From contig OZ286472.1 in assembly GCA_965644265.1 (NCBI GenBank), positions 74,214,001 through 74,278,000 on the forward strand: a stretch of 64,000 nt of DNA. Reading direction: 5' to 3'. Made by a program: the position numbers and the translations under genes. The notes below the pieces were generated by a model. It was not told the origin of the DNA and did not search any database. It saw only the letters and a program-made list of their open reading frames with translations. This DNA is from Glycera tridactyla. Lineage: Eukaryota. Shown here one piece after another: positions 1 to 64,000 of this stretch (within the stretch, counting starts at the first letter, position 1; every line of letters starts with the position of its first letter).

Positions 1-50
1 TGGGGCAGTCTCTCTTGCAGGTTTCACAGTATACACAGAATGAACCTTAC

Positions 51-265
51 CTCAAAATGTTCTTGTGTCCGCAAGGAGGGCCAGTAGCAGCAGGCGAGAG
101 GCGAGCTTTGAATGATCCCTGGTTGGTTCGAGTCTCGACACAGTGGCTTGGCAGTGAAGAATGGTCACCGAAAGAATGGTCACTTGACGTCCGTGTCATC
201 TCTGCTTCGTCCACGACTACAGAAATTCAGATGCATCCACAACGCTCCTCGCATTCTTACACAAC
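51..265 (-). other. Candidate spliced exon of an unidentified minus-strand gene (possibly start-codon exon MTRTSSDHSFGDHSSLPSHC...)
   Basis: Acceptor gtctttatgcttgcag at 266-281 and donor GAG|gtaagg at 51|50; CpG-retaining composition; ATG at 199-197 opens a 49-codon frame running to the donor. No recognisable domain. Confidence 0.4.
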
Positions 266-384
266 CTGCAAGCATAAAGACCTACACACGTTAGAACCTA
301 ACCTACTCTACCATCCCTAACACTATGTTTATTCTCCCATCCAACCTGTCCAAAACAAGGTATGATCAAACTTGTGCTAATGAT

Positions 385-665
385 TGTTTGACGTACAACG
401 GCATGTATCAACCCAGAGGATTATGTATGCTGTGTGTTCCTGGTCAATCGGAGTTAGATGTTCTCTCGCCTGAAGACATCACCTACACAAATCCTGCACA
501 CAAGATGGAAAACCTGAAATGTTGTCAAGTGGAAGTAGTTGACAGTTCAGACACACCTCTACCTCAATAATATGTATGAACATAATGAACCTGAAGATGG
601 CATATCTAACACTCAAGCCTGATAGCTATGCTTTCTTTTAGAGCAAAGTGGAACACTTGACACAA
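385..665 (-). mobile_element. SINE-like / 5'-truncated LINE-tail repeat family A, copy
   Basis: Shares ggcatgtatcaacccagaggattatgtatgc...acctgaaa.gttgtcaagtggaagtag...cactcaagcctgatagc with about 11 other loci in the window. Confidence 0.75.
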
Positions 666-1138
666 GGAAAAGCATTATATACCACGAATAGCGCGATCTA
701 CGGTTGAATATAGGGTGTTGAATATAACCCGTCAGGACCACTGGTGCACACGCCTACGTCACAATGCGAAGTCACATGACCACCCATTGTCTTCTCTACT
801 GCCGACACGTTCCATTCAGCATGATCGGCAGGCGGCTAAACTGTCTGTAAAATGATTCCCACTCCACTCAATTTTGGATTGTTTGCCATGAATTTAGGTT
901 CTAAACACACACAAAATATATTGATGGATTTCTCATGATCTGCCCTGTCTAAAAAGACTACTTTCAGATCCATGGCTCATTTTGACTGAAATTCTGCTCA
1001 TTTGTTCATGTTTGTTATACATTGTAACTCCCGTATGTTTCATACGAGGGGTTCATGGCAGGATAAATGGAATCGACAAATAGACTGAATTCCACTTCAA
1101 TAAAGTAACAGCCTTCAGTTAGCATAATGAATCGTGGT

Positions 1139-1403
1139 ATATAAGCGAGAAATCATGGGGTGTTGTCCCGACGAATTATACACCACTCTGTGTGTATTGC
1201 CACTATAATTCACTCGGCCTTCGGCCTCGTGAATTATATTGACAATGCACACCTCGTGGTGTATAATTCGTGGTGAATTATACACCAACTCTGTGTGTAT
1301 TGCCACTATAATTCACTCGGCCTTCGGCCTCGTGAATTATATTGACAATGCACACCTCGTGGTGTATAATTCGTCGGGACAACACCCCATGATTTCTTGC
1401 TAT
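1139..1403. mobile_element. MITE-like foldback element with ~45-bp TIRs and a 103-bp internal tandem duplication
   Basis: gagaaatcatggggtgttgtcccgacgaattatacaccac (1147-1186) is inverted at ~1358-1398; internal unit with cactcggccttcggcctcgtg hairpin occurs twice (starts 1185 and 1288). Confidence 0.75.
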
Positions 1404-2140
1404 AAGATTGAGAGAATATTCAACCTAAGCATGAATTTGATGGAATTTGGTAGAACTGTGTGCTTTGAACAAGTGCATAGTGCAGGTCAATTATAATGAA
1501 AAATACTCCATTGGGATGAACGAAAATCTGGTGCTTTTCCAAAGGCTAAAATTACCAATTTTCCAGGGCAACTTGTTCAGATTTTAAGTTTCACTGGCAC
1601 AATTTCTGACAAAAATACTTCATGGACATAAACAAAAAATATTTCACCTTAAGGACATTGATTTTACCAAGCAGGAATGAACTCTGATGCATTCATCGGG
1701 GATGACAATGAAATCCTTGGGGTTTTCCAGGGGCCAAAAGTGAGGTTTCAATAATTCGGGATGATTCTAGGTTCCAAGGGTCCGTGGGAATTTACACAAA
1801 CAGCCTGTAGCAATGAGCGACAAGGCGGGCAGATGAAATGGACAACCACATGATCGAATAGTTCACATTTTCCAAACAATGCTCCGTTTTCGATGATGAC
1901 TGCTCCAGCTGCAAGGCGCCCTACTCACCTAACCGCAACCCGTCCAACTAAATCCCAACTCACTAGTTGAATGTTCCAAAGACCCAATCTGCAAAAGGGA
2001 CCTCTCTCGCTACACCTGAAGTGACTAAACTCCCAACACACAGTCCACATCCGGGACGACTCTACGACTAAGCTGTGCAGGCCACCTAAATCTAACTCTG
2101 CAGGTGGGGGGGGGGGGGGGGGGGAAGACAATGCCGATAC

Positions 2141-2285
2141 TCTACACACTACTATTCTACACGCTTACACTACACACGCTGATACTACACATGCTAATAC
2201 TACACACGCTAATACTACACAAGCTGATACTAAACACGCTAATACTAAACACGCTAATACTACACACGCTAATACTCCACACCCA
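2141..2285. repeat. 15-bp minisatellite (acacgctaatactac)n
   Basis: About 9 direct copies visible. Confidence 0.9.
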
Positions 2286-2769
2286 CTCACCAACGGCTGG
2301 AGCAGTCATCAGTCAATGATGGGGCAGTCAATTCAGTACTGTTTTGACTCCACATGGAACACCAAAATACAAAACTATAATTTATGCAAACTAGGACACC
2401 ACAAGGGAAATCAGTAAGAGCAACATAACTGGACAATATCAAGAAATGGGAATTCTACAGAGTAAGAGTCACAAGCGAAGTGCCTAACTTGAAGATTGTT
2501 CTTGAAATATCATTTCAGTAGATTAACCCTTTGGCTTCAAAAGCAAGAATAAAGAAATAGGAATTGCACAAAATATACTATCACAAGAGAAACGCTTATG
2601 TGATATATCATTATTGAAACATCATCACAAATATCATTATTGGAATATATTGTTCAGGTAGACTGGTCATTTGGGTTCAGAAATGAACAAAAATTTCACA
2701 CAGTATGTCATTACGAGTGTCAAAACCATTGAAATATTATGGAAATCCAGATTCAAATCAACAATTGAC

Positions 2770-2773
2770 TGAC

Positions 2774-2824
<51 letters not shown>

Positions 2825-3000
2825 CGTTTAACAGCATGTATCAACCCAGAGGATTATGGATGCTTTGTGTTCCTACTCAAATGAAAGCTTGATGTTCTCT
2901 CCCTTGAGGACATCACTTGCACAAACCCTCAACACAAAATGATGGGGAACCTGAAAGTTTGTCACATGGAAGTAGCAGACAGTTCAGACACACGTCTACC
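2770..3000 (-). mobile_element. Family A copy with long (GATT)n/(AATC)n tail
   Basis: (GATT)n at ~2770-2824 runs directly into gtttaacagcatgtatcaacccagagg. Confidence 0.8.
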
Positions 3001-3699
3001 TACTTAGGAGCACCAGCATACAGAATGGGTGCTCTGATTTATTTGGCAATGATTAATTCATTGACTGTTCATAACATTATTGCTTATAGGCATATAACAT
3101 GAGCCTCTTGGGTCTTATTCCTACATCATATCAAATATGCAAGCTTTTTCAGTTGAAGGACCAAAAAGTTGGAACTCAATACCTGAAAGTATATGAACAA
3201 TTGAAGAATTAGATCAGTTTAAGACAGCACTTTTAGCGTGGATTTGTGAAATTAGTAAAACTTGAACTGATTAGAACATTAGTAGTAGTCTATAGAAATA
3301 ATAACATCTTGTATCTGAAATAAGAAAGAGGACTTATTAGTCTGGTCTCAGGTTGTGTGAACCTTCGAATCGGGGTGGTTGCATCCCTCGAGATGGCCCG
3401 CGCATTTTTACAATACCATCTACAATACCATCTTTATCATTATTGTATGATTTGTAATATGCATGTTCGAAGAAAAATAAATGATTACTTACTTACTCAC
3501 ATACCAGTGGTAACTTTCATGATTGAAATACAAACTTTGCCAGACTATTTGTTTACAGCCATTCCAGTTGAAACTCAATAATAGCTCTGACAATAAACCA
3601 TTCTTCAAGAAAGACCACTTTCCACGATTTAGGTTGATCTCTTATCACAGGTTTCACTATACACAGGATGGCAATGTCAGGTCAATATTACATTACCAG

Positions 3700-4175
3700 T
3701 CAGCACTAGCCCGGTCGGGCTATGGGCAGTTCTACTAGCCCGAACACCAATCTACTAGCCCAAACTATTTGAAGACCTTGGTCGCACTGACTGACTGACT
3801 GAGTGTTGATCAACTGACTGACTGTTGATCAACATGCTGGTGAGTGAGGGTGAGTGTGGGTGGTGTAATTTATCTATGTTGACACTTGTCAGTGTTTGGC
3901 GCTGCGAAACTGGCAATTGAAACCAGGCCATCTGTCACAAAATTGACAAACTGCGATTGTCTTGTCGCGCATGCTCTTCTACCCCGCAAGAATACCAAGA
4001 TGGCAGCGCCCACGAAGTACGTTTTTCTGTGACAATAAAGACGGATTTTCACATGGATTAAAGCGTTACGTTACCAATAGTTCCCCAAAATTCTTACTAG
4101 CCTGGTAGGGCTACCGCCTTGGCTTGTATTGGTAGCCCAATCGATTTCTACTAGCCCCGGACTTCGGGCTAGTGG
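3700..4175. mobile_element. Non-autonomous DNA-transposon-like element rich in ctagcccg/cgggctag motifs
   Basis: Recurrent ctactagccc motifs in both orientations; partial second copy at ~4570-4660. Confidence 0.5.
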
Positions 4176-4189
4176 CTAACGTTGCAGTC

Positions 4190-4555
4190 TGGAGATACTC
4201 AAATAGTCACTTCAAATCAGAATTCATCTCAACAACATGGATGAAATGCGCTCTGAAATGGATTAATTCCTTGGTGAAAAGACCGACAAATTTCATTTGG
4301 GGGAGGAAATACTCAAATACTTACTTCAAATCAGAATTCATTTCAACAACATGGATGAAATGCGCTCTGAAACGAATTAATCCCTTGGTAAAAAGACCAA
4401 CAAATTTCATTTGGGGAGGAAATACTCATATATTTACTTCAAATTAGAATTCATTTAAGCAACATGGATGAAATGCACTCTGAAAATGAATTCATCAATG
4501 TAAGAAGATTATATTCAGGGAAGGAAATAATCAAATAGTTGCTTCAAATCAGATG
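4190..4555. repeat. ~117-bp tandem repeat, about 3 copies
   Basis: acttcaaatcagaattcat..caacaacatggatgaaatgcgctctgaaa repeats at ~4210, ~4325 and ~4437. Confidence 0.85.
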
Positions 4556-4734
4556 ACAGTCTGTGCCAAAAACTTTTGGCAGCACTGGCCTGGTCGCACT
4601 AGTACATGGGCAGTTCTACCAGCCCAAACACCAATTTACCAGCCCGAACTATTTGAATGCAGTGGGTTGGGGTTGGGGGGACAGGATCACTTAGTCATCA
4701 TACCACACAAAATTACTGTATGTATTGAAAACAA

Positions 4735-5360
4735 AATATATCTGAAAGGCATCAACTTCAAATATATCTGAAAGGCATCAACTTTAAATATATCTGAAAT
4801 GCATCAACTTTAAATATATATCTGAAATGCATCAACTTTTAAATATATCTGAAATGCATCAACTTTAAATATATATCTGAAATGCATCAACTTTTAAATG
4901 TATCTGAAATGCATAAACTTCAAATATATATCTGTAATGCATCAACTTTAAATATATATCTGAGATGCATCAACTTTAAATATATATCTGAAATACATCT
5001 GAAATGCATCAACTTTTAAATATACCTGAAATACATCAACTTTAAATATATCTGAAATGCATCAACTTTAGATATATATCTGCAATGCATCAACTTTAAA
5101 TATATATCTTAAATGCATCAACTTTTAATATATCTGGAATGCACCAACTTCAAATATATCTGAAATACATCAACTGTGAATATATATCTTAAATGCATCA
5201 ACTTTAAATATATATCTGAAATGCATCAACTTTAAATATATATCTGAAATGCATCAACTTTAAATATATATCTGAAATGAATCAACTCTAAATATATATC
5301 TGAAATGCATCAACTTTAAATATATATCTGAAATGCATCAACTTTAAATATATTATCTGA
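4735..5360. repeat. ~26-30-bp minisatellite (atatctgaaatgcatcaactttaaatat)n
   Basis: About 20 direct copies with variable AT-dinucleotide length. Confidence 0.95.
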
Positions 5361-5939
5361 TAAGGAGTCACCACTACGGGGAGGGGAGGGGGATTCTGTA
5401 CAGAGGACAGACTTGCATGGCCAGCCTTTGATATCCCCATTGGTATTTACTGGGATTAGCATGCGCATGATTCATATTTGTACGGATATTCCCAATTCAT
5501 GAAATTAAACTGGAAATGCACTCAAGACACACAAACACTAACAGACACAAGCACACACAGACACAGGGCCTGACCCTCCAAAACATAAGTAGTAAAGATA
5601 GAAGCGCTATCAAAAGCATCCAATATGAGGTTTAAACTCACTGTCAATATCTTCGGAATATCAAAAAGCAACCTCTTAATTTGCAGAAATTGGAATTATC
5701 TCCAAACAGATGGGAGTTATCAGACGTGAAATCTTTGCTACACTTCTGCATCAGAATTCAAATAAAACGCATAAATGCAATTTGAATATGCGAAGATGCA
5801 AATCAAAATGTCAAGAAATTGTTCACAAATTACACTCACTATTGAAGCATGAACACTATTGATCATTATCATAGAAAATTCACTGGACGCCAAGTACATC
5901 ATTTTAAGAGGCCTAATGTTGGGATACCAGGCTATGAGT

Positions 5940-6090
5940 GGTTTGATTGTTTGTTGTTCAACGGCATGTATCAAGCCAGAGGATTATGTATGCCAGTGTT
6001 CCTGGTCGATGAAAGCCAGATGTTCTGGCCCCTGCAGGCATCACTCACACAAACCCTGAAAACATAATGGGGGAAAACCTGAAAGGAGGT
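5940..6090 (-). mobile_element. Family A copy (truncated)
   Basis: gtttgattgtttgttgttcaacggcatgtatcaagccagaggattatgtatgcc. Confidence 0.75.
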
Positions 6091-6434
6091 CAGTGACAAC
6101 TGCTAAAGCAAAGGCTGGTCTAAGAAAGCAGGTGGTCTCTCATCAGAGGTATATAATTATCAAATAGTGAGGGCTCCGAAAAAGTGGTCTCTGAAAACAG
6201 GAGGTCTACTAAACATAGCTACAGGTCAATCACTACTCGAAATCATCAGAAATAAATTGGCAATCTTTTACATTCTTCACACAAAATAGTTCTAAGTCAA
6301 CATTTCATTATTTCCTTACGTAATGGCAGAGAATATGATGAAATATTTTGAGTTGATGTTTTTTCTGATTGATTCTTCCAGGTACATATCCATGTAAAAT
6401 CGGCCTTGGACTCAAAAGGTGCTATACAAATGTT

Positions 6435-6572
6435 CATCATTATCATTTTATTTTATTATTATTATCACTTTTATTATCATAACTATCATTATCATTATTA
6501 TTATTATCATGATCATTATTATTCTAATACTATTAGTATTATTTTTATTATTATTATCATTATTATTATTAG
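6435..6572. repeat. (ATT/ATC)n low-complexity microsatellite
   Basis: Directly visible. Confidence 0.9.
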
Positions 6573-7539
6573 ATATGATATAGTCTACATCAATTCTATT
6601 CTTTCCAGAGCATTATTCTCAAGGTAAGATGGGAGGAAAAGCATTCCACCCTATCCCATAAAATAGTTTACCATCACGCAAAATTTTACCTAACATAATT
6701 AGGGAGAAAATGATATAATAAATTATGTTCTACATAAATTAACGTCATCCTCGATTATATCTTGCAAGACAAGATGAAATGCTATGAAATTATGTAAATT
6801 ACAAAATACCTGGTCTCAGAGATTGAATGACTAATGTCTTATTCAGAAAAAAATTGAGGTTTGTACCGAGAGACGGCCGAGTGTATGACAGACAGATGAT
6901 GGGTAAGGAAGATGCTCTCAAGTAATACATAACATTCCGTGCAGCATCTCTGAGGGATTTTAGTAATGACAGCAGGACATAAACTGAGGGAATTTCCCGA
7001 AGTAAAATCACCACATCTGAAATGCTGCACAGAGAAGTCAACTGACAATCTTGTCTTACATTTATGCTGAATGCCTGTTCATTTTGAACTGGAAAATAGG
7101 AAGAAAATATGGCAACAATCTGTTCATGAGGCCAACTGGACTGTGGCATCATGAATTCTCAGAAATTAAAATATCTATAATTTTATTGCAGTCAGCAGCA
7201 CTCACTCAGAGTCAAGAGTATTTATGACTTATTAACTAGTACAGATAAACAGAACCGAACAAAGAGGGATAGTGGAAATAGGAAAGTATTCAAAAGATCG
7301 GAGCACTGCTGACCAGCTTACAGATGTCTCATTGACATTCCTGGTGTTCAAATAAAACGAAAAATATGTGAAAGCAATCAAAACTTTTAATGATGTGGAC
7401 ACCAGATTTTTTTCATGCATATTCCATCCTGAATGTGGAAATGAATAACTTTACTTACACCAATCTGTCACTCAAGCCATGAAAACCACACCTGATAATC
7501 CATTCACGAGAATAATACAAAAATGTTACATTAGAAAAA

Positions 7540-8040
7540 ACTCCAACTGATCTAAATTACTTTAAAATAACTACAATGATATCTGCATTTATTGATCCAG
7601 GACTACTTTTTTTATCAAGAAAGGTTCAAATCACTGATCCAAATTACATGTACTTTTAAATAACTACAATGATATCTGTATCTATTGAGCTCTGACTACT
7701 TTTATCAAGAAAGATTCAAATTGCTGATCCAAATTACGTTAAAATAACTACAATGATATCTATTTATTGAGCCCGACAACCTTTATCAAGAAAGATTCAA
7801 ATTGCTGATCCAAATTACTTTGAAATGACTACAATGATATCTGTATTTATTAAGCTAGGACTACTTTATCAAGAAAGATTCAAATTGCTGATCCAAAATA
7901 CGTTAAAATCACTACAATGATATCCGTATTCTTTGAGCCCGGAGTACTTCTTTATCGAGAAAGATTCAAATTACTGATCCAAATTACTTTGGAATAACTA
8001 CAACGATATCTGCATTTATTTAGCCCAGACTACATCAGTA
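7540..8040. repeat. ~80-90-bp tandem repeat, about 6 copies
   Basis: ctgatccaaattac...aactacaatgatatct...tttatcaagaaagattcaaatt repeated. Confidence 0.9.
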
Positions 8041-8289
8041 CCAAGATAGATTGATCACTATTCTTTTCAAAATCTTATCTGACAAATCAGCAAACAAGAA
8101 TATCACGATATATTTGCAACAACCAGCATGTAGAATCAAATTAAGATTTACCGAGATCATTATTTCTGGAAATACCTGTACACGTCTTTCTGTTAATTCT
8201 TTTCAGAAAAGATCCAATGAGAGCGCACCTGTTAAGATTTTTTCTTTTTCAGTGAGATTGATCTGTTATGACAGGTTTTACCATATTGA

Positions 8290-8510
8290 ATAATCTGAAA
8301 GGAAGATCACTTGAACCTGCTGAAGACAAGATGATGGGGAACCTGAAAGGTTGTCAAATGGAAAAAAAGACAGTTCTGAGACACCTCTACCTCCTCAACA
8401 TAAAGATGTTGAACCTATTATGGCAGATCTTACTATGTAACCAGCTGGAAGCTGACACTCAAGCCTGATAGCAATGCTTTTTTCAAGCAAAGTGCAACAC
8501 TTGAAACAAG
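8290..8510 (-). mobile_element. Family A copy
   Basis: gatgatggggaacctgaaaggttgtcaaatgg...ctgacactcaagcctgatagcaatgc. Confidence 0.7.
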
Positions 8511-11500
8511 GTCTGGAAGCGAGACGAGAGGGATCGGGTTTATAGATCGGGGAGGGGGGGGGGGGGGGGGGGGGCATCAGGCTTACAGTGGGTTGTTATA
8601 TCATCCCCTTCCCAGACAGAACATTAAGAGAAAACCGACTAGTTATTTGAAATGTACGTCTTCGGGATCATATATATGGGGGGGGGGGGGGGGGGGGTAC
8701 TGATGACGGCAGCATCCAGTACTGACCCCCAGGGAATTTGGAAGTTCCTTTCCGGTATTGACCCCTCTACAATCCAGTAGTTATTTGAAATGTAGGTCCC
8801 CATGGCCATATGTATGGGAGGTATCGGTGACAGTAGCACCTGGTACCGATCCCTGAGCTGGTTTGGGGGAGAAGCTGGTTATTTGAAATGTAGGTCCCGG
8901 GACTATATCCATGAGGGTACAGATGGTTATGCCACCGGTTACTCTACCACCCTGGTACTATCCCCCCAATTTGCTAGCAAGGTTGGCTCGGGCAGTGGAT
9001 ATAGTCGAAATTCAAATTCAATACTTTTTAAATTTCCCAGGTCCTCATTTCTATATCTGTGATGACAAAATGTTAATGAATATGCACTGTATGGATATAC
9101 TTAGGTTCGAGCAAAATCCAGTATTTTATTATCTCCAAAATATCGTCAGATCTCAGATATTGAATTAGTTTTTTATTCAAATATTATATTAGGAAACAAC
9201 CAAATTTGCAGAGGAGAAAAAATTGCCTGAAGAGCAAAATATTAATGAATATGCACTGTATAGATATGCTTAGATCAGAACAAGATCTTGTATTTCTTTA
9301 AAAAAAAATCAAAAAAAATCTTGTATTTCTTATCTCTAAAATATCATCAGATCTCACAGATCTCAAATCAGTTTTTTCATTCAGAAATTATATTATGGAA
9401 CCCATGAATAAAAGTGATGACAGAATCCAATCTCTTCAGGGAACAACATTGCACCACGACTATAGGTTTCTGTAATCTGACTACATGTATAAGAATTCAT
9501 ATACATAGGCACAAATGGCAAATAATGCATCTCTCATGGTATCATCTGACTGGGGCAAGGGGACAGGTATGATATACATGATATTAATTCACTTGAGGGT
9601 CATGGTCAGCATGGAGGTTGCATTCAACCCAACCCACGTTCACACATTTACACAACACTAGTATTGCGACAATTACCCGATTATATCGATCATTGCATTG
9701 TTGAGAGGTCCGATATGATTAATCGATCATGCAAATTGATAATCGATTAAGTTATTTTCAATAAATATAGGTGAAAAATCACGATTTCGCTGCAAATTTT
9801 GGGCATTTTGAGATCAGCCAGTGGAGTCTGAACTGTGATTATTTGATCGATAATCAATCGCTGCTGGGTCCGATTAATCGATCATCACTTTCGCAACAGA
9901 GTCTGAGCACTACACAACACACAGCAAAAAAGGGTCTCTAAACATGTTGATGCATTCCATTGAACATATAAAATGCAGACAGTCTGACCTGGCTAGAAGG
10001 ACTGCCCACAGTTGCAGCCAAGTGGCCATTATTGAGAGGTAGCCATTATGAAGAGCTTCCAATGATAAACTAGGCATGTATACCGAAAAAAGGTGCCTGG
10101 TAACACACATCTGCTCTGCTGGTGATTGTGAGAGAAATTAATTCAAATTTCTCGCCATTCAAGTGGGCGCCACAATCATCCAGTCCACTTGCTGCTCATT
10201 GTGTCGAAATGGCCTGGATGGGGATTTCTTACTCTCAAAACCCAATCATTAAACACGTGAATTTCACTTATGAATCACTAAATCATACAATGAATCACTT
10301 TGATGCCTCCTAAGATTAAAATGCTTCAACATACACCCATAATGCACAATTAAACATCAGTTCAAACTGAAATAAAATGAGATAAGATAAAAGGTGGAGA
10401 GTATTCATATCATTAGCAGTATCTAACCTGCTAGAGAGTCAACATCGATCATGAACTGGCAGGAGATTCCTAGAAGCAGGAGCCATTTTCATGGAAAGTA
10501 AACTCATAAATAGCTTTCACTGCCAAAAAAAACTGTCAAAATTTGTGACATTTTTTGTCATCTAAACTGCAGTCCCAAGTGGCAGTGGTAAGAAGAAGGA
10601 TGCCTGCAGGGCAGGCACCCTTAAATATGTTCTGGTTTGCGATTGGCATTGTAACAAACATAACGACTGATAACACTTTCACTATTCTGTCCCCAAACAA
10701 AGATGGATCCGGTCTCGCAGTAATCAATTGATATTGCCAAATCGATGTGTGTCACTCGTATTCACTTATAATACATAATAAGCGACAACGTGAAAAATTC
10801 ATATGCTCTCTAGAAATTGAGTCCATGTCCACAATTACTGTTAACATCACAAAGAATGAATACCCGGATGAGCAAACGAAACTCGTATTATTCACATTTT
10901 TTATGAAGATAAAGACATCTTCAGAAGTTCCAGAAGGTGATAAGAGAAATATGGACGAATTCCATTTGAGGAAAAACGGTCATGATTTGATAGCAGAGAC
11001 CTGCTTCTACAAACATGCTCGTTGGCATATTGATAAGGTTTGCGATCGATCATTGTAAGTGGGTAAGGGGCCAGCCGTGAGTGGTCATTATAGACAGGTC
11101 ACCATATAGAGGTGGTCGCTCAAGCAGGTTCAACTGTATGGTACAAAGCAGTGCAGGTCAGTCTCAAATATCAGTGAATTAAGATAATCTTGAACCAGAT
11201 ATATAAAGTTCTTCTATCTAACTCTGAGCCTTCACTTTATTGACCAAGAAGTTTCTCACCATGAAGTTTGTATTCAAAAAGCATCTGGTATTGACTCACC
11301 AGCATCATCTGTGTGCTAATTCAATCTGTAGTATCGGAGTTAGAAATTGACTTCAGGGGTAGATGCCCGCTCTGTGAAAAAGGGGGCATTTTCAGAAAAA
11401 TAGGGGCGTTCTTTGTGTGAGGGGGATTTTTTCAGGCAATGCCATGATGTTTCAAATGAATAGGAGAAATGAGCTTGGTAGTGTGGCCAAGTGAAAACAT

Positions 11501-12619
11501 GCATAAATTGGGTTTTCAGATGGGGCGAAATGTGCCCTCCATCCAGAAATAAGGGGCGTCCTGTCAGGTTATGTGGGGCCATTCGCCCTAATGCACCCTC
11601 TGGATCAAACACTGACTGTTACTCAACTCTCAAAATAAAGACGAGACGAGGGGGATCGGACTTATGAAGAGGGGGATCTTCATTTCCAATTTTCAGGAAC
11701 CTTCTTTAATATCTAGAAGTGGTAATATGGCATTAAAGTGACACGTTCACGAGACTGGCATTCAAATTTTCGCGCCAAAACGAAGCTGCCGATAGTTCGC
11801 ATTGATCTCACTATGTGCTGAGTGGCGCTGCGATCGGCTCAACAAAGATGCGAACAGTGCCACATTACAAAATTATCGGGAACTAACGCGAAAACAACAT
11901 GCGCAGAAGACGTTTTCACGAGTCTCACGGAAAAAGCTGCGCAGTTCTTGATCAAGATGGACGAATATCGTTGATATTTGAAGAAATGGCTAAACATTTT
12001 CCACATATTTCTCGATTTTTGTTCTCGCACTGGCTAAATCTGATCGCGGGATTTCGCGTTTTCTCTCACGCAGTTATACTAATGGAGCGCGGTCAATAAA
12101 AGAGGAATCGCGAACATCCTGCGATCGCGCGACATCTCTGTAAATATATTGAAGACCTTAATTCTTCCACTGGTCAACTCACAGAAAAAAAAGGCTTGAA
12201 ACTTTACAAATATTGTGGCATGGAGTCTACGGAATCATAGTGGATGCTGATTGGGGGGCACATTAGGTGCAGTCACTCGGCAGCTTTGTTATGCAATTGG
12301 GAGCCGGTCTCCTGCTCAGATGGGTGACCAGAATGAGAAAGTTCACCGTTCAAATACCACACATGTGAATACCAGACTGTGCACTATCATTACAGTATAG
12401 ACAATAGACAGATCTTAATTTAACTAGGCGATGACAGCTGTAAATACAAAGATTAATACAACAGTACATCAAGCCATCAGGCGTAAGGCTGTTTTGCTGC
12501 TGCTTCTCGCTACGTCTAGGGTGTGACAAAAATTCTGTCACCCACAAGTCCAATGGAACTAGTAGTTCAGGGAACTTACTAGGCCAAATGGGAAATCGCC
12601 TAGTCCAATCTCGGGGTCA

Positions 12620-12830
12620 CAATACACCCACCCACTGCCACAACACCCACCCACTGACACTCACCCCCACCCACCCACTCACCCCCACCCATTCACACCC
12701 AAACCCACGACCCCACAGACACACTGACCACCCACCCACTGACACTGACACTGACACTGACCCCTTCCCCTCCCCACCCACGCACACACTCACCCGCACC
12801 AATTCACCCATCCCACTCCGCACCCACACT
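12620..12830. repeat. CA/ACCC-rich low-complexity tract
   Basis: Directly visible; explains the overlapping H/T/P-rich ORFs. Confidence 0.85.
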
Positions 12831-14619
12831 GATTTGATCACAAGAGCGGAGCAGAGGCTGCTGACGGTAATATTGATAGTTTGCCACTCACACAAACGAT
12901 CCCGATTTGAAATTGACAAAATTCGTGTTAGTTCTCAATGCATGCACAAGATGGCAGGGTGTATACAAATTACAGCGGCTCGTAGTGTTTGGTGAAGGAA
13001 CTATAGATAGATCGCCGTATTAGCGATAGATGTCGGTAGGCGTTAAGCGTCCGCAGTGGCGGTGGGGCGAACTAGCGTAACCAAACATGGCCGATGCGAG
13101 GAACACACAACTAATAAACCAATATTATGCGCCACATTAATGTAAACACATGATATCTGATGGCGAAATCACATAGTTGGATCGGACCCACACTCATGCC
13201 AGTTCGCAAGCCCGAACAACCGCTGAATACGTCAGGAACGTCGGACTATGGGTTTTGTCACACGCTGATGTCAATATATTTATATGGATGGAAATATATA
13301 ATCCTGATATGAGTCAGAATTGAATATAATATAATCCTAATTCTGAAGTGACTAGTCTTCTGGACAATCTGGGCTTGGCCACTATTGGCACTTAATTTGG
13401 AAATCTAGCAGCCCATATCAAATTCTACCTGCTCCACAAATTATTATTTCTGATACAAAGCTGCCTGCTTCAAGGACAAATTCTAACCAATTTAGACAAT
13501 GATCAAACAATTCATTGCCCCAAATGATAGAACCTGTAAAAGGTTGGGGGACAAATTTTAGGTCTTTTACGATTACGAGATAAATTGAGATTTCTGACTA
13601 ACAGAGTGAAGTATACAGTATTTTGGGCCATCGGCAGAAAGTATCTTCTAATCGCCGAAAGGTTGAACCTGACAGCTGACACAATTTCACTTGGCAGTCC
13701 AATATTTTGAACAAACTCCCTGCTCCAATGAGAATCAGAAAAACAAGTGTTTCCAAAAGCTTTTGGAATAATAATTGGAAAAGGATTCAGTGAGGCTACA
13801 TTCCATTTCGAAAAAATTTAAATTAAATACTGGCAGAGTCTCAAAAGAATCTTAATATTAAAGTATCAATAGCAAAGTATTTCCAAAAGCCCTTTGAACA
13901 ATAATCAGTAAAGGATTCAGTGAGGCCACATTTCAGTTCAAGAAATTATGAATTAAATGCTACAAAAGAATCTTACTGCTCATTCTTTTTTCACCATTCA
14001 CAGACTACCTACTGGGCCTACATTTCGAAAAAAGCAAAAAAAAACATCACATCCTTATTTCACCAATTTTACCAGGTTGAATGAAATGGTGAAAATAATC
14101 GGTGTTTCGAACTGAAAAGTTTTAAGACACATTGCCATTCCTGCTTTGAATATGGTGAGGCAGTCCTGAAAAGTTTCAATTTTTTCCAAGTATCTGAAGA
14201 CAACCGTCAGGTCATCCTACATTTTGCAAAAACTGAATGAATTTTCTGAGCAATTGCAATTTTAGCATGAGAAATGGTCAGATCATATCCTGTCAATGAT
14301 TATGCATCTATCTCAAATCTGAATACACATGACAAATTTCTATTCAAAACAAAGATCATTGATTCATAACAAGATACAAAAGTACTCTTCATTTTCCAAA
14401 AATTCTAACTGAACTACTATGCAAATCTCTCATAAGCATTCCCAATCTAAGAATGATTTCATGAAGGTTTACCTTGAAAAGAATTGCAGTTGCGATATTA
14501 CTGATAGGTTTTCAACATTAAGCAGGATCAAAATGTGGCAAGGACAGAGACATGGAATTTGATGAGATCCAGGCAGTGAAAATCTTACAAATATTACTTC
14601 CTCTGTTTGCTGATGCTAC

Positions 14620-14740
14620 TAAGCAAAACTTTTACCAACCAACACATTACTAAGCAAAACTTTTACCAATCAACACGTTACTATGCAAAACTTTTACCAA
14701 TCAAGACATTACACTAAGCAAAACTTACCAATCAACACAT
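14620..14740. repeat. ~31-bp tandem repeat, 4 copies
   Basis: tactaagcaaaacttttaccaatcaacacat repeated. Confidence 0.85.
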
Positions 14741-14829
14741 TTTTATTTCTGCTGCTTGGGTATTTCTACATTAACTATATTGTGAATAGCACTGAGAATC
14801 ACGCTCTTGACGCCTGCCTACAGCATATG

Positions 14830-15990
14830 CCATTTTGAAATCAAGGCCATTACTTTACATGTTAAAATCAAGGTAATTACTTTACATTTTAAAATCAAGG
14901 TACACCATAATTACTTTTACATGTTAAATCAAGGTCATTTAATTACATTTTAAAATCAAGGTAACTACTTTACACTTTAGAATCTGAAGCCACTACTTCA
15001 AATGTTAAAATCAAGGTCATTACTTCCACATGTACATGTTGAAATCAAGGTCATTACTTTTACATGTTATAATCAAGGTCATTTAATTACATATTAAAAT
15101 CAAGGTAACTACTTTAGAATCTGAAACCACTACTTTAGATGTTAAAATCGAGGTCATTACTTCCACATGTTAAAATCAAGGTCATTACATTACATTCTAA
15201 AATCAAGGTACACCATAATTACTTTACATGTTAAAATCAAGGTCATCACTTCCACATCTTACAAACAAGGTCATTAGATTACATGTTGAAATCAAGGTCA
15301 TTACTTTCACATGTTAAAATCAAGGTAACTACTTTACACGTTAAAATCTAAAGCCACTACTTTACATGTTGAAATCAAGGTCATTACATCCACATGTTAA
15401 AATCAAGGTCATTACATTACATGTTAAATTCAATGTCATCACTTTATATGATTACATAAGTCATTACATACATAATATTTCTTTGTATGGTAAAATAAAA
15501 TCCATTGCATTATGTGGGAGGATGAAGGTCAAATAATGGTCATTACATTGCATGATGAAATTAGGATAATAATCCATTACATTATAGAATGCGTGATTAA
15601 ATCATGGTTACATCAAGGTACTTAAATTGAATTACATCACATGGTTGAGTGGCGGTACTTGCACTGCATATGTGAAAATAATTGACAAGTTAAAAACAGG
15701 TCATTAAATCACATGGTATATTGCATGATGAAATTAAGATGATATTACATCATATTGTAGAATAAATGCCATAGTATTATACAGTTAAATCAAGGTACTT
15801 ACATTAAACTACATTGGTCATTACATAGTAAAGTAGAGGTCCTTACACTGAAAATCATTTACAAGGTAAACTAAAGGTCATAACATTATATGAAAAAAAA
15901 AACGTGATTACATTAAATTGCAATACGTAAAATTACATTACATGATTACATAAAGGTCATTGCAATGCATGTCCGAATTCTCATCTCATG
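14830..15990. repeat. ~27-29-bp minisatellite (ttacatgttaaaatcaaggtcattact)n, degrading rightwards
   Basis: More than 20 copies of aaatcaaggt at regular spacing. Confidence 0.9.
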
Positions 15991-16759
15991 CATTCGCACG
16001 ATATTAATCTGAAAATCTCCAGCTTGTGGCCATAATCATGAAAGTGATTTGCACAAGTATCTCAGGTCTGAAAAAAAGGAGAAAATTAGGAGATGGTGAC
16101 CCTGGTCTTGGTTCATCATTCTGATAATTGGGGTGTGAACTATGTTTTCCTTGACTTGACTGTCCAACCCAACATCAATGCTCAAACAAATCCAAACTCA
16201 CACATGCATGCACTCACGCAAACACTCACACACTCATGTCACACATACTGCGAAAACCAAACAAGGAGAAAAAAAACACTCATAAGAAACATCACCAACA
16301 AAATTGAAGCCAAATCTCCACAAGACAACACAAAAATCCTGAAGTGAACAAACAAAACCCAACAATGCTGCAAGATTCGATGAACTAAACACAAAAACAA
16401 GTGAAGACTGCCAGCAAACCCAACGACACACATTGTCGAAGAAACAAAGCAACTCAAAATCAATGAAGTTCAGTCAAGTCAAGGGTATTTTCATCCACGG
16501 GCAATACCTGCTAATGAACCAAGATCCGGGGTGAATACTTCCGAATAATCTTCAAGTGGAACTACCAGTTCCACTTGAAGCACACTGATACTGGTCATGA
16601 TATATCCAATTGCATTTCTGTTACTTTTTTTATGATCACAAATTCATGAAAAATAGTTGGGATTTACATATTCCATCAGTATACATAATTATCTTGATAT
16701 GAAGATACTACCACAGAGAACAGACAGGGGATATCAACTTTATCTGTATGGTTAATTTG

Positions 16760-17000
16760 ATACTACAGAAAATGATTTAATAGTGAGGTTAGTGACATCC
16801 GCAAAACTTTTAACTATATTGAACACTAAACTGCCATGAAACAAAATGCCTGGACTCATTGAATGAAGCATTTCCTGATGACCATGATAGGTAACAATGT
16901 AGATATACTGACTAACATGGGATATCAATATTCCATTTAAAACAACATAGGTCTGATTATTACGGAGATAAAATATGAGAATGAGATTGGGTTTATTCAC
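16760..17000 (-). pseudogene. Possible degenerate non-LTR retrotransposon RT remnant
   Basis: FYLRNNQTYVVLNG...KSFADVTNL resembles the LINE RT pattern YL.NR.Q.V..NG...FADDT.L; the intervening QG motif is not recognisable. Confidence 0.3.
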
Positions 17001-17524
17001 TTTTAACAAAAGATTACTCATTAGTGGGAGAGAAGAAGGAACAATGAAAGAAACTCTTTCAGTCATATAAGTTCAATTGCTCTTAGAAAATTAATTATTC
17101 AACTAACAAGAAAATGGATTTCTGATGTAATACAAGCCTGGAGTAAACAGAATTTTCTGCCATGTTTGCCTCAAATATTTGATATTTTCAAGTGATATCT
17201 CTTAGAACACTAAAATACATATTGACAGATAACAAATAACACATTTTCATTCAATTACTAGCTTCATAGAAATTTGCATATATCATCCGGGATTGAGTTC
17301 TGGTAAAAATTCAATATATGATATATCACATTCAAAGTACTTTCAATTAGGCGCTTACACAAGCTTAACTGCCAATTTGCATATAAGTAAGCTTGAACAA
17401 TTAACGTTATAAAGTTAGCATCATCATATTATCAGTCTCCCATCAAATTCCATAAGTGCCATGTCGTCTTGTACGCCACGTATTCTACACAACTATTGAG
17501 GAACAATTCTCAATACTAATAATG

Positions 17525-17770
17525 ATGGATTGATTGATTGTTATTCAAAGGTATGTATCAGAAATTATATGACATATGTTCCAGATCTTTTAATACTGGA
17601 TGCTTAGTCTATCGTGAGCATTACTCTCACAGACCCTGAACACCCAAGATTACAGGAAACCGAAAGGTTGCCGAGTAAACATATCTGTAGTTCAGAAACA
17701 CCTGTACCTACATACAAAAAGACAAGTGAACCAAACCAGTAGATGGCATGACTCACTTTAAAGCTACATT
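17525..17770 (-). mobile_element. Family A copy (diverged)
   Basis: gattgattgattgttattcaaaggtatgtatc...ctctcacagaccctgaacac. Confidence 0.6.
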
Positions 17771-18689
17771 GGTTTATATTGATGCTTCCCACAAAGCAAA
17801 GTACTTTGATCAAGTGAATGAAACAAGATTCAGAGAATACTTAACCAGTGTTCGACCATGATCGGTCAAACTATATTAATACTTATCATAATGATAATAA
17901 TTATATTGTAATTAATTGATTGATTAATTGAGCTTAGCATCTCTTCAACACAGTACCTAAAAATGTTTGTTTGGTATTCTTATTTTTTATTTATTTTTTG
18001 GTATTTTTTTTTTATAATTTCCCATAAAAATACCTATCGGATGAAGGATAGAGGATGCCTGGCAGGAAACTTCCCCTACTCTTTATGAAATAAATGAAAT
18101 TATCACAGAGACTTTGATAATGATATGACAGCTACTATTACTAACAATATTAATCATATTATATGATAAAATAATGATCATAGTAATAATAATATCAATA
18201 ATGTAAATGAGTCTTTCAGCTACCAACTTATACTCGCAGATATCACTGAATCCTTTACTTGATTCTTTCATAAATTGTTAATTTATCTGAACTACAAATC
18301 TACAATTCACCTGGCTGTGCAATCACCAATATTCGATACCCAACTTTAATAAATGCCTATTCATATTCAGGGCAACTTAATCAAACATATCTTCTCATAG
18401 AAATCATTTGAACAACTCTCACCTAAATGATTTACAAAGATCTAATCAATCTCAAATCAATCAACTGAATGACTGATTGAATGATCTCGAATGACTACTC
18501 AACTGCCATCCTGAATGACTGATTGACTGTCATCTTTTCATCCTGAGCTGGTAGTTAGCCTAATGGCTCCCGATCAAATTCAATATCATGAAATCTACAG
18601 AATAAATGATAGATGACATTGGTATATCATGAAGTATGGCAACTGGGCTCCTAACAGGACTGCATTAGGAGGTGTGAATAGTTTGCAGA

Positions 18690-20260
18690 TATCACTGAAT
18701 ATCGGTCGCAAGCTTGCGAACGCCGATCAAATTAGATGATTGCGATTAATTTTGTCAATGAACTCACAAACATATATTTCTCCCGGCAACTGCCATCTTG
18801 TCTTTTCCGACAACGAACCTTATTCCCGGAGAGATCGAAGCCGCTGCCAGCACACAAACATAATATATAGGGTTGTAGGGAATATGGTGCGCGAGAAACG
18901 GCGATGCCACCATGATGCAATCTAAAAATAGTCGGTACTCCGCATATTATGCGAACGAGGGCTATTGAGACATTTATCCCACAAATTATAACCTCGGATT
19001 GAGACCCTTGGTGTCCCCGGGATTCAAACAGTGTTTGTGTTTTGGCAAAATAAACTGCATCAAAATGTCTCGGCAGATCACAAATCAGGCTATATCAATC
19101 AGATAAAGTACACAATTTGAGATGCAAATATTGCCTTCTGACCAAAATTGTCTTGGCTACCAAATCAGGAAAATCATTACTTCTTGACTACCAAATTAAG
19201 AGTCAATTTGCTACTAAATGAAGTGCCTGGTAAGCCATTTTTTTTTTACTTGCCCAAGATCATAGGAAAGCTTTTAGTGGATGATTTTAGCAAAATGGAA
19301 ATAATTATAGAGTTTCAGAAATCAATTCGTAGAAATCTGAAAGCATTTCATTAATCAGTTCACCAGCATTAACAAATAATGGTCTCCTGATACCAGATCA
19401 ATTTCTATTGCATCTTTCCAGCAAAACAAATAAAACAATAAGGGAAATGTTCATCTAAATGAACCACTAACTTGTGCCATCAGATATGAGAATCACTTTT
19501 GCAAATCTAAATTTTCTTTAGCATCTGACTTGACTGATTAGCTATAGCTAAAACGCTAGTCTATAGTGGTGGAAAGATGATCAAATTTAGTCAGAAGATA
19601 GGTTGGTTGCTGACCTGAATCAAGCGCTTACTTGCCGAAATCGGTAATCGACAAAATCGGAACCAAATAGCAGATGTCTAGAAACAATATATTTGCGAAT
19701 GTGTACACAAAAAAAAACATTGATTCATTTACTTGTCGCGCCATTTTGATGGGTGAAACTTGCATTAACACACAAATCGAGATACACAGTTCAGGAGAAA
19801 ATCCATAAAATGGCGGAGTTTCGAAGTCGCGAACAATTTTTGCAGCGCCAATTAATCATGTTGGCGAAAAATTGAACTTCAAAGGAGAGATGTGCGAAAG
19901 ACATTTTTACAAATATCACGGCTGCGCGGGATCAGTCTCGCAGAGGAAGCCAAGTTGTCAACATGCAAGATGGATTCAAATATATTTTTCGTAGCGGGTA
20001 GCAATGTGGCGAGAAGCGATAGCTGTTTGCAATGTCAATGAACAAATGTTTCAGCGAGCGTGGCGGGAGTTGCCTTGCTCAGATGTCAGTTAACCTGAGA
20101 TAGCGCTTCATCATGTTGGGAATCGATGCATTTGATGGCGACCAAGCGTTTGATATGCTGATACTCGCGTGCATAAAAGAAACGACAAAATTGTGATCAC
20201 TGTGTTAAGGTAGCGACTTCGGGTCTATGATAAAGGGCTTGATTAAGCTCGGTTCAAGCT
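18690..20260. promoter_or_regulatory. CpG-rich, promoter/first-exon-like region
   Basis: Local CpG retention; YY1-like GCCATCTT (18792), GCCATTTT (19740) and AAAATGGCGG (19807); minus-strand donors at 18768|18767 (gtgagt) and 19632|19631 (gtaagc). Could be a transposon interior instead. Confidence 0.3.
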
Positions 20261-21549
20261 TAGCTGAAAAATTCCACCTTTTCCATAACCTATTCCAACT
20301 GATGATCGGTTGGAAAGGCTCAACCGATGATCGTTTATGAACTTGCAACTACTTTCTACCACTACTAATATATAGAGGGAACCCTGAGAAATGAAAAGGA
20401 GCAGTACCAGGTTTGTACTTTTTTGCCAAGACCAAAATATAGTGAATTCTTTCTTCTAAATCACTAAATGCCCACATGATTTGAAAAGGGCTGAAGCAGA
20501 GGCAAGACATTCATGAGCGATTCACGAAATGGCCATCAGATAAAAGATTTGTTCACTCATCATAAATAACCATGGCTTACAAAAATATCTAGACAGATTC
20601 GCTTGAGAGCTTCAACTCCAGTGCCATTGAGAAGGACACTAATGGAATATTTGTGCCAGGCAAAAATCTATGGATTTTGATTGGCACACATTTATCTTAG
20701 CTAGGATAACAATGTTGAGCAAAACTGAATTATCCTCAAATATTGCCTGTTGCATTAGAGTTCTATTCATATGCTGCGATCTGTATACATTGCCTAAACA
20801 GGCTAAATGTGAAAACTAGGTGCCTGAAAAAAATTAACTACACTGAAACCTGTACCGAGCAATCACCCACTAAGCGCAAGCATGTCTATCATTGCTAATA
20901 CAGTATACCTGAACTTTTTTCCCAGCAACATCAATGAAATTATGCAAAACCCTCAACAAAATGAATTTATTCTAAAAATTCCAGCAAGGATGCAACAACA
21001 TCTCATCTGAAATGTTTCATAAAGTGGGGTTTTCATAAAATGGGGTTTGGGTATAAATTATCCCATCAAATATGTTAATGCCATGTCATTTATGTCAAGT
21101 AATAAGGATAAATTGCCATAATTTCACTGGTAAGAAATCTTCAACACAAAAATGTCACAGAAATGAACAAATTCAATAAGTAACATTGGAATGATTCCTC
21201 CGATCTTGTGTTTCAAATCACTGCTACTACTGAAAATCTGACCCCATTGGAACCTGATACAGACCAGAGATTTTTTCGAAATGAACAAACTATCAGTCAA
21301 TGTGAATAAAGCAGTGCGTAATATTATTAATATTATTACTTCTAATGCATCGATCACTGCAAATTTGTCATCACAATATTTATGTCAAATCCAATTAATC
21401 ATAAACTCAAGACATTTCATTCAGATGAGAAATATGCATGATATCTTACATTCGTTTTTTTCTGGGGGGGGGGTTGAATTCAACTCGCCATAACATATAC
21501 AGTCCTGGAAATGATTTGTACGATTTCAACATCTATTTCAGGAATCTCT

Positions 21550-21630
21550 GACACCTACAATCCCGGACACCTACAAGCCCAGACACCTACAATCCTGGAC
21601 ACCTACAAGCCCAGACACCTACAAGCCCGG
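21550..21630. repeat. 16-17-bp tandem repeat (gacacctacaagccca)n, about 5 copies
   Basis: Directly visible. Confidence 0.85.
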
Positions 21631-22949
21631 TATTTAGGATTGTAATGAATTATCTGAACTGCACTCCTGCTTGGCTAAATCTTATATTTCAACTGGTCAG
21701 ATGAATATCGACTACAAAGGCCATTATAAGTCACATGGCGAATGTCCACATATGACCTCTACATAAAGAGCTACTAACTAACCACTAACACAGTTCCAAT
21801 AAGAAGCTGTCACAGATGGTGTATCCCCTGCCACAGGTGACAAAGGGCAATAAATCCTTAAGACATTATTCAATCGTTAAATCGTGACAAATCGTGACAA
21901 CATGCGCTGCAGCACGTTATGATTATCCTTCTGTGAAAGTTGGGTGAATATCGCATGCGAAATGGATGAGGAGTTGTGCAGCCAATAATTTGCCTGGAAA
22001 ATTCAACAAAGGGCAATAACTCAAGAAATGACTAATTGAGAAACCCTGACAATATGTGCTGCAACACTTGATGAAAATCATTTTATGCAAGTTTGGTGAA
22101 AATCGCATGTGCAATGAATGAGGAGTTGCGTAGCCAGGAAAGTGTGACTTTCAGATGGACGCCTGCCATTTCTATAAATCCCCATATGCCTTTGGGCACG
22201 GGATGAAAATAAAGTTTATCCATCTTTATCTTGAAGTGGCCTGTGTGGGCAGGTTTTACAGTATCCATTGTATTCAGATAATCAAATGCTATGAGGCCAT
22301 AAATAATACATGTAGAAATTTCACATGCCCAGTCTTATCTCCTTAGCAAATTGATTTTAAACATTGAGACTATGTCTCAGGTAAATTTGGGCAAAAAAAA
22401 ATTATTCAAATCTTGCTAGCAACACCAGGCTGAAGAAAATTCGAGAATTAATGAATATCCTGTGAAATTTCAATGATGCAATCATGAGATTTAGGTCTTT
22501 TTTATAGCCTAATCTACAGAAATTCTGCACTTCTACATCATATTTCAAAATGAGAAGCATGAATTACACTTTATGTCGTAATGAGACTGTTCCATAAATC
22601 TCTCGTATCAGGATTCATGTCATGTGAAAAGCAAACTATTGTTCCACATTATTGTTCAGCAACATAGAATTTTCCACGCCCTCTACCCCGCACACCACAA
22701 CATACATGTGACCTAAACATAGACACTGAAATATTCATGTCTATTACTCCCCTTTGTGGGAGGGGGGGGGGGGCGCAATTCTGCCATGCACATACCTGCG
22801 ACCTAAATACAGACTGCTCTTTTGTCTGCAGACTCAAATTCAGGTCGGCTGCAGGGAACACCCATTTCATGAAATCTCACGACACTGACATATGTGGTGT
22901 CTATTTCTCTCCTATGGCTTGCCGACATCCCCCATGTACACACGCATGA

Positions 22950-22981
22950 ACGCACACGCACGCGCACACACACGCACACGC

Positions 22982-23031
<50 letters not shown>

Positions 23032-23050
23032 CCAATGCACACACAAACAC
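22950..23050. repeat. (CA)n microsatellite
   Basis: Directly visible. Confidence 0.95.
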
Positions 23051-26000
23051 TCAACTAAAAACACATGCCTAAAAGCATTCAAACTCATAAAAGTGCGCAC
23101 ACGCACTCACACCTAAAATCAAAACGCAGGTTTAAAAGTACAAAATCACTTTAAAAAGGCACCCCTTAAAAACATGTATCCCATAAAACAGGCCTGAAAT
23201 AAGACCCCTAAAACACTCACATTTATCTAAAAGTGCGCACAAACACATGTATTCCTAAAAACATACACCCATTTAAAATACACAATAATAACACTCCCGA
23301 AACATACTCAAAATCGAAACATGCACATTCAAAAACATACATTCATGTCACAGACGAAGACGCAGACACACACATGGGGGAAGTTAGCTTTGCACCAAAG
23401 TTCCTCTGTGGTGAAATTCTGGAAGTGAGAACCCAAATCTCAGAGGAAACAAACTTTCAGCCCATTTTGCAAGCAATAGTTTTACCCCCTTGCACGAATA
23501 GACATGTTGAGAGCATATATCTGGTCTATCTCAACAACCTCATGAGTCACTTGTTGCAAGTGAGAATGTAGAAAGTACGCTTGCATTTGGAATTTCAAGA
23601 AATGAGGGAATTTGTCCCTAAAGTTGAAGAAAAAAAGAGGGCATTTTTTCACAAACTCCTTCAATCTGGGTTAACTCAATAAGGAGTAGGGACAACCTGT
23701 TCACTGATTTTCGGGGCATTGTGGCACTCAACCTTGAAGAAGGGGCACACAATCAATAAAATGAGTGATATGCTCCCATGAGCACTTCCAGATGCAGTTC
23801 TGAGGGAGGTATCTGAAGCAAATCAAATGATCAAGGCACATACTTTACTAGGCAAAATATATGGGCCCAAGCACGATTCTGGTACAATTCTATCTTCCAT
23901 TTTTTTTTGTAAAGAATGGTTAAGTAGATATATCACCCATTTAAGCAATCTTTAATTTTAAGAAGTACATTCAGCTGAGCGAGAGCTGGGAATATCCCAG
24001 ATCAATATTCACTCATGTTGCATCAATGAAAGAGATTGAAAATCCAATTCAGTTGCATTTCACCATGAAATTGAACACTGAAATAAATCAGACATGTGCT
24101 AAATATTGCAGAGCGCTAAAATTGGTGACTTTTTTAATCAGATTAGTTTCAAAGATTGATTGTACATGTATCCTTATTTACTGCGGGAAGGATATTAGTA
24201 CATGTGATACGAAGAGTATTCTACAACTTTTGAAACACTACTTTCGGAAAAGTGTATTGCACCTGTGATGTCACAATGCTCAGCGGAATAACCAACCTCC
24301 ACAGATAGGTTCAGTGTCGTCAAGATTGGGAACACTAAGATTTGCCGAAGCACTCCCAAACTCAAATGGTGGCAAATTTCTATTACTACTGGATCGCATA
24401 ACTTAAGTACTCCACAATTCATCTCAATAGAATGATCATCGCTGAAACGTCCGACAACTCACATGCATCATGATAAAACAATGAGCTTATTTCATCAAGA
24501 GGCACTTCAAGTATCCCAAGATTCTGAGACTGGGATAGTTTAATGTATGCTTACAGATCATACCTGCACTTGACCGTAAGCATGATATCGAAATCATTAA
24601 TGACAGAAATCCTCTCGCTTTAAATACAGAATGTAAAATTATGTTCTTTGACTTATGGGAAAATCCATTTTGACATCGAAATTCCTTATGGAGATAGATA
24701 AAGAAAATAGTCACCATGTGGCTACATAATTAGGTGCATTCTTTCACTGAGTACAGAAAAAAAAATCTATTTGTTTTTTGGATGAATATATCTCAATGAC
24801 TTGCATCAGGAAAACAGGTAGACCCAGTGACTGCAGTCTCAATACTCAAATTCATTTTGTGAGACATAACATTTCAGAATATACAATCACCTAGCTTAAA
24901 AAGACTGATGAATTTTGATCAAATGTAATTATTTTCTTAAATGAACATAATTCCGAGAACTGCATTACGAAAGCAGGCACACTTGTTTGTACAGTCTCAT
25001 TACTCAAGAGTCATTTTGTGAGGCATTACATTACTTCAGGAATGTTTTTCTTGAATCTAAGACATTCATTATGTGTGAATAAACTTGATATACTAGCAAA
25101 AATGTAATGTGAGCACTGAATCACAAATGGATCTTGATAGAAAAAATGCTCCCAAAAAAACCTAACATTCATCGAAATAAAAAAGTCAATATAACTGCAA
25201 TTCAACTATCCACTCAAGTGCATGCAAGACTTCGGGATAATTTCAAGAACAGCAAAGTTAACAGCCTTATCAAATCGGGCACAAAACCCAAACCACATGT
25301 AAAATGAACCCATCTACTGTCCACGGTGTCGCTGACTGCCAGAAATTTACTGATCTGTAAAAGATTTCACCAGGCCACATGAGACCTCAAGATTTTCTGA
25401 CAGGCCATTAAGTAAAAAGATGGGCGATGCCACAAAATGGCAGACTATCTTCTATTCATTTATGGTTAATAGATATCAAAAGAAGCTATGCCAGTTGACT
25501 AAGTAGGATAAATGAATGGGCTACAATGGCAAAAATGGAGGCATAAACCCATAATTTCAAGGGCTGGAGAATGAAAATAATAGTCATTATTCATAAAGAG
25601 AATTATAGTTTCATGCATATTCAATATTTATTAAAAGTAAGAATGCTGATAACTACAAAAAAACAGATCACGTATGCTCATATTTGTGCCAGAACCAAAA
25701 ATATTAGAGAAAGTGCATCAATATTACAAAATATTAGAGAAGGTGCATCAACATTACATCTAAACAAATCTTCTGAAAGAAGCTTACTGAAATTAGCATG
25801 TTCTTTGAATTTCAGCTGTATATTTGATCAAGTTTTACTGGATAGCTAAAGGTTTACTGGCACATTTTTGCCAGTTTATTGACAAAATAAGTTCAGTGGC
25901 ACAAACTAGAATCAACTGGCTTTGGGACAGCTATGCAGGTGTTAATCTTAAACACTTTTCCAAACCAAACCAGTAATTTCAAAAACCACCCACCATCAAA

Positions 26001-29000
26001 TCCAGTGGCTGTCACTGCACTTTCCTCCATCGAACAGAATTGGGTGTAGAAGTCGACGGCCATGTTGGTTGCGAAATCGGGGAATAGAGTTGCCCGTCAA
26101 TCTGCTGATCGTGGATGTTCATCTTTGGCTAAAAATAGAAAAAGATGGAGATGGAAAAACTGCATACACCAGGACTCTGCATTAACTTCTTTCTTGAGCT
26201 GTGGTTTGAGCAGGTGAAGTGACATTTTCACCTGCCCTCCCTGTCATTTCCACCTGCCCTTTGCATATAATCATAGACCAAATAATGGTTAGGTACCTGC
26301 CCATCAGGCAGGCTGACTTATAAAATCACCTGCTATGAAAACAAATCTGCCTGCCTGTGCCAGTAGGGCAACCCTTAGCATAGAGCTCTGTATAGAGTGA
26401 AATATGAGAAGATAGACCCCCCTAAATGTCACCAAATTGTGGTCGCTCGAAAGAGGTGGTCACTCGTTGGAGGTATATTTGACTATGTCAGATAAGAAAG
26501 CTGCCCTGAAAAAGTTGTCTCCCATCAGAGGGGCTCTTTTGTTAGGGGTCTTGTCGCAGGTTTCACTGTATTGACAGCTTATTCATCATATGACCAGCCA
26601 TGAAATACAATCAAACTTGTTTTGAGGAACAACTTCAGTCACACCAAAAAGTGGCATTTGTAGGCAGATGGCCTTTGCATCTTATTTAGGGTAGAAGACT
26701 AAAATGGTTACCGGTCAAGGTGGCATTTGTAAGCCTGAGGTTCCTGTATGGGGCAGTTTCTCGAGCAGGTTCAACTGTACTACAAATGCTCAAATTAAAC
26801 CAGTCAAAAGACAAGAGGAAATTTCTGACAATGAATCATATATAGGCACATCAATGCAGTGTCCATGTGTCATTTATAAATTTGCCTAATGAATTACAAA
26901 TGAAAAGTGAAAAGCCTATCTTCAAAATGGGAGAAAAGTGTGGAACAGTACAAGATCCGATATGGCCGACATGTCAAACTATTGTCCAATTCAAATGACA
27001 AAAGAAAAAATATGGCTTGAGAAATCACAATGAAATTCATATAACAAGAAAATTTCCATGAAATTACATCTTAATTTCAATCAAATGAGATAACCCCACT
27101 TTCAAGTGGCCCGTAATCAAATATGAGAAATATAAGAAAAGTCTAAACTGTAATGAGTGTGGCATACAGCCAGCTTTGGGGCACCAACATTTCTTCGTGA
27201 CAAAGCACATTTTCTCAGAGGACCACATATGCTTGAAATATGGACAAATATATCACTCAACCTACAAATAATGCCCTCCGAACAAAACATCAATAAACAC
27301 AGAGGAACAAATTATTTACAAGTCAATTACCTGCATTCTGTGAGAAAATCCTCAGGAGGAACTAAAGGCAAATTTAAAATTAATTACCTGAAGTGGGGAC
27401 CACTGTGTCTTGGTAAAAGACAGGTGACAAAATGGCTGCCAGGTGTGGTTGGATCAGCACTGCTGTGCCACCTGGGGGGTGGGGTGGGAAAGCTGAGCTC
27501 TGATTGGCTGCTCGCTGAAGTGGGGTGACAAGGCAGCACCTGTGACCTGATTTCTGATCCTCTCCTATTTAACCCCTGCCCCCTACCCCTCTCCACCCCA
27601 CCTCACTCTAAAGTAAGAAAACGGACCAGAGAAGTGGGTGGGGGTAATATTGTGTGTCTCTGAGAGTGAAATCAACACTGGCCCCTTCTAGCTGAAAGTG
27701 AGAGAACTCTAATTCCAGCCAGAGAATCTTATTTCACTGTCCAACAGGGTTGGTTAACATTTCTGAAATTTACACATTTGCTGCGTGTTGCACAGAATAT
27801 ATAATACAAACTTTGTGAAGATTGGCAGTTGAAGTCTGGATTCCCTAATTTCTTTCACTTGGCCAAATTTTGCAAATGATTAGTAAGTACAGTTGAACCT
27901 GTCTATGTAGACCTCCTTGGGTTACATTAAAAAGTGGCCTTTGTAGACAGGTGTCCTTAGTAGAGAGGCTGGTAGCTTCATAAAATATGAATAGGTCACC
28001 TATTGGGGGTTTTCATGAGCAGATCCAACAGTAATGGGCATGCAAAGTGAAACCTGTGGTGGGAGACTGTTCACATCGTGGTCTCTCAAAAATGGTGGTC
28101 TATCACTGGAAGGTAAAATTGACAATTCTAAGTGAAATAGATGCTCTGACAGGACCAACACGAATAACACAGTATGAATGATCCCTCATCGAAGGTTTAT
28201 TGTAAAACATATCCATTATCCACAAAGATCACCGTTGGTTGCATCAAAAAGTGGTCCTCATAGAGAAGTTATTGATAATAGAGAATACTATGACCGTATC
28301 CACTGGGGTTGGTCTGGTATGCGGGTGATCTTCATATTGAAATATGGTCTCTTCTTTCAGGGCTCTCTGCTAAAGGCTGCCTCACTGGCACAGGCAAACA
28401 AATTTGTTGTTAGAGCAGGTGAATTCATTAGTCTGCCTGCCCGATGGGCAGGTAACTAACCATTATATAGTATCTGACTTGAAAATGATAGAGAGGGCAG
28501 GTGGAACCTCTACTGGCTCAACACTGGCATTGTGATTAGGGCATTGTTGTTTCTGAAGAATAAATGATGATAGTGAAACCTGTAACCAGAGACTGCCCTG
28601 GGCCAGGGCTCTACGTTGGCCAAATTATTCAGGAGCCAGCTGGCTCCTAAACTTAGTGGTCGATGAAAGTGAGAATGGGTATTTGCTCAAAGGGCAAGTA
28701 TACCCAAGAGGTACTTGCCCGAATCTCACATGCACTTGCCCGGATATCAAGGGGTGAAATATTACAAAGTGAACATTCAGTTTGAGGCCTAATATACCAT
28801 ATTGTATTATCCCAACATATCAAATCAGCATATATTGTGCTCTATTCACCACATTATAGTTCAATTTGGTTTGCTGGAGTCATGAAATGGGCCCCACCTG
28901 CCGGCTCATCCTAAATACACCTTGTTTACAAGCTTGCCCGTAGGCATGGGTTTGGTCGAACACTGAAACTTAAATATTTGGAAGCAAGTGCAAAATTTTG

Positions 29001-31586
29001 GTAGCCAGTCGATATATTGCCAATAACAACCTCTCAAAATTTATGGGGTGACAGGCTCCTAACTTTTTAGATATGGCAGCTAGAGGGTAAATTTGGTAGC
29101 CATTGGCTACCCACATGTAGCAATGTAGAACCCTGGCCCTAAATGTCACCAAAAAGCAGTCTCTCGAAAGAGGTCGTCTCTCTCCAGTTGTATATTTGAC
29201 TATGTCGAAAAGGAGCTGTTCTTAAAGTAGTCTCCTGTCACAGTTGGTCTCTTGTCAGGAGGTATCTCGTCACAGGTTTCACTGTAAATTGAAAATTGAC
29301 CATTATGGCCAACTGCGTCCCTCAACTCAAATATTCAGGATTTAAATAGATACTTTCATTATTATCTTTCTCTGAGAACTCAGCAAGAAAGGTCAATTGA
29401 CAATTGTGAAATTCAAAACTGATGAGTACACTTCTCAAGATAGTTTGTCATTTCTCCTCTGATTCAATTTTCAATGGTACCTCGCTTGTGTAAAAAAGTA
29501 GTTTTATGTAGAGGTGGCCTTTGGATACAGGTTGTTAACTTTGGGAAAAATTACTTTGGTCATGCAGTGTGCTACCTAAACTTCTTTTTTCAACTGGTGG
29601 AGTTTTCACCAATTCTCCCTATCATTTTCACCTGCTATCCTGCACATAATTATACTCTGAAAAATGGCCCATCGGAGAGGCTGATAAAATCATCTGCCCT
29701 GAGAACAATCCTGCCTGCTTGTGCCAGTTAATGTCGAACCCTGTCATGACCCAGGGTGGTCTTTGTAGGTAGTTGGCCTTTGTATAAGTGTGGTCTCTCA
29801 AAAACCTCCAACTGTGCTGGCTTCTGGGAATGTCTTCCAATCATCGAAACAGATTACATAAGCACGCCACAGGTTCCTGGGAGTGATATTCAGTGACTTA
29901 TTGTGAACCATAGCTCCAACTTACTCACATTCCTCAGCCTATTGGGGGACATCATCATGCGACCAACCTGACTCATGCAGCAGCACAGAGAATCAGCAAC
30001 ATTTATGAGTGCAAAAGTGTAGTAGTGATGCTGCCTATAAACAGTCCCAACTCTGCCGCCCAGCATCGGTGGGACTGTCTCAGAGAGTCTAGATCTCAGT
30101 TGGGCATGTTCATTTCACAGGCACCAAATGCCAGATTTATCCAGGTCGGATTCATTCAACCGTGTCTAGTGGAATCACCAAATTGTGCCGTGAACCACAT
30201 GGACCCCCCCCCCCCCCACACACACACACTACAAAATGTTCTAGCCTGTCTTTCAGCAAGGTGTAGTGGAATTTTCACCTGCCCTCCAGCCTATAATCAT
30301 GAACTAAATAATGGTAAGGTGACTGCCAATTGGGCAGGCCGACCGATATATCACCTGCCCATATCAACAAATCTGCCCGTTTGTACCGGTAGGGCAGCCA
30401 TTAGCATAGAGCCCTGGATCTTAAATAAATGAGCTCTTAGGAGAAAATGATCTCCTGCACAGGTCTCAGATCTGATCAGAATTACTGGATATAATATTAC
30501 CCATGAGGGGAGACCAACCTAAATGATGTGGAATGAATGGTCTCTCATCGGAGGTTGTCAAACCTGTCCACACAGATCTCTCTTGATGCAGGAAAAAGTG
30601 GTCTTTTTAGTGAGGCTGGAGTGGGTGGTTTTGAAGGCTCGATACTAAGGACAAACTCCCTTACTGGGACAAACAGGCAAGATGAACTGTAAGGGCAGGT
30701 AATTTGATCTATGTACCTGCCAAATGGGCAGGTCCATTTCCAGGACAAGAAGACATCAGGCAAAAAACCTGCCCACCTGCCCTGCTTATATAAGCAACTC
30801 ATTTATGATGAATTTCTACCTGCGCATCAGAAAAATCTACCTGCCCTGGGCAGGTGGGTGGCTATCTCTTCTTACCCTGATTTCCCCTAATTCAGCCTTT
30901 GATATTTGGGCCGAGGGCAGGTAAAAATTCTATTCTACCTGCCAAAGATCAATGGGAGTAAAAAGTTTATGTTGAGTCCTGGTCTCGTATGCAGATGGCC
31001 TTTGTATAGAGGTCGTCTCTCTAACAGGTTGGACTGTAGTCACTGCATACAGTGAGGTCAATGTATAGAGACCATCCTAAATGATACTAAACAGGTGGTC
31101 TCTCACTGAGCTGAGTTTGATGACTTCAATTGGTGAAATCAGGTACTGTGAAACTGGTCGTGAGGGAACCCCAACGAGCGTCCACCTCTTCTGAATGATG
31201 ACTTTTGCTAGCCAAAATACTAAATACTTCTTAAATGACCTCTGATGAGTAACCACCTCTCTAACATGACCAGCGTCCGGCCTAAATTGTAGCTATTACC
31301 TGCAACAAACTCAAGGCGAATCAGCTCATCAATACCCCCTATCATGGATCAACAGGCCCAGCTTTTTGGTTCCTCTCAAACACTGATAGAGTTGATGACC
31401 CACTATTCTGTGTAATGGTCCATTATATTTCTATGCTGGGAAAATCCTGAGGTCTAGTTATTCACAGTCCAGAAATGAAATGACTTTTAAATGGCTATCA
31501 CAAGAATTGGGAAAGACCACATTTCAATGGGAGTGGGATTAGCCTATGATGACAAGCTCAACTGCACATTCTTTTGAGGCACAGTA

Positions 31587-31737
31587 CAGTGAAACCTACA
31601 AGAGACCGCCCTGAATGCCACCAAAAAATGGTCTCTCATCAGAGGTGGTCTCTCATCGAGGTATATCTGACATGGAAAAGTGGTCTCTCGTCAGAGATGG
31701 TTTCTCTTCAGGGGGTGTCTCACCACAGGTTTTACTG
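31587..31737. mobile_element. Tc1/mariner(pogo)-like MITE
   Basis: TIRs CAGTGAAACCT / AGGTTTTACTG flanked by TA on both sides. Confidence 0.85.
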
Positions 31738-32962
31738 TAAAATGGCCCATAGAACCGGCATCAGTGTGCCCAAAATGGACACATCTATCTCCCCATGACA
31801 CAATATATATCCTGGAGAATGTTCACATCAAGCCCTGGAAGACGAGGGCAGATCCGACCCCTAACCTCAGATGGATATGTCCATTTCACCAGCACAAAAG
31901 TGCCAAATTTCATCTAGGTCATGTGCACTCAACCATGTCTAGAGGATCCACCAACTTGTGCCCATTCCACTGGTCACTGCCATAGAAAGACAGAGCCCCT
32001 CTCCCCTCCACTCCAACAAGGGAGGGAGGAGGTTGGTTTGACTCCTGTGTACTGGAATATGTTCTTATAACAATGTGGCCTGGTGTGGTGGGGAGGAGAA
32101 AGGTGGGTGGGGAGGAGAAAGGTGGGTGGGGAGTTGATAGACTCATGTACAAGTATGTCGAATCTGGTGCCCTATTTTCCCTCTCAAGTTGGGCAGAGGA
32201 TTAGCTATAATTTGGTGACTCACAGCACCAATTTCCCCCTGGAATGAAAAATTCCATAATCTAGAAATGCATTATGTTCTCATGTGAAAAATATAACATT
32301 GATCACGATTGACTATTAGAAATTTGATTGAGCTACTACCAGGTTGGCTGTCACTAGCCCAATAGACTTGTAAATAGCTTCAGGCTAACATCCGGCAATT
32401 GAGGTATAAGCCATAATGTGGACAAAAAACTGTTGATAAAAAAGTATCACCTATGGTGAAAACTGTGACGAGAGACCTCCTGCGACAGGAGACCACTATT
32501 GCAGGGCAGCTTTCCTATTTGACATAGTCAAATTTACTTCTAACAAGAGACCACCTCTTATGAGAAACTGCTTTTTGGTGACAATTAGGATGGTCTCTGG
32601 TCACAGGTTTCATTGTAAGATGACCATCTGACAACTGGGATACATAGCTACAAAGAAAACATAGCCAAAGATATTGGGGGGGGGGGGCATAAGAGGTGGT
32701 TTAGGGTACATGCATGGGGTTAGAACTTCTAACTGAAACAAACAATAGACGAGCTGTGTATTACCATAGAAGGCTCATATGACACAAACACAACCAGATA
32801 CAGTTAAATCTGCTCAAGAATCACTCTCTATAAAGACCACCTACCAATAAAGGCCACCAAGAGCTGCGACCGTGATAGTATTTTCAACAGTAAATGACCT
32901 CTCTATAAAGACCACCTGCCTATGAATGCCACTTTTTGATGCCACCAAAGGTAGTCTTTATA

Positions 32963-33123
32963 CAGTCAAACCTCCTCTAAAGAGCACCTTTCTGTAAAGG
33001 CCATTCTGAGCTGCAACAGTGGTAGTATTTTCAACAGTAATTGTCCTCTCTATAAAGACCACCTGCCTATTAAGGCCATTTATTGAAGCAACTGAAGGTG
33101 GTCTCTACAGACAGGTTTGACTG
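32963..33123. mobile_element. Tc1/mariner(pogo)-like MITE
   Basis: Perfect 11-bp TIRs CAGTCAAACCT / AGGTTTGACTG with TA on both sides. Confidence 0.85.
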
Positions 33124-34859
33124 TATATCTGATAAAATTCACCTGAATCCAATGATTCAAGATTCCTGAACCATAGAAGTCTTCTTATTTTCACTATGAC
33201 CTAAATTTGTCCTGTGGACATCTTTGAACCAAAGAGAGTTGAAGAATAACACTGGTCAGATATGAAATATTTCATGTTGACTTGCATCATTGCCACATTT
33301 TCAATTTTCTTTCATTCCCACATCTATTTGCAGTACAGTAAAACCTGCAAAGAGAGAACCCCTGAACACCCACAAGCCCAGGGCCGGTAGATTTTCAAGG
33401 TGGTCAGGTGGATTTCAAATTTACCTGCCCGGTGGACAGATATAACTGGGGCAGGCAGGCAGGCAGGCAGGCAGATTTGTGAGCTGCTTCTGTTTGAGAG
33501 GTGAGAGAAGTAGTTTTTCCATTGTTGTCACACAGTGATTAAAATGCATTTTGATGTATTGGAATTTCTACCCAGTGACATCCATGGGTGAAATTTGAAA
33601 GAAAACTGACATTTGCACTCATTTCTTGGAAAATTAAGGACTTATGATTTCAAGCATTTCTCCAGCCAGTACTTGGATTCAACTGGTTTTCAGGAACTCT
33701 GATAAATTGTTCAGCAGTTTTTAAGGCTCTTCGAATCACATATCATGGCGAAACCTACGACGAGACCCCCTGATGACAGACTGCTTCTACTGGGCAGCTT
33801 TCCTACTGTACATTCGAACCTGCTCGAGAGACCATCTCTCTACAAAGACCACCTGCCTGTAGAGGCCACCCTGCGCTGCAACCACGACAGTATTTTCAAC
33901 AGTAAATACCCTCTCTATAAAGACCACCTGTCTATTGAGGCCACCTTTTGGTACAACCAAAGGTGGTTTTCTAGACAGGTTCAACTGTATACCGTCAAAT
34001 ATGGTTCCTATGTGAGACCACCACTTTTAGGGAGTACAACGCACGCACTCAACTCGGCTCACGTATCTGTCACCATAGTAAAAACATCAACTTTCGATGC
34101 TCGGCGCTCGCTTATTTTAGCATGTATTTCGTATTTGAGGATACAAATATAAAGTTCAATTTCTCATCTTTCTGGATATGTGTGCAATTCTGAGATCCAA
34201 TCAGTAAGTGGAGGTCTCAGGTCATTTCTGACAACAACAGTGCGGCCATCTTGTCTCATCATGTAAACATGACTCCACCATTTTCCGCATTGTGACGCTG
34301 TTTTTATATGAATTGAAACGAAATCTGGCGTGCTTATAAAAAACTAAATTCCGCACAAATACGTTTTTATTTTGTGAAAATCGGATGATTCCTTCATAGG
34401 ATATTCCATGTCTGAATGTAGGCTAACTTTGAGAAGCTGTATCTCGGCTTTGGGTGGACATAGCATCGATTTGCAAAGATGGTTTGAAGCAGAAAAAGCT
34501 TCTCTAAACGATCATAAAACTGCCAAACGTGGTACTCCTAGCGCAAATCAGCGCAAGCTATAGTTTTGAAGCATGTTTTGGTGAGTAAATAGCATGCTCA
34601 CATCAGCGGCGCCGCTAATTTAGGGGTATGCAACCATGAAAGTTGGAGTGAGCAGCTAGTGAGCAAGCTGCTGATACTGACAGACATCCCCCTCCAACTC
34701 CCGATCTTGAAACTTCAATAACTCAGCGAATATTTGAGCAATTTGAATGAAAATAGCGTCAATTTCTAGCAAACTTTTCATACTTCATGATGATATAATT
34801 TTGTTATTGAGGTGGGTAGAAAATGAAAATATGTTGTTCTAGCTACCACTTTTGATGAC

Positions 34860-35100
34860 ATTCAGTGCAGTCTGTCATCATCTCAGAAAGCAGGGAATCA
34901 TGGTGACCCATGTTGCCGATTACACTGATTTCTGGTTAATCTGTAATGACGAAACTACTAGATTCAAAACGTGGCAAGTGTCTGCGATCCGCCAACCCCA
35001 ACCATCTATGTTCAAGGTACACTTTCGGTTTCGGTTGAATGCACGAGCCGAAGTCAACAATGGAACTCGGACAGGTGCGCGGAACTTTATCATGAGTTGG
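34860..35100 (+). pseudogene. Possible degenerate DIRS/Ngaro-type RT remnant
   Basis: AVCHHLRKQGIMVTHVADYTDFWLIC resembles the HLR.QGI.V..YLDD.LI motif of YR-retrotransposon RTs (compare HLQQKGITVSNYLDDIFI in the element at 63 kb). Confidence 0.3.
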
Positions 35101-36344
35101 AGGGGGGGGGGGGGTTAAGCCACCCCTTGCGAATCCGACAAACTAAAAAAAAACACACCTTATATTTACTGGAATGTCCTCGATTGTTTTTCAGTTTGAA
35201 GTTTTGAGTGCTGCGAGGCTTCTGAGAACAGTTCAGTTGTAGACTCACCTCTGCAGAGTTGATCAAATGCGGCCTGTCCAGTTCGTCACCTTCCCACTAG
35301 ATGGTGGTTACACTATCAGGTTCAGTGAACAAGAGCGCCAAGGCGGACATGGGAGAATGTGCTCATCTAATGTTACGTGAGCTTTTCTAAATACCACTAG
35401 CAATTTCAATCACCCAACCACAATGAAGATCAGTCGTTCATATGCCCACGGTGAATTTCATTTCGTTATGATATGCCCCTTTTTTCATGAAGAACACAGT
35501 CCATGATGGAGAAAGTTGCCATTAGCTGCAGAAACTTCCGAACAATCACCCGTAACAACCAACTAACTTATTTATTAACTGCAAAAAGGGGAGTTTGTAG
35601 GGTGCTGGCATTTTTTCCGTCGGGGACGGTACTATTTTCACTTTGGGATTCCCACTCAATCTAGACATTACTATTGTCCATTTTATGGAGTAATCCGCTA
35701 TAATTTGACTATGCACACATCTTCCATGGGCTACCATTTGTAAATGATCGCTATTAAATCATCAGAACTGAACCGAAACTGCTTGAAAAATGTGTGAAAT
35801 GTGTAAGAAACAGTAGATTTTGCGTGAAACATTGCTAAATTTGGATATCGTAGATTACTGACTGCGTGAGAACGTTTGAAACGAAAAATATATAATTAAA
35901 AGCGACTCACGGCAGATAAAGTGAGCGCCATTAGCGGAGAAAACCCTCCGTGACGTCATATCAGCTTATGCAAATGAGGTATCGATCTATCCCATAATAA
36001 TTTGCTATCCATGGCTGACGATTGCCAAACCGTATGCAAAAGAGCCAAGCACTACCATAGCCAATTGTCACCTGTCACTTTGCAGTCTCTGATTCCCGTA
36101 CTCGAAGCTCTGAGTAAGCAGCGAGAAACATCATCATCGCTAGTACTGGCCTACCGGCAAATATGTGCATTATGTCTCGCCTTGGTGATGAAATGAAGTC
36201 TTTCATATCCATCTGTGTATAACCCAGGTATAAATTATGTGAATCTATCATATACTCGCGAGAAACAGTGAACTATCGATCCTCCGAAAATGTTAGGAAA
36301 TATCCATGGCATCTAATCAGGATGGGGGTGAAACAACCAGGGAT

Positions 36345-36509
36345 GGGGGTGAAATGACCAACCATGTCCAAAGCACCTAACTGGGATGGGCGTTTCATCC
36401 CCACTGCCAGTTCAACCTCACTTCTGCCTGATCGTTTCTCTCCCATCAGCTGGTTGTTTCACCCCCAACCCAGTTAGGTGCTTTGGACATGGTTGGTCAT
36501 TTCACCCCC
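36345..36509. repeat. Perfect 41-bp inverted repeat (foldback element)
   Basis: gggggtgaaatgaccaaccatgtccaaagcacctaactggg (36345-36385) is the exact reverse complement of 36469-36509. Confidence 0.95.
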
Positions 36510-38549
36510 AAAGTCATGCATTTTTCTCTAGAAATTACCACCTCTCCACTTTGAATCGACGACCATTCTTCTTTTTGAAGATATTTCTTGTTTTGCCTAT
36601 GGTCTGATGAAGAGAAAGAAGACATAACATTAAAATCACACAGTGGTGCTGTATGTAAATCCATCCTGCCCGTCACCCCTTCAAAAACACCTAGATAGGG
36701 TCTCATATTGGCTGGTCTTCATTATCTGATGCCGCATATTTTCGTGATTGGTATCTTGATAATTCTCTCATGTGTGTGTCACTGTGTGTCTTGTTCTCTA
36801 GTCGTGTGGATTCTTTATTACTATGTACAGTTAGACTTGTCCTAAGCAAGACTTGTACTGAGCAAGAACAACAGGATTCTGTTCACCTATCAGAATATTT
36901 TCCACTATATTTCACCTTTAAAAAGCATGAACTTGCTCTGAGCACACACATTATTCACGTCCCGTGGCTTCATGTTTAGGACAAGTTTGACTGTAGTTGC
37001 CAATGTTACATGTATGTAATAAAGATTTTGAAAATTGAATTTGAAATTGTTGCCGATTATTGATGGGAGAAGGCCCCGTCTTTCACCTGCTGATACCCAC
37101 ACATCGGCCATCTTGTCCAATGATATAGCATAGATTAAGTACACTGTGGTAAGATGCCCAGCTTATGACTCGCATAGAGGCGGCAAGTGATATCACCCGG
37201 ATACTCCCTCCACCACCCCCAAGCGTGCCAGCTGGTCAGCAGCATGACAAGTGGCAGCAGTAGCATACACTATTTACCCTGTATCTAAACTCATAAACTG
37301 TCCAAACTTTGTAAAAGCTGTATGTGTCAGAACTCATATCCTTGATTACAGTGAAACCTGCTCGAGTGTTCTAAATTTCAAGAATGAGATGAAATGTTGA
37401 AATGCAGAACTTGCTGTAATCTGGATGCAAGATTCAGGACAGATATTTTTGTGAATATATGATATTACGGATTTATTGCGTGACAGTTTGGCTATTTTCT
37501 CATTTTCTATTGGAAACTATTTTTTCGAAATTCTTGATAATCAACCCTCACTGCATGACACCTTTTGATGTAGAAGAACTGAAAGATGATACAGTGGAAG
37601 CTGCGATGAAAGATCCCCTGACAAAGACCACCTGGCTGAAATATCTCAATACGAACTCTGTGCGCTGTATCCTCTAACTCTGGTCCGATTTTCATGATCT
37701 AAATGTCGAAATGACCAGTGCAACATTCTCTTTTCTGTCATGTATATGGCTTGCGGATAAAATCACGGAAATCTACGGCACAGTCACGTTAAAGTGTGAC
37801 GGGATTCACAGCAGATCCAGGAGTTGTTTCCTGGTATAAACTGGATGTATGGTATGAATGTCAGTCCGCATGATGGTTGGTTGGTTGGTTCTGGTAATTC
37901 GCGTCGGCGCCATGGGTGCTATATTGTGACACACATGCAAAGGGCATGGGTGGGATAATTCTAACTTGGTTTCCTGGTTCAGTTGGACTGGGAAAGAGTG
38001 CTAGGATAATTCAAGACTCCTCCTTCTGGGTCCCCAGTGGGTGGTGATGAGCAGCACTGAGGCTGACATCAAAGCAAGAAAGTGGATGGCAGTCTCTCGA
38101 ATCCCCAGGAGAGTGAATCAGAATTCCGGGGAGTGAAAATACCAAACTCACTCTCCCGATGGGAGAGTGTAATCTTTTTCAGTTGATGACAAAGTGATGG
38201 ATTCAGTGTGAAGAGAGAACACCACTATTTTGACTCAATCAATGAAGGAAACCTATTCCATAAAAATGACTCTGCATGTGTATGATTCTGAGGAACAAAC
38301 CTCAGCAAAACATGGGTTGTTGGCACTTGGATTGTGAATCACACGACAGAAAAGTTGGAATCTGCATCTTGATCAGGCAATTATTCACGCAGAAATCTTG
38401 CCCTCGAATTAATATAATTACAGTTGGTTTTGCTTTCGGAACCTACAGAAATTCGGGAGATTGGATTTACTTTCGGAAAAGTGATTCTGTCAATCTACCC
38501 TCCCAATGGGAGAGTGGCTGAAAACGTTTTTCGCGAAGACTGGGATTGC

Positions 38550-38875
38550 ATGAACATGCGACAAAATGGAAAACAATCTGGAAGTCAAATCTGAAAAAAA
38601 GACCTGAAGATCAGACTTCTAAGATCAACAGTTGAAGCTGTTCTCCTTTACGGCAGCAAAACATGGAGCTTGTGCAAGAAACAGATGAAAGAACTTGATA
38701 GTTGCTACACACATATGCTGAGAAAAGCACTCAATATCAGCTAGAGGGATCAACAGGAGGTTGAAGCTGGCAGGTCACAGTGTCAGCCACCCAGAAGAAG
38801 CTTCCTCCAACCTGGTATTATGGGTTCCCAGCAGGAGTAGCAGAGGCCACCCAACTGGCACCCTCACCTATACCA
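38550..38875 (+). mobile_element. RTE-clade LINE fragment (region C-terminal to the RT core), frameshifted
   Basis: Translates as IWKSNLKK[fs]DLKIRLLRSTVEAVLLYGSKTWSLCKKQMKELDSCYTHMLRKALNIS*RD and then, after a deletion, RRLKLAGHSVSHPEEASSNLVLWVP; typical RTE C-terminal motifs. Confidence 0.85.
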
Positions 38876-39248
38876 TCAGGAGGGATGGGATCATTCACTA
38901 CTCCTCCTTCTGGGTCCCCAATAGGTGAAATTCACGTGACTAAAATTTGGTTTATTTCACATCTGGGAATCAGGTACTATAATCTAGTGTGAGTGATGGA
39001 TCATAAGGAAGTTTGTCTTTGCAAAGTCGAAGTAGTTGACAGTTCATATACACCTTTATGCATCTCATACATGGTTGGTTTTGGTTAGACATCACGACAG
39101 CTCCATTTGTGCTATATTGAGACGCCCACGCAATGAGGATGGTTGGGACAGTCAAGACTCCTCCCAGGCCCTCAGTGGAATGTGAGTTTATGAAATCCAC
39201 CGAGACCATGACTAAAATCGGGTTCTTTTCACAGCTGGGAATCAGGTA

Positions 39249-39389
39249 CAGTCGAACCTGTTTATACAGGTCACCTTCCGTCGCATCAAGTGGACTTTAT
39301 AGGGGTCACTTACTGTTGAAAACACCATCACAGCCACAGCTCAGGGTAGCCTTTATAGAGAGAGGTGGTTTCTCGAGCATGTTCAACTG
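39249..39389. mobile_element. Tc1/mariner(pogo)-like MITE
   Basis: ta|CAGTCGAACCTG...CATGTTCAACTG|ta. Confidence 0.75.
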
Positions 39390-39504
39390 TACCGTCTTAT
39401 CTAGAGTTCATACACACCCCTATGCGACTCACATGAATCTGAAAGAATCCATCGATGGCAACAGGTCAGATGCCTGATAGCAAGGCTTTCACTTTAGGCA
39501 GAAT

Positions 39505-40135
39505 GCTGCAATTGATTGATTGATTGATGTTTAATGGCATGTATGAACTAAGAGGATAACGTATGCCGTGTGTTCCTGGTCAACGAAAGCTGGATGTTCT
39601 CTCCCCTGCAGACATCACTCCTGATGGGGGAACTTATTATAGGGAGACTTGTGACGAGAGACCACACTGAATTTCAACAAAAAGTGGACTCATAAAAAAG
39701 GTGGTCTCTCTTCGGAGGTATATTTGACTACCGGTATGTCAAATAGAGAAGCTGCCCTGCAAAAGCAGTCTCCCGTTGGAGGTGGTCTCTCGTCGCAGGG
39801 TTCACAGTAATTTTTGTTTGTTTGTTTGTTTGAGGTTTAACGGCATGTATCAACCCACAGGATTATGTATGCCGTGTGTTCCTGGTTAATGAAAGCTTGA
39901 TGATCTCTCCCCTGCAGACATCACTCTCACAAACCCTGAACACAATATGATGGGGAACCTGAAAGGTTGTCAAATGGAAGTAGCTGACGGTTTAGACACA
40001 TCTCTACCTACACTACGAAAAAAAGACAGATTGAACCTGACGATGGCATATCTAACTATGTAACTGGCTGGAAGGTAACACTCAAGCCTGATAGCTATGC
40101 TTTTTTTTCAAAGCGCAGTACTTGAAACAAGGAAA
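39505..40135 (-). mobile_element. Two family A copies (39505-39625 and 39815-40135) separated by a pogo-like MITE
   Basis: (GATT)n and (GTTT)n tails each followed by tttaa.ggcatgtat; gagacc-rich MITE at ~39650-39810. Confidence 0.8.
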
Positions 40136-40540
40136 AGCATTAGGTTTAGAGGATACTCAAACAATGTCTTCAATTACGAACTGTCAACTTCAAACCAGTT
40201 TTACAATCATGGCTTGCCCTATGCTTGCAGTACAATGCCATCACACAACCTACTAAACCTAGTCGCAGCCCTAGTAACCCAGAACTGGTGTGCCTGGTAC
40301 CTGCGTTTTGCATAGTGACAATATCTGCTACAGGCAAACCGTCAGCCACCTACACCTGAGACCATTTCACTGAAAAGATAAGAAGGAGCTTAGAGGGATA
40401 GAGAAGAGGTGAAGTAAAAAAAAATGTGGTGATAGTGCAATTTTGGTAGAAAATACCTCAAGATAGTTGATAGAGAATTTTGAAGGTATGTTTTCATTCA
40501 ACCCCCCACTCCAAAAGATATTGAGAAGAAAAGGGAGGTG

Positions 40541-40719
40541 CTACACCTAGGCCACATCATCCCCGATGGCAACACTTCAGAGTAAGTCCCGCGCCCATTG
40601 GTGGCTGCCATCTATAGAGACCCTGGACGCTACACCTAGGCCACATCATCCCCGATGGCAACACTTCAAAGTAAAAGTCCAGCGCCCATTGGTGGCTGCC
40701 ATGTATAGAGACCCTGGAC
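40541..40719. repeat. 89-bp tandem duplication
   Basis: ctacacctaggccacatcatccccgatggcaacacttc...gagaccctggac starts at 40541 and 40630. Confidence 0.9.
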
Positions 40720-40734
40720 ATGGCATATGAGCCG

Positions 40735-41600
40735 ACACTCAAGCCTGATAGCAGTGCTTTCTTTTTAGGTGATTGAAACAAGGAATTCATTAGGTTCAGG
40801 GGGATAGTTGATCAATAACTTTGAGGGGAGGTAAGAGGTATCAACAAAGATTATCTATGCCATGTTCCTGATCTATGAATTTTCTGTCCCCTGCAGGCAT
40901 CACCTTAGTAAACCCTGAACACAAGATACTGGGGAACCAGGAGAAGTCAATTGGAAGTAGTTCATACACACCTCAAAGTGCCTCACGTAAATCTGAATAA
41001 ACCCATCAACGGCATATGTATGCAACTGGCTTGATAGGAATGCTTTGATTTCAAGCAATGCATAGCATCAAGTTAGGGGTATACTTGTGTTTAAGGGGAG
41101 GAGAAAAAAAGCCATTCTTGCGGACTTTCATACAGTCAGATCTATGTTGTCAAATGGAAAAGCAGCACTGAGAGTGGACTTTCATGGTAGAAAATGTTGA
41201 TTTTACATCATGCCATATGTGGCATGATGTTACGGAAGGTGAATGCTTGTAAAATTCACAGAATATAGTTGTCATTTGGATTCACGGGGATTACTGTTGT
41301 ACAGCAGAAAAAAAGTTTGATGTTCATCGGCATGTATCAACCCAGAGGATTATATGTATGCTATGTGGTCCTGGTCAATGGAAGCTAGATGATCTCTCCC
41401 CGAAGACATCACTCTCACAAACTCTGAACACAAGATTGATTGATTGATATTTAACGGCATGTATCAAGCAAGAGGATTATGTACAGCATGTTCCCCGTCA
41501 ATGAAAGCCAGATGTTCTGTCCCCTACAGGCATAACTTACATAAGCCCTGAACACAAGATGATGGAACCTGAAAGGTTGGCAAGGGCAGGTAGCTGACAG
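40735..41600 (-). mobile_element. Several family A copies and fragments in head-to-tail arrangement
   Basis: cactcaagcctgatagc at ~40737; ggcatgtatcaa at ~41328 and ~41456. Confidence 0.75.
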
Positions 41601-42924
41601 TGTTCACAAGATGATGCCAATACAAATGATAATACCAACAAAAAGATCAGATAATTTCTCAAAAGTTTATTCTCCTTTTGATCCAAACATTTACAGCCAA
41701 TATCTCAAGTTTCCTTCAAATAATAAATAGACTTTTCGAGCTGTTTTCTCAGCACAGAATGGGTCCGAACCATCATGCAATTTCAAAATGATCAACAATG
41801 GGTCAATTTACACTTTACACATAGGGAAAAAAATCAAACTTCTTATAAAATATTTATCATTCCAAGCAACGAAATGACACTATTTCTTCGATGAGAAAGA
41901 CTTGCGGAATACAATCATTTCCTAACATGGTCATATCACTATCACGGGTCAGGGTGTCACAAGCCTTTTTTTTAAATTGTCTACACCAACAGAATCATTT
42001 TATCACAATTGTTTTTGGCATGACCCACATAAAATATATATATATATATATGTATATACACACTTATATGTTGCTATTACGAGCGCTCACCACTGCATGA
42101 TTGAAACCAGGGTAAAATACAATTCTCAACCAGAGATCGTCTGACCCCAAATTACCAGAAGTAACCTAAGTATCACCACAGAGGAAATGCACTCTAACCA
42201 TGAAGTAAGGTACACACAATGTGTAAAATCAGCACTGGCTACAGCCACTGAAATCACAGTGCGAGCCAGTGAATTCCATAATTTTGTGGTCACACAGGAT
42301 AATCGGGTCATCTTTGAATTCACAGCTCATAAACACAGTGATGACGACGATAAGATGAAGCCAAATTTTTCGGAATATGTTGTTAGTTTTCTTAAAACTA
42401 CCCCACAAAAAAAAACTTCATTGGAAATTTCCACACAGTATGCTTCGAATTCTGAATTACAAATTTCCTATGAGTTTTCGAAATCATGAAAATTCTAGGA
42501 AAAATGGGCATCACCGGAAATAGAGCAAAATACCAGATGTGACACGTATACAAACTGTTTGAAGACTGGCAGCTCCTGTCTACAGACTGATGTATATCAC
42601 TCCCTGCGTGACGAGAATTACGATTTTACTGATCAAGTACGGCGATATCTCAAAATGCCCCCATAACACCAATCTCTTCTTCAAACGCCAGTGGGGTCAA
42701 AAATGCAACACTTTCGTCGAGGATGATAATATAGCATACATTTGTCGTTACCAAGCATAATAATTGCAGTTTCTTCAACGTTAATGAGTCTTGGATACAT
42801 ACAATTCTAGTCAAATAACACACGAAAAAAATGTCTGGAATAATTCAATAATCAGTACAAAATATCCCAGTCCCCAGCATCAATTAGGTTGATTCAGGCA
42901 TCGCGTGTCTTGCGGGAGATGTCC

Positions 42925-43190
42925 AAAGCAGGGATGTGATTGGCTCACAAACAAAAACACTGAAAAGCGGACCGGAAGCACTTACACTAAGATTTTGTGG
43001 ATCAATAAACCAAAACAACTGGTGACTGAAGGTTACCAGAACTCCATACAAACATTGTGCTCTATCTCCACTAATACTGGTCCGATTTTCATGATCTAAA
43101 AGCCAAAATACTCAGCAGAGAAGGCTCTTACGTACATGGCCTGCTGATTGTCACCAAAACACAGAAATCCGCGGAAGAATCACATCCCTG
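42925..43190. repeat. ~270-bp dispersed repeat, copy 1 (copy 2 at ~45110-45380; related core at ~37675-37790)
   Basis: caaacattgtgctctatctccactaatactggtccgattttcatgatctaaaagccaaaatactcagcagagaaggctct is identical in both copies. Confidence 0.85.
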
Positions 43191-43679
43191 CCAAAGATGG
43201 CATGTACAAAATAAATCAAACAATACCAACACCATCAGGGATGCATCCTGGATTTCCAGAATGGGAGCATCTTACCCCATAAAATTGGAAGGGGGTTCAT
43301 TCACTGAATATTTTTAAAATAGGTTCAATTGGTGAGAATTGAAGTGGACCCCTTTCACTGATCTATGCTTGCTTGCCTCTGCTTGCTTTGAAAAGGGGCC
43401 CATGTGTGGAAGGCGCCCCTTGGACACAACCCCGATCATCAGGCACCTGCTAAAATCAGCAAATACATACTGAATAGCGAGAACCCAAGACAACTGAATA
43501 AAACACCCACTTTTTCTTTCAATATTAAAGTTTGAATTGGCAGTGCCATGAAGCATGTAGCGTATTAATTTCTTACAATGATTCTGGAGTTGTTTCCTTC
43601 AAGACTACAAGTAATTCATTTTCATTGTGAGCTTTCAAAAACATCATTCTACAGAATCTGAGGTGTTTGCAAATTTTGT

Positions 43680-43825
43680 TTGGGGTTTAACAGCATGTAT
43701 TAACACATAGAATTATGTATGCCGAGTGAGAAAGCTAGATATTCTGTCCCCCGCATGCATCACTTACACAAGCCCTGAACACACGATCAAGTGGAGGTAG
43801 GTGACAGTTCAGACACACCTCTATT
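43680..43825 (-). mobile_element. Family A copy (diverged)
   Basis: gtttaacagcatgtattaacacatagaattatgtatgcc. Confidence 0.6.
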
Positions 43826-44638
43826 CAGGTTCCATTGTATCCCCCGCCCCTCCCCCCACAAGATGGAACTAAAGACCACTTCATACAGATGACAGCAGGA
43901 AAGGGGTGACCACTTGGCGCCCTTTATTACAAAGCGCGATTCTCACAGATGTGGTTCAATACCCCATGACACTCCCACCATATTGAAAATTAAACAAATT
44001 AACAACGCATGATGAATTAGGCAGATATTGTTCCATCTAAGGATCCCCCCCCCCCCTTAAAAAAACTCTGATTGTACAAGTTGCTTTTGAACCGACCTTA
44101 CATTTCAATCATATTTGTAGCAGATTCCGTCATTATGATCAAAGATCTTGGCTCAATGTGGTCTAAGATTTCCGACCGAACTGTCAACACAAATATTTCA
44201 ATGGACAGTGTGATATTATCTTTAGGATTATAATTGTCACTAATTCGATGAAGTATTCTCAAATTGACAGAATACCTTCTGAAAGTTTCTCATCTGGTGT
44301 GACAAACTGGTCTGATCCCTGACTTTTCCCAAAACGAAAAAGGTTTGAGCTATGGCTTCCTAGATTAAGCAGTCTGTTGGCAAATCCAAATTCCCATTGG
44401 AAAACATGACCAAATTTACAATATATTATATCTATAAATATATACACAATACCAGAAGAGGTAGCCTCAGATTTTGCTTTGTCCATTTTAACTGTAGGCA
44501 ACCAATTCCGTCCTGGGATTTCTGTCCATGTTTAAATTTCATCAGAGTGATACACAATTCTATAGTACAGCAGTTTTCCGTCAACAATATCGGCTCAAAA
44601 TATTACCAGTAATTTTTCTGTTGGTCTCATACAAGTTG

Positions 44639-44861
44639 CAGGGTTGCATCCAGGATTTCCAAAAAAGGGGGCATTTGCCCCCTTCCATTTGAGAAAAGGG
44701 GGCATTTCTCTACAAAATTTCCCAAAATGGGTTCACTTAGTATCGGAAAGTGCAGTCTCCTTGTTGATTTGAGGGGCATTGTGGCCCCTGATTGCCACGA
44801 AAAGGGGCCCAGTCGAGAAAATGCGTGAATGCCCTCATGCCCCCCTCTGGATGCAACCCTG
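44639..44861. mobile_element. hAT-like MITE
   Basis: 15-bp TIRs CAGGGTTGCATCCAG / CTGGATGCAACCCTG; related ggggcat-rich copies at ~11350-11610, ~54480-54640 and ~59560-59650. Confidence 0.8.
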
Positions 44862-46245
44862 TACAAGGCTTTTTGAGAGAATCGAGAGATTTCTTTATCT
44901 GAAATTAGACTCAAGAACAAGGTAGAAGCAAGATCAGTCACCATCTTGTTAGATATTCAAGAGCAAAATGTACACAGCACCAAAGTATTATCGTATGCTC
45001 CCTGGCGTTGACACCCGATGAGCAGCGGCATAGGTACATATATATGCAGAGCACACGTCATACGACCGGCTATGTTGTGAACAGAAGCTTGGGTGAATAA
45101 CTGAAGCAGGAATGTGATTGGTTCACAAAAACACTGAAAACCGGACTGGGAACACTTACACCAAGATCTTGTGGATCAACAAACCCAAACAACTGGTGAC
45201 TGAAGGCTACTAGAACTCCATACAAACATTGTGCTCTATCTCCACTAATACTGGTCCGATTTTCATGATCTAAAAGCCAAAATACTCAGCAGAGAAGGCT
45301 CTTTGCTGCCATGTACATGGCCTGCTGATTGTCACCAGAAATACGGAAATCTGCGCATCCGCGGAAGAATCACATCCTTGCTGAAGGCATTCGTATGCAT
45401 GTCCAGTTGAGTAGCAACTCTTTCTCTGCCCATCTTGATGATGAATAATGCATACACGTTCTTCAAACTTGTCCGATATCACGTGAAAATACTCTTGGGC
45501 ATCCTTGTAAACCACGAACTGATTCAAGCCTGCAAACAAAGAAAGATTGTACATAAGTCATGGAGGTGTCCATGGTTTTTGTGCTTGGCTCACAACCCGG
45601 AAGCCTAGAAACTTGGTTGAGTCACTTCTTTTAGGATTTGTATTGACCATACAAAGACCAATGGCCGCTAACTAATAGTGGCTACAGACACAAAACAAGC
45701 AGAATGACAAATGAGTTCAAACACCCAGGGCATGACATTGGGGTTTTCAGCTGGTCGTGCAAGCGGACAAGTGACATAAGATATTTGGTTGTCCGCCCCA
45801 GAATTTTACCTGTCCGATGTAATATTAAACATACTTAAAGAAGAAAACTGCAGTTGTCCAGCGGGCAAGTTGGTTATAAAATTCACTTGTCCGCCATGAA
45901 TTTCTACTTGTCCCGGACAACTGTTAATGTCAAACCCTGACACCTCCCTATCTTATATTCCACCTCCAATTATCAGTCCAATTTTTATGGCATAAATACC
46001 AGAATAATCAACATGAAAGGATCCGTTCTGTCTCAGGACTCTACATCGGCAGAAATATTTAGGAGCCAGATGGCCATTAAGTAGATATTTTTAGTAGCCA
46101 TTGCCAACTAGGGATAGCCAGTCAATTACACAACCTCTTAAAATACAGTAGCCAGAGGGTTGCTTTGGTGGCCATTGGCTTCCCACAGGTAGCAACGTGG
46201 AGCTATGAGAAAAAACCACAATCTGAAGAACAATCATATCCATAC

Positions 46246-46432
46246 CATAGATGCCAACCTCTGATGGACAAAAATAGTAGCAGTGCCAATTTCAAAGAGT
46301 AGCAGTGCCAATATTTGCAATGGAATAATAAGAAAAATCTAGATTTTTCAGAGCAGCATCACCCGTAAAATGCAAGAATTTGGCCTAAAAAGAGTAGCTG
46401 CTGCTCCAAAATCGTAGCAGTTGGCATCTATG
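46246..46432. mobile_element. hAT-like MITE with 6-bp TSD
   Basis: TIRs CATAGATGCCAAC / GTTGGCATCTATG flanked by ccatac on both sides. Confidence 0.85.
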
Positions 46433-46649
46433 CCATACATCATGGATGCATTCCGAGGATCAGATCTATGCCATAGCTCCTTAGAATGTAGCCCAAAATA
46501 AAAATTATCTCCTTGAAATCAGGGACATCTCAAGGACCACAGCAATTTGGCAAATTCATGCAGTCTCCGAGTTGACATTCCAAACTCACTGCTTCCATAA
46601 TGATGGATAAACGAGCAGTTCTTACCTCACAGTGGCTATAATGTGGCAT

Positions 46650-46769
46650 CTACTTCTTGGAATCGTATTCCTTGTACTCTTGGGCGACGCCGCTGACTTC
46701 GGGGATGTCGATTTCGCCGCTGACGTCGGCCACCTCCCTCAGATCAGAGTCGAAGGCCAAGTTTTTGCC
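46650..46769 (-). CDS. RANBP2: RanBP2-like gene, apparent last coding exon (GKNLAFDSDLREVADVSGEIDIPEVSGVAQEYKEYDSKK*)
   Basis: Acceptor aatgtttgtag at 46770; phase 0 matches the donor at 50240; strong C/G-ending codon bias; TAG at 46652-46650; donor GAG|gtaag at 46626|46625. Confidence 0.65.
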   Translation of the reverse strand, partial: GKNLAFDSDLREVADVSGEIDIPEVSGVAQEYKEYDSKK

Positions 46770-46859
46770 CTACAAACATTAGTGCGCGAGGCTCAGCACA
46801 CAGGACACTCAAGAGTGCATGCTTCTCAAGACACTGAATGTGAGCTTCTCTAGTCGAAT

Positions 46860-47180
46860 GAGTGAAGTGGGAATGTTCAACATTAATGAAGTGGGAATGT
46901 TCAACAGTTATGAAGTGGGAATGTTCAACAGTTATGAAGCGGAAATGTTCAACAGTTATGAAGTGGGAATGTCCAACATTTATGGAGTGGGAACGTTCAA
47001 CATTTTCGAAGTGGAAACCTTCAACACTTACGAAGTGGGAACGTTCAATACTTATGAAGTGGGAATGTTCAACAATTATGAATGGGTATGTTCAACATTT
47101 ATGAAGTGGAAACGTTTAATGTGTATGAAGTGGGAATGTTCAACATTTATTAAGTGGGTATGTTCAACATTTATAAAGAG
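46860..47180. repeat. 24-bp minisatellite (gaagtgggaatgttcaacagttat)n, about 13 copies
   Basis: Directly visible; source of the EVGMFNSY-repeat ORF. Confidence 0.95.
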
Positions 47181-47313
47181 ACCTAATACAAGACCATGCG
47201 GCAGCTGGGGCAAGATGAGCTTTGGCAAATTGAGCTCTAACTACTGATCTGTCATTAGTCAAAAATTCTCGTCAGCACTCAGGAACGGGTTCGTTACGGT
47301 TGAATATACACAG

Positions 47314-47593
47314 CAGGGATGCCAACCTTTGATGGCTAAAATTAGTAATGATGGTAATTTTCAAGAGTAATGATGGTAGTATTTGCAATGATCAAATAAA
47401 AAGGTTGATGAATTTCTTGGGAGTAATGTTTTGCGTAAAATTAGTAATGATGGTAATTTTCAAGAGTAATGATGGTAGTATTTGAAATGATCGAATAAAA
47501 AGGTTGATGAATTTCATAAAATGCATAAAATGCCAAAACTTTGGCTAAAAAAGAGTAATCATTACTCCAAAATTGCAATGGTTGGCATCTCAG
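47314..47593. mobile_element. hAT-like MITE with ~100-bp internal duplication
   Basis: TIRs CAGGGATGCCAACC / GGTTGGCATCTCAG flanked by tacacag direct repeats. Confidence 0.8.
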
Positions 47594-49179
47594 TACACAG
47601 TCTGATTTTTTCTCTCTCAATTCCATTCCATTTCAACAATTTTCATTCACTGTATATATCACAGATCAGCAAGCAAATAAATACATAAAACAGAGAGTAT
47701 CACATCACTCATATTAAAAATCACAGATGGGTTATCAAGTCATACATGGTACAATTCCGTGGAGCAGTACTTGACCCTGCCCTTCAGTCAATTCTGTAAT
47801 GACCTCGTCAATTTCTGTCACCCCACTCCCCAAATTACTACGAGACCTGCAACGAGAAACTGTCCCTTAAGTCACCAAAAAGTGGTCTCTTAAGGATGTA
47901 CCAGGGAGTTTTTCTGGTTTCCCAACTGGCACCTATGGCATAACACTAGTAGGTCACTTACCCACCTTCCTAGATACCTCTATCACTGTCCTTCAAACAA
48001 ATACTGCATTATTTTCATGCCCAAACATGTGTGAACACCTAATGGGAAATTTTTCCAAAATTGACCCTGTTGTGAGTTGGTGGCTGTGTGCTTGAGTAGA
48101 TGGTCGGGTGAATGACCGTTTCCGGATGATAACTCAAACAGTTTGAGTTGCTTTGAGGTGAAATTTTGTGGGTAGGATTGCCTGAGGTCTGGCAAGACAC
48201 TTATGAATTTTGGGATGGCTATGTTGAATATTTTGATATTTCTGCTATTTTTCATTATCTTGGGCGAAATTCAATAAAATGTTCAACGCTGGCTAGCGAA
48301 AAAACGAATCTGGTGACATGCATTTTTTTTTCACTTATTTTGATTGTCCAGTGATGAACTACAAAATGAATGAATAAAATTGAATCCAGCAAATATTCCT
48401 GTATAGTCGGTTGGGTGATTTGTGATTTTTCAGTGATTTTTTTTTCATTGGTATCCGTGGACTATTGGGTCTTTTTTATCATCAAAAACATTTCCTCCAT
48501 GTGAGTTCCCCAATTCATGTTGCATTAGGATTCAAGACAAAATGAATAAGAGGTTTGATTCATTCGAATACAGTGTTTATGTAATATTTCTTGATGAAAC
48601 TGTATCTTTGCATTTTTTGCATTTTCTCAATATTTCGACAATTATATAAATAGCTACAGCTGAAAAACGAGCCTGGTGACCCCAACTTTTTTTTCAGGAA
48701 ATCTGATCAATACCTCACTAGAAATGATCACATGAAATTTCAAGGATGTGGCAAATTTTAAAAACTGCCTCATTCATCCTTAATAAGAGGTGATCTCTCG
48801 TCAGAGTTATATTTGACTACGTCAAATACAAAAGCGGTCTCCTTTTGGAGGCGGTCTCTCATTGCTGGTTTCACAGTATTTATTTGGCTCCCCTATGCAA
48901 AAAGTAGATATTCTGCAACCCCACCCCTATCTCGAAATTTCAATGCCTTCCACTCAACCCCTCCCTATTTTAAAATGAAATAGACCTTTCACACATCAAG
49001 GTAGGTATGAACACAAAATTTTCCAATTGGAAAATGAGCCATCTCAAGACAGAATCACCCTCTTTCACTGCGGTTGAAACTCTCTGATCCAACCAGACAC
49101 TTGCAGTTACCGATGGTAGAGAGAGCAATCATCAGTAAGAGTAAGAGGTGGGATAAACGTGCCAAAATCTCCCAGTGTA

Positions 49180-49335
49180 CAGTGAAAACTCCAGAGACAG
49201 CCCTAAATGTCACCAAGATGCTGTCTTTCGAAAAAGACATATCTGACTATGTCAAATAGAGAAGCTGCATTGCAAAAGCGGTCTCCCGTCAGAGGTGGTC
49301 TGTAGCCAGGGGGTCCCTCGTCACAGGTTTCAGTG
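49180..49335. mobile_element. Tc1/mariner(pogo)-like MITE
   Basis: ta|CAGTGAAAACT...AGGTTTCAGTG|ta. Confidence 0.7.
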
Positions 49336-50239
49336 TATATCACATATGAGACCTCCTCATCAACAGCATGGGGTTCATCTGATAACAATTTTTGAATAAT
49401 TTCATACCCCAGTCTTCTCTAAAAATCACAATCCGATGAAGTTTTGGCAGCCATATGACTCTTCAAATTTCTCGTACCAATGGAACCGACATCTTAAATG
49501 ATTCAGACTGCTTCTGAGTTGATTGATTGTTTCAGACCTTCTAATTTCTTGCCTTGCAATCTTATATGTCTATATTTGGCAGAATACAGATCGTCCATAC
49601 TCGATGATATGAATACGAGCTTGTGTCATATGATTGCCAAAACTTGTGAATGGTGGATGATGACAATGGCGATGATGATGACAGGAGGATGGATGATGAC
49701 GACAAAGATGACAACAATGAGGATGAGGAATAAATACGTCGATTACAACTAAAACTTCAGATCCCGACTAATTCAGGCTAAAGTGTGGCTGGCCGCTCGA
49801 CAGCCACTGCACGAGATACCAGACTGGTCCGATCACAAGATGAACTGTGTCTTGAACTGAAAGTACCTCGGTGAAGATTTTCCGGAAGCTGAATTTTCGG
49901 AAATATAGGAATATTTTCTGAAACTACCCGGTCAAGTGCTAAAGAGAAATTCAATTCGCTACATAATATCCGATACTGATGGCAGAAATGTGGTGGTGGT
50001 GGTAGGGGGATTATTGTGGGTGAATTCCCCACAATTTCATTTGTGATGCACTCAAGTCAATAACTTTACTAGAGGTTTCGACAAGTCTTCATGAATATGA
50101 AAAGGTTTGGGTCAGTTGGGGCTCGAAAAGTTTTCCTCGCTCTTTATGAATCCTGTGAGCAATTTGCGATTTCATTTCCGCTAAACAAAGGCAGCCATTT
50201 CTGATTCGGTATGACAGGCCGCAGCAGACCATATCTCAC

Positions 50240-50430
50240 CTTGTATTCATTGCCTTCAGAGTACATCATGGTGACGCACTTCGTGAAAAGCGGCTGGACG
50301 TTCTCTTCATCCTCGTCCTCGTCCTCGTCTTCGTCATCCTGCTGCTCGTTGATGATGCTAGTGTCCGCGGCGTCCTCGCTCTTCGACGTCTCGTCCAGAT
50401 TTTCGGCGGCTGCGCTCACTTCGCCTTCCT
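50240..50430 (-). CDS. RANBP2: RanBP2-like gene, acidic exon (EEGEVSAAAENLDETSK...DDEDEDEDEDEENVQPLFTKCVTMMYSEGNEYK)
   Basis: Acceptor gtttgtacag (50431), donor AAG|gtgaga (50240|50239); 191 nt, phase 1 to 0, matching both neighbours. Confidence 0.8.
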
Positions 50431-50898
50431 CTGTACAAACACAAACATCACGTTTAGTGACCATCCAAGGCTACACGATGCACTTCTGGAATGCCTACGT
50501 CGGCGCTAGCCATAAGCCGGGGGCTAATATTTTCTCATCTGGCTAAAGAAATCGACAAGTCTTTAGCCAAAGTTGCTACGAAGTGGACGGGAACTTATGC
50601 AGTCACTGTGATGTCAATAACTTTCAAGGGCAATTTTTTGGGAAACATGGTTGATTTCTCTGAAACTATCCCAATATGACAAATAAAATAAAGAAATTTC
50701 AATCAATCAATCAATATAGTGTGGGAAGTGTTGATTCCAACAATGTCTGAAATTCGATCTTTCATCCCAATTCCAGAGTTAGTTGAGATTTTCAGAAGAA
50801 TCGTCATTACTAATTGTATAAAAGAGCAGACCCATAAGAAAAGAAGATCAAGCAATTACACCCCTAAAAGTTTTCTTCACTCAGTTGGAATCGGCATA

Positions 50899-51059
50899 CA
50901 GTGATGCCAATGAGATGAAGCTAAATTTTCCCATACTACCCCAACATACTCTCAGCAGTATCTATTCTGGAACTTCAAACCAGGCACCTGCAATTTCAGA
51001 ATTTTCATTTTCACTAAATTTTCGGCATTCCGAATATTTTCGTAAAATCGGCATCACTG
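50899..51059. mobile_element. hAT-like MITE (CAGTGATGCC family)
   Basis: TIRs CAGTGATGCC / GGCATCACTG, flanks ggcata / ggcatg. Confidence 0.8.
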
Positions 51060-51103
51060 GGCATGGATCTTTTCCATTAATTTGAGTTCTATTGCCAAGA
51101 AAG

Positions 51104-51288
51104 CAGTGATGCCAATGGGATGAAGCTGAATTTTCGGAAATATTGGAACATTTTCTGAAACTACCCCATCATAATATCAAAAGTATTTGTTCTGAAACTC
51201 CCAACCATCTTTTAGCAATTTCGGAAATTATTATTTTTCATGCAATTTTCGGATTTCCGAAAATTTTCGTAGAAAATTGGTACCACTG
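51104..51288. mobile_element. hAT-like MITE (CAGTGATGCC family) with 6-bp TSD
   Basis: CAGTGATGCCAAT / ATTGGTACCACTG flanked by agaaag on both sides. Confidence 0.85.
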
Positions 51289-52451
51289 AGAAAGCCAAAA
51301 TGTTGACATTCTTACAAGGATGGAATTTACCAAAATACAAAGCTGAACATGCAACTTTCATAGCAGCGCTGTCAAACAAACAAACAAACAAAGCAATTTC
51401 ATGTACATTGTCAGTGAAACCAATGAGAAGCTGACAAGTCTCATAAAAAAATTCCGCGCATTTCCCGGAATCAGGACATTTCCTGAAAACGAATCTCCTG
51501 AAAACCTGATCATAAACTATTTTGTGATAGCATAAAGCATGTTTAGATTCAAATGTGATGGGTATTTTTTCTGTTCTTGCATCGACAAATGAGATTGGAT
51601 TGAGATGAAGCTCCCCACAAGACTTTGCAAACATATCCAGCGACCAAAAATATGAGCCATCATTTGCATATAAGACCACAGTATGATAGTGTTCGGACTC
51701 GGGAGCCGAAATCCAGAATCGATTATTCGGCATGATGAGCAAGTGATGTTCGATCTCCAATCGGTCCTCGATATTCAGATTCCCGCGCAAACTGGGCCAC
51801 TGAGAAACCGCAAACGAAGATGGCGGCATGGTGTTGTGATGATGCCGCTCTGCTTTTTACGCATTTTCCAACGAATATTACATGGAATTTCTTCATTTCT
51901 TGGCTTATTTGTAGCAGCCACGCCCACAGCGGCCATGTGTTGTCTATCTGCTCATTTTAGCGATTTACGGTCGATCTCAAAAATCTGCGCCGATTAATTG
52001 GATTGGCAGCTACAATTGCCGATCAAATCGATCTTCACATCAATCTACGGAACACTTCAGTCTAACAAATTTTCTTTATGAAGTTTTATACAACAGGTCA
52101 CTGCTAATTCCTATCATTTAACGTAAGAACTTGGGGATATAATATTGGTAGTTTCACCATACAAATGCAATGAAAACAAAGCGAATCATCTTGAAAAGCA
52201 TGTTGACTATCTAGTGCGGAACCAGAAACCCTGTGAAGGCTAACATTTCTGCCATCTCCCTGAAGTTCATTCATCTTTATTCAAATTGGCTGAGAGCAAA
52301 TTCCTGAAGCATTCACCTGGCTTAATGCACTGCTTTACAGACTACTTGTCTCTGCATTTAAAGTCTGTTTGAAGCATGATAAAGGGACTTCCTTTTGTGA
52401 AAAATAAAGATAAATTTCCATACTTTTTTGCATATAGCAAAGTGGGGAGTA

Positions 52452-52638
52452 CAGTACATGATGCCAATAGGGAGAAGGTGAATTTTCGAAAATGTAGGAA
52501 TATTTTCTGAAACTACCCGATCATATCATCAAAAGTATTCATTTTGAAACTCCCAAGCAGATTATAGCAATTTCGGAAATTATCATTTTTCACCCAATTT
52601 TCGGATTTTCGAAAATTTTCGGAAAATTGGCACCACTG
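52452..52638. mobile_element. hAT-like MITE (CAGTGATGCC family) with 6-bp TSD
   Basis: Body near-identical in layout to 51104-51288; flanked by ggagta on both sides. Confidence 0.8.
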
Positions 52639-53170
52639 GGAGTATACCAACTAGCATGCTTTTTTCCAGGGGGACTAGAAAGTTTGTCAACTGGAAGTAC
52701 TCAACAGTTCAAACAGACCTCTACGCCACTGATCCATCACGTGATCAAGGCTGCTTGTAGAGTGGTCGAAACGTCGTCAATCATCTCAACAAATCATTCC
52801 AAAGTAGGTTAATTTTCACTCATCAAAGACCCCCTACCTGTCTAATATGAAAATGATGAACCTAAACATGCCATATCAGAACTCTTCGCATTAGCCACTT
52901 CCTGACGAAAGAGTCTGGATGGACTCTGAAAGCTCCGACTTCAGTTAAATCACCGTGAAATTGCATCTCTACAAGATGCCATATCTGATTTATCAAGGCC
53001 TGGAAATGCTCTGAATGAAATGCCATATCTTTTTTTCTAGGAGCCAAGGCTGGCTAGGAACCCTATGTCATACTAAACCATCGCCAACCTACAAAGTGTG
53101 CAAGAAAGCAGCCACCACACTACACATACAACCCATAGTATTAAGAAACCAGACTTCATTGGCTTTCAAC

Positions 53171-53385
53171 CAGGGCTCTACACTGCTATCTATGGGAAGC
53201 TACCGGTTACAAAATTCACTCCCTGGCTTAACTATTTCAAGAGCTAGGAGCCAGTCAACCCTCAAATTGTGAGAGGATGTAATTGACAATTTATCAACTG
53301 GTTACCAACATTCAATACCGGCTACCAAAGATATCAACTTAGCGGCCAACCGGCTCCTAAATATTTTGGCCAATATAGAGCCCTG
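53171..53385. mobile_element. hAT-like MITE
   Basis: 10-bp TIRs CAGGGCTCTA / TAGAGCCCTG; no clear TSD. Confidence 0.65.
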
Positions 53386-53737
53386 TCAGCGGAAATTAAA
53401 GTTTTCAGAAAGTGGACAGACCACAGCAAAAGGAATACACCAACTCCCATTATTCAAGAAAGACCACATGAAACTACCAGATCAATTCTACCAAGTATAA
53501 AACTACTTGGAATTGACAAGATCTAGAAATGCAATGCCTTGGGGTAACCCTAAGCGTAGAGCCCTGTATTAATCATCGTCATTATTATCATTATCATTAT
53601 TATTACTATCAAAGATATGCTTATTTTACTTCATATACATTACATTCATGGATACATATTCCATACATGAGTTCCATTATATTCTCTCCCTAAATTGTGG
53701 TTTACTGGTCAGAGATTAAGAAAGTTACTCAAGTGTA

Positions 53738-54105
53738 CAGTCAAACCTGTCTACAAAGGCCACTTTGAAGTGACCAAAAGTGACCTTTATAGCGAGGTTG
53801 TCTCTCGAGCAGGTTTGACTGTGTTTGGAAGATACAATTGAGTTTAAAGGTGTATATCAATCCTATGATTATGTAAGCCGCATGTTGCTGGTCAATGAAA
53901 GCTAGAATTTCTCTCCCCAGCAGACATCACTCTCACAAACCCCGAACAAGATTATGGGAAACCTGAAAGGTTGTCAAGTGGAAGTAGCTGACAGTTCAGA
54001 CACACCTCTACCTACTCTGCATAAACATAAATAAACCTATGACGGCATATCTGACTATGTAACTGGCTGGAAGCTGACACTCAAGTCTGATAGCAATGCT
54101 TCTTT
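53738..54105. mobile_element. Short pogo-like MITE (53738-53821) followed by a family A copy (53845-54105, minus strand)
   Basis: CAGTCAAACCT...AGGTTTGACTG, then cagacatcactctcacaaacc...ctgacactcaagtctgatagc. Confidence 0.75.
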
Positions 54106-54918
54106 TTTTTCCCGGGAGGCGGATTCCGTGCAATTACAGCAGATACACACCAAAGAGAAAGCAGATTACAGCCCTCCACTCATAAAACAGTAGGATAGAA
54201 TTCATCCAGTTCTAGATAGATCATAACAACAGGGCCAGTTGCGGCAGAACGACACACGTACACAGACAGAGGGAAGCGAAGAAACGTGCAAGATCTACAG
54301 ATTAGCGTATAAGACGAATTAATTGTCTGAGGTGCAGCGAGAGTGCGCAGCAGACAGGATTGCATCCAGGACTCCACAACCGCGGGTGATACGCTTGCAA
54401 AGACTGAAAAACTGGGCGAGCACTTTCCCCAACGTGCCCACGCAGCTCCTTCGACAGGGGGCTAGTTGCCCGCTTTGATTGCATTCAGGATATCCCGAAA
54501 TGGGGGGCATTAGGGGGTCAACGCATTACAGTATCATGCAACCCTCTCACTGATTTTAGGGGCATCCTGACCCCTAATTGGTTCGAAAGGGGCCCACAAT
54601 AAAATGTGTGGAATGTCCCTATGCCCCTCTCTGGATACAAGCCTGAAATTGCACGATGGCTTCCATCGAAAGATTGATCAATAACATTGTCCAGTTTCAA
54701 CAACAATGTCCAATTGTAATCGAACTCTGCAACAAAGTTATCGACCAACTGGGCTTTCTCAATATATGAAACCACAAACTTAGACTGATGGTGACTGGGC
54801 CACCTTCAACGAGATTAAGTTTAAATGAGTAAGGATGCAGCCCTGAACGGGATTAATAATACGGGAGGAGACAAGGCAGGAGGAGAAGGCGCCACATATA
54901 CCAAGCTACATAATGTAC

Positions 54919-56133
54919 CTTCAGCGGCCACCGTCCCTACACAGAGACCAGAACTCAGCATCTGATCTTCAACCGACTGTTGTAAACTTTTGCCCGACGG
55001 CTCCAGATCAAGCTCCGCGGCGTAGTAGACATTCCCTCGATCGCCAGTCGTGTGGGCTGTACTTTCGACGAATAGCTCCTCCTGATTGATATCCTCAGAG
55101 GGCGAATGTTTGCTTCCGACAAATGTATATGCAGTCACTAAATTTGATTCGTGCGTCTCGACATAATTGCTCGGACGTTCGGCCAAGTTATCCAAATCGT
55201 CGGTGTGGTATGGGTTGCCAGCATCCCCGGTGTAATCAATTCTCTCCGGTACAATGACATCGACCGACCCAGTGAAATCACCGCTACTTCGTTTCTCTTC
55301 CTGACTAATGTGATCTTCCAATGAGTGGAAATATTCGGGAATCTCGCCGTCAGAATATTCAACACCACGAGGGTCGCCAGCACCCAACGTATAATACGTC
55401 TCGTCCGCAAAATATGGCGTGCCACTGACCAATTCTTCTGCATAATATGGATTTCCTCGATCTCCCGTATAGTTAGCAAATTCTGCAGAGATAGGACTTT
55501 CAACAGAACTGTTCAGCACAGCAGCATAATACGGATTTCCACGATCTCCGGTATAGTTAGCAATTTCCGCCTTGACAGGACTTTCAACAGAACTGTTCAG
55601 CTGAGCCGCGTAGTGTGGGTTTCCCCGGTCTCCCGTAACATTAGCAATTTCTGCAGAGATGGGACTTTCCACAGAACTGTTCAGCTGAGCTGCGTAGTGT
55701 GGGTTTCCCCGGTCTCCTGTAACATTAGCAATTTCTGCAGAGATGGGACTTTCAACAGAACTGTTCAGCTGAGCCGCGTAGTACGGGTTTCCCCGGTCTC
55801 CCGTAACGTTAGCAATTTCTGCAGAGATGGGACTTTCCACAGATCTGTTGAGCTCAGCTGTGTAGTACGGGTTTCCCTGATCTCCGGTTATACAAGCAGA
55901 CTCGGGAACGACATCAGCTTCCACTGTAGCAGGTATGACTGCGTCCCCACTTTGCGAGACGATCAGCGCTTCCAGAGACCTGAAGCATCCTTCAGACTCC
56001 GGAGCCTCACTTGCAAGCATTTCCTCCGCAAGATTGGCACCGCCGGTCACCAACGCCGCCGCCGACGTCACAATGTTGTCCTCCTCCTCGCTGTCCTCCG
56101 AGTGAGTGACAGATTCATCCACCTTCCGCTCAC
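54919..56133 (-). CDS. RANBP2: RanBP2-like gene, 1215-nt acidic repeat-containing exon
   Basis: Acceptor gactttctctcag (56134) and donor GAAG|gtacat (54919|54918); phase 1-1; open for 405 codons; joins VLES-G-ERKV upstream and AAE-E-EGEV downstream. Confidence 0.75.
55430..55890 (-). repeat. Coding tandem repeat, 84 nt / 28 aa, about 5.5 copies (TGDRGNPYYAAQLNSSVESPISAEIANV)
   Basis: ttccccggtctcc recurs at 84-nt spacing (e.g. 55621, 55705); two further degenerate motifs lie at ~55210 and ~55030. Confidence 0.95.
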
Positions 56134-56907
56134 CTGAGAGAAAGTCAAGCTCGTGCAAGAACTAGAATTTCATTGGGCCTTTTCCCCTTACAGAGGCCAT
56201 GATTCTATGTATCACATTGTTATTACACTTGAGAACAAAGTAGAGTCTAACCTGCCCTAAGCAGCCACTTTCAATTTTCCCATCAGAGTTTTTTCCACCA
56301 TAATTCACCAAATTGACTTTTTTTGTCATATCCATGGCTTGCTTTACTTCTGATAGGAGAGATGGAAATCCGTGGAACGATCCCATCCCTGAGCTACATG
56401 TAGGTCACTAACCCAACAGCAACACTTCATAGTGAAACACCTAAGCCAATTGTTGGCTGCTCTCCAAAGACACCCTGAATTACCCACTGAAGACTAGGAC
56501 AACAGGTGAGAGGATAATGGCAGTTTCGTATTACATGTCTGTGTACGCTGCACACATGTGATGGAAAATAACACTCCGCCTTGCAGTTTCACGTGCGCTG
56601 TCTGCCAAACAATCTTTGACACTGGTGCAAGGACTTGATTGGATATCGGTAACACTGCACTAAGGGCCTCAAAAAGACGGACAGTTGAAAACTAATCGGT
56701 TGCACGGAGCACACTGGATGGTCCATCACACAGATAGTGGTGTATTTGTGAGGGAATAGTGTGTGCCAGGTGAACAATACACGCCCAAAATTTGCACGCC
56801 AAGTATCTTAAAAACCCACCCAGATTGCACACAAAATTAAATGCACACCTTCCGAGTGAAGTTTGGTGTTGATCCAGAAAGGGACGAGATTTGTCACAGG
56901 GACTCAC

Positions 56908-56980
56908 CTGATTCTAGCACGGCAATCTCCACTTGGCACTCCTCAAATTTCGCTTTGAATTGTTGTGCTAGTTCTTTCGT
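56908..56980 (-). CDS. RANBP2: RanBP2-like gene, RanBD C-terminal exon (TKELAQQFKAKFEECQVEIAVLES)
   Basis: Acceptor ccatttacag (56981), donor CAG|gtgagt (56908|56907); 73 nt, phase 0 to 1; F...FEECQ end of a RanBD. Confidence 0.9.
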
Positions 56981-58357
56981 CTGTAAATGGAGAAACAGAT
57001 TTGTGTGAACATGAATAGAATAAACAGTGATGAAAGTGGCCCATGACCAAATTTCCTGAAAAGTGCGTAAACCCATTTTGCAGGATCCACGAACTTACAC
57101 TGGGCGCGTTTGTGACAGTGATGATTATCATGCAGATACTACTATCATTATCTCTCCTGGAATAATATACTTTGAACACGAACTGAAACTAAGGAAAAAA
57201 AGACACTAGAGGATACAGAAATGTATGTTTCAGGGTCCATATAAACTTATCACTTGATCTACCCTTCACTACATTTTCACCTTCCCTGTTTCATATGATT
57301 ATGGACTAAATCAATGTTACACCTTTGAAAAACTTTGGAAATCCTCCCTATTTTTGTTGCCACAACTTCAAATATCTGTTTGACCTCCAAGACAGAAGCT
57401 GTCCAGCAATGGTTAGTTGTGGGTGGTAATCAAACAGCATTGACCATCAAATTTAGGGGGCAAGATTAGTCCTCCTTGCCTCCCACCAACATAAACAGAC
57501 TGACTCTTAAAAAAATAATGAGCCACTTCTGATTTCCGGAGAACATCAATATCATTAGGTCATTTCCGGAATTCCGGATATATCCGGAATACTTTCATCA
57601 CTGAATAAATCACAATCGCTCAAGAAGAGAATAAATGGCCACTTTTTTCTATAGCCCTTGCGTCGGACATAGGAGCTGAACACTGTCAGAAACTTGAATG
57701 TCATCATGATCTAAAATCACAATGGAAGGACCAAAAGTATTGTTAATGTGAAGACATTCAACTTCCACAAGAATAAAGCACATTTTGGAATACAATGAAG
57801 AAACTGATGCATGGTATTCACAGGTGAGAAATGATAGCCTCCCATTGCTCGAAACTGACGAACATATTGGACGTTCAAAAAACGTTCTTATTCTTAGGGG
57901 CGGCCAGCTTTCAAATTCTTCTGCTCGCCGGGCGATCAGATTCAACAAACACCTTAAGGGCTGGTCTAAGACATGCATACCAGGTGTTTATATCGAAGGT
58001 TTGACAGTGGAATGAGATGACATAATTTTCAGAAATGATCCCCATGAATTCTCAACACACCTACTCAAACTTTTCAGCAAGATTTCAGACAATATCCCAT
58101 TCCGAATTCCCCCCCACCAAATTTCAGAGTTCCAAAAAATTTCGAACCATTGGAATCACTGTGAGTAGATAGTTTCAATATAATGAGGTTGAATTTTCGA
58201 AAGTGTGGATGAATTTACTGAAATGACTCCCACATATTCTCATAAGTATCTATTCTGAAACTTGCAGCCAGATTTCAGGCAATTTCTCTACTTAAATTTT
58301 TCACAAAATATTTGAAATTCCAAAAATTTTCGGAAAATTAAACAACGAGACAATTAC

Positions 58358-58533
58358 CTTGAACTTGACGGCAAACTGTTCGAGTTTGGCTTCGTTTTCG
58401 GTGAAGTCGAGAGCGTTCCAGCAGTAGGACACCTCCGAGCACATCAGCCGCTTGAGATGCATCTCCGTCGTCAGCTGGTGATTGCACGCAATCTTGTGGA
58501 TCTGTTCGCGCCGCATCAAGACACGGATTTTGC
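58358..58533 (-). CDS. RANBP2: RanBP2-like gene, RanBD middle exon (GKIRVLMRREQIHKIACNH...KLEQFAVKFK)
   Basis: Acceptor atttcag (58534), donor AAG|gtaatt (58358|58357); MRREQ..K..NH and EQ.AV.FK RanBD motifs. Confidence 0.95.
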
Positions 58534-59819
58534 CTGAAATTAACAATACAAAGATGGCAACCTCTGAAGGACAAGAATAGTAGCGTTGCCAATTTCAAGG
58601 AGTGGCAGGCCAGCCCTTGCCATTGGAATAATGTCAACAGGACAACTTGTATTTTTCAAGACAAATCGCCGTTTTTCAGGATATCTTCAGGACGCTGCGA
58701 ACCCTGCACAAATATTCAAAGATAATGTTGAAAATATCCTAAAACATGAAGACTGACTAAAAGGAGCTTCAATGATAACCGGAACATCTATAAAGTACAT
58801 TGCATTAAAATAAAACTCAGATGAGAAATGGCGAATTGATTGTGTGAAACATACCCACCACATTTGGATTTGGCAGAGTTTAGTCACTATGCCAAAATCA
58901 TGGAGGTAGGCTTCTCTCTTAGATAGTGGTGGGCCAATGATCGAATATACTCGATGATCGGTGGTTCACATCGCCAAACCATGCGCTTACTTACGAAATT
59001 CAACAATCGATTTAATCAAAATGATCATCGCACAAACTCAGGATTGAAAAGCACGTAATGTATCATGCATCCGTCAAAATCAAGGTGAAAAGCGGGCTTA
59101 TTATTTGGCGGCCAGAGAAACGAACATGCTGCCGCCATTTCGGTTGTTGACAGTCCGATAGTTTCAACATGCGCAATTAGTTCCCAGTCAAACCGCCAGG
59201 TGGGGGAGTTTGGCGCAATGACCATATCGACATCTAGCAGTTGGAATGTGAACCAGACTGATCGCAAGCCAATTGATGATTGCTTGCGAACATGCAACTG
59301 ATTCCCAACACCACTCTTAGAGCACAAGGGCGAGTACATGGTGACAAAGCGAGGGTATAACGGATGGATTAAAAAACTGTGAGACCTGAAAGACTTAGAG
59401 CTTTGTCACGGACATGCCTAAAAATACTCCCACCACCTCTTTGACATTAAGAATGTATGCAAATAATGCTGGACATAACAAATGCTACTAGCCCCCTCCC
59501 CCCCCATATTGAGATTGCCTCAAACTCGTAGCTACTTGCCTTGAAAGGAGTGCAACCCTCTTGCTGATTTAGGGGGCATCATGGCCCCTAGTTACTTCAC
59601 AAAAGGGGCTATGCTCGAGAAAATGTGTGAAATGCCCCGATGCCCCCCACACAACTCTGGAATGACTGGATCTATCGGCATGAAAATTGTGTCTTGCACA
59701 TCTACACTTCATGGTGATGATACGTTTCAAGTTTCAATCCAATAGCCTAACAAGTGGGAGTAGTTGTATGAAAATACCACCATCTCCACGTCACTCACCA
59801 CCATCTCCACGTCACTCAC

Positions 59820-60092
59820 CAGTCTGAGGATCCCGCAATAATTTCATTTCTCCGATGCCTCGCTCTTTCCACCGGTTGTCAGTGAAGCGGAAGAGTTTTG
59901 CGCGGTGACTGTAGACCACCTCTTCGTCCTCCTCTCCCGTCTTCACCTCGATCTCCGGTAGCTCGACGAGAGGCTCAAAATGGATGTCGTTGCTCGGGGC
60001 CACGTCACCATCTTCTCCGTCTTCAGTGGCCGACTTGTTAAACACTGAAGCACCGGCTCCGGCAAACGCGAACGGCTTGTCGCCATCGCCAC
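59820..60092 (-). CDS. RANBP2: RanBP2-like gene, RanBD N-terminal exon ([15 protein letters not shown]...[35 protein letters not shown]...[12 protein letters not shown])
   Basis: Acceptor tgctttag (60093), donor ACTG|gtgagt (59820|59819); FEP...[17 protein letters not shown] and WKERG signatures; the preceding F.FAGAG..VF segment is RanBP2-like rather than RanBP1-like. Confidence 0.95.
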
Positions 60093-60169
60093 CTAAAGCA
60101 AATCGGAAGAGGCGACATTTGAATTACACACAATAAACTTCAACACTTGCATCTATGGGTTGGGTGACT

Positions 60170-60300
60170 GATTGATTGATTGGTTTGTGAAGGTCCAATG
60201 GCATCTAACAAACCATAGGATCACGAATGTTACGTGTTCCTGATCAACAAAAGATGGATGCTATGCCCCTGCAGGCAGCACTCGCACGAACCCCAAACAA
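60170..60300 (-). mobile_element. Family A copy (diverged)
   Basis: gattgattgattggtttg...gtgttcctgatcaac...cccctgcaggcagcactc. Confidence 0.55.
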
Positions 60301-60572
60301 AAGATGACCAGAGCAACTAGATCATAGTTTATACCTAAGAAACATTTCCATAGAGAATTAATTGAATACAGATCAATTTTGTGATAAATAAAAATGCAGA
60401 GATCGTATCTGGAGTGGAAGGTTTATTCAATAAGATGGTTTAAAGTACTTCACGGGACGGACAGAGCTCTCTTACTGAGGTCAAAATCAACACTGGATGT
60501 CAGATTGCGACACGTGTGGTGCACGAGAGGGCGCAAAAGGGGGTCACATACCCTAATTTTACGACATTCGAT

Positions 60573-60848
60573 GGTTTGTTAAACGAGACTTACCTTAGTA
60601 AGGTGTAAGTTTGACGTACAACATTTGGGAAAACAGCTACGAGAGTTTATAGGAGAGAGGGCGCTACGATCGACACGTATATTCGTCACTTTTTACAGCT
60701 GTGAATTCTAACTATTTTACGAGTTTATAGGCATTATATATATATAATGGGTGGGCCCAGTGGTGGGCCTATAAACTCTCGTAGCTGTTTTCCCAAATGT
60801 TGTACGTCAAACTTACACCTTACTAAGGTAAGTCTTGTTTAACAAACC
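60573..60848. repeat. 81-bp inverted repeat (DIRS terminal ITR/ICR structure)
   Basis: 60573-60653 versus 60768-60848, 80 of 81 bases complementary, 114-bp spacer. Confidence 0.9.
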
Positions 60849-61147
60849 AACATTTGTGAAAACGCTACTCCGTTTCTAGGAGATTTCAAAGCATATTCAT
60901 AGTTAGAATGAGCTCACCTATTATATAGGTATCCAACTCTTTTGCATCGCAGATTTTTGTTCTAATCACCTCATGTGTTAGAACTTTTGGTATCCATATA
61001 TATATCAGTCCTGTTACTTCATGAGTATAAGGATAATTTCTATCATCAATTGTGAAACAACATGGATGAATTCCCTATACAATATAGGGATGCGACGATA
61101 GTTCATTGTGCCTTTGCACAACATATTTACATCAGAATAGTCCATAT

Positions 61148-62269
61148 CTATTTATGGCGAATTTCTGTGGGCCTCAACACCGCTGAGGCAAATTCATCGT
61201 GCTGATGAATTGGTTTGTGATAGTGTCTCGCAAATGTGGACTCATTTGACTATCATGCAGCCTTCATTATCGAAGATATTGGCAGGGACATGGCAGCTTT
61301 GCTTGTTGAAGCTGATCGCGTACTGTGTGCAGTATAGATCTCTACATCTATACCCGCCTCTTTCATCATGCTCTTTATCCATCTCTTTATGGTATCCCTG
61401 GTGGCAGGTCCATAAGGTTTGACAGTGATCAGAAAAAGTCTTTCGCTTGTAGTTCTGACATAATTACTGCGACGGATATATTCTCGTAGGCAGGTCAATA
61501 CACATAAGTTTTCCTCATGAAATTTAGGAAAGTGAACAGTCAAAGGTACTCCTTTCTTTTTACACTTGAGTCTGTCCATCACCACAAAACATGCACAATC
61601 TTCTGATAATTTCATGGTATTCAGATTAAGCAAATGTAGAGTTTGTGAGCGTTGCCCTGTTACTAGGGCAGCTAACATTGCAAGTTTATGTGTCAGCATT
61701 CTGAGAGGTAGCTCTGTATTGCATGGTAAATTCCGGATGTAGGCTAGGACTACATCTGGATCCCATACTTCTGTATGTACTTTAGAAGGTGCTTGTCCTT
61801 CTGCTATACCCTTCATTAGTCTATCCAGGAGGAAGGAATGAGGAGTAAAGTTCAAGTTAAAAGAAATAACGTTCATGACTGCGGCCTTGGCCGTATTGAT
61901 AGTGCTATATGATAGTCCCCTATCTTTGAGATGCATGATGAATTCAGCTAATTCTCTGTCCATAGGAAGACTGGGATTGTAATTCCGTCTCTCTGCAAAA
62001 CTTTGCCACTGGCGAATGTAGCATGAGTATTGGGTTCGAGTTCCAATACTCCATGATTTGATACAAGTCTCTGCAATTTCTTTTGGAATGCCGAGATTTT
62101 GCAATGCATCCCCGAGATCAGTCCTGCAATCAGTCTCATTTGAGGGTAGAGAGGGTGGATCCTCTCTGGGTCGAATGGTAGACGTAGTAGGGTATGTCGA
62201 TTCGGCAGAATCACTGGATATTCTATCAGTAAGTTCAGGAATTGCACGAACCAATGTTGGGTTGTCCAT
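61148..62269 (-). pseudogene. DIRS tyrosine recombinase with premature TGA-TAG
   Basis: LAALVTGQRSQTL and YTAHSTRSAS motifs; frame reads IMKAA**SNESTFARHYHKP, stops at 61255-61250, natural TAG at 61150-61148. Confidence 0.9.
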
Positions 62270-62900
62270 ATTGGTACTACCATGAGGGTGGTAGATTGTT
62301 CTTCTTGAACTTTTTTCAGGACTCGTGAGATGATACTAAAAGGAGGAAATGCATAGTTTATATCATTTCCCCAGCCATGTAGGAATGCATCTGTATGGAT
62401 TGCTAATGGGTCTGGCCTCCATGAAATGAACTTCTGTAATTGCGTATTTAATCTACTGGCAAACAGGTCTATTTCTGGATATGTTCCCAATTTATGGCAG
62501 ATCCATTCAAAGATTGATGGGTCTAGTTGCCACTCTGTCCGATCATTCTGTGTTCTGCTTTCCATATCAGCCATGATATTGGAAGATCCTTCAGTATATA
62601 TTGCAGACAGCCAGATGTTTTTGTTGATGGCCCAAGTCCAAATTTCTCTGGCTATGAGATTGCGGTGGACTGAGCGACAACTACCCATTTCATTGATATA
62701 ACAGACTGTGGTTACATTATCTGATAGGATCTGAATATGGCAGTCATTCAAATGTTTGCAAAGCGATTGAATTCCATATTTGACAGCAAGAAGTTCTAAA
62801 CTATTGATGTGTAACATTTGTTCATTCTGATTCCAATGTCCATTGGTAGATGATGCCATAGATGTTGCACCCCAACCAGAATTGGATGCATCTGTAAAGG
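61948..62900 (-). pseudogene. DIRS RNase H plus N6-adenine DNA methyltransferase domains (frameshifted from RT)
   Basis: FTDASNSGWG, HINSLELLAV, ILSDNVTTVCYIN, PEIDLFAS, NYAFPPF, VVPIWTTQHWF. Confidence 0.9.
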
Positions 62901-63720
62901 CTGACAATCTATGGTTGGTGGCATAACTGGTTTGGGACAATGTATTGCACTTGATAACCACCAGTAGATATCTTGTACAGAGGCTTCAGATATTGACATG
63001 ATAATGTCCAGACATCCCCGGCTTAATTTTAGAGCAGCGTTTTTGTCTATTTCTAATAGATGCTTGTACAAATATGTGTATTTTACACCTAATTTGCATG
63101 ATTCTACCGTACCAATGAAGCGCATGGTTTGTCTGATGGTAGGTATTCTTGTCAAGAGGGGACCTGCTCTTTCTATAAGTTTCTGGAGTCTCTCTTGGGT
63201 GATGTTCACTTGCATCAGTTTGGTATTAAAATGAAAGCCTAAATGTTCCATCTCCTGAGTGGGGATAGTAACCGATTTGGCAATATTCACTCTGAAACCT
63301 AGGTTTCTGAGGACTGAAATGCTTGAATGAATATCTTCCAGGCATTTCTCTCTTGATGGTGAGACAATAAAAATGTCATCAAGATAATTACTGACTGTAA
63401 TACCCTTCTGTTGCAAATGGGACATCACTGGCTGCATGATCTTAGTAAAGATCCAGGGTGCACATGCTAACCCTTGAGGCATTCCAATGAGTTTATAATG
63501 ATAGTTTTGCCAAGCAAATTTAAGAAATCTTTGGTAAAACTCTGATACTTTGACCGTGAAATATGTGTCTTGCAAATCTAATGAAGCAAGATATGCATCT
63601 CTAAAGATCATGGTTGCACATATTTCAACTGCTGCCATTTTGAAATGGCGATATATTATTTCTTGTTTGATGGGTCGTAAATTTATTATCATCCTAAATT
63701 TTTTCCCATCACGTTTTACA
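62901..63720 (-). pseudogene. DIRS reverse transcriptase
   Basis: KRDGKKFRMIINLR, ASLDLQDTYF, GMPQGLACAPWIFTK, SNYLDDIFI, LGFRVNIAKS, EHLGF; frame broken at ~63720 and ~62900. Confidence 0.9.
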
Positions 63721-64000
63721 GCTTAATCCAAATGCTGAAATAAATAAATTTCCTGCAGTCTCGATATTGAGAATGGTAGTTATATGACAATCATTTCCTG
63801 CACAACATCAGCTAATAATGTTGACAATTTCATAATATAAATACAATTGTAATTGTCAAGCCCTGGTTTGTAAGCCAGAGGAACATAGCTGTAATTATAG
63901 CTCAAAATATTCACTAATTTGGCACTGTCTGGTGATATTTTGTCTACCCGGATTGTCATATGTATTGTCAATGGCTATGATTTTGCATATCAATTTCAGC

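What the first reader, a model, noticed from the sequence alone, without database searches (positions are those of the whole stretch)
54919..56133. Giant skippable exon inserts a tandem NPxY array behind a Ran-binding domain
Seen: a 1215-nt phase 1-1 exon, skippable in frame, encodes an acidic low-complexity region with six TGD(R/Q)GNP(Y/H)Y motifs at 28-aa spacing plus two degenerate copies (TGDAGNPYH, TGDRGNVYY). The dispersed degenerate copies suggest the motif is older than the tandem expansion. Established: NPxY is the docking motif for PTB and FERM domains, often Tyr-phosphorylation dependent, and I know no such array in characterised RanBP2/Nup358. Inference: a lineage-specific, possibly alternatively spliced multivalent scaffold on a cytoplasmic-filament nucleoporin. 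This is the best candidate for something undescribed in the window.
Basis: partly seen in the sequence, partly recalled or inferred. Interest (0 to 1): 0.8.

Follow-up and report, generated by a model that had tools for sequence, protein, structure and literature searches.

The report
Conserved motif array in RanBP2 exon
A large, expressed exon of a nuclear-pore protein (RanBP2) carries eight copies of a short peptide signal that also occurs in Golgi (GRASP) and endosome (FKBP15) scaffold proteins of snails and an annelid; I found it in no paper or database, and it looks like a docking site for an unknown partner, not a classical NPxY site.

Summary
On the minus strand, 56133 to 54919 is a 1215-nt, phase 1-1 exon. 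It encodes an acidic, FG-free, predicted-disordered segment with six TGD(R/Q)GNP(Y/H)Y units at 28-aa spacing plus two dispersed copies. Spliced RNA contigs from four runs in two studies use both splice sites and join the exon to the Ran-binding-domain exons upstream. Skipping is possible by frame arithmetic only; no skipped form was seen.

The interpretation needs revising in two ways.

- **Not private to this lineage.** A profile of the unit found 97 proteins among 1.84 billion. These include RanBP2 of six gastropod genera, with the array at the same place before an acidic tract and the last Ran-binding domain. They also include FKBP15 of gastropods and the annelid Owenia, GRASP of two snails, and orphans.
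- **NPxY is not the constrained core.** In 170 unique cores, G..GN is kept in 99% and the L seven residues on in 98%. NPxY is kept in only 59%, and a hydrophobic residue at -5 in 2%.

Best reading: an undescribed linear motif, T-G-D-[KR]-G-N-P-[YH]-Y-x-x-E-L-[DE], acting as a multivalent docking array whose reader is unknown. In the snail hosts, annotated isoforms differ by whole motif cassettes.

The parts
54919..56133 (-). 1215-nt phase 1-1 coding exon of a RanBP2-like gene. Encodes 404 full codons: acidic, FG-free, predicted disordered.
   Evidence: Open frame. Splice joint 56908|56133, and contigs that leave the locus exactly at 54919 with 412-781 further nt, in runs X1, X2, X5, X6. AF2 mean pLDDT 34.
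55452..55885 (-). Tandem array of 84-nt (28-aa) units, the core of the six-unit block.
   Evidence: TRF period 84, 5.2 copies, 87% match. Units 1-5 are 77-94% identical at DNA level.
55850..55888 (-). Motif copy 1, TGDQGNPYYTAEL (aa 82-94)
   Evidence: 46 bits against the profile
55766..55804 (-). Motif copy 2, TGDRGNPYYAAQL (aa 110-122)
   Evidence: 53 bits
55682..55720 (-). Motif copy 3, TGDRGNPHYAAQL (aa 138-150)
   Evidence: 52 bits
55598..55636 (-). Motif copy 4, TGDRGNPHYAAQL (aa 166-178)
   Evidence: 51 bits
55514..55552 (-). Motif copy 5, TGDRGNPYYAAVL (aa 194-206)
   Evidence: 50 bits. RNA contigs read E instead of V here, which is the consensus residue.
55430..55468 (-). Motif copy 6, TGDRGNPYYAEEL (aa 222-234), last of the tandem block. 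Its tail differs from the other spacers.
   Evidence: 44 bits. Identical core in orthologue P0001.
55193..55231 (-). Dispersed motif copy 7, TGDAGNPYHTDDL (aa 301-313)
   Evidence: 35 bits. Conserved in position in P0001.
55010..55048 (-). Dispersed motif copy 8, TGDRGNVYYAAEL (aa 362-374)
   Evidence: 38 bits. Conserved in position in P0001.
59819..60096 (-). First exon of the Ran-binding domain that precedes the array. The upstream end was not determined.
   Evidence: Pfam Ran_BP1 E=2.2e-15. Joint 59819|58532 in RNA contigs.
58358..58532 (-). Second exon of that Ran-binding domain.
   Evidence: Pfam Ran_BP1 E=2e-17. Joints 59819|58532 and 58358|56980.
56908..56980 (-). Third (last) exon of that Ran-binding domain, 73 nt, ends in phase 1.
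   Evidence: Joints 58358|56980 and 56908|56133. Frame.
50147..50470 (-). Open stretch holding the acidic tract and the start of the last, divergent Ran-binding domain. Exon borders were not determined.
   Evidence: Translation. Same order (array, acidic tract, last RanBD) as in P0006, P0012, P0017.
46653..46769 (-). Probable last coding stretch; the protein ends here, after the last Ran-binding domain.
   Evidence: Weak but concordant tblastn hits of the C-termini of P0006, P0012 and P0017. Translation ends in a stop.

Best explanation
The exon is a normally included part of a RanBP2/Nup358-like nucleoporin. It lies between a Ran-binding domain and the acidic tract plus last Ran-binding domain. 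It encodes a disordered acidic linker with eight copies of a linear motif that I found described nowhere: (hydrophobic)-T-G-D-[KR]-G-N-P-[YH]-Y-x-x-E-L-[DEN].

Shown:
- The exon is transcribed and both splice sites are used.
- The motif is far more conserved than its surroundings.
- The same 28-aa unit array sits at the same place in gastropod RanBP2.
- The same motif occurs, singly or in arrays, in disordered tails of unrelated cytoplasmic scaffold proteins: FKBP15 of gastropods and an annelid, GRASP of two snails, and orphan giant exons.
- Copy number changes by tandem duplication (6 against 2 units between close relatives) and, in the other host genes, by annotated isoforms that differ by whole motif cassettes.

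Inferred:
- Each unit is a Gly-rich turn followed by a short helix that starts at the Pro after the invariant Asn and shows Tyr-Tyr and Leu on one face.
- The array acts as a multivalent docking platform. It would recruit several copies of one still unknown folded reader to the cytoplasmic filaments of the nuclear pore, and the same reader to Golgi and endosomal scaffolds.
- Valency is set by repeat number.

The NPxY match is a by-product of this longer motif, not its core.
For: - Expression and splicing: contigs of X1 and X2 run 60096-59819 | 58532-58358 | 56980-56908 | 56133 onward. Contigs of X1, X2, X5 and X6 end at 54919 and carry 28 to 781 further nt that lie outside the stretch laid. 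All introns are GT..AG on the minus strand.
- Chance excluded.
- Motif family: profile A1 finds 97 proteins at E<=1e-3 among 1.84e9, with 34 at <=1e-10.
- Hosts by Pfam and source names: RanBP2 (Batillaria, Candidula, Elysia, Plakobranchus, Haliotis, Biomphalaria), FKBP15 (Lottia), GRASP (Babylonia).
- Owenia P0033 aligns to Lottia FKBP15 residues 935-994 and then to its motifs.
- FKBP15 of Patella, Gigantopelta, Pomacea and Batillaria carry 3-13 copies. GRASP of Littorina carries 5.
- Column conservation over 225 unique instances: G 100, N 100, G 99, L 98, D 85, T 84, Y 80, P 70%.
- Unbiased check against orthologue P0001: motif columns 68% identical against 46% elsewhere, Fisher p=0.0015.
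- Among the units, 7 of the 9 core codons vary synonymously and only 2 change the residue (Q/R, Y/H).
- RNA variants leave G, N and L untouched. Q85R and V205E move toward the consensus.
- Structure: AF2 gives mean pLDDT 34, with a short helix starting at the Pro of every unit.
- Isoforms differ by whole motif cassettes.
Against: - No reader was identified; multi-chain prediction and binding assays were not available.
- The helix comes from a very low-confidence model.
- The family-wide conservation figures are partly circular, because instances were collected with a profile of the motif.
- Among annotated FKBP15 and GRASP orthologues the motif is patchy. It is absent as annotated from bivalves, heterobranch FKBP15, Lingula and nemerteans. 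That could mean repeated gain instead of one old function, or simply unannotated cassette exons.
- A role as self-associating 'stickers' would fit the same data.
- The taxon of the window was not established here.
Confidence: 0.5

Rival explanations
1. One reading: a tandem array of true NPxY sites that dock PTB or FERM domains, possibly after tyrosine phosphorylation.
For: Seven of the eight copies in this exon read N-P-x-[YH]; five read N-P-x-Y outright... more exactly, six read NPxY, one NPYH and one NVYY. The cores fit the very permissive published PTB-ligand pattern (my knowledge of ELM, not tested here). N is invariant and an aromatic at the Y position is kept in 86% of cores.
Against: - NPxY is intact in only 59% of 170 unique cores. 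P is replaced by V, I, R, K or L and the Tyr by H or M in whole orthologous arrays: Candidula GNIYH, Plakobranchus GNPYM, Lottia GNRIY.
- The -5 position, hydrophobic in classical ligands, is K/R; it is hydrophobic in 2%.
- The best-kept residues (G, G, L) lie outside NPxY.
- The frequent Tyr/His exchange argues for an aromatic ring, not a phospho-acceptor.
- The context is a nucleoporin linker, not a receptor tail.
Confidence: 0.1
2. The units are cohesive 'stickers' (Tyr-Tyr plus Arg/Lys in a flexible acidic chain). They would promote self-association or condensation of RanBP2, GRASP and FKBP15 assemblies and need no dedicated reader.
For: Disordered context. Aromatic plus basic residues in every unit. 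Multivalency that varies by tandem expansion and by cassette use. All three hosts are scaffold proteins. The idea that such proteins can form condensates is from my own knowledge, not tested here.
Against: Sticker-type sequences tolerate reshuffling. Here order and spacing of G-D-[KR]-G-N ... L are fixed in 98-99% of cores over very distant hosts, which is typical of recognition by a folded surface. The linker is strongly acidic, which works against simple Tyr/Arg coacervation.
Confidence: 0.2
3. The motif is a recognition or modification site for an enzyme (for example a kinase acting on the Tyr pair, or a modifier of the invariant Asn or the Lys/Arg), not a stable docking site.
For: Strict conservation of a short core with an invariant Asn and a basic residue. 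The sites are exposed and disordered.
Against: No known enzyme consensus that I could recall fits: not N-x-S/T, not the SUMO consensus, not S/T-P. Lys and Arg interchange freely, and so do Tyr and His, which speaks against a residue-specific modification. Arrays of up to 22 copies (P0009) are more typical of avidity than of regulation.
Confidence: 0.1
4. A neutral low-complexity or repeat expansion, or transposon-derived coding filler, with no function of its own.
For: Recent tandem expansion: units 2 and 3 are 94% identical at DNA level. Copy number differs between close relatives. The region is disordered.
Against: - The two dispersed copies and the array position are conserved with P0001 and with gastropod RanBP2.
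- The motif is conserved at protein level with many synonymous differences.
- It is found only in frame, in one exon of the window, and in unrelated host proteins with unrelated spacers.
- No transposon domain is in or next to the exon.
Confidence: 0.07

Closest known systems
NPxY sorting and docking motifs (LDL-receptor, integrin beta and APP tails) read by PTB and FERM domains
   Same: Most copies contain N-P-x-Y. The Asn is invariant and an aromatic residue follows at +3.
   Different: Pro and Tyr are not the constrained residues across the family. There is no hydrophobic residue at -5. The conserved flanks are G-D-[KR]-G before and x-x-E-L-[DE] after. The host is a nucleoporin, Golgi or endosome scaffold linker and not a membrane-proximal receptor tail. 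The motif occurs in arrays.
Multivalent linear-motif arrays of endocytic scaffolds (NPF, DPF/DPW arrays of epsin, Eps15, AP180)
   Same: Many copies of one short motif in a long disordered region, variable spacers, copy number that differs between species and isoforms. This is the mode of action I propose.
   Different: The motif is different and longer (about 14 residues). Phe at the NPF position is rare.
Internal repeats IR1-M-IR2 (SUMO E3 region) of vertebrate RanBP2
   Same: Internal repeats in the C-terminal part of RanBP2 near the last Ran-binding domains. In one unnamed relative (P0058 / L001) two motif units directly follow an IR1-like element.
   Different: The exon has no detectable similarity to IR1-M (Pfam) or to the RanBP2 chains of 1Z5S/3UIN. 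In Elysia and Biomphalaria the IR1-like element lies upstream of the Ran-binding domain that precedes the array.
FG repeats of nucleoporins, including those flanking Ran-binding domains in vertebrate RanBP2
   Same: Repeated short motifs in disordered nucleoporin linkers next to Ran-binding domains.
   Different: There are no FG dipeptides at all and the segment is strongly acidic. The same motif occurs in non-nucleoporins.

Membership tests
RanBP2 / Nup358 (the host gene) | Ran-binding domains (Pfam Ran_BP1) | tested here: met
   Exons at 59819-60096 and 58358-58532 hit Ran_BP1 at E=2.2e-15 and 2e-17. A second, divergent RanBD starts near 50200.
RanBP2 / Nup358 (the host gene) | N-terminal TPR region and zinc-finger cluster | not tested
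   These would lie upstream of coordinate 64000, outside the window. Relatives with the same array are named RanBP2 by their sources, and P0019 has TPR plus three RanBDs.
RanBP2 / Nup358 (the host gene) | IR1-M-IR2 SUMO E3 element | tested here: not met
   Not in this exon: no Pfam IR1-M hit and no PDB RanBP2 hit. Gastropod relatives have an IR1-like element further upstream, so it may lie outside the window.
RanBP2 / Nup358 (the host gene) | C-terminal cyclophilin domain (vertebrate type) | tested here: not met
   The reading frame ends at about 46653, right after the last RanBD. P0006, P0012 and P0017 end the same way.
NPxY ligands of PTB/FERM domains | N-P-x-Y is the conserved core | tested here: not met
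   NPxY is intact in 59% of 170 unique cores, against 99% for G..GN and 98% for the downstream L.
NPxY ligands of PTB/FERM domains | Hydrophobic residue at -5 (the classical form is hydrophobic-x-N-P-x-Y) | tested here: not met
   K or R in 85% of cores, hydrophobic in 2%.
NPxY ligands of PTB/FERM domains | Physical binding to a PTB or FERM domain | not testable with these tools
   No multi-chain prediction or assay was available.
FG-repeat nucleoporin linker | Phe-Gly dipeptides in a non-acidic linker | tested here: not met
   0 FG, 0 GF, pI 4.1.
EH-domain NPF ligands | Phe after N-P | tested here: not met
   The position after N-P is Y 48%, H 39%; F is rare.
The motif family defined here: T-G-D-[KR]-G-N-x-aromatic-aromatic-x-x-x-L | G-x-x-G-N followed by L seven residues after the N | tested here: met
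   All eight copies of the exon have it, and each scores 35-53 bits against profile A1.

The most novel reading that the evidence does not exclude
The module is a previously unnamed docking motif of spiralian animals (annelids and molluscs). One conserved cytosolic reader, for instance a motor adaptor or a tether, would read it and so be recruited in parallel to nuclear-pore filaments (RanBP2), Golgi stacks (GRASP) and endosomes (FKBP15). The number of binding sites would be tuned by tandem duplication and by cassette-exon choice.
Probability: 0.3. Interest if true: 0.75.

Novelty: new variant of a known kind. Interest (0 to 1): 0.6.

Why it matters
If the motif is a docking site, it defines a new linear-motif class with about 300 natural instances, a clear set of invariant residues (G, G-N, L) and ready negative controls. 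That makes finding its reader a simple pull-down experiment.

It would also link three scaffolds of different organelles (nuclear pore, Golgi, endosome) to one common partner in a large animal clade. It would give a case where the number of binding sites on a nucleoporin changes quickly, 2 against 6 tandem units between close relatives.

For annotation, it shows that this exon is a conserved part of spiralian RanBP2 and not an optional oddity, and that calling it an 'NPxY array' would mislead.

Tried and rejected
1. **The exon as the counterpart of the vertebrate IR1-M-IR2 SUMO E3 region.** I suspected this from a by-eye likeness of two short blocks. Rejected: there is no Pfam or PDB similarity, and the IR1-like element of gastropod relatives lies elsewhere.
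2. **The units dock in cis on the neighbouring Ran-binding domain (a PH-like fold, as PTB is).** AF2 of Batillaria P0006 folds the domain (pLDDT 70-90) but leaves the three units below 40. No support.
3. **Known families.** Pfam gives only sub-threshold chance hits (DUF1918, DUF7273, TCAD3). The profile against all PDB sequences gives nothing.
4. **Literature.** Searches for the motif strings, for RanBP2 with NPxY, for Nup358 with mollusc or linear motif, and for NPYY/NPHY motifs returned nothing relevant. The 2026 actin-binding SLiM paper PMC13364712 does not mention these proteins.
5. **Other motif classes, compared by eye from my own knowledge.** These were LIR, FFAT, ABBA, tankyrase, KEAP1, EF-hand loop, B56 LxxIxE, SIM and LC8. 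None fits the invariant residues. These are recollections, not tests.
6. **Transposon origin.** No copy elsewhere in the window. The only mobile element nearby is an unrelated DIRS-like element in an intron.
7. **Host genes of the orphan hits, sought through neighbouring genes.** Only L003 and L004 could be placed, as FKBP15, by tblastn.

Full report
**1. What is at the coordinates**

The feature is on the minus strand. The frame window:54920-56131:- is open for 404 codons. On the minus strand an AG precedes 56133 and a GT follows 54919, so the exon is 1215 nt long.

The frames of the upstream exons fix the phase. The 73-nt exon 56908-56980 ends with one base of a codon.

The product has six TGD(R/Q)GNP(Y/H)Y units exactly 28 residues apart, plus TGDAGNPYH and TGDRGNVYY further on. 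TRF reports an 84-nt period, 5.2 copies, 87% match, at 55452-55885.

The segment is acidic (pI 4.1) and has no FG dipeptide. None of 200,000 shuffles of it gives even one match to the core pattern, against 8 observed. No other open stretch of the window, in any frame, matches.

**2. Is it an exon of a real gene?**

Pfam places two upstream exons in the RanBP1 domain, at E=2.2e-15 and 2e-17.

Logan contigs of four runs, from two studies and two organism labels, are spliced. Their record does not say whether they are RNA, but their joints say so. One contig of X2 runs 60096-59819 | 58532-58358 | 56980-56908 | 56133 onward. The skipped parts all end in CT..AC on the plus strand, which is GT..AG on the minus strand. 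In all four runs a contig stops fitting exactly at 54919 and carries 28 to 781 further letters that lie outside the stretch I laid.

So the exon is transcribed, and both splice sites are used as predicted. The contigs pass through the 56908|56133 joint without a break, so inclusion is at least the main form. I saw no skipped form, but contigs drop rare variants and the next exon lay outside my single 6-kb call. 'Skippable' therefore rests on frame arithmetic only.

Downstream, an open stretch at about 50147-50470 holds an acidic tract and the start of a divergent last Ran-binding domain. The frame ends near 46653.

**3. The motif is not private to this exon**

A word search with the exon found eight proteins that share the core. 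Among them are a Batillaria protein with three units, an acidic tract and a Ran-binding domain, and a Babylonia GRASP55/65 homologue with four copies in its tail.

I aligned 46 instances into a 32-column profile (A1) and scored it against 1.84 billion representative proteins. It found 97 at E<=1e-3, 34 at <=1e-10 and 10 at <=1e-30.

Pfam and the sources' own names identify the long hits:
- RanBP2 of Candidula, Elysia, Plakobranchus, Haliotis and Biomphalaria.
- FKBP15 of Lottia, with 11 copies.
- A Haliotis orphan.
- A 1545-residue orphan with 22 matched stretches (14 by regex).
- A partial Owenia fusiformis (annelid) protein. This aligns to Lottia FKBP15 residues 935-994 and then to its motifs, so it is annelid FKBP15.

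Further searches show how the motif is spread inside two host families:
- **FKBP15.** The motif is present in Patella (13), Gigantopelta isoform X1 (3-6), Pomacea (5 or 8) and Batillaria (6). It is absent, as annotated, from heterobranch snails, bivalves, Lingula, nemerteans, cnidarians, amphioxus, frogs and a spider.
- **GRASP.** The motif is present in Littorina saxatilis isoforms (5) and Babylonia (2 or 4), and in no other of 120 orthologues.

**4. The RanBP2 array is old**

In Batillaria, Elysia and Plakobranchus the order is Ran-binding domain, array of 28-aa units, acidic tract, last Ran-binding domain, end of protein. This is the order seen in the window. The Candidula and Haliotis models are partial and show a Ran-binding domain followed directly by the array (28- and 29-aa units).

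The spacers are alike as well: after E/Q-L-N come three variable residues, then E, D/S and a hydrophobic residue.

P0001, an unnamed ORF 51% identical to the exon over nearly its whole length, is the orthologous exon of a relative. It keeps both dispersed copies in place but has two tandem units where this genome has six. The word 'lineage-specific' applies only to the four extra units.

In another unnamed relative (L001 / P0058) two units of the same kind follow an IR1-like SUMO E3 element and precede FG repeats. No array lies before the last domain. So the cassette has moved, or arisen twice, within one protein.

**5. What is conserved**

Over 225 unique instances the columns read:
- G 100%, N 100%, second G 99%, L 98%.
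- D 85%, T 84%, K/R 85%.
- Last Tyr 80% (His 16%).
- Pro 70% (Val, Ile, Arg, Lys otherwise).
- First aromatic Tyr 48%, His 39%.

Over 170 complete unique cores, NPxY is intact in 59%, G..GN in 99%, and G..GN with L seven residues on in 98%. The -5 position is hydrophobic in 2%. Whole orthologous arrays lack NPxY: GNIYH in Candidula, GNPYM in Plakobranchus, GNRIY in Lottia FKBP15.

These figures lean on a profile of the motif, so I added checks that do not:
- Against orthologue P0001, motif columns are 68% identical and the rest 46%, Fisher p=0.0015, even with a MAFFT alignment that misplaces two units.
The spacer shows 4 synonymous and 5 replacement sites. The numbers are small.
- Variants in the RNA contigs leave G, N and L untouched. 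Two of them (Q85R, V205E) restore the consensus.

**6. Structure**

AF2 on the exon with its two relatives gives mean pLDDT 34, that is, disorder. In every unit a short helix begins at the Pro after the invariant Asn. This is low confidence, but it fits an Asn cap followed by a helix that puts Tyr-Tyr and Leu on one side.

AF2 on Batillaria P0006 folds the last Ran-binding domain (pLDDT 70-90) and leaves the three units unfolded. There is no sign of docking in cis.

**7. How it most likely works**

Shown:
- A conserved, expressed array of one motif in a disordered linker.
- The same motif in unrelated scaffolds of the pore, the Golgi and endosomes.
- Copy number that changes by tandem duplication.
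- In annotated snail isoforms, whole cassettes of one or two motifs that differ between isoforms: 28 and 60 aa in Pomacea FKBP15, 30, 71 and 260 aa in Littorina GRASP, 123 aa in Babylonia GRASP, 223 aa in Gigantopelta FKBP15. These are source predictions that I did not check against reads.

Inferred: a multivalent docking array for one folded reader that recognises the Gly-rich turn plus the capped helix.

I put this at about 0.5. The rivals are:
- Cohesive stickers without a reader (0.2).
- An enzyme recognition site (0.1).
- A true NPxY/PTB-FERM ligand (0.1).
- Neutral expansion (0.07).

**8. Comparison with what is known**

It works like the NPF/DPF arrays of endocytic scaffolds. It is not a member of the NPxY class, because two defining features were tested and not met. 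It is not an FG linker, and it is not the IR1-M-IR2 element.

No Pfam family, no PDB sequence and no paper in the library holds the motif.

**9. Taxon**

I could not place the window myself. Several other follow-ups of this scan call the same genome an annelid; I did not check this. If that is right, the RanBP2 array is shared by annelids and gastropods. Together with FKBP15 of Owenia, this makes the motif at least as old as their common ancestor, or else repeatedly gained.

**10. Limits**

The joined coding sequence was not built or searched. Absence of the motif from annotated orthologues may reflect missing cassette exons in gene models.

Noticed in passing
window 61253-63692 (-): DIRS-like retroelement in the intron upstream of the Ran-binding-domain exon. 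It has three overlapping ORFs: reverse transcriptase (RVT_1, E=4e-21), an RNase H-like / methyltransferase-like ORF, and a tyrosine recombinase (Phage_integrase, E=3e-7).
   Followed up: partly
window 46650-50470 (-): The RanBP2-like protein ends right after a divergent last Ran-binding domain, with no cyclophilin domain. Gastropod relatives P0006, P0012 and P0017 end the same way. This agrees with the scan's note s1-312459.
   Followed up: partly
window 46863-47178: 24-nt minisatellite, 13 copies, 84% match, in the last intron of the gene.
   Followed up: no
window 56240-56433, 57016-57597, 58180-58373, 58762-58955, 59538-59731: Intron stretches covered by hundreds to thousands of summed contig depth in all four runs, with many loose ends. 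They look like expressed interspersed repeats.
   Followed up: no
L002 10001-14638: A single 4.6-kb ORF (P0009, 1545 aa) in an unnamed 2.7-Mb eukaryotic contig carries 22 profile matches (14 by regex) to the motif, mostly GDKGNVHY, and has no recognisable domain. Its host gene is unknown.
   Followed up: partly
L001 1071-2057 (P0058): In an unnamed relative, two motif units lie between an IR1-like SUMO E3 element (3UIN_D E=0.005; Pfam IR1-M E=0.001, below its cut-off) and FG repeats. No array lies before the last Ran-binding domain, so the cassette sits at a different place in the same protein.
   Followed up: partly
P0142/P0146, P0204/P0008, P0206/P0207/P0208, P0107/P0108: Annotated isoforms of snail FKBP15 and GRASP differ by blocks that hold whole motif units: 28, 30, 60, 71, 123, 223 and 260 aa.
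   Followed up: partly
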